Notes under the pieces: generated by a model
What the model saw: the letters and a program-made list of their open reading frames with translations, nothing else
What the model was told of the DNA's origin: nothing
The model's database searches: none
Source: an uncultured Dehalococcoidia bacterium
GTDB lineage: Bacteria; Chloroflexota; Dehalococcoidia; Lucifugimonadales; UBA3495
Assembly: GCA_964645515.1 (NCBI GenBank)
Contig: CAZYBD010000010.1
Span: 1-26,856, forward strand
Reading direction: 5' to 3'
Length of the DNA stretch: 26,856 nucleotides
Made by a program: the position numbers and the translations under genes
In this document: positions 1-26,856 of the stretch, piece by piece
How the letters are laid out: each line of letters begins with the position of its first letter
Numbering within the stretch: position 1 is the stretch's first letter

Positions 1-1599
1 CACACCGATTGCTATGGTCGCGTTGTTGTAGTTCACAACGGCATTGTGGAGAACTACCTTGAATTAAAACGGCGGCTGATGGAAAGTGGCCACGTTTTTG
101 AATCCGAGACTGACACCGAAGTCCTGACCCATCTGGTGGAAGAGGGTATGGATCTGGGACTGGACTTCCAAGAGGCATTTCGTCGGATGAGTCGCATGGT
201 CAAAGGCTCTCAGGCGATTACGGCAATGCGACCCAACAACGGCACCGAGATATGCGCGCTCCGTCTGGGCTACGCCGGCGGCATCGTGGTGGCCCATCAT
301 GATGGCCAGGCCATCGTCGGTAGTGATCTCCCGGCTCTCTTACCCATTTTGGAACGTGACTCCCAAGTAGGGCAAGTCGGGTTTTTGGAAACGGGCGAAA
401 TCGCCATCGTTAGCCGTGAGGGTGTCAAGTACCAGGACTTGGAAGGAAACCAGATCGAAAAGCAGTCTAGGGTGGTCTCTCAAGAAGAGGTGCTGGTGGA
501 CAAGGGCGGCCATCCCCACTTCATGCTCAAAGAGATCATGGAGCAGCCCCTTGCGGTCGCTGGAGCCCTCAGAGAACGGGTGAATTTCGATCATGGACGA
601 GTAGAATTGCCTGATTTTCCTCTCTCTGACCAGGAAGTAGCGGAACTGGACCGGGTGGTTCTGGTAGGATGCGGCACCAGCCTCAACGCTGCCCAGGTGG
701 GACGACACTTAATAGAGCGCTTGGGCGGACTGCCCGCTGAAGCCGAGAGCGCGTCTGAATTCCGCTACCGGGATCCACATATCGGGCCTAACACGCTAGT
801 GGTTTCCATCGGGCAGTCTGGCGAGACCGCGGACACTATAGCAGCGATGCACTTGGCCCGCGACAAGCAGGCCAAGTTGGTAACCATCTGCAACACCGAA
901 GGGAGTCAAGCCACCCGGGTCGCCAACGGGACCCTTTATATGAGAGCTGGCCTGGAAATAGGGGTTGCCAGCAGCAAGACATTCGTAGCGTCGCTCACGA
1001 TCCTCAATTTGCTGGCCATCTATATCGGACAGGTCCGCGGTTCCTTGGATGAAGCGGCCAGCAGGGAATTGGTCGACGGACTGGCCCAATGTCCGCGACT
1101 GATCGGCGAAATGCTCTCTAACACTGGGGCGTATCGCCACTTGGCACAACAAATTTTTAAGTACAATAACTTCCTGTTTCTGGCCCGTGGCTTTAACGCC
1201 CCCATCGCGTTGGAAGGGGCGTTAAAGCTCAAAGAAGTTAGTTACATCCACGCGGAGGGTTATCCCGCAGGGGAAATGAAGCACGGTCCAATTGCTCTCA
1301 TAGACCCCGGGATGTGTACCGTCGCACTTGCGCCCAAAGATTCCTTGTATGAAAAAGTCTCTAACAATGTGAAAGAGGTCAAGACCAGAGACGGGCACGT
1401 GGTGGCAGTGTTGACCCGGGGTGACAATGAGATGGCTTCTGAAGTGGACCATGCACTATTCATCCCGGACGCTCCGGAACATCTGATACCCATTTTGGCC
1501 ACTATCCCGTTGCAGTTGTTGGCGTACTATATTGCGTTACTCCGCGGGTGTGACGTCGATCAACCCAGAAACCTAGCCAAATCCGTAACGGTGGAATAA
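1..1599 (+). CDS. glmS: Glutamine--fructose-6-phosphate aminotransferase (isomerizing), 5'-truncated by window edge
   Basis: Frame 1 is open from base 1 (HTDCYGRVVVVHNGIVENY). Motifs FESETDTEV, HFMLKEIMEQP, GCGTS, SQSGET-like GQSGETADT, ALKLKEVSYIHAEGYPAGEMKHGPIALID and C-terminal DVDQPRNLAKSVTVE. Confidence 0.98.
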   Translation, partial: HTDCYGRVVVVHNGIVENYLELKRRLMESGHVFESETDTEVLTHLVEEGMDLGLDFQEAFRRMSRMVKGSQAITAMRPNNGTEICALRLGYAGGIVVAHHDGQAIVGSDLPALLPILERDSQVGQVGFLETGEIAIVSREGVKYQDLEGNQIEKQSRVVSQEEVLVDKGGHPHFMLKEIMEQPLAVAGALRERVNFDHGRVELPDFPLSDQEVAELDRVVLVGCGTSLNAAQVGRHLIERLGGLPAEAESASEFRYRDPHIGPNTLVVSIGQSGETADTIAAMHLARDKQAKLVTICNTEGSQATRVANGTLYMRAGLEIGVASSKTFVASLTILNLLAIYIGQVRGSLDEAASRELVDGLAQCPRLIGEMLSNTGAYRHLAQQIFKYNNFLFLARGFNAPIALEGALKLKEVSYIHAEGYPAGEMKHGPIALIDPGMCTVALAPKDSLYEKVSNNVKEVKTRDGHVVAVLTRGDNEMASEVDHALFIPDAPEHLIPILATIPLQLLAYYIALLRGCDVDQPRNLAKSVTVE

Positions 1600-1879
1600 A
1601 TTCCTGTGCTAGTGGTTTATGAAAACTAAAGTTGTAGGTAGAAGGATTTGGTAGTACAACGCAAATCCTTCGAGGTTTAACAACTGATCCGCAGAACTGG
1701 AAGCGGCTTCAAAGAATGAAAGTAGATGTTTTTGCATCTCAACCACTCTCCTTTCTCGTTGGACAGGTTTACCCCATTCATTGACTCAGGTGTGGAATCT
1801 GAGCTAACGTTCGTGTTAGCCTGCAGCAGTGGCGTCCCGACCTGACTCCCATCTACATCTCGACTAATACGCTATTGCT

Positions 1880-2797
1880 TTGCTAAATTCTTTCCGAGTA
1901 ACTGCTCCTGCCTCCGCCGCCAACCTGGGTCCAGGGTTTGACTGTCTGGGGTTGGCCCTAGACATCTGGAACACCATCGACATTGAGGTTTTGGAACGCA
2001 GAGTACCATTAGCGATCCAAGTCTCCGGCGAAGGCGCTGACGAGTTGGAGGTCGGGAAGGAAAATCTGGTCTACCGATCGATGGCGTTCCTTTTCAACGA
2101 GGCCGGGTCGAAAATACCCGCATTAAAGCTCAGTTCCCACAACAATATCCCGATGTCCCGAGGGTTGGGCAGTAGTTCGGCTGCCATTGCCACCGGCCTA
2201 GTCGCCGCTAATGAGTTGTGCGAGACCGAATTCACCGCCAACGACCTACTTGAAATGGCTACGACAATTGAAGGCCACCCCGATAATGTCGCTGCCTCGC
2301 TCTTGGGTGGTCTGCACCTTGTGGTAGCCGAAGATCAGCAAATTTTCCCTGTTTCAATCGGAGTCCCTCCTGAAATGCGTGCGGTGCTATTCATCCCCGA
2401 GTGCAGGATTTCGACTGTGGCTTCCCGCGAGGTTGTTCCGAAGAAGGTATCAATGTCGGATGCAGTGCACAATATGAGCAGGACTGCCTTGTTGGTTGCT
2501 GGGTTCGCCACCAACCATCCGGAATATCTGGCCGTCGCCACTCAAGATCGGTTGCATCAGCCGTACCGCCAGCTCTTATTTCCAGCAATGAAGCTGCTAT
2601 TCGAGACGGCGTTGAAAGCTGGTGCGCTGGGCGTGTTCCTTGCCGGCAGCGGCTCGACCGTGCTGGCCCTGACTCAAGGCCGGGAGATGACGGTCGCCTA
2701 CGAGTTGGCGGAGACGGCTCGTCAGGCAGGAGTCGAAGGAAAGGTTAAGATAACCTGTCCCGTCTCGTTGGGTGCTCATGTCGTGGAGGCGACTTAG
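1880..2797 (+). CDS. thrB: Homoserine kinase (GHMP kinase family)
   Basis: PASAANLGPGFDCLGLAL, IPMSRGLGSSSAA, IEGHPDNVAA and DRLHQPYR motifs. The TTG start is uncertain because there is no clear SD. Confidence 0.95.
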   Translation: MLNSFRVTAPASAANLGPGFDCLGLALDIWNTIDIEVLERRVPLAIQVSGEGADELEVGKENLVYRSMAFLFNEAGSKIPALKLSSHNNIPMSRGLGSSSAAIATGLVAANELCETEFTANDLLEMATTIEGHPDNVAASLLGGLHLVVAEDQQIFPVSIGVPPEMRAVLFIPECRISTVASREVVPKKVSMSDAVHNMSRTALLVAGFATNHPEYLAVATQDRLHQPYRQLLFPAMKLLFETALKAGALGVFLAGSGSTVLALTQGREMTVAYELAETARQAGVEGKVKITCPVSLGAHVVEAT

Positions 2798-2859
2798 CCG
2801 GCCCAACTGGCTCGGCACGGCGGTTTCTTTACGTTCCTCGTCAAATTTGTTGATCACAT

Positions 2860-2887
2860 TTGACCGGGGGTCAGGCCGTGTGATAAT
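2860..2887 (+). promoter_or_regulatory. Putative sigma70 promoter for the aspartokinase gene
   Basis: TTGACC (2860-2865), 16-nt spacer, GATAAT (2882-2887) preceded by TGn, about 50 nt upstream of the ATG. Confidence 0.45.
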
Positions 2888-2937
2888 CGTACCCGGCGTC
2901 TGGGTTGTTCCTACTATGAATTCATCTGATTGAGAAC

Positions 2938-4242
2938 ATGGCACTGGTAATACAAAAATACGGCGGGTCCTCTGTGGGTGACGCCGATAAAATCTTGAAC
3001 GTGGCCGGCCGGATCAACCGTGTCAAGGAAAGCGGTTCGGATGTTGTGGCTGTCGTATCTGCTATGGGAGCCACTACAGATGAGTTGATCAGTCTGGCCA
3101 ATTCGGTGTCTCGGGAACCCGACCCGCGTGAAATGGACCTGCTGCTGTCCACGGGAGAACTGGTGTCGTGCACCTTGCTCACCATGGCCCTTAGAGATTT
3201 AGGGCACGAGGCCATCAGCCTCACCGGCCCACAGGCCGGGATCCTAACCGACACAAGCTACGGCCGCGCCCGTATCCATCGAGTCGAAGCCGCGCGCGTC
3301 CGAAATGAACTGGAGAAAGGCAGGACCGTTGTGGTGGCAGGGTTCCAAGGGATAACTGAAGGACAAGATGTGACAACTCTGGGCCGGGGCGGGTCCGATA
3401 CCACGGCAGTGGCTTTGGCAGCGGCACTTAGTGCCGACCGATGCGAGATCTATACGGACGTGGACGGGATTTACACTGCCGATCCCCGAGTGGTACCGGA
3501 GGCCCGAAAGTTGGAAAAGATTGGCTTTGATGAGATGCTGGAATTGGCCAACTCCGGGGCCAAAATGAACCCACGTTCCATCGAGCTTGGCGCGGTTTAC
3601 CGGGTGCCAATCTACGTGGCGTCCAGCTTCAACGATTCGCCAGGTACCCTGATATACGGCGGTTGGAACGATGTTGTTGACGAGCAGGTTAACCCAAGGG
3701 GCGAGTCGAATCGCTCCTCAACCGCCCCGCCTGGGGAGCCAAGACCAATGGGGATATCTATGGAAGACAGAATAAAAGTAACCGGAATCGCATTGAATGC
3801 CAACGTGGCTAAAATAACGGTGAGGAGCGTCCCCGACCGACCTGGGGTAGCTGCCGCTCTCTTCGAGCCGCTGGCCCAAGCCTCCATCAGCGTTGATACC
3901 ATTGTCCAGAACACCAGCGAAGACCGTACGACCGACATCAGCTTTACGGTGAACCGCAATGACCTGTCGGCGGCCCTCAAAAAGGTCAAGGAGTTAACGG
4001 CAAAGCTGGGCACCGCTGGAGTAGCCAGCGACGACAGCCTAGCTTCCGTGAGCATAGTGGGTTCAGGGATGCAGAACAGCCCAGGCTACGCGTCTCGAAT
4101 GTTTAGAGTGCTGGCGAACGGCAGCGTAAACATTGATATGATCACTACTTCTGAAATTCGTATTTCATGCATTATTAAGGAAGAAGAAGCTCAAAAAGCG
4201 GTGCGGCTGCTCCATGAGGGCTTCGATTTGGACCAGGCATAG
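2938..4242 (+). CDS. lysC: Aspartate kinase with two C-terminal ACT domains
   Basis: MALVIQKYGGSSV, VVSAMGATTDEL, VVAGFQG, TTLGRGGSDTTAVALAAAL and YTDVDGIYTADPR, followed by ACT repeats (VPDRPGVAA; SIVGSGM...ITTSEIRIS). Confidence 0.97.
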   Translation: MALVIQKYGGSSVGDADKILNVAGRINRVKESGSDVVAVVSAMGATTDELISLANSVSREPDPREMDLLLSTGELVSCTLLTMALRDLGHEAISLTGPQAGILTDTSYGRARIHRVEAARVRNELEKGRTVVVAGFQGITEGQDVTTLGRGGSDTTAVALAAALSADRCEIYTDVDGIYTADPRVVPEARKLEKIGFDEMLELANSGAKMNPRSIELGAVYRVPIYVASSFNDSPGTLIYGGWNDVVDEQVNPRGESNRSSTAPPGEPRPMGISMEDRIKVTGIALNANVAKITVRSVPDRPGVAAALFEPLAQASISVDTIVQNTSEDRTTDISFTVNRNDLSAALKKVKELTAKLGTAGVASDDSLASVSIVGSGMQNSPGYASRMFRVLANGSVNIDMITTSEIRISCIIKEEEAQKAVRLLHEGFDLDQA

Positions 4243-4326
4243 TTTGTGTTTGGGTCCAGTCCATTACTAAATCGGATTCGATTAATCTCTTCGCCTGTAA
4301 GGACCTAGCGACTAATCTTCTAGAAG

Positions 4327-5085
4327 GTGCAGTTTTTGACCCGTCCCTATCTATCCATCGTAATTCCTGCCTATAACGAGGAGGCGCGGATTCCCAGGAC
4401 GCTGGAATTGGTGATCGGGTATCTCAGCCGCCAAATTTACGAATGGGAGATTGTCGTGGCGGATGACGGCAGTTCCGACGGGACGGCCCAAGCGGTCGAA
4501 AATGAGGCCTCCAACAATGCTCGGGTCCGGTTGCTGTCACTGGACCATAGGGGCAAAGGGTGGGCGGTGAAGAACGGAATGGCGGCCGCGACAGGAACGT
4601 ACCGGTTGTTGTGCGACGCTGACCTGGCGGTTCCGATCGAGCAGGTGGATCGGCTGCTGATACCACTGGCAAAAGACTGCGATATAGCTATTGGTTCCAG
4701 AGAGGCCCAGGGGGCGGTACGCTTCGGTGAACCAGTGCGGCGGCACCTAATGGGGCGCATCTACAATGAGTTGGTGCGGCGACTCACTGTACCTGCCTTG
4801 GAAGATACTCAGTGTGGCTTCAAATGCTTCAAGACCGGGTTCGCCAATCAACTGTTTGGGCTCCAGACAATGGACGGCTTCGCCTTCGATGTAGAAGTGC
4901 TATACATGGCATGGAAACAGGGTTTGTTGATAACCGAGACTGGGGTTGATTGGTACTACCAGAAAAATAGCAAAGTCCGAACCATTCGCGACTCCTCAAT
5001 GATGACGTTGGACCTGTTGAAAATCAGGTGGCGTCACCGCAAAACGGCTCCTGTCCGGGGACCTGCAGACTCAAACATCAACTAG
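4327..5085 (+). CDS. GT2 glycosyltransferase, polyprenol/dolichyl-phosphate glucosyltransferase-like
   Basis: LSIVIPAYNEEARI, DDGSSDGT, GKGWAVKNG, DxD motif CDADLAVP, DTQCGFK and GFAFDVEVL. GTG start with SD-like GAAGG. Confidence 0.9.
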   Translation: MQFLTRPYLSIVIPAYNEEARIPRTLELVIGYLSRQIYEWEIVVADDGSSDGTAQAVENEASNNARVRLLSLDHRGKGWAVKNGMAAATGTYRLLCDADLAVPIEQVDRLLIPLAKDCDIAIGSREAQGAVRFGEPVRRHLMGRIYNELVRRLTVPALEDTQCGFKCFKTGFANQLFGLQTMDGFAFDVEVLYMAWKQGLLITETGVDWYYQKNSKVRTIRDSSMMTLDLLKIRWRHRKTAPVRGPADSNIN

Positions 5086-5194
5086 CAGTGTCTGGCACCT
5101 GTTTTCTCCCTAGGGGCGTAAACTCCACCTAACAGGCTGACCTCGGACGCGCCTAAAATACCCTCAATTTTGGATTTATGAACATTGATTGGGC

Positions 5195-5223
5195 TTGACC
5201 TTTTGCGCGTGCATGGTGTAACT
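5195..5223 (+). promoter_or_regulatory. Putative sigma70 promoter for the TPR-domain gene
   Basis: TTGACC (5195-5200), 17-nt spacer, weak -10 GTAACT (5218-5223). The same -35 hexamer occurs at 2860 and 13985. Confidence 0.3.
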
Positions 5224-5321
5224 AATAAATCTACCTAGGCAAGGGATGCTCTCGGTGGAACGTTCGTTAAAGCGGACAAATCTCGGCCTTCGGTCGTAGT
5301 TATAAGTCGTTTGGAGAAAGG

Positions 5322-6116
5322 ATGGACTCGGATACAACGCAAACAGCTAACAGTATGAGGCTAAAGCGGGACTTGAGCCGTGAAGCTGTTAACCTCGCTC
5401 TCGAAGGAGGATGGGAACGGGCTACCGAAGTGAACAAAGCAATCTTGGAGTTGTTCACCGAGGACGTCGAGGCTATGAACCGCTTGGCCAAGGCCTTCAT
5501 AGAAATGGGTCACTACACAGATGCCAAAGCTGTTCTGGACCGCGTCTGCGAGGTGGCGCCATACAACAACATCGCCAAGAAGAACCGGGCACGTTTGGAG
5601 CAGATGAGCGCCAGTCCCTCTGACGGCAAACAGATACGCAAACCCACCGGCGTCCCGCAATTGTTTATAGAGGAAAGCGGTAAGTCTAGTACTACAGTAC
5701 TGCGCAACGTCCCTGACAAAAAGACGATCTCTCACGTTTCTCCGGGCGATCCGGTCACCCTTGAACAGGAAAACAACGCCTTGACCGTTTACTGCGGAGA
5801 TGGTGGGCCCGTGGGGCAGATCGAACCCAAGACGGCTAAACGGCTCATTCAGCTAATCGAGGGCGGCAATACCTACGCGGCCGCCATTATCGGCATCAAC
5901 GAGCAAGGGGTCTCGGTGATCATCCGGGAAACGTTCCGGCACAGGAGTCTGCAAAACGTCTGCTCGTTTCCAACCAAGAGCAAAGATGACGGTCGTGTCT
6001 ACCTAAACGAGAGCGTGGTCCGCTTCATGCGGGACGAAGAGACCGACGAGGATGACGAGGAAGAAAACGTTATCGACGAAGAGGTGTTGGAAAGCGACTG
6101 GTCAGAGAACGAGTAG
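5322..6116 (+). CDS. TPR-repeat protein with C-terminal HIRAN-like domain and acidic tail
   Basis: N-terminal helical TPR-like repeats (AVNLALEGGWERATEVNKAIL; DVEAMNRLAKAFIEMGHYTDAKAVLDRV; PYNNIAKKN). The C-terminal beta-rich segment follows the HIRAN pattern, and the tail is D/E-rich. SD GGAGAAAGG lies before the ATG. Confidence 0.8.
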   Translation: MDSDTTQTANSMRLKRDLSREAVNLALEGGWERATEVNKAILELFTEDVEAMNRLAKAFIEMGHYTDAKAVLDRVCEVAPYNNIAKKNRARLEQMSASPSDGKQIRKPTGVPQLFIEESGKSSTTVLRNVPDKKTISHVSPGDPVTLEQENNALTVYCGDGGPVGQIEPKTAKRLIQLIEGGNTYAAAIIGINEQGVSVIIRETFRHRSLQNVCSFPTKSKDDGRVYLNESVVRFMRDEETDEDDEEENVIDEEVLESDWSENE

Positions 6117-6142
6117 ACGGTTCACCGTGCTTTGCGATGAAC

Positions 6143-6179
6143 CAAGAATCTCTCCCTTCGTCCAAGGGAGAGATTCTTG
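6143..6179 (+). terminator. Perfect 16-bp hairpin, probable terminator after the TPR gene
   Basis: CAAGAATCTCTCCCTT / AAGGGAGAGATTCTTG with a 5-nt loop, 27 nt after the stop codon. The following tail (CTTGTT) is only partly U-rich. Confidence 0.5.
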
Positions 6180-6346
6180 CTTGTTGCGGTGGGCCGGCTG
6201 GGACGTGTCAATGAGGAGTGGCCTCGCTGAGAATGAAATGGGTATTGATAACCTAAGACTTCACCTATAGAATTATGCATTGTCGTTCAGTCTCGGTCCC
6301 CAAGAAACGACGCTAAACTCTCAAGTCAGAAGAGGAGGACAGGTGA

Positions 6347-6712
6347 TTGACTGTATTAGGCTGTCATCTATTGCTGGAATTAAAGGACTGTAACCCGGCA
6401 CTGCTCAACGATCTGAACTTCATACGTCGGGCGATGCTGACGACCGCTCAAGACGTAGGCGCCACAGTCGTCGGCGAGTCTTTCCACCACTTCACTCCAC
6501 AGGGTGTCACCGGTATTCTTGCCATCGCGGAATCTCACATTTCGATACACACTTGGCCGGAGTATGGGTATGCTGCGGCTGATATCTTTTCTTGTGGCTC
6601 ATCGTTCCGCCCTTGGGAGGCGGCCAAAAGGCTGGCAGACCTGCTAGAGTCTAAGGATGCGGACTTCAAGGAAGTCGAGCGGGGGTTCCTTACCGAGGCA
6701 GTAGTCAACTAA
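6347..6712 (+). CDS. speD: S-adenosylmethionine decarboxylase proenzyme (short class 1b)
   Basis: LGCHLLLELKDC, FTPQGVTG, self-cleavage motif AESHISIHTWPEYGYAAADIFSCG. SD GAGGAGG is 8 nt before the TTG. Confidence 0.95.
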   Translation: MTVLGCHLLLELKDCNPALLNDLNFIRRAMLTTAQDVGATVVGESFHHFTPQGVTGILAIAESHISIHTWPEYGYAAADIFSCGSSFRPWEAAKRLADLLESKDADFKEVERGFLTEAVVN

Positions 6713-6715
6713 ATC

Positions 6716-7627
6716 ATGGAATTGACAGGTAAATGGTTTGTTGAAAGCGTCTTTCCGGACCTGGCCATCATGCTCCGGGTCCAAAAAGTTTTTTACTCTG
6801 GGGAGACTGACTACCAGAAAGTGGAAGTCTTAGAGTCAGACGTCTTTGGCCGTAGCCTGGTCCTAGACGGTAAGACTCAGTCCACTGAGAAGGACGAGTT
6901 CGTTTACCACGAATCTTTGGTGCATCCTGCCATGCTCTGCCATCCGTGCCCGAAGAGCGTTTTCATCGGCGGCGGGGGAGAAGGGGGCACATTGCGCGAG
7001 GTCTTGGCGCACAACACGGTGGAAAAAGTGACCATGTTGGATCTGGACCAAGAGGTGGTAGAACTGTGCCGTCGCTATTTACCGAACCATCACCGAGGCA
7101 GCTTTGACGACCCTAGGACCAGCTTGCTGCACCGAGATGCTAGGGCATTTTTGGAGGACCCTGGTGACGGTTTCGATGTTATTATTCTCGATCTGGTCGA
7201 CCCTCTTGAGGGGGGGACGGCCTATCTGTTGTATACCGACGAATTCTACCGGATTGCCAAAAACAGGCTGAACCCCGGCGGCGTCCTTGTTACTCAGTCG
7301 GGACCGGCCGGTCTGCTTAGCTTCGACGAGTGCTTCACTACAATCTTTAACACGCTGAGGAACGTCTTTGCCCACACCGCGGCCGCGCAAGTTCATGTGC
7401 CAGCGTTCGAAACTCTCTGGGGATTCACACTCGCCTCCGATTCTCCACTATTGCAGATATCGGACGAGAGCATAGATCAACTGCTTTCCATCCGTGTCAA
7501 AAACGACCTAAATCATTACGATGCCGAGACTCATCGCGGTATGTTTGCATTGCCCAAGCATTTGCGAAACGGTCTCAAGTCCGAGACTCGCATAAACCGC
7601 GACGCCACTCCCGTCTTCATGGCCTGA
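6716..7627 (+). CDS. speE: Polyamine aminopropyltransferase (spermidine/thermospermine synthase family)
   Basis: YQKVEVLES, LVLDGKTQSTEKDEFVYHESLVHPAM, GGGEGGTLREVL, DLVDP, LNPGGVLVTQSG. Starts 3 nt after the speD stop. Confidence 0.95.
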   Translation: MELTGKWFVESVFPDLAIMLRVQKVFYSGETDYQKVEVLESDVFGRSLVLDGKTQSTEKDEFVYHESLVHPAMLCHPCPKSVFIGGGGEGGTLREVLAHNTVEKVTMLDLDQEVVELCRRYLPNHHRGSFDDPRTSLLHRDARAFLEDPGDGFDVIILDLVDPLEGGTAYLLYTDEFYRIAKNRLNPGGVLVTQSGPAGLLSFDECFTTIFNTLRNVFAHTAAAQVHVPAFETLWGFTLASDSPLLQISDESIDQLLSIRVKNDLNHYDAETHRGMFALPKHLRNGLKSETRINRDATPVFMA

Positions 7628-8212
7628 CCGACCTGTCTGCTCCCTCTACGCTGTTCACAGCCTTAACATGCCGCGCCGTCAAGTATCCGTGCTACTTCGC
7701 CCTAGTTTCGATTGAGCGGAAGAATATTGGCCCTCAGGCCGAATGTATCTCCAAGCAGTTCCAGTGGGCGATTGAGGTGCGGTCGGGAGATTTTGAGATC
7801 CGCGATCTTTCCCGCCGCAGCTACGATCAGAGTTGTGGCTAACGCAGAGTCGAGAAAATGCCAACTCATCGCCTCGGAACCGGTGGAACCTACTAGCCAG
7901 AGAACAGTCCAGATGGTGATGGTCAAGGGTTGTTAATCTTGCAGCGGGACCATGAATAGGACCGTTCTAGCCGATGACTCTATTTCCGGTTATTCCGACT
8001 TGGCAAGCTGAGGCAGGATGATTCGAACATGCTTTAGCGGGGCCCGAAATAGAGGAAGGTCACCAAGCGATAATAAACAGCTCCAAGTACGAAGCGTGTT
8101 CATTTCGCCCGTCGAGGTGTCGTTCCGGACTCTATCCAGCCAAACCCCTAAACCCCTCTACCGCGGCGTATCGAGAAACAACATGTCTACAATTGCTGGT
8201 TAACGCCGGTCC

Positions 8213-10231
8213 CTACGGCTGTAGCAGCACCCGGACGGTGCCGTCCACGTCTTTACGCTGGGTCAGCAGCTTGTGGCCTGCCTGCTCCGACCAGCCGATG
8301 ACGTCGTATATGTTCAGGGCGTCGGCAAGGATGGCTTCCACGAACGACTGGTTGTCAAGTTCCATCTGACGGGATAGAGCAGCGATTACCCCGGCGCAAC
8401 TCTTGCCGCGCCCGTCGATGATGATCCAGCCGCCGGTACCGTTGTTGACGACCGGTGCAACATCGTCGTGGACGCTGACCTCACCGCTCTTGCGCAGGTC
8501 CAACTGGCGCTTGAACTCCGCCACGGCTTCCCAGGCCACCGCCCGACCGCGGTCACCCGAAGAGCATACGGCGCCGCGCACTCCAACGATGTCGGGGTTG
8601 ATGCGTTCCAGTTCATCCAAGTCATCTATCTTCAGGTGACCGGACAGTGCCGTGCTCATGCCCAACTGTTTACCCTGCAAGATGATGTCCCGTAGCACCG
8701 GCTCGGGCATGAAGTCAAACAAGTTGCGGCCGTCTTTAGTCAAGGTATCTATCAGGAAACCGTCGCATTCACCGTCCTTGGCAAGCTGCACCATGCAATG
8801 GGGGTCCAGTCCGTCCTCGTATAGCTCGTTGTCGGCGAACACTGAGCCGATTAGCTTGGTGTTGAAGCCCTCCAACGCCCTCCGCGACTCGCGCAGCACG
8901 GCCACTGCGTCGTCGTACGAGCCACGCTGGAAGCCGACCTTGACCGACGTTGCGTCCAATTGGGCAGCGGCGTAGGCCGCCATGGCTACGGTGCCGGCCT
9001 GGTTAGGCACAACACCCAAGGTTACGCTGACGTGCTTTTCCACCGGGATGGTGCCCCGCACCTGCCGTACCGTGGAAGGATGTCCTGAACCCACCAGGGC
9101 CTCTTGGAGGTTTTTGACATCGACTACGTCGGCCCCGCCCTGTTCGGCCTCTAGCGCCTCTTCTAAGTTTTGGACGCTGACCATCAGCAACATGCCCGAC
9201 GCGAAGTTATTGTTACCGTCTAGCCAGGATGTCCGGGAAGCCGTGGGGGCGGCCGGCGCTGGAACCCGCGGCTTAAGTGGTTCCAACTCCTCGCGGAGTT
9301 CTGACTTTTCCACCGGAGAGAGGTCGGCTAACGGCAGTCGTGTTGGGCCGGCTGCCATGCCCATCAACTCGGCCCAATGCTTGACCAGCGGCACTGGAAG
9401 CGCCCCGTTGTACTTGGTGACCGTGCGGGTCCACCAGGTGTCTGACAACTCTTTCAAGCGCCGCAGGTGGGTCTCGTAGAATTGTTCGTCCAAGTCGCCT
9501 TTGGTGGCTCGGTCTATGAACTGGACGTAGTTATTGGCGCCAGGTATGTCGAAACGCCAATCCGAGGTATTGGCAAACATTACCTGCTGTTGTATGCCCA
9601 GCTCCTGAGCTTTGAAGAAGATCCACTCGTCGGGGGTGCTGATGACCGCCTCTTTCCCCAAGGTCAGGTGGGCTTCGATTGACAGTTGCTGGTTAAAGCT
9701 GGCCTCCTTGACTCCCACTACGTTGGGTATGCGGCAAAGGCGTTGCATCCCGTAGGTGCTCATTACTATTCCGAACTGTGGAGAGTTGTAGAACATAATG
9801 GCCAGATCGGTGTTAGCGGCTAATAGCCGAACGTATTCGACCACCTGGTCCTCGGTCTTGGCAACCATGTAGGGCGGGGCCACGATGAGCAGGTCGAACC
9901 CTTTGCCTTGGGCGTGCTGAGCTAACGATAGCATCTCGGAGGCGGAGGTGTCGGTAACATGGGCGCCGATAGGCCAGCTACCTGCGGCCTCCTCGGCCAC
10001 CGTGTCCATCACCTGGATCCTTTCTGCGTGGGTCAGGCTCCAGAACTCACCCATTCCCCAGGTGCAACCGCCCCCGGTGCTCCCCAGGCTTCGCACATGC
10101 CTTATATTGCGTTTGACCCCCTCCTGGTCGATGCGGTCGTCGGGTGTGAACGGGGTAATTAACGTAGTCCATTGGCCCTTGAGAGTTTCCCAAGCCCACT
10201 CCTGGGCCTCGTGCTTCTTGTAATCAGTCAT
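8213..10231 (-). CDS. Tri-domain fusion: DapA/DHDPS-family aldolase (aa ~1-320) + MfnB-like 4-HFC-P synthase (aa ~347-578) + TusA/SirA-like domain (aa ~602-672)
   Basis: DapA fold: TTLITPFTPDDRID, GEFWSLTHAER, PPY, FYNSP, VVGVKEAS. MfnB: LLMVSVQNLEEALEAEQGGADVVDVKN, SVKVG, LIDTLTKDGRNLFDF, ALSGHL, PDIVGVRGAVCSSGDR. TusA-like: IDGRGKSC...DVIGWSEQAGHKLL. Continuous ORF with Pro/Ala linker and SD-like AGAGGG upstream. Confidence 0.88.
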   Translation of the reverse strand: MTDYKKHEAQEWAWETLKGQWTTLITPFTPDDRIDQEGVKRNIRHVRSLGSTGGGCTWGMGEFWSLTHAERIQVMDTVAEEAAGSWPIGAHVTDTSASEMLSLAQHAQGKGFDLLIVAPPYMVAKTEDQVVEYVRLLAANTDLAIMFYNSPQFGIVMSTYGMQRLCRIPNVVGVKEASFNQQLSIEAHLTLGKEAVISTPDEWIFFKAQELGIQQQVMFANTSDWRFDIPGANNYVQFIDRATKGDLDEQFYETHLRRLKELSDTWWTRTVTKYNGALPVPLVKHWAELMGMAAGPTRLPLADLSPVEKSELREELEPLKPRVPAPAAPTASRTSWLDGNNNFASGMLLMVSVQNLEEALEAEQGGADVVDVKNLQEALVGSGHPSTVRQVRGTIPVEKHVSVTLGVVPNQAGTVAMAAYAAAQLDATSVKVGFQRGSYDDAVAVLRESRRALEGFNTKLIGSVFADNELYEDGLDPHCMVQLAKDGECDGFLIDTLTKDGRNLFDFMPEPVLRDIILQGKQLGMSTALSGHLKIDDLDELERINPDIVGVRGAVCSSGDRGRAVAWEAVAEFKRQLDLRKSGEVSVHDDVAPVVNNGTGGWIIIDGRGKSCAGVIAALSRQMELDNQSFVEAILADALNIYDVIGWSEQAGHKLLTQRKDVDGTVRVLLQP

Positions 10232-10276
10232 ATCCGCCGCCCTCTTTTCGAACTAAATGGTTGATTGCTGTATGGA

Positions 10277-12238
10277 TTACTCGTCGTCCTCGTACTGGCC
10301 TTTGAGGGAATCCACGACCGCCGGATCCGCTAGGGTCGTGGTATCGCCCAACGCACGCCCTTCCGCTACGTCTCGCAGGAGGCGCCGCATGATCTTGCCG
10401 CTACGGGTTTTGGGCAACTCGGCTGCAAAATAGATGTCGTCGGGCCTGGCCATGGGGCCGATCTTCCCGGCCACATGGGCCTTGAGCTCGGTTATCACCT
10501 CATCGGACATGGTGACTTGATCTTTTAGAGTGACGAAGGCCACTATGGCCTGTCCTTTGACTTCATGGTCTTTACCGATGCAAGCAGCCTCGGCCACTTT
10601 CAGGTTGTCTACTAACGCGCTCTCAACTTCCATGGTACCGATGCGGTGGCCCGAAACGTTGATCACGTCGTCCACCCTACCCAAGAGCCAGAAATAGCTT
10701 TCCTCGTCCAGCTTGGCTCCATCAGCGGTGAAATAAGTCCCTGGATAGCGGGACCAGTAGGTCTCCTTGAACCGTTCGGGGTCGCCGTAAATGTTGCGCA
10801 GCATCGACGGCCACGGCTTCTTGATGGTGAGGTAGCCTCCGCCTCCAGGTCCTACCGGATTACCGGCTTCGTCCAAGATTTCTGCGCTGATGCCCGGAAA
10901 AGCTTTGGTCGCCGAACCAGGTTTGAGAGTGGTGAGGCCCGGCAATGGCGCAATCATGATACTGCCCGTCTCAGTCTGCCACCAGGTGTCTACCACGGGA
11001 CAATTCCCCAGCCCGATGTTTTTCCAGTACCAGACCCAGGCTTCCGGGTTAATGGGCTCACCCACTGTCCCCAGCAGACGCAGAGAGGACAGGTCGTGTT
11101 TCTGAGGGTAGCCCTCTCCCCATCGCATGAAGGTGCGTATGGCGGTGGGAGCGGTATAAAGAATGGAAACGCCATACTTGGCGATGATGGCCCAAAACCG
11201 GTCTCTGTCCGGATAGTCGGGAGAGCCTTCGTACATTACAGAGGTCGTGCCGTTGGCCAACGGCCCGTAGACAATGTAGCTATGGCCTGTCACCCAGCCG
11301 ATGTCAGCGGTGCACCAATAAGTGTCTTCTTCTTTCAAGTCGATGATCCATTTGGTAGTGGCGTAAGTGCCCAACAAATAGCCGCCGGTAGTATGGACAA
11401 TGCCCTTGGGCTTACCGGTGGTGCCGCTGGTGTACAGGAGGTAGAGCATGTCCTCGCTGTCCATCTGCTCTGGCTCGCAGGTCTGGGGCTGACCCTCCAC
11501 TAGGTCGTGCCACCAGATGTCCCGGCCTTCGACCATGCTGTCGTCTGCGCTGCCGGTGCGTCGGAGAACCACCACGGTCTCGATGCTGTAGGTGCCGTCC
11601 AACGAATCGTCGGAGTTCTGCTTTAGCGGGACGATACCACCCCGGCGGTAGCCACCGTCGGCAGTTATCAAGATTTTGGACTGAGAGTCGTTAATCCGGT
11701 CCCTCAAGGACTCGGGGCTGAACCCACCGAACACGACGCTGTGGGGGGCACCAATACGGGCGCAAGCCAGCATGGCAATGGGTAACTCGGGGGTCATGGG
11801 CAGGTAGATAGTGACCCGGTCTCCCTTTTCCACTCCCTGACTTTTCAGGCCGTTAGCGAAGCGGCAGACCTCGCGGTAGAGGTCCCAATACGTGTAGACT
11901 TTCGAGTCGCCGGGCTCCCCTTCCCAGATTATGGCGGCCTTGTTTCGGCGGCTGGAAGTCAGGTGCCGGTCGAGGCAGTTGTAGGAGACGTTAAGCTTGC
12001 CTCCCACGAACCACTTGGCGAAAGGGGGATCCCACTCCAAGACCTTGTCCCATTTCTTAAACCAGTCCAGTTCCTCGGCAAACTTGGCCCAGAAGGCTTC
12101 TGGGTTCTCGGTTGCAGTCTCGTAGATCTTGGGATCGTTGACGTTGGCTTGTTTGACGAATTCGGTAGGAGGGGGGAATGTTCGGTCCTCTTGAAGCAGG
12201 GCGTCGATAGTTCCGGTGCTTCCCGAGTTTTCAACCAC
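10277..12238 (-). CDS. acs: Acetyl-CoA synthetase (AMP-forming)
   Basis: [53 protein letters not shown] and acetylation motif [19 protein letters not shown] is 8 nt before the GTG. Confidence 0.98.
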
Positions 12239-12424
12239 TTGCTTTACTCCTTAGGCGCGGACTAGCCATATTTCCCGGGAAATGCTGATAGACTTCAGGC
12301 TAGTTTAACATCGGATTTTTAACATATAGGAGCTTGCATTGCAACGAGAGCCATTGGTCTGACCGGCGCTACCCTTCCAGTAATGGCGTAGAATTCCTGG
12401 CTATGCCGCGACCCACAATGCACC

Positions 12425-13897
12425 GTGCCACCCTTGGATTTATACCTGAAAATGAACGTCCCTGAAGGCAACTCAGTCGTAGCCGCTGACAAGGTGTCTT
12501 GGGCCCGAGTCATAGTGGCGGTTGCCGCTGGGCTGGGGATGTTCTTGGCCATGATGGACATTGCGGTCAATGTGGCCCTGCCGTCTATGGCCGAGGACTT
12601 GGACGCCGATCTGCAGACCGTCCAGTGGGTAATTGTGGTGTTCGTTGCCACCAGAGCTGGACTGGTAATGTGCGCCGGCAGTTTCGGAGACTACTTTGGG
12701 TTGCGGCCGGTTTACCTTTGGGGCGCCGGGGCGTACCTGGTGGCCATGTTCTGCATCGCCTTCTCTCCGGATCTCTCCTCGGTGGTCGGGTTCAGGGTGT
12801 TACAAGGGATTGGTACTGGTTGTCTCTACGCCGTTTCGCCTGCCATTGCCGCGAGCGTGTTCCCCAGCGACCGCAGAGGCCTGGGGATGGGTTTCACCGC
12901 TGGGAGCCAGGCGTTGGGTATGATAGCGGGTTCTTTTGGCGCAGGACTTCTGGTGGCCTGGTCGGGTTGGGAATGGGTATTCTTGGGGCGTGTCCCGTTC
13001 GTCGCGCTAGCCTTAGTTTTAGCCTACATGTTCATGAACCGGGGAAATCCGAACCGGGCCACCGGCCTATCGTTCGTCATAGTGGGTGCCGTTGCATTGG
13101 TTGCTGGTCTGATCTGTTTGGTTATCGGACTTAGGTTGGGGCGCTCCGTCGGCTGGGACTCGGTCCCAGTTCTCGCACTGTTGCCCCTAGCATCCCTTCT
13201 GGTGGTTGCGTTCTGGCGCATAGAGCGCTTCGCTCCTTGGCCAGTTCTGCCACTGCACCTGCTGCGGGTGAATGGATTTATCGCCTCCACCGTCAGCATG
13301 TTCCTGGTCCATTTCGGAGTATTCGGTATCTGGTTTATATTCCCGTTCTACGTGGTCGACAGTCTGGGCCAAGGGCCGGTCGTCCTAGGTGCTCTGCTGG
13401 CCACTATGGCCTTTTTATATTCGGGGTTTTCTGGGGCAGGGGGGTGGCTCAATGACCGCATAGGGTCAACCCCTGTGGGAGTGGGCGGACTGATGGTTAT
13501 GGTTGCCGGACTTGCCTATATGGCCTTCTTGGACGCCGGTTCGCCTGTCGGGCAAGTGGCGTTCCGGATTGCGATCGTCGGCGGTGGCTTGGGACTGTTT
13601 CAGGCGTCGGCCTATGCGCTAATGATGAGGAGCGTACCTCAGGAGCGGTTTGGTACTGCCGGGGCCGCGCTTTCTTTGGCTCAGGCTTTCGGTTCGGTGC
13701 TGGCAGTAGTGGTGCTTGGGGGTATTTTCGCCTGGCGTGGCGACCACCATATGGCTGAGGCCGTGGGGCTGGTGAATGCTGAGGGGATAGCTTTTGTCAA
13801 CTCGTTCCGGGAGGTGTTCCTCGTGGGTGCCACGGTTGGGCTAATGGGCGCGGCGGCGCTCTTATTAGGGGGCCAGATTAGTAGGAAGGTAAAATAG
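12425..13897 (+). CDS. MFS transporter, DHA2/EmrB-QacA-like (about 14 TM)
   Basis: GMFLAMMDIAVNVALPSMAEDL, GSFGDYFGLR, FRVLQGIG, WEWVFLGRVP, GGWLNDRIG and many hydrophobic segments. The true start may be the ATG at 12452. Confidence 0.9.
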   Translation: MPPLDLYLKMNVPEGNSVVAADKVSWARVIVAVAAGLGMFLAMMDIAVNVALPSMAEDLDADLQTVQWVIVVFVATRAGLVMCAGSFGDYFGLRPVYLWGAGAYLVAMFCIAFSPDLSSVVGFRVLQGIGTGCLYAVSPAIAASVFPSDRRGLGMGFTAGSQALGMIAGSFGAGLLVAWSGWEWVFLGRVPFVALALVLAYMFMNRGNPNRATGLSFVIVGAVALVAGLICLVIGLRLGRSVGWDSVPVLALLPLASLLVVAFWRIERFAPWPVLPLHLLRVNGFIASTVSMFLVHFGVFGIWFIFPFYVVDSLGQGPVVLGALLATMAFLYSGFSGAGGWLNDRIGSTPVGVGGLMVMVAGLAYMAFLDAGSPVGQVAFRIAIVGGGLGLFQASAYALMMRSVPQERFGTAGAALSLAQAFGSVLAVVVLGGIFAWRGDHHMAEAVGLVNAEGIAFVNSFREVFLVGATVGLMGAAALLLGGQISRKVK

Positions 13898-13984
13898 AAA
13901 AACCTACGCGGACTCTACGTTCAACTAGGCGCCGGTGGCCGAGACTCTCCGGCCGGTTGGGGGCCAGACCTTGCCAGAAGCTTC

Positions 13985-14014
13985 TTGACCCGGCTGCGAC
14001 GCCCTTGTTACACT
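13985..14014 (+). promoter_or_regulatory. Sigma70 promoter of tRNA-Val
   Basis: TTGACC (13985-13990), 18-nt spacer, extended -10 TGnTACACT (14006-14014), ending 10 nt before the tRNA. Confidence 0.6.
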
Positions 14015-14024
14015 GCCTCAGTGC

Positions 14025-14101
14025 GGGCGGTTAGCTCAGTTGGTTAGAGTACTTGCTCGACACGCAAGAGGTCAGTGGTTCGAGTCCACTACCGCCCACC
14101 A
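14025..14101 (+). tRNA. tRNA-Val(GAC)
   Basis: Acceptor stem GGGCGGT/ACCGCCC, D arm GCTC..GAGT, anticodon stem CTTGC/GCAAG with loop TCGACAC, T arm AGTGG-TTCGAGT-CCACT, and encoded CCA. Confidence 0.98.
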
Positions 14102-14243
14102 CTCCGCTACAAACAGTAGACATGGTGGTCCGCCCATCGCTAACAGTTCAGATCTCGTCCGAAAGTAGGTGTCTGCCTAACTGTTTGTTTTTAGTGCCAA
14201 CCCAATAAGGCAGACTAATAATAGAAAATATCCGAGTGTTGAA

Positions 14244-14870
14244 ATGGACGCCGCCCAACTTGTAAAGTCAGCCCCCAATCCTAGGATCTCAAAGTTTTCC
14301 GCCGGAGATACGGTCAGGGTCAATTTCCGCATCCGTGAGGGAGAGCGAGAGAGAATCCAGGCGTTCCAGGGCGTCGTAATCCGGCTCCAGAACGGCACGG
14401 GTCCGGCGGCCAATTTTACTGTGCGGCGCATTTCCGGTGGTATTGGTATCGAGCGTATCTTTCCGCTACATTCTCCGCTGGTGGAATCGTTGGAAGTGAC
14501 CCGGTACGGCTCGGTACGCAGGGCCAAGCTTTACTATCTGCGCGGGTTGCAGGGTCGCGCAGCCAGAATCAAGGAGCAAAACCCGCTCCAGCGCAGACGT
14601 GCCGCGGAAGCAGCCCAAGTGGCGGCAGAAGCGTTGGCCGCCCAAGAGGCAGCCGCCGAGGAAACCGAAGCCGTCGACGAAGCGTCGATTGATGATCTGG
14701 ACAAACAACCTGTCGAAGAATCGGAAGATGCTGCGGTAGACGAGGTCGCTGACGGGGAATTCGTCATCGAGGAACCGGAAGAGGGCGCGGCTGACTTTCT
14801 AGATGACGGGGCCGCCCAAGAGCCGCCTGGTGATTCCGGCGAGGACTCGGTGGAATCGGAAGAGAAGTAG
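14244..14870 (+). CDS. rplS: 50S ribosomal protein L19 with long acidic C-terminal extension
   Basis: [71 protein letters not shown], then about 97 aa rich in Ala/Glu/Asp. Confidence 0.97.
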
Positions 14871-14909
14871 AAACACAGCGGCCCGCTTGATGCGGGCCGC
14901 TGTGTTTCT
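14869..14909 (+). terminator. Perfect 18-bp inverted repeat, probable intrinsic terminator after rplS
   Basis: AGAAACACAGCGGCCCGC-TTGAT-GCGGGCCGCTGTGTTTCT directly at the rplS stop, with a GC core followed by TGTGTTTCT. Confidence 0.7.
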
Positions 14910-14943
14910 GGCAACAGCGTTGCCTCTGTTTGGCCTCTAAGAC

Positions 14944-17367
14944 ATGGCTACCCTTAGATATGCAGAAGTGGTGGTGGACGCGGCGGTAGGCCTAGATCGT
15001 ACCTTCTCCTATGGTATCCCTGGCCACCTGTCGATTCAGCCTGGGCAACTGGTGTGGGTTCCATTTGGCCGCCAAACGCTACAGGGTATCGTGATATCCC
15101 TAGCGGCGGTGTCGCCGGTGACCGCCACTAGGGATATCTTGCAAGCGGTGGAACCAGCGCCATTGTTGGGACCGATCCAGTTGAAAATGGGACGCTGGCT
15201 CAGTCGCTATTACCGCTGCCCCTTGTTCGCAGCTCTTTCTCCGATGTTGCCTCCGGGATTTGAAGGCCGAGTCAGTTCCAGCTTGACCGTCGCCGCGGGA
15301 GCTGATACCAGTGGACTGGGGCCCGCCGTAACGGCTGCCATACGGGTTCTAATGAGCAAGCCCCATCTCCCCGAGAGAGATTTCCTGAAGCTCATGGGCC
15401 GGAACGGTAGTCGGGATCTAAACCGGTTGATCGGGGAGGGCGTGGTGCACCGTAGAGTGACAATGCCCAGACCTCGAGTTGCACCTCGGTACGAGACATT
15501 CTTGGTGCCCACGATGGCCGGAAACGGCGGACTCAGGGAAGCCCTCACGCAGCGGCAGAAAGACCTCCTTGCGGCTGTGGGTACATACTCGGAACTCTAC
15601 CCAGCCCGGCTGGCCAACAAGGAATTTGGTAGCGGCGTCGCCAAAGCGTTGTTCGATAAAGGACTGATCGGCATGGAATGGCGCCGTGTGGGCGGCGGTC
15701 CCAATCCCCACCAGCAGACCCCCCGGCCTGATCTCACTCTGACGACCGAACAGGCCAGCGCTCTGGCCGAAATCGAAACGGCGTTGGAAAACCAGGCTTA
15801 CGAGCCTCGGAGCTTTTTGTTGCACGGTGTCACCGGCAGCGGAAAGACCGAAGTCTATCTACGGGCTATCGATTACGCTGTGCGTAAGGGCCGCCGCGCT
15901 ATCTTCCTGGTTCCGGAGATATCGTTGACCCCGCAGACACTGGAGCGGGTCAATGCCTGGTTTCCAGGGCGTGCCGCCTTGTTGCACAGCCGCCTTACCG
16001 CCAGACAGCAGTTCGACCAATGGTGGGACATCCTGGAAGGAAAGTACGACGTTATTATTGGCCCCCGAAGCGCGCTTTTTGCCCCGGTGGAAGATGTGGG
16101 TCTCATCGTCATCGACGAGGAGCACGAATGGACCTACAAGCAGGTGGAGACCCACCCGCTTTACCACGCTCGGACCGCCGCAATGGAACTGTCCCGCCTC
16201 ACGGGAGCCTCAGTGGTCATGGGCAGCGCGACGCCGGATGTGGAGACCTATTACCAGGCCACCTGCGGGCGACACCGCTTGTTGGAATTGCCGCGCCGTG
16301 TCGGCCGTCCTTCATTCAACGGTACGGCAGGGGGTATGGCGTCGGTCCAGGTCTGCGACATGAGATTGGAGCTGCGGGAGGGTAACCGGGAGATATTCAG
16401 CCGTAAGCTGGCTGCTGGCCTGAGAGACTGTATAGCCCGCGGCCAGCAAGCAATTCTTTTCTTGAACCGCCGGGGCGCCGCGGCCATCGTCGAGTGCCGT
16501 GATTGCGGGCATGTAGTGACCTGCCGTCGCTGTTCCGTGGCGTTAACTTACCACCTGCCCCACGGAAGGTTACTGTGCCATCGGTGCAACCGCAGTAGCG
16601 CCATGCCTCGGTGCTGCCAGCAGTGCGGTAGTGAGCATATTCGGCAACTCGGGACTGGCACCCAAAAGGTGGTCGAAGAGGTGATGAAGCTTCTGCCTGG
16701 AGTGAGGACAGATCGCTTGGACGCCGATGCTACTCGGTCCGGCCAGAGTCTGGAACGAGTGATGCAGCGACTGACTAATGGGGAGACTCAGGTGTTGGTG
16801 GGCACCCAAATGGTGGCTAAAGGACTGGACGTTCCCAACGTTACTCTAGTGGGAGTAGTGCTGGCTGACATTGGTCTATTTTTGCCTGATTTCCGAGCCG
16901 GGGAAAGGATTTTTGGCCTAATGTGCCAGGTCGCCGGGAGGGCCGGCCGGGGGGCAAACCCAGGCCGGGTCTACGTTCAGACTTACAACCCAGACCACTA
17001 CGCTGTCCAGGCAGCTGCAGCTCAAGACTACGCTGCTATATACGCCATGGAGATAGAGGCCCGGCGGGAGGTGGGCAATCCACCGTTCAACCAGATTGTG
17101 CATTTGGTGTACCAGAACGCGGATTCCCAGTATGGCCAGAGGCAGGCCGTCTCTGCTGGCCGCGAGTTGGTGCGCAGGGCCAACGCCCGCGGACTAAGCG
17201 AGGTAGAGGTGGTGGGGCCGGCCCCAGGCATGCCGGAACGGTTGCGCGGCCGCTTCCGCTGGCATCTCTTATTGCGGGGGCCGCGTCAGGATTTGACAGA
17301 TATCCTGGAAGGTATGGACTTCCCTCCAGGTTGTACCGTGGACGTGGACCCCGTTCATGTCCTGTAG
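14944..17367 (+). CDS. priA: Primosomal protein N' (replication restart helicase)
   Basis: GQLVWVPFG, LHGVTGSGKTEVY, LVPEISLTPQ, IDEEHEWTYKQ, GSATP, LFLNRRG, four CxxC zinc pairs, VGTQMVAKGLD, DFRAGER, QVAGRAGR. Confidence 0.97.
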   Translation: MATLRYAEVVVDAAVGLDRTFSYGIPGHLSIQPGQLVWVPFGRQTLQGIVISLAAVSPVTATRDILQAVEPAPLLGPIQLKMGRWLSRYYRCPLFAALSPMLPPGFEGRVSSSLTVAAGADTSGLGPAVTAAIRVLMSKPHLPERDFLKLMGRNGSRDLNRLIGEGVVHRRVTMPRPRVAPRYETFLVPTMAGNGGLREALTQRQKDLLAAVGTYSELYPARLANKEFGSGVAKALFDKGLIGMEWRRVGGGPNPHQQTPRPDLTLTTEQASALAEIETALENQAYEPRSFLLHGVTGSGKTEVYLRAIDYAVRKGRRAIFLVPEISLTPQTLERVNAWFPGRAALLHSRLTARQQFDQWWDILEGKYDVIIGPRSALFAPVEDVGLIVIDEEHEWTYKQVETHPLYHARTAAMELSRLTGASVVMGSATPDVETYYQATCGRHRLLELPRRVGRPSFNGTAGGMASVQVCDMRLELREGNREIFSRKLAAGLRDCIARGQQAILFLNRRGAAAIVECRDCGHVVTCRRCSVALTYHLPHGRLLCHRCNRSSAMPRCCQQCGSEHIRQLGTGTQKVVEEVMKLLPGVRTDRLDADATRSGQSLERVMQRLTNGETQVLVGTQMVAKGLDVPNVTLVGVVLADIGLFLPDFRAGERIFGLMCQVAGRAGRGANPGRVYVQTYNPDHYAVQAAAAQDYAAIYAMEIEARREVGNPPFNQIVHLVYQNADSQYGQRQAVSAGRELVRRANARGLSEVEVVGPAPGMPERLRGRFRWHLLLRGPRQDLTDILEGMDFPPGCTVDVDPVHVL

Positions 17368-17373
17368 CCGGCT

Positions 17374-17402
17374 TTGCACTCTCCAAGCCTGCTGAATATA
17401 AT
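17374..17402 (+). promoter_or_regulatory. Sigma70 promoter upstream of def
   Basis: TTGCAC (17374-17379), 17-nt spacer, TATAAT (17397-17402). SD GAGGTGAT precedes the def GTG. Confidence 0.6.
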
Positions 17403-17496
17403 AGGCGCATGTGATTATTCGTTGACCTGCGTCTAAAGGGGCTACCGGCGACAACGTACGCCGCGGGTATCTGCCCCGGTGGTGAGGTGATCCGCA

Positions 17497-18177
17497 GTGG
17501 CGGTATTGACAATCCGGACCGTACCCGACCCGATACTTTTCAAAAAAGCCAGAAAGGTGGCAAAGATTACTCCTCAGCACAGGAAACTGGCGGAGGACAT
17601 GGTTGAGACCATGCATGAGTCCAGCGGTGTGGGCCTGGCGGCCAACCAGGTGGGCTCGCTGGAAAAAGTTGCTGTAATTCAAACGCCCGAAATGAAAGAC
17701 GCAATGGTCTTAGTCAACCCTGAGATCGTCGAGCAAGAGGGAGAAAGGGAGGTTGAGGAGGGTTGCCTGAGTGTCCCGGGATGGCGCGGCATCGTCCGGC
17801 GTTCGGAGACTGTGCGGGCTCAGTATATGGGTCTGGATGGAAAGCGGACGAAAATATATGCTGAAGACCTATTGGCCCAGGCCTTGGAGCACGAAATCGA
17901 CCATCTCAATGGGATCGTTTTCACCGACCACCTACTCAGCCACAGTCCGGAACACTTCTACAAGATCTTCGAACCTTCGGAGGGAGAGGATGAGGATAGA
18001 GGGGTGGACTCCCAAAATCGACACGATCATGAGTATGCCCATAATCCTGAATTCGCGGCTCTGCATCGCCGGCTCCATGGACACGCTGGTAATGGTTCCG
18101 CCGGTGGTCCTGAAAAAGAGACCGGGAGTGAAACCGAGGCGGCGACCGCCGGTCAGGACTCTTCCAATAGCGACTAG
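17497..18177 (+). CDS. def: Peptide deformylase with His/acidic C-terminal extension
   Basis: All three PDF motifs are present: GVGLAANQ, EGCLS and HEIDHLNG. Confidence 0.96.
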   Translation: MAVLTIRTVPDPILFKKARKVAKITPQHRKLAEDMVETMHESSGVGLAANQVGSLEKVAVIQTPEMKDAMVLVNPEIVEQEGEREVEEGCLSVPGWRGIVRRSETVRAQYMGLDGKRTKIYAEDLLAQALEHEIDHLNGIVFTDHLLSHSPEHFYKIFEPSEGEDEDRGVDSQNRHDHEYAHNPEFAALHRRLHGHAGNGSAGGPEKETGSETEAATAGQDSSNSD

Positions 18178-18362
18178 CTACTCAGCCTTTCGACTCTTTT
18201 CTTCGTACATCTGGGAATGACCGGAGTTGAGGGCGGCCCTGTCCGCCGAGACCCGCCGCGAACCTCTGATCGTACTAATCCTTCTGTGCGCTACGGGCCT
18301 ACTGCATAGGAACTAATTCGTCGCTTAGGGCTAGTCTATGACCGACCAGAAGATGCCAAAAG

Positions 18363-19838
18363 ATGATTAAGAAGCTAGCAGCCTTTTTTTCCAGCCAAGA
18401 ATTGGACGTGTTTTTGGTGGGCGGCGCCGTCCGGCATTGGTTGTCATCCAAGCCGTTGGACAGTGACATAGATTTGGCGGTATCCGGTGATCCTGTACTA
18501 ATAGCTGACGCTTTGGCTTCGGCATTGGGAGGGACGGTCGTGCCGCTGAGCCCGGTCAGAGGGATGGTCAGAGTTGCGGTGCCTCCCGCCGACAAAACCC
18601 AGAACCCGGAGGGCACGGCTCACGCGTGGAGCATCGACCTGGCTAGTTATTCTGGAAGCATCCAAGAGGATCTGGAACGCCGGGACTTTTCCATAAACGC
18701 CATGGGGGTGGCCCTAGAGTCTTGGGAAGACCGAGATAATCCCGAAGTACTGATTGATCCTTGCGGCGGACGCCAAGACCTCGTCCGAAAGAGCATCAGG
18801 GCCTTGACCCCCGGCATATTCGAGGCCGACCCCGGCCGTCTGCTGCGGGCCTTGCGTTTGTCTTCGCAGCTGGGTTTCCGGTTGGAGACGGACACGATCC
18901 GGTTGCTGGCTTCGGAGTCCCATCGGTTAGTCCAGGTCTCGCCCGACCGAGTACGAGAAGAGTTCTTACGGATATTGTCCTTGGACGGGGCGAAAGCACA
19001 ACTGGAAGTGATGGACCGGCTAGGGCTTTTCCAGCACGTGATTCCCGAATTGCAGGCGGCCAAGGGAGTGGAGCAGCCCAGAATGCATTATTGGGACGTG
19101 TGGGGGCACACACTCCACGCCGTAGAAACGGCGGAGCTGGTTACTAAGGGGCACCAGAATTCGCCGGTATACACTTGTGTGCCGTGGACCCCGGAGAGTG
19201 AAGATTACTTCTCAGAAATCGTTACCGACGGCTATTCCCGGCGCACCGTTCTCAAGCTGGCGGCGCTGTTCCACGACGTTGCTAAGCCACAGACCAAGAG
19301 CTTGGACGAAACTGGTCGAACACGGTTCTTCGGTCACTCGGAACAAGGCGCGGAGATTGCGTCCGCTCGGCTGAAAGAGTTACGAGTCAGCTCTCGAGGC
19401 GTCAATATGGTCGCCAAAATGGTGGAGCAGCATTTGCGGCCTACCAACATGAAAGATGGCTCCGAATGGCCCACCAACCGGGCCATCTACCGGTATTTTA
19501 GGGACGTTGGGGATGTTGCTATCGATACCCTGTATCTGTGTCTTGCGGACTATTTAGCGGCAAAGGGTCCGGAGTTGTCGCATTCAGATTGGCTGAACCA
19601 TGCTAGAATGGTGGCAAATATTCTCCACGTAGGCACGAATGAACCGGTTTCTCCGGCGAGTATTCGTTTGGTTACCGGCCACGATTTGATGACCCACCTC
19701 AATTTACAGCCCGGCCCCCATATTGGTTCCTTATTGCATGATATTGAGGAAGCTCGTGCGGCTGGGGAAATCGAAACTCAGGTCCAGGCTTTGGAGCTCG
19801 CGGCCAATGCGCTGCTACATCCAAGGAATTCCAGCTAA
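18363..19838 (+). CDS. Class II tRNA nucleotidyltransferase (probably CC-adding type) with HD domain
   Basis: FLVGGAVR, DIDLAV, EDLERRDFSINAM, DPGRLLRALR, ERVREE-like DRVREEF, HYWDVWGHT, LFHDVAKP and RFFGHSEQGA. Confidence 0.9.
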   Translation: MIKKLAAFFSSQELDVFLVGGAVRHWLSSKPLDSDIDLAVSGDPVLIADALASALGGTVVPLSPVRGMVRVAVPPADKTQNPEGTAHAWSIDLASYSGSIQEDLERRDFSINAMGVALESWEDRDNPEVLIDPCGGRQDLVRKSIRALTPGIFEADPGRLLRALRLSSQLGFRLETDTIRLLASESHRLVQVSPDRVREEFLRILSLDGAKAQLEVMDRLGLFQHVIPELQAAKGVEQPRMHYWDVWGHTLHAVETAELVTKGHQNSPVYTCVPWTPESEDYFSEIVTDGYSRRTVLKLAALFHDVAKPQTKSLDETGRTRFFGHSEQGAEIASARLKELRVSSRGVNMVAKMVEQHLRPTNMKDGSEWPTNRAIYRYFRDVGDVAIDTLYLCLADYLAAKGPELSHSDWLNHARMVANILHVGTNEPVSPASIRLVTGHDLMTHLNLQPGPHIGSLLHDIEEARAAGEIETQVQALELAANALLHPRNSS

Positions 19839-19841
19839 CTA

Positions 19842-20816
19842 ATGCGCGCACGCAGTATACGGATTTCGGTCGGAATCGTTCTTATCCTTGGCGTCGCATT
19901 GGCGGCCCTCGGATTCAAGACCATAGATATTCCTGTGTTGGGGGAGCGTGACGGCAGTGGCCCCTTGGGCTTGAAGTTAGGTCTTGACCTGCGCGGAGGC
20001 GGCCACCTTGTCTATCAGGCTGACACCGGCACCCGTTTCGATCTGACCTTTGCGGAACCTGTCGACTTCAATGAGTTGTCCACGGCGCTAAACGATCTCA
20101 GATTCGGCGCCGATGATCTAGCGTTGGATGGGCTGCAGATCATACCCAGGGATTTGCGTTTAACTCAACCCGAAGAAATGTCGGCCGATGAAGACGCCGA
20201 GTCTCCAGCGGTACCGTCAGGCGAAGAAGGTCATACTGCCGGCTCGGCAGACAATGATGGCGGGGCGGATATTGAGACTACGGAGGCCGCGGTGGTTGCG
20301 GTGACGCCGGTCGTTACTCGTGTGCAGGTCAGGACCTCGCTCTTCAACGACGACGATCCGCGGCGCACTCAGCTGAGGAGCACGCTGACTGATCAGTTTG
20401 GTGAGGTCAGTCTGTTTCAGATCAACGACATTGGAGAGCCCACCAGAGACCAGATGGAAGGGGTTCTCGACAACATTACTCGGCGGGTCAATCGGTTCGG
20501 CACGGAAGAGCCGATTATCCAGATCTTTGGCGACGACCGGATCATCGTTCAGTTGCCCGGAGCCAGCGGATCGGTCTCGGAGATCCGGTTCGTCGAGCCC
20601 GTAACCGAGAGCGAAGATTTGGCGGCGCTGCCGCTCCTGTTAGAAAGCGCCGGCTTTGAAGACTTCGTTATCGACGGAAGTAGCGACCAACGGACTTTCA
20701 GAGTGACATCGGACACTATTGGCAGAGCTGCCCAAAACGCGGCGTTGAATTCTTTGACAGACCAGATCGGTTCCATCGAGTCGTTCGAGGTTACCAGCGG
20801 TATTGACGAGGCCTAA
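19842..20816 (+). CDS. secD: SecD N-terminal part (TM1 + expanded periplasmic region), ending at an in-frame TAA
   Basis: Hydrophobic TM1, LKLGLDLRGGGHLVYQAD and ITRRVNRFGTEEPIIQIFGDDRIIVQLPG. In frame with the next ORF, separated only by TAA-GAC. Confidence 0.85.
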   Translation: MRARSIRISVGIVLILGVALAALGFKTIDIPVLGERDGSGPLGLKLGLDLRGGGHLVYQADTGTRFDLTFAEPVDFNELSTALNDLRFGADDLALDGLQIIPRDLRLTQPEEMSADEDAESPAVPSGEEGHTAGSADNDGGADIETTEAAVVAVTPVVTRVQVRTSLFNDDDPRRTQLRSTLTDQFGEVSLFQINDIGEPTRDQMEGVLDNITRRVNRFGTEEPIIQIFGDDRIIVQLPGASGSVSEIRFVEPVTESEDLAALPLLLESAGFEDFVIDGSSDQRTFRVTSDTIGRAAQNAALNSLTDQIGSIESFEVTSGIDEA

Positions 20817-20819
20817 GAC

Positions 20820-21812
20820 TTGATCGGCCAGACTGCTAGTTTGGAGTTTAAAGAGCGAACCTGCCAGACAGAACTGTGTATGAATTTCACCGACACCGAC
20901 CTAGACCTGAGCGGAGATGACCTCTCACGCGCCGAAGCAGGCACGGACCCGGTGGGTGTCGGCTGGGTTGTCAACATAGAGTTCAGGGGTCGAGGCACCG
21001 ATATATTCTCGGACATGACCCGGCGCATCCAAGGCGTGGAGACCAAGCGTATAGCGGTGTTCATGGACGACGAAGAACTCGTCGCACCCGTTGCTCGCGC
21101 CTGGATACGTGACGGACGAACCCAGGTCAGCGGTAACTTCACCAGAGACGAGGCCCAGACCTTGGCCATCCAGTTGGAGTCCGGGCGTCTGCCGGTGCCG
21201 CTCAAACTGATCCAAGAAAGTGACGTAGACGCCTTGTTGGGTTCCGAGTCTCTGAGAAACAGCTTGCTGGCGGGGCTGGTGGGTCTGGGTCTTGTGTTAG
21301 TGTTCATGGTGGTCTACTACCGGATGGCGGGAGTGGTGGCTGGGGCCGCGTTGGTGTTCTATGCTGTCGTGGCCTTGTCTATATTCAAGCTTCTTCCCAT
21401 TACGCTGGAACTGGCCCATATTGGTGGGTTCATCCTGTCCGTAGGCATGGCAGTGGACGCCAACGTATTGATCTTCGAGCGCATGAAAGAAGAGGTTCGT
21501 GTCGGCCGCACCTTGGCGTCATCCATGGAAGTAGGCTTTGGCCGTGCTTGGCCAGCCATCAGAGATAGTAACTTTTCCACGATTATCACTTGTCTGGTGC
21601 TTCTGTGGTTCGGTGACCGCCTGGGTGGCGGACTGGTCACCGGGGTAGCCATTAGCTTGTTGATAGGCGTATTGGTCAGCATGTTCACTGCGGTGGTTGT
21701 CAGCAGGAACCTATTGCAATTACTGGCCTTCGTAGGACTAGGCCATCGGATTAACCTGTTCACTCCTGAACCAGTCCAGCGGGCAGTTGAAAATACCGGG
21801 GGTGCCAGATAG
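20820..21812 (+). CDS. secD: SecD C-terminal part (P1 head/base + TM2-6)
   Basis: LIGQTASLEF, IQLESGRLPVPL, LGSESLRNSLLAG, IGGFILSVGMAVDANVLIFERMKEE, GFGRAWPAIRDSN. The stop overlaps the secF start (TAGTG). Confidence 0.9.
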   Translation: MIGQTASLEFKERTCQTELCMNFTDTDLDLSGDDLSRAEAGTDPVGVGWVVNIEFRGRGTDIFSDMTRRIQGVETKRIAVFMDDEELVAPVARAWIRDGRTQVSGNFTRDEAQTLAIQLESGRLPVPLKLIQESDVDALLGSESLRNSLLAGLVGLGLVLVFMVVYYRMAGVVAGAALVFYAVVALSIFKLLPITLELAHIGGFILSVGMAVDANVLIFERMKEEVRVGRTLASSMEVGFGRAWPAIRDSNFSTIITCLVLLWFGDRLGGGLVTGVAISLLIGVLVSMFTAVVVSRNLLQLLAFVGLGHRINLFTPEPVQRAVENTGGAR

Positions 21813-22810
21813 TGCTGGACGTTGTCGGCAAAAGAGCCTGGTACTTCCTCTTTTCAGCGTTAATTATTATTCCCGGATTTCTCTCCATGTTGCTCCCCCC
21901 TGGCTGGATATCGTTGGAGTCGGGCTTGAGGCCCGGCATCGACTTTACCAGCGGCTCGGTCTTGAACGTATCGTTCAATACGCCGGAAGATGGTGACCGA
22001 GTCACGGAAGAGGACATCCAGGACCGCATGAGCGAACTGGGACACCCCGAGGCTCTGATCCAGAAAATCGGCGGGTCAACTTTTTTCATCCGCACAGAGG
22101 TGCTTGATGAAGCGGTGGGAGATGGGTTATCCGAGCGAGAAGTCATTGAAAGGGACTTAGAACGATTTTTGGGGCTACAGCGCGACCGGGTGGAATTCGA
22201 TTCGGTGTCCCCCATCGTGGCCCAAGAAACCGTGCGCACCGCCTTCTATGCTTTGGCAGCGGCGGCCGTCTTCATATTGCTTTACGTTTGGTATGCCTTT
22301 CGCCGCGTTCCAAAAGCCCACCGCTACGGTGTAAGCGCTGTGTTTGCGCTTGTGCACGACCTGTTCATCGTTCTCGGCGTATTTTCGATATTGGGTCGAG
22401 CCATCGATCTGGAAGTGAACTCCATGTTCATAGTGGGTCTCTTGATCGTGGCTGGTTATAGTGTTAACGACACCATTGTGGTGTTCGATCGGATCCGAGA
22501 AAACGTGTCGCGCCACCCTGACCGGGACCTGGGTTCCATGGTAAACCTTAGCATCATGGAGAGCATGGGCCGTTCACTCAATACCAGCTTGACCACTCTA
22601 TTCGTCCTAGTGGCCATGTTGCTCATTGGTGGCACCAGCATCCGTGAATTGCTCTTGGTGCTGGCTATCGGAGCCGTTGCCGGGACTTACAGCTCCATCT
22701 TCATTGCCGCCCAGTTCCTTGTCATGTGGGACCGAGGAGAAATAGGCCGGTTCTTCCGGCGTGGACGAGCGGTTGCGGCCACCACCATGGTCAACCTCTT
22801 CGGGCGTTAG
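21812..22810 (+). CDS. secF: Protein translocase subunit SecF
   Basis: PGIDFTSGS, VSPIVAQE, ALVHDL, GYSVNDTIVVFDRIREN, GRSLNTSLTTL and GTYSSIFIA. Confidence 0.96.
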   Translation: MLDVVGKRAWYFLFSALIIIPGFLSMLLPPGWISLESGLRPGIDFTSGSVLNVSFNTPEDGDRVTEEDIQDRMSELGHPEALIQKIGGSTFFIRTEVLDEAVGDGLSEREVIERDLERFLGLQRDRVEFDSVSPIVAQETVRTAFYALAAAAVFILLYVWYAFRRVPKAHRYGVSAVFALVHDLFIVLGVFSILGRAIDLEVNSMFIVGLLIVAGYSVNDTIVVFDRIRENVSRHPDRDLGSMVNLSIMESMGRSLNTSLTTLFVLVAMLLIGGTSIRELLLVLAIGAVAGTYSSIFIAAQFLVMWDRGEIGRFFRRGRAVAATTMVNLFGR

Positions 22811-22962
22811 CTGGACAATACCAAAGAGAGCACAGACGACGCGGAGGATTTCCGGTATTGGCGTTCTGCCACGTCTTGGCATTTCCATATAATCGGCTAA
22901 TCCTACCTGATAACCCCTATGCACATTGTGCTCTTTGCGGCGAATTACCCCGGAGGTAAGCG

Positions 22963-23820
22963 ATGAAGATAGGCGCACACGTTTCAACGGCCGGCGGGAT
23001 TAGCAAAGCACCGGGCCGGGCACAAGAAATAGGTTGCGAGGCCATTCAGATCTTCGGATCCTCGCCGCAGGGTTGGGGTTTCAAGGCTGTTCCTGAAGAA
23101 GAGATCGAGTTCTTCAAGCAGAATGCCGCCGCTGCTGGCATCGGAGCCATCTTCCTGCATGCCATCTATCTGATAATCCTGGGCCCGCCCAACCAGGCCA
23201 ATCTCCCAAAAGGGATCGATTCACTGGTCAAATACATGACTCTGGCCTCTGACATCGGGGCTACAGGGGTAATCGTACACCCCGGCAGTCACGGTGGTGC
23301 TGGCTACGAATCGGTGTTGCCCCAAACGGTGGAGGTGCTGAAGACGGTTCTAGACTGGGCTCCCGACGGCCCTTATCTGGCGATGGAAAACATGGCCGGG
23401 ACGGGTCAGCACATTGGCGCTCGTTTTGAAAAACTCGGCGGCCTTATGGAGGCCGTAGCCCAACCCAGGCTCAAGATATGCCTCGATACCCAGCACTGCT
23501 TTGCTGCTGGGTATGACCTCGCCCCCGGCGCCGGGATGGAGGATTTGCTGGACCAACTCGAGTCCGGTCCTGGCCGCGCCAACGTCGTTGCTATCCACGC
23601 CAATGACTCTAAACGCCCCTGCGGCTCCGGCGTAGACCGCCACGACAACGTTGGTGACGGCTTCATAGGAGAGGATGGCTTCGCCGTATTCATGGGGCAT
23701 CCGGCGTTCCGAGACATTCCGTTTCTACTGGAAGTCCCTGGTTTCGACGGCAACGGCCCCGACCTCCAGAACGTTGAGATTCTCAAACGAATCCGCGAAC
23801 AGGCAGAAGTCGCTCCTTGA
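22963..23820 (+). CDS. nfo: Endonuclease IV (AP endonuclease)
   Basis: IGAHVSTAGG. All nine Zn ligands are recognisable: FLHAIY, IVHPGSH, MENMAG, CLDTQH, IHANDS, VDRH and LLEVP. SD GGAGG. Confidence 0.95.
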   Translation: MKIGAHVSTAGGISKAPGRAQEIGCEAIQIFGSSPQGWGFKAVPEEEIEFFKQNAAAAGIGAIFLHAIYLIILGPPNQANLPKGIDSLVKYMTLASDIGATGVIVHPGSHGGAGYESVLPQTVEVLKTVLDWAPDGPYLAMENMAGTGQHIGARFEKLGGLMEAVAQPRLKICLDTQHCFAAGYDLAPGAGMEDLLDQLESGPGRANVVAIHANDSKRPCGSGVDRHDNVGDGFIGEDGFAVFMGHPAFRDIPFLLEVPGFDGNGPDLQNVEILKRIREQAEVAP

Positions 23821-24185
23821 TCCAAATGACCCTGCGGGAATTCGTTCGGTTGGTACGCCTGGCTTACGCCAAAGTGCCGGTGGAAATGCGCCGGTCTCTG
23901 GTAAATGTGGACGTGACGGTGGAGGAGTGGCCAAACCCTGAGGAAGTGGGCCCATCTGAGGGATATGCAACCCTCTATGGCCTTTTCAGCGGACAGCCGT
24001 TGGCAGAGAGAGAGGGCCTAGGCCCGATGATCCCTGACCGGATTGTCATCTATCGTCAGCCCATCCTCCGTAACTCCAAGACCCGGGTCGAGGCCGAACG
24101 TGAGATCAGGGTCACGCTCTGGCATGAGATCGGGCACTATCTGGGCATGACCGAAGAAGACCTGCACCGTTTGGGCTACGGTTAA
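23817..24185 (+). CDS. Zincin-like metallopeptidase (DUF1025-like)
   Basis: LYGLFSG, PDRIVIYRQPI and TLWHEIGHYLGMTEEDLHRLGY (HExxH). Start overlaps the nfo stop. Confidence 0.85.
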   Translation: MIQMTLREFVRLVRLAYAKVPVEMRRSLVNVDVTVEEWPNPEEVGPSEGYATLYGLFSGQPLAEREGLGPMIPDRIVIYRQPILRNSKTRVEAEREIRVTLWHEIGHYLGMTEEDLHRLGYG

Positions 24186-24646
24186 TGTCGGCATTGGAGT
24201 CCCGGGTCGGCTGGGTTTTTGGTACCGGGCTGGGGACTGGTCTGTTTCCGGTGGCCCCGGCGACCTTCGCCGCGTTGGCAGCCATTCTGATCTACGGCTT
24301 CGCACCACTCCCAGAGGACTCCTTTGGTTTCTACCTTCTTATCGGACTGGGCTTTTTCCTAGGCGTCTGGGCTACGGGCACTTTGCTGCAGCCCGATGAC
24401 CTCGACCCCAGCCGAGCCGTGTGGGATGAGTTCATAGGCATGTGGGCGACCTGTTTGCTTTTGCCGAAAACCTTGCCTTGGCTGCTGGCCGCCTTTTTTG
24501 TGTTCCGGGTCCTAGACATAGTGAAGCCTTGGCCGATCCGCAAGTTTGAACGTTTCCCGAGCGGCTGGGGTATTATGGCCGACGACCTAGCAGCAGGCGT
24601 AATGGGAGCGACAGCACTGAATATAATCCACCGAGCGGCGTTTTAA
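24185..24646 (+). CDS. pgpA: Phosphatidylglycerophosphatase A
   Basis: GLGTGLFPVAPATF, VWDEFIGM, FRVLDIVKPWPI and GIMADDLAAG. TAATG overlap with the upstream gene. Confidence 0.92.
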   Translation: MSALESRVGWVFGTGLGTGLFPVAPATFAALAAILIYGFAPLPEDSFGFYLLIGLGFFLGVWATGTLLQPDDLDPSRAVWDEFIGMWATCLLLPKTLPWLLAAFFVFRVLDIVKPWPIRKFERFPSGWGIMADDLAAGVMGATALNIIHRAAF

Positions 24647-24740
24647 CCTGGTGTTTGGAGACTCCGGTGGCATGGGCTGCGACGTACGAGCTCCCTTTGC
24701 TTGCGGTGGTAAAGGATGCGCTGGCTGAACTAGGGCAGCG

Positions 24741-24769
24741 TTGCCCGCCAATTTGGGCTATGTTATACT
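24741..24769 (+). promoter_or_regulatory. Sigma70 promoter of the rpsB-tsf-pyrH operon
   Basis: TTGCCC (24741-24746), 17-nt spacer, extended -10 TGnTATACT (24761-24769). An extended -10 is typical of rpsB promoters. Confidence 0.65.
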
Positions 24770-24864
24770 CGACCGAGCGCCAATTAAGCTCATTGCAGCT
24801 ACGAATCAGCCTAAGCAATGGAGCCTGATGGGGCAAAAACACCGAAATAGAAAGGCGGGTTTGA

Positions 24865-25953
24865 ATGGTAGAGTCGCTAGAGCGACCAACTGGGGAAGAG
24901 ACCACGGAAACGGCGGTGGCGGAACCGCAAGCTGCGGTGGCCTCGCCTCCCGAAGCTAGGCAGGCGCCCCAGCGCGAGCCCATAAACATGAAGGCGCTAC
25001 TGGAGGCGGGTGTCCACTTCGGGCATCAGACGCGGCGGTGGAACCCCACCATGAAGCGTTATATCTTCACCCAACGTAACGGCATCCACATCATCGATCT
25101 TCAGCAGACGCTCGGGATGATTAACGATGCCTATAAAGACATGGTGGAGTTGGTGGCCGGTGGCGGTAAGGTCATGTTCGTCGGCACCAAGCGCCAAGCC
25201 CAAGAAGTCATACAGAGCGAAGCAGAGCGTTGCGGGATGTGGTATGTCAACCAGCGCTGGCTGGGTGGGACCCTTACCAACTTCCAGACCATCCGGACTC
25301 GTATCAACTACATGCTGGAGTTGCAGCAGAAGCGGGACCAAGGCTATTTCCGGCTGCTCCCCAAGAAGGAGGGTGTCAAGCTCCGCGACACACTGAACCG
25401 CCTTGAAAAGTATTTCACCGGCATGCGGGATATGACCGAGCTGCCCAAAGCGATGTTCATAATAGACATCGGTCGGGAGGACATTTGCGTGGCAGAGGCC
25501 CTGCGCCTGGGTATTCCCATATTCGCCATTGTTGATTCCGACTGCGACCCTAACAAAGTACAGCACATTATCCCGGGCAACGATGATGCGGTACGTTCCA
25601 TACGGCTGGTCACCAACCGAATGGCCTCGGCTATTTTGGAGGGACTGGCGCAACGGGAAGCCGTGCTGCAGGCCGAGATGGAAGAAATGCAGGACATCGC
25701 CGCGGAGGTCTACGCCCTATCCGAGAGGGAGGACGCCGCTCTATCCGACGGAGCCGATCTAGATGAGGCTACCATCGTCGACATAGCTGCCAGTTTCGAG
25801 GCAGCGGCGGAAGGTGATGCCGAAGATAAGGGAGATGAGCCTGTGTCCTCGGTCATCTCGAGTCCTTCGGAAGTCCTGGAAAATATGATGGAAAACTTGC
25901 CGGAGATAAGTGATTTTGACGACGACGATGATGATGAGGCGTCGGAAGACTAA
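24865..25953 (+). CDS. rpsB: 30S ribosomal protein S2 with N-terminal and acidic C-terminal extensions
   Basis: [41 protein letters not shown] and [20 protein letters not shown] before the ATG. Confidence 0.98.
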
Positions 25954-25999
25954 CGCCCCAATCGTCCGTCTCATACTGCGACTTGCAAGGAGTGGCTAG

Positions 26000-26500
26000 T
26001 TGGTCAGCGTTGAACTGATCCGGGCCCTGAGAGACCAGACAGGGGCCGGCGTCATGGAATGTAAAGAGGCCCTGGAGGGGTCCAGGGGAGACCTGGAAAA
26101 GGCAGCGGAGACTCTCAGAGTCAAGGGGCTTGCGGATACCGCAAAGCGCGGGGGCCGGGCTACCAACGAGGGAGTCATAGCAAGTTACATCCACACCGGC
26201 GGCCGCGTGGGCGCCATTGTGGAATTGGGCTGCGAGACCGACTTTGTCGCCCGAACCGAGGAATTCGAACAACTAGCCCATGACATTGCCATGCAGGTGG
26301 CGGCCATGTCTCCTGCTTACTTAGACAAGCAAGACATCACGGATGGCGATGACCGACCACCGTCCCAGATCACTCTCCTGGACCAGCCTTTTATTAAGAA
26401 CAATTCGTCTTCTGTGGGGGAAATGGTTCGGGAATTGGCGGCGAAAGTGGGAGAAAACGTCCGGGTGGTCCGCTTTAATCGGTTGGCAGTTGGCGAGTAA
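26000..26500 (+). CDS. tsf: Elongation factor Ts, short form (166 aa)
   Basis: [60 protein letters not shown] and [11 protein letters not shown]. Confidence 0.96.
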
Positions 26501-26514
26501 AATCGCCATTCAAT

Positions 26515-26856
26515 ATGCCCGACCCTATCACCTCTCATCCAACTCTCCAAGATGAGTCCCCCTATCGCCGCGTAATGCTCAAAATAAGTGGCGAATCCCT
26601 GAAGGGTGTCACCACTTACGGTATTGATGCCGGTGCTGTGAATTACCTGGCCGAGCAGATCGGCGATGCTTCCAAGTTGGGCGTGGAAATTGCTGTCGTT
26701 ATGGGAGGGGGAAACATTTGGCGTGGAGAGTCGGCCGAACAACGCGGAATGGACCGCGCCACCGCCGACTACGCCGGGATGCTGGCCACCATGATTAACG
26801 CTTTGGCCCTACAGGATGCCTTGGAGCAACTCGGCATCGACACCCGGACCCAGAGC
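26515..26856 (+). CDS. pyrH: UMP kinase, 3'-truncated by window edge (not in the supplied ORF track)
   Basis: ATG at 26515 reads [29 protein letters not shown]...[11 protein letters not shown]...[36 protein letters not shown]. Canonical rpsB-tsf-pyrH order. Confidence 0.96.

Follow-up and report, generated by a model that had tools for sequence, protein, structure and literature searches.

The window analysed here, a stretch of 26,856 nucleotides from an uncultured bacterium of the Dehalococcoidia (order Lucifugimonadales), carries on its minus strand a gene (8213..10231) in which a dihydrodipicolinate synthase (DHDPS)-like domain, an MfnB-like domain and a TusA-like domain are joined in one polypeptide chain of 672 amino acids. 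The question raised by this locus is what such a protein might make. The window's bacterium belongs to SAR202, a marine group that ranks among the most abundant in the dark ocean; most of the sampled genomes of the order encode the late enzymes of menaquinone synthesis but no recognized means of making the ring. The original prediction for the gene was that of a synthase for a new furan metabolite or cofactor, with an architecture that is not known to have been described; our literature search likewise turned up no description of the three-domain architecture, nor of a quinone route of the kind considered below.

The fusion gene and its relatives

According to the ORF table and the translation, a single unbroken ORF extends across the whole gene, with its stop codon at 8213-8215, and the assignment of its parts draws further on Pfam and on 504 full-length homologues. 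A Shine-Dalgarno-like GAGGG (10240..10244, minus) can be read 8 nt 5' of the ATG at 10231, and the acetyl-CoA synthetase gene (acs, recognized from the ORF table and Pfam) ends at 10277 on the same strand. No Shine-Dalgarno-like sequence was read ahead of the internal Met347, in agreement with what had been predicted for this residue. The predicted Pro/Ala-rich interdomain linker (residues 318-346; 9194..9280, minus) was also borne out, being marked by low pLDDT and by a length that varies among homologues, the ORFs of which range from 671 to 740 amino acids; in the structure model of the fusion, the stretch 325-345 has a pLDDT below 50. The linker coincides with the position of the intergenic gap in the split-gene versions that are encountered in other families.

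The three parts, which we refer to collectively as the module, occur in two forms. The fused form is found in the family of the window's genome and in G344 and G355, and within the window's own genus it is carried by 34 of 36 genomes. In at least 10 other families the module is split into a DHDPS-like gene and an adjacent MfnB-TusA gene, always in this order. The MfnB-like and TusA-like parts are fused in every case, even where the DHDPS-like gene is separate, and the second gene of the split families begins with M(L/I)LMVSVQN, the methionine of which corresponds to Met347 of the fusion. A pattern search recovered relatives of the module in 558 species genomes. Because the parts are adjacent separate genes in sister families, a functional coupling between the three is supported by these comparisons.

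A contrary reading would be that the domains act independently, the fusion being without functional meaning or an artefact of assembly. The structure model might be cited in its favour, since its pTM is 0.51 and the relative placement of the domains is uncertain. We regard this reading as very improbable, however, in view of the 79 of 79 nearest GTDB species in which the fusion is read through in frame, the 75-92% identity over the full length among the best 120 homologues, and the persistence of the three parts as a fusion or as direct neighbours in at least 20 families and in 183 of the 301 genomes sampled from the order. The search among relatives and the full-length homologues speak against a lost stop codon or a misassembly, and the three-module fusion is confirmed as a genuine protein.

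Gene neighbours offer few clues. In the window, as in close relatives, they are of the housekeeping type (acs, speDE, an MFS transporter, L19 and PriA). The split-gene loci have certain conserved neighbours in common (RecG, Trk, FakA/DegV, prephenate dehydratase and aconitase); they were considered as members of a pathway and set aside as synteny.

The three domains

The N-terminal domain (residues 18-317; 9281..10180, minus) is a class I aldolase-like member of the DHDPS/NAL superfamily (PF00701, E 2.5e-32), and its predicted fold resembles that of DHDPS-family chains with a TM of about 0.85 (Foldseek). It shares with the superfamily, which includes DapA, NanA, KdgD and the NahE-type hydratase-aldolases, the fold, the lysine of the GVKEAS motif and the tyrosine of YN.P. 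Alignment to the DapA structure 3si9 shows that the Schiff-base residue Lys175 (codon 9707-9709) and Tyr148, the equivalents of Lys161 and Tyr133 of E. coli DapA, are retained. Unlike DapA, the fusion has Gly59, Met122 and Phe153 in the positions of Thr44 and Tyr107, which are members of the DapA catalytic triad, and of Arg138, by which aspartate semialdehyde is bound. No named subfamily cut-off was reached, all NCBIfam DHDPS-type models scoring far below theirs (83 bits against 206 for TIGR00674). The nearest stand-alone DHDPS-like relatives, at 38-42% identity, are found in catabolic or transporter surroundings and have no MfnB there. Stand-alone relatives over the range of 31-42% identity are catabolic paralogues, likewise with no MfnB beside them.

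The MfnB-like TIM barrel (residues 347-577; 8501..9193, minus) belongs to the 4-HFC-P synthase family (PF04476, E 1.8e-53). The 4HFCP_synth match covers residues 349-573 and profile positions 1-227 of 228, with a score of 182 bits against a cut-off of 22.4, and the fold of the model agrees with it (Foldseek TM 0.9). Asp371, Lys373 (codon 9113-9115), Lys431, Asp495 and Lys499 are conserved. The first four of these align to Asp25, Lys27, Lys85 and Asp151, the catalytic residues of MJ1099, and are invariant in 31 homologues; the match to PDB 4rc1 (E 2.8e-39) likewise brings the catalytic residues into register. The prediction of an MfnB-like furan synthase domain stands in respect of the full-length Pfam match and the catalytic residues, but it does not extend to the NCBIfam equivalog models for MfnB, which gave 178 and 171 bits, about half of their cut-offs of 341 and 304. 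In comparison with the MfnB of M. jannaschii (MJ1099; PDB 4RC1/4U9P), the domain shares the TIM barrel, ~36% sequence identity, the Asp/Lys/Lys/Asp set and a GVRGAxC motif, but it is joined to a TusA-like domain and, in this case, to a DHDPS-like barrel as well, and the genes that accompany it in genomes are those of late menaquinone synthesis, the remainder of the methanofuran/H4MPT pathway being absent.

This degree of likeness raises the possibility that the protein is no more than an MfnB of the usual kind, serving methanofuran or methylofuran synthesis, that became fused to neighbouring genes by chance. Besides the full-length PF04476 match, such a reading could draw on the 46% identity of the domain to a stand-alone MfnB that adjoins MfnA-like and GHMP-kinase genes. 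It is nevertheless the least probable of the readings that we considered. A role in methanofuran synthesis was rejected on finding no Ftr, Mch or MfnF in the window's genome (87% complete); the equivalog scores are too low by about half; and PF04476 is present in only 2 of 301 genomes of a sample drawn from across the phylum.

The C-terminal domain (residues 602-672; 8216..8428, minus) was assigned to the TusA/SirA family from PF01206, topology and structural alignment. The Pfam check on the predicted domains gave significant matches for DHDPS and 4HFCP_synth and, for TusA, a match to residues 604-671 that is weak, at 17.6 bits against a cut-off of 28.6. Foldseek E-values for the domain are also weak, and a PDB profile search with it found no TusA, the fold being resolved only by exhaustive structural alignment. 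The assignment is made firmer by the full-length matches to PF01206 in 16 of 16 divergent members (E<=0.1; scores of 17.6 and 21.8 bits against the same cut-off), by a topology that agrees (beta-alpha-beta-alpha-beta-beta, from DSSP on the models) and by the finding that the three best of 48,161 PDB chains all belong to the TusA/SirA family, with Z of 10.0 (3hz7), 9.2 (8j4c) and 8.5 (3lvj). Cys612 (codon 8396-8398) is invariant in sets of 31 and of 16 sequences and is part of the motif DG(R/T)GKxCAG. It occupies the N-terminal end of helix 1, which in the model begins at this very residue. The domain therefore has the fold, the helix-1 Cys and the D-x5-C spacing of TusA, SirA and YeeD (TsuB; PF01206; PDB 3LVJ, 3HZ7, 8J4C), but C-A-G takes the place of the classical CPxP motif, the Pfam score stays under the gathering cut-off, and neither a desulfurase nor a sulfur-relay partner was seen near the gene. 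The prediction of a TusA-like third domain was upheld by the agreement of fold, cysteine and family matches, despite that score.

The presence of an invariant Cys in a domain of this type might suggest a role in organosulfur or sulfite metabolism, for instance in chemistry of the sulfolactaldehyde or KDSG type, and SAR202 bacteria have been reported to metabolize organosulfur compounds. The MfnB-like barrel would then eliminate phosphate from glyceraldehyde-3-P, sulfite or Cys612-bound sulfur would be added, and the aldolase would join or split off pyruvate. Such a role seems unlikely to us. Among 16 loci of 15 families, none of the genes conserved around the module is one of sulfur metabolism, and the complementarity with MenD and MqnA/D and the embedding of the module in operons, both described in the next section, would be left unexplained.

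The module and the genes of menaquinone synthesis

In the window's genome, the genes for MqnL, an MqnP-like protein, UbiX and MenG lie in a row, and no MenD, MqnE, MqnC or UbiC was found (genome 87% complete). A match of the MqnC/MqnE kind proved to be CofH, within a CofG-CofH-CofD-CofC cluster for F420. Every searched genome of the genus has a single weak PF02621 paralogue; it was dismissed as a sign of a futalosine gene set. In the window's genome this paralogue adjoins an MTHFR-like gene and was matched by no NCBIfam model. The module is also no substitute for thiazole, PLP or DAHP synthesis, because the genes concerned are present: ThiG in each of the 36 genomes of the genus as well as in the window's own, and both PLP synthase and DAHP synthase in the window's genome.

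Gene lists were compared genome by genome for the 301 genomes of the order. MenD is above its cut-off in 23 of these and strong MqnA and MqnD are paired in 63. Either MenD or the full MqnA/MqnD pair is present in 86 of the 118 genomes that lack the module, but in none of the 183 that have it, and MqnE exceeds its cut-off only in genomes with MqnA/D. The late futalosine-type decarboxylase MqnL (TIGR03701), in contrast, occurs in ~177 of the 183 module genomes (97%) and in ~62 of the 63 with the early Mqn genes, as against 0 of the 23 with MenD. MqnL scores about 610-650 bits in families with the module and in those with the futalosine route alike, which suggests a similar substrate.

The module is located within a late menaquinone operon in three families and in three different arrangements. 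The order is UbiD-UbiA-UbiX-fusion in G344 and DHDPS-like-MfnBTusA-UbiD-UbiA-UbiX in G538, and in G355 (UbiD-UbiA-UbiX-fusion-MenG) the module has come to lie between UbiX and MenG. In many other families the module and the late menaquinone genes are 7-22 kb apart; this proximity, of 7-20 kb, is largely that of one conserved synteny block. In the family of the window's genome, late menaquinone genes were found within 10 kb of the module in 0 of the 80 nearest species. Genomes with the module do not form a single clade, because on a PriA tree the module state requires at least 4-5 changes, and the sister group of the window's family is one with the futalosine route. Of 4 independent contrasts, 2-3 have a known early route on the side that lacks the module, and none shows the opposite pattern; the contrasts are too few for a sign test to reach significance. 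Within family f92, the module is present in 15 genomes, and G508, which lacks it, has MenD instead.

On the gene content of these genomes, a role in menaquinone-type quinone synthesis is indicated for the module in preference to the making of a free-standing furan cofactor. We tentatively favour the reading that the module supplies the precursor of a menaquinone-type ring by an undescribed route that would start from triose phosphates and pass through a furan intermediate. Several observations count against it. In f73 (5 of 5 genomes), G385, G309 and G323, MqnL is present although the module and the known early routes are both missing; of these, G309 and G323 are single-contig genomes of the window's own genus that have the late genes and lack the module. 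In f73, the region around MqnL offered no hint of another early route. The window's family shows no linkage to late genes, the MqnP-like protein of the window's genome does not reach the cut-off of any MqnP model, and independent contrasts are few.

Somewhat less probable in our estimation, yet to be taken seriously, is the alternative that the module makes another small molecule or cofactor, perhaps furan-based or containing sulfur, and that its association with quinone genes reflects shared ancestry and synteny. The MfnB-type catalytic residues have been kept and Cys612 on its TusA fold is invariant, as would be expected from this alternative; the housekeeping neighbours in the window's family, among which there are no pathway genes, and the existence of late quinone genes without the module in some genomes can be reconciled with it as well. 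It accords less well with the strict exclusion between the module and the known early routes, with the near-constant presence of MqnL in module genomes, or with three independent insertions into the late menaquinone operon, one of them between two of its genes.

A possible route to the quinone ring

If the module does provide a quinone ring precursor, it would act in place of the early futalosine steps (MqnA, E, C and D) or of the classical Men route, and its product would pass to the late enzymes, namely an MqnP-like prenyltransferase, the MqnL/UbiX decarboxylase pair and the MenG methyltransferase. From the domains and their conserved residues we infer the substrates, the product and the part played by Cys612, as follows. 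The MfnB-like barrel, by way of Lys373 and Lys431, might convert triose phosphates to a furan aldehyde phosphate, either 4-HFC-P or a close analogue. The DHDPS-like barrel might then use Lys175 to form the enamine of a 2-oxo acid, for example pyruvate, and add this to the furan aldehyde. A furan is a chemically masked 1,4-dicarbonyl, and its opening and re-closure could yield a ring carboxylic acid with oxygens at positions 1 and 4, such as 1,4-dihydroxy-6-naphthoate or a similar acid. Cys612 of the TusA-like domain might participate as a covalent carrier or as a sulfur or redox handle.

Two considerations weigh against this scheme. Two trioses and a pyruvate amount to nine carbons (C9), as against C11 for 1,4-dihydroxy-6-naphthoate, so that further units, or a different ring, would be required, and to our knowledge a sulfur-carrier-like domain is not called for by the chemistry of menaquinone synthesis. 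We hold with slightly less assurance than the general assignment the specific proposal that SAR202 bacteria might build a dioxygenated quinone ring acid from triose phosphates via a furan, by means of two Schiff-base aldolase barrels and a TusA-like cysteine domain, as a third, chorismate-independent route to the head group beside the Men and futalosine pathways. With the futalosine pathway (MqnA, MqnE, MqnB, MqnC, MqnD, MqnP, MqnL, MqnM and MenG) the proposed route would share the late genes, the module being sometimes inside their operon, but MqnA, MqnD and MqnE were not found in module genomes and have no homology to the module. A chemical precedent can be seen in GriI/GriH, which make a benzene ring from aspartate semialdehyde and DHAP, and in the archaeal ADH synthase and DHQ synthase II; in these systems an aromatic ring is derived from C3/C4 metabolites through a class I aldolase and without the entry steps of the shikimate pathway, although the protein families are unrelated to those of the module and include neither a furan-forming barrel nor a TusA-like domain.

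Should the proposed route be correct, it would constitute a new pathway to quinones of the vitamin K2 (menaquinone) type and would extend MfnB furan chemistry to a new purpose other than the synthesis of methanogen cofactors, and predictions of respiratory capacity and of quinone biomarkers from marine metagenomes would change. Should the link to quinones fail, the module would still represent a very widespread and strongly conserved enzyme system. Current automatic annotations call the gene product either a "dihydrodipicolinate synthase" or a "(5-formylfuran-3-yl)methyl phosphate synthase", and both names would have to be corrected if the quinone assignment holds.

The fusion protein and its domains

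The fusion gene (8213..10231, minus strand) is an uninterrupted ORF of 672 residues, in which Pfam recognizes a DHDPS domain (residues 18-317), a 4HFCP_synth domain (residues 349-573, covering the entire model) and, below threshold, TusA (residues 604-671). The single ORF with three modules seen in the original prediction was confirmed, and its interpretation is partly supported. Inspection of the sequence located GAGGG 8 nt upstream of the ATG and nothing resembling a ribosome-binding site ahead of Met347, as had also been claimed for that internal codon. The interdomain geometry of the predicted structure is uncertain (pTM 0.51).

The MfnB-like domain, upheld by the full-model 4HFCP_synth match, aligns to MJ1099 (PDB 4rc1; E 2.8e-39), on which its predicted structure superposes with a TM of 0.9. 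Residues D371, K373, K431 and D495, invariant in 31 homologues, align with D25, K27, K85 and D151 of MJ1099, whose roles are described in the MfnB literature. The fusion scores about half of the cut-offs of the NCBIfam MfnB equivalog models. The closest stand-alone relative of the domain is an MfnB (46% identity) whose neighbouring genes encode MfnA-like (Pyridoxal_deC) and GHMP-kinase proteins, a setting typical of methanofuran synthesis.

Aligned with DapA, the DHDPS-like domain retains the Schiff-base Lys175 and Tyr148, but Thr44, Tyr107 and Arg138 of DapA are replaced by G59, M122 and F153, and the domain falls below the cut-off of every named subfamily model. A stand-alone paralogue, 38% identical to the N-domain, occurs on a metagenome contig (ORJL010259104.1), where the same row of genes encodes a UbiD-family decarboxylase, two solute-binding proteins and two products that belong to no known family.

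PF01206 is matched over its full length by the TusA-like domain of 16 of 16 divergent members. The model folds as beta-alpha-beta-alpha-beta-beta, and helix 1 opens with the invariant Cys612. Comparison with 48,161 PDB chains ranked a SirA-like protein (Z 10.0), TsuB (Z 9.2) and E. coli TusA (Z 8.5) highest. The CPxP motif of TusA is C-A-G in the fusion.

Conservation, fusion and fission

The protein database holds 504 homologues of the fusion protein, a few of them bearing SAR202 or Chloroflexi MAG names; the best 120 are full-length and 75-92% identical. The fusion is present in 34 of 36 genomes of its own genus. Among the 80 GTDB species closest to the source (MAGs of Dehalococcoidia / SAR202), 79 of 79 continue from the DHDPS-like part to the MfnB-like part without a change of frame, which argues against a misassembly or a stop codon lost at a linker. 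Most other families of the order have two adjacent genes, encoding a DHDPS-like protein of ~325 aa and then an MfnB-TusA protein of ~330 aa, the second starting M(L/I)LMVSVQN at the equivalent of Met347. Clustering at 50% yields one fused, one N-part and one C-part cluster for the whole family. That the same parts undergo both gene fusion and fission shows that they function together, whether fused or adjacent.

Distribution and gene order relative to menaquinone genes

Using the same 301 genomes of the order in each search, we compared by hand the genome lists for the module and for the known early routes to menaquinone. The module's MfnB domain occurs in 183 genomes, largely in a family-wide pattern, MenD exceeds its cut-off in 23, and strong paired MqnA/MqnD (futalosine route) occur in 63; MenD or paired MqnA/MqnD are found in 0 of 183 module genomes versus 86 of the 118 module-less ones. 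True MqnE was detected in MqnA/D genomes only. The late decarboxylase MqnL (TIGR03701), present in 246 genomes, accompanies the module in ~177 of 183 and the futalosine route in ~62 of 63, and MenD in 0 of 23. In family f92 the module occurs in 15 genomes, and module-less G508 has MenD instead. Families f81 and f98 lack MqnL and the other genes of this survey.

On a PriA tree (26 genomes, one gene, some long branches) the module state requires five changes, at least four of them forced by well-supported branches, and the family of the window's genome groups as sister to one with the futalosine route (SH-aLRT 98). A known early route stands opposite the module in 2-3 of 4 independent contrasts and never occurs together with it, but four contrasts are not enough for a sign test to reach significance.

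In a tblastn panel the module lies within the late operon in three families and in three differing arrangements: UbiD-UbiA-UbiX-fusion (G344), UbiD-UbiA-UbiX-fusion-MenG (G355) and DHDPS-like-MfnBTusA-UbiD-UbiA-UbiX (G538). Many families have module and late genes 7-20 kb apart, a proximity for which a single conserved synteny block mostly accounts.

The window's own genome carries the consecutive genes UbiD(MqnL)-UbiA(closest to MqnP)-UbiX-UbiE/MenG, distributed over two contig ends, and neither MenD nor UbiC. Its sole MqnC/E-like gene proved to be CofH, within a complete-looking F420 cluster (CofG-CofH-CofD-CofC, then an F420-dependent LLM oxidoreductase; contig C86, L118:2410-7790). One weak PF02621 (MqnA/MqnD-family) paralogue, ~250 aa long, turned up in each genome of the genus that was searched; in the own genome (contig C43, region L025:6111-7726) it matched no NCBIfam model and is directly followed by an MTHFR-like gene.

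Possible roles of the module

The leading reading, to which we give slightly less than even weight, takes the module as a substitute for the early steps of menaquinone synthesis: triose phosphates would be converted through a furan intermediate into a precursor passed to MqnP, MqnL, UbiX and MenG. Against this, a C6 plus C3 carbon count gives no direct C11 naphthoate, the need for the TusA-like cysteine is left without explanation, the own family shows no linkage between module and late genes, the proximity in many families mostly reflects synteny, and the interdomain geometry is uncertain. Also counted against it are genomes with MqnL and neither module nor known early route, namely family f73 (5 of 5), G385, and G309 and G323, both single-contig genomes of the own genus; these may use another ring route or cross-fed precursors. 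The late cluster UbiD-UbiA-UbiX-MenG, with no module, MenD or MqnA/D, was seen in G340 (L037, of f73), G309, G323 and G385. The main rival, that the module makes some unrelated metabolite, is less probable but still to be taken seriously. Our literature search found no paper on the three-part architecture or on such a quinone route.

Methanofuran synthesis was rejected as the role, the own genome (87% complete) containing none of Ftr, Mch and MfnF. PF04476 is single-copy there, as the fusion itself, and across the phylum occurs in 2 of 301 sampled genomes. The own genome contains ThiG, DAHP synthase and PdxS; the module is therefore no stand-in for thiazole, shikimate-entry or PLP synthesis.

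Surroundings of the fusion gene

GC is even across the window, whose other genes are housekeeping ones (glmS, aspartokinase, speD/speE, acs, an MFS transporter, tRNA-Val, L19, priA, def, secDF, S2 and EF-Ts). The pair speD (AdoMet decarboxylase)-speE (spermidine synthase family; 6347-7627, plus strand) converges with the fusion gene, and the 585-nt gap (7628-8212) has no notable ORF and no Rfam or tRNA match. In a relative (L002) speD-speE and the fusion share a strand, indicating a local inversion. The secD region (19842-21812, plus strand) consists of two ORFs parted by one in-frame stop codon (20817-20819), the first (19842-20816) encoding the SecD P1 N-terminal domain and the second (20820-21812) the P1 head and SecD/SecF C-terminal domain.

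Follow-up and report, generated by a model that had tools for sequence, protein, structure and literature searches.

MfnB, which converts two GA3P into 4-HFC-P, has otherwise been known solely for the opening step of methanofuran and methylofuran synthesis. A MfnB-like coding stretch lies in a DNA of 26,856 nucleotides from an uncultured Dehalococcoidia bacterium (the whole stretch analysed, hereafter the window), and it raises the question of what such an enzyme would make in a setting where, as a sequence-only reading had correctly pointed out, the window contains no mfn, fae, mch or fhc gene. That reading had described the domain as an orphan, and had suggested an active but possibly re-specialised furan synthase working outside classical methanofuran synthesis.

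As summarized in Table 1, the MfnB-like stretch was found to be part of a single open reading frame, the window translation of which gives a protein of 672 residues (P0001), preceded by a GAGG-type ribosome-binding site about 9 nt 5' of the ATG. From its N-terminus the protein comprises a divergent DHDPS-like barrel, then the MfnB-like barrel, and finally a TusA-like domain in which one Cys residue is invariant; the MfnB-like domain, correctly placed earlier at 8500-9193, is thus no orphan but the central one of three parts that are conserved as a unit. Full-length homologues numbered more than 500 (75-92% identity), and relatives were present in 232 species genomes, with an identity of 68-93% over more than 230 Dehalococcoidia/SAR202 species. 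Purifying selection was strong across all three domains, with 52% of the positions of the MfnB-like domain at least 98% conserved in 79 sequences; linker 1 was less conserved than the domains (top-residue frequency 0.70), and linker 2 was the least conserved part of the protein. Two open reading frames on the plus strand (8652-8975 and 8982-9479) overlap the MfnB-like stretch, antisense to the conserved gene.

Table 1. Features of the three-domain gene and its upstream neighbour, with positions in the window.
Feature	Residues	Position	Strand	Basis or remark
P0001, whole three-domain gene	672 aa	8213..10231	-	ATG at 10231; stop codon 8213-8215
DHDPS/NAL-family class I aldolase-like barrel	18-317	9281..10180	-	PF00701, E 2.5e-32
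Schiff-base Lys of DHDPS-like barrel	K175	9707-9709	-	Alignment to 3si9
Linker 1, Pro/Ala-rich	318-346	9194..9280	-	pLDDT <50 at residues 322-345
MfnB-like (4HFCP_synth) TIM barrel	347-577	8501..9193	-	Pfam, NCBIfam, 4rc1 alignment, Foldseek
MfnB-like catalytic residues	D371, K373, K431, D495, K499	9119-9121, 9113-9115, 8939-8941, 8747-8749, 8735-8737	-	4rc1 alignment and 167-sequence comparison
Clade-specific residues of MfnB-like barrel	L375, A378, V407, F465, S530	V407 9011-9013; F465 8837-8839	-	
Linker 2	578-603	8423..8500	-	End of the barrel's final helix, then variable segment; pLDDT <50 at 590-600
TusA-like beta-alpha-beta-alpha-beta-beta domain	604-671	8219..8422	-	PF01206, AF2 topology
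Invariant Cys of TusA-like domain	C612	8396-8398	-	
acs, acetate-CoA ligase		10277..12238	-	TIGR02188, 980 bits; 45 nt upstream of P0001

The central barrel matched Pfam PF04476 over residues 349-573 (profile positions 1-227 of 228) with an E value of 1.8e-53 and 182 bits against a cut-off of 22.4, and was aligned with MfnB from M. jannaschii (MJ1099, PDB 4rc1) at about 35% identity (E 4e-40). Its AF2 model, with pLDDT mostly 75-93, was matched by Foldseek to 4rc1 and 4u9p (E 9e-20, TM 0.88-0.91, rmsd 2.4-2.6 A). The two NCBIfam MfnB equivalogs, NF002573 and NF002575, scored 178 and 171 bits over residues 347-577 and missed their cut-offs of 341 and 304, respectively. In MfnB, two Lys and two Asp residues are essential and Lys27 forms the Schiff base, whereas no residues have been assigned to cyclisation and dehydration (PMC6604932), and K155 is a catalytic or substrate-binding residue (PMC11365854). 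The catalytic Asp and Lys residues recognized by the sequence-only reading corresponded to D25, K27, K85, D151 and K155 of MfnB, in the order of Table 1, and were invariant in all 23 SAR202-clade sequences compared as well as among 38 aligned whole-protein homologues; the GVRGAVC..GDR stretch was likewise retained, with R552, C556 and R561. Since the five catalytic residues are invariant, the domain may fairly be predicted to be active.

The deviations from canonical MfnB that had been noted close to these residues proved to be real and fixed in the SAR202 clade, where KNL.EA.VGS stands for KNP.EG.LGA (P29L, G32A, L34V, A36S) and LGVVP for GD.P (D61V), with Y122F, L88F and A186S as further fixed changes. 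The residues P29, G32, A36, D61, Y122 and A186 are 91-99% conserved in 144 canonical MfnBs, and are L, A, S, V, F and S in 23 of 23 SAR202-clade sequences; most of these changes recurred in the consensus of archaeal forms encoded by three genes. With D61V and Y122F, two polar side chains found in 93-94% of canonical MfnBs are gone, and therefore furan formation itself may be lost. In the phylogenetic trees, for which the canonical MfnBs were gathered with a 13-sequence seed alignment and were archaeal only, named methylotroph MfnBs not being labelled, the module formed a clade with an SH-aLRT support of 100 and a stem of 0.95 changes per site inside the canonical archaeal-type MfnBs, with a stand-alone MfnB adjoining an mfnA-like gene as its sister. 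The clade-fixed changes together with this long stem bear out the earlier idea of re-specialisation.

The genome searches proposed by the sequence-only reading pointed away from the classical pathway. In the window's genome (87% complete), Fae, Mch, Ftr and MfnF were searched for and not found, and tblastn detected neither MfnA nor MfnD; five gene-carrying relatives (92-98% complete) likewise yielded no Ftr, Mch or MfnF, and their only FwdC matches were sub-cut-off ones inside glutamate-synthase-sized open reading frames. As none of these searches returned a true match, classical methanofuran synthesis is very unlikely, and a classical methanofuran/H4MPT role was rejected, in line with the proposed work outside that pathway. 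We accordingly regard as highly improbable the explanation that this is an ordinary MfnB supplying 4-HFC-P for methanofuran or methylofuran, the other pathway genes lying elsewhere in the genome. Its Pfam family membership and intact catalytic residues would suit such a role, but the missing pathway enzymes, a score of about half the NCBIfam equivalog cut-off, the fixed substitutions at canonical sites, and the constant DHDPS-like and TusA-like parts, which were not seen around canonical mfnB in either of two contexts examined (next to mfnA or next to mfnD), all count against it. Among core enzymes, replacement of PdxS, ThiG, DapA, NadA or AroB by the module was rejected, all of them being present in nine of nine module-carrying SAR202 genomes; replacement of Dxs was also rejected, Dxs being found in seven of the nine, with weak partial matches only in the window's genome and G131.

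The N-terminal barrel resembled DapA/NanA structures in Foldseek (TM about 0.8), and alignment to 3si9 indicated that the Schiff-base Lys175 and Tyr148 are kept, with GTTGE replaced by WGMGE, Tyr107 by Met122 and Arg138 by Phe153. From the DapA catalytic set Thr44, Tyr107, Tyr133, Arg138 and Lys161, only Tyr133 (Y148) and Lys161 (K175) remain, with G59/M60, M122 and F153 in the other places. Because the barrel lacks the two Thr residues by which the carboxylate of pyruvate is normally bound, pyruvate may not be its substrate. The dapA equivalog TIGR00674 gave 83 bits against a cut-off of 206, and a true DapA is encoded elsewhere in the window's genome (C12:2918-3763, 315 bits). The unusual motifs W(G/N)MGEFWS, YNSPQFG and KEASFN are common to archaea and SAR202, and were invariant in 38 sequences.

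The best NCBIfam match of this barrel was KdgD (5-dehydro-4-deoxyglucarate dehydratase), at 96.7 bits and below the cut-off, which would be consistent with a catabolic role, in which the two Schiff-base barrels would break down a compound that these heterotrophs take up, be it furanic, a sugar acid or a sulfosugar, and would not synthesise one. SAR202 has been described as a degrader of recalcitrant organic matter, and a CoxMSL-type hydroxylase, a P450 and an FAA hydrolase adjoin the module in some lineages. We nevertheless consider catabolism improbable, for no conserved transporter, regulator or further catabolic gene was found next to the module, the identity of 68-93% over more than 230 species is unusual for a peripheral catabolic enzyme, and the known reaction of MfnB, a condensation with dehydrations, is irreversible (PMC6604932).

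The C-terminal domain was related to the TusA family by more distant matches. PF01206 was detected in the whole protein (E 0.0035) and in the isolated domain (E 1e-4), at 17.6-22.5 bits and hence short of the gathering threshold of 28.6, TusA was matched by 19 of 22 homologous domains (E <= 0.01), and a PDB sequence search with this domain gave no significant match. In the AF2 model, a strand (602-606) is followed by a helix from residue 612 with Cys612 at its N-terminus. This residue lies within D-G-R-G-K-S-C-A-G, where the CPxP motif is lost and reads C-A-G-V, and its equivalent was kept in 21 of 22 rows, including archaeal separate genes of 72 aa; the one exception was a frameshifted contig. 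An invariant Cys in a TusA-homologous domain that always is fused to or adjoins the MfnB-like part, together with the loss of D61 and Y122 and an APS kinase gene directly downstream in one archaeal locus, could point to a changed chemistry with no furan at all. In thiazole synthesis, ThiG, a Schiff-base TIM barrel with a sugar phosphate as substrate, is paired with the small sulfur carrier ThiS, and Cys612 as a persulfide might similarly give sulfur to a Lys-bound triose-derived intermediate, the DHDPS-like barrel adding a second carbon unit, so as to form a sulfur-containing heterocycle or thiol. This we judge rather unlikely: the domain lacks CPxP, the defining motif of TusA sulfur carriers, TusA-fold domains can have purely structural roles, and the module has no linked partner of the cysteine desulfurase, rhodanese or DsrE type.

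The three parts consistently occur as a set, in one fused gene, in two genes or in three. The fused form was found at 58 loci, and a separate DHDPS-like gene directly upstream of a MfnB+TusA gene at 22; this two-gene split, with its gene boundary located in linker 1, was confirmed in independent assemblies. At eight archaeal or metagenomic loci, a MfnB-like gene is followed by a TusA-like gene, with the DHDPS-like gene next in six and absent from the available sequence in the remaining two. The SAR202 genes were nested among the archaeal three-gene forms in the MfnB tree. Within Dehalococcoidia the distribution is patchy (9 of 151 sampled genomes, and 0 of 8 in the window's own order), and the module is an accessory rather than a core function. 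In the literature on MfnB, SAR202, methanofuran and TusA, no description of a DHDPS-like/MfnB-like/TusA-like fusion was found; a mention of DUF556 in PMC10364804 was rejected as a report on the MfnB family, the text concerning DUF5565.

The acs gene on the same strand is separated from P0001 by a gap with no terminator-like site, and the two are probably co-transcribed in the window. This synteny is limited to a close subgroup, and acs is not a conserved partner. The other genes of the window are glmS, thrB, aspartate kinase, a GT2 glycosyltransferase, speD, speE, an MFS transporter, rplS, priA, def, the CCA-adding enzyme, secDF, nfo, pgpA and rpsB. Conserved operon partners were rejected after a census of 185 loci, which showed lineage-specific synteny only; the neighbourhoods vary between lineages and do not provide a pathway context. 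A link to quinones was not borne out: UbiD and UbiA occur about 6 kb from the module in one split-form synteny group only, and no quinone gene was found within 10 kb of the module in the annotated archaeal loci.

One weak lead from these neighbourhoods was thiamine, with the module as a possible alternative way of making its thiazole or pyrimidine half. In one archaeal MAG (L254), the module is immediately preceded by thiL and thiE in the same orientation, and thiD is two genes upstream in one SAR202 synteny group; moreover, Thi4, ThiG and ThiC were not found in five module-carrying archaeal genomes, and ThiC is absent from the window's genome and from five of five genomes of family f28. This explanation is overall unsupported and quite improbable, since ThiG occurs in nine of nine module-carrying SAR202 genomes and Dxs in most, family f25 carries ThiC plus the module, ThiC is also absent from many module-free genomes, the thi linkage is seen in only one of five archaeal loci, and the archaeal MAGs are of 0.9-1.9 Mb with completeness not established.

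We therefore lean moderately towards the reading that a self-contained enzyme of three parts, DHDPS-like, MfnB-like and TusA-like, has the stretch as its central catalytic module and would make a small molecule unrelated to methanofuran; our best guess for the product is a furan-type aldehyde phosphate, further processed by the partner domains. In the proposed mechanism, Lys373 would form a Schiff base with a triose phosphate and, together with K431, D371, D495 and K499, would perform MfnB-type chemistry (phosphate elimination, isomerisation and aldol condensation), yielding a 4-HFC-P-type C6 aldehyde phosphate or, given the loss of D61 and Y122, an uncyclised precursor. The DHDPS-like barrel would then condense with or process this reactive intermediate, its Lys175 binding a 2-oxo acid or carbonyl compound as a Schiff base at a remodelled carboxylate site with many invariant Trp and Phe residues, and Cys612 could act as a persulfide sulfur donor or as a carrier of the intermediate between the two barrels. 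The order of these steps and the role given to Cys612 are guesses. As for the earlier suggestion as a whole, the active, re-specialised and non-classical character of the domain held up, and its label of furan synthase is an assumption.

More tentatively, the protein is possibly an undescribed biosynthetic enzyme that arose in non-methanogenic archaea from the MfnB of methanofuran synthesis, was passed to the SAR202 ancestor, and makes from triose phosphates a heteroaromatic metabolite or cofactor, perhaps one with sulfur, in globally abundant ocean bacteria. It would represent a re-use of one of the most multi-step single-site enzymes known, as an offshoot catalytically intact by its residues, in a major aerobic marine and subsurface Chloroflexota clade and in some Thermoplasmatota-type archaea. 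The constant company of a remodelled barrel of the DapA family and of a TusA-like domain with its Cys points to a small-molecule pathway in very abundant, mostly uncultured microbes, and the whole unit, being one polypeptide, is directly testable in vitro.

Compared with known systems, the module shares with MfnB (MJ1099, 4rc1/4u9p, PF04476, EC 4.2.3.153) the Pfam family, the fold and D25, K27, K85, D151, K155, R208 and R217, whereas it reaches about half the equivalog cut-off, carries the eight fixed substitutions from P29L to A186S, is fused to or adjoins the DHDPS-like and TusA-like parts, and resides in hosts without the methanofuran/H4MPT enzymes searched for. The likeness to ThiG/ThiS concerns a possible mode of working and not family membership, a Schiff-base TIM barrel again being accompanied by a small protein that possibly delivers sulfur; there is no sequence relationship, and ThiG itself is encoded in all module-carrying SAR202 genomes. 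With the TusA/SirA sulfur carriers (PF01206), the C-terminal domain has in common a length of about 70 residues, the beta-alpha-beta-alpha-beta-beta order, D-x-R-G-x-x-C at the start of helix 1 and a D...W...GH motif near its C-terminus, but it has C-A-G for C-P-x-P, scores under the Pfam gathering threshold and is not linked to a sulfur-relay partner. Finally, the N-terminal barrel agrees with the DapA or DHDPS-NAL superfamily (PF00701; nearest NCBIfam subfamily KdgD, PRK03620) in its fold, the Schiff-base Lys (K175) and the Tyr of YN.P (Y148), and differs from it in falling below all equivalog cut-offs, in the replacement of the GTTGE Thr pair, Tyr107 and Arg138, and in an unusual invariant set of Trp and Phe residues.

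The MfnB-like stretch had been placed correctly in the sequence-only reading, with residues 347-577 of a three-domain ORF (listed below) mapping to window positions 8501-9193, and its assignment to the MfnB family is real, the Pfam match lying far beyond chance. The NCBIfam MfnB equivalogs matched the same residues at 171-178 bits, approximately half of their cut-offs.

Features of the three-domain ORF and of the split secD in the window
Feature	Window positions	Strand	Residues	Match
Three-domain ORF, containing the MfnB-like stretch	8213-10231	-	672 in total	
DHDPS domain			18-317	Pfam, E 2.5e-32
4HFCP_synth/MfnB domain			349-573	Pfam, E 1.8e-53, 182 bits (cut-off 22.4)
TusA, weak match			604-671	Pfam, E 0.0035
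secD, first ORF	19842-20816			SecD N-terminal/P1 parts
secD, second ORF	20820-21812			P1-head/C-terminal parts

By sequence, the sole solved relative was MJ1099 from M. jannaschii (4rc1/4u9p; E 4e-40), and the AlphaFold prediction for the full-length protein (mean pLDDT 75) was superimposed onto its structures with TM scores of 0.88-0.91. In MfnB, two Lys and two Asp residues are reported to be essential, Lys27 forming the Schiff base (PMC6604932), and K155 has been described as a catalytic or substrate-binding residue (PMC11365854). The retention of D25, K27, K85, D151, and K155, claimed earlier from the sequence, was borne out by the alignment to MJ1099, in which they correspond to D371, K373, K431, D495, and K499, all five invariant. 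In the homologue alignments, K175, Y148, and C612 were likewise invariant, and constraint was strong across all three domains.

The domain had also been regarded as an orphan, which was wrong, as it belongs to a widespread three-part unit occurring in fused or unfused form. The full-length fusion was found in more than 500 homologues (75-92% identity) and in 232 species-level genomes, almost all of which bear the label Dehalococcoidia, SAR202, or Chloroflexota; within Dehalococcoidia the 4HFCP_synth domain was patchy (9 of 151 sampled genomes), each time in open frames of 680-755 aa. Among the fetched loci, 58 carried the fusion and 22 an MfnB+TusA gene immediately preceded by a separate DHDPS-like gene, a two-gene split also seen in independent assemblies. 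Eight archaeal/metagenomic loci (Thermoplasmata, "Micrarchaeota/Microcaldota", and Marsarchaeota MAGs) encoded the MfnB-like and TusA-like (72 aa) parts as individual genes with little space between them; these were followed by a DHDPS-like gene in six loci, whereas none was present in the short sequences available for L084 and L255. The odd motifs of the DHDPS-like part, W(G/N)MGEFWS (GTTGE in DapA), YNSPQFG, and KEASFN, were common to archaea and SAR202. The three parts are found fused, as two genes, and as three genes, and this fusion/fission pattern is the strongest evidence for their cooperation. A literature search found no paper describing a DHDPS-like/MfnB-like/TusA-like fusion.

Several loci deserve separate mention. 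At L085:5054-6103 (P0125), the TusA-like end of the MfnB+TusA gene was out of frame and the tail of the called protein was Arg/Pro/His-rich junk; this contig probably carries indel errors, and thus its split architecture is unreliable, while that of L086-L092 and others is robust. Directly 3' of the MfnB+TusA gene in a low-GC marine split-form lineage (L086:9003-9588), a pair of short overlapping ORFs (103 and 93 aa) was observed, both Lys-rich and neither with a recorded Pfam match; the first has a hydrophobic stretch, and the pair recurs in about 11 loci. A MAG labelled Planctomycetota (L046, JADFOJ010000064.1) carried a fused gene 77-78% identical to that of the window, on a locus with matches to none of the window's other genes, and mis-binning of a SAR202 contig is likely. 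One relative's genome (G066) contained two fusion copies with near-identical scores (C1:3795-4466 and C2:2236580-2237251), one near a contig end; the second copy is either a genuine duplication or an artefact of the assembly.

The proposal that the protein works outside methanofuran synthesis was supported by whole-genome searches. A single PF04476 match was obtained in the window's genome (87% complete; 2.02 Mb in 249 contigs), and neither Fae, Mch, Ftr, MfnF, MfnA, nor an MfnD-like gene was found in it. Ftr, Mch, and MfnF were also absent from five gene-carrying relatives (92-98% complete, one or two contigs each), where FwdC gave only sub-cut-off matches inside ORFs of approximately 1500 aa, the size of glutamate synthase. 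The other genes of the window were housekeeping only; its GHMP kinase and amino-acid kinase were identified as ThrB and aspartate kinase, ruling them out as methanopterin or mfnE genes.

Among 1.84 billion cluster representatives searched, identity dropped sharply from 60-76% within the module clade to 46% for stand-alone MfnBs and then 27-42%. All module sequences formed one clade (FastTree support 99-100; IQ-TREE SH-aLRT 100, stem 0.95 changes per site), whose sister was a stand-alone MfnB adjoining an mfnA-like decarboxylase; two more stand-alone MfnBs lying nearby in the FastTree tree, left out of the IQ-TREE run, adjoin mfnA or an mfnD-like ligase. When the root was placed within canonical MfnBs, the three-gene forms of archaea were basal with SAR202 nested inside them (100, stem 0.5), and the split forms were a single clade (support 94). 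These topologies suggest that the module derived from a methanofuran MfnB, was assembled in archaea, and was then transferred to SAR202 with rearrangement and fusion, a direction contingent on where the root is placed and on a rapid tree search.

Gene context did not help in assigning a function. The acs-gene-speED synteny was confined to a close subgroup, other groups showed ThiD-IleRS-Fpg-gene-CoxMSL, FAH-gene-P450-ExoIII, or RecG-gene-small ORFs, and the archaeal neighbourhoods differed again; a proposed association with quinone genes was not reproduced. The reading of secD as two ORFs in the window points to a sequencing error or an in-frame stop codon at approximately 20817. The module as a stand-in for a core enzyme was rejected, with PdxS, ThiG, true DapA, NadA, and AroB present in every module-carrying SAR202 genome; Dxs was present in 7 of 9. 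A thiamine-related role is weakly suggested by a Marsarchaeota MAG (L254:1240-4860), in which thiL (TIGR01379, above cut-off) and thiE immediately precede the MfnB-like, TusA-like, and DHDPS-like genes in the same orientation, by thiD two genes upstream in one SAR202 synteny group (L060:2054-2857), and by archaeal module-carrying genomes in which no Thi4, ThiG, or ThiC was found; however, ThiG co-occurs with the module in every SAR202 case, and ThiC in one family. The window's genome has ThiD, ThiE, ThiG, and ThiL, with no ThiC match and only weak Dxs-like ones, gaps that may be due to incompleteness (87% complete) or to HMP auxotrophy. ThiC was likewise not found in any of the five genomes (91-95% complete) of family f28.

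As gene context, core-enzyme tests, and the weak thiamine lead gave no physiological role, the best reading of the module is a mechanistic one. The MfnB-like barrel would perform MfnB-type triose-phosphate chemistry at K373 and pass a reactive product to the DHDPS-like barrel, which has K175, a remodelled site for the carboxylate, and numerous invariant aromatic residues, while the TusA-like Cys could act as a sulfur donor or intermediate carrier.

Comparison of 144 canonical MfnB sequences with 23 from the module clade showed that the catalytic residues, R208, C212, and R217 are common to both. The differences from canonical MfnB, including those pointed out earlier, proved systematic, being fixed in all 23 clade sequences (P29L, G32A, L34V, A36S, D61V, Y122F, and A186S, at positions 91-99% conserved in canonical MfnBs, and L88F, at one 77% conserved), in support of the suggested re-specialisation. 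In the model, V407 and F465 lie at strand C-termini, on the face that carries catalysis in TIM barrels, and the surroundings of the active site have therefore probably lost two polar groups. Given D61V and Y122F, the MfnB-like barrel may no longer form a furan ring. Although a member of the Pfam MfnB family, the domain departs from MfnB in equivalog score, several near-invariant positions, and pathway context, and for these reasons it is not filed as an MfnB orthologue.
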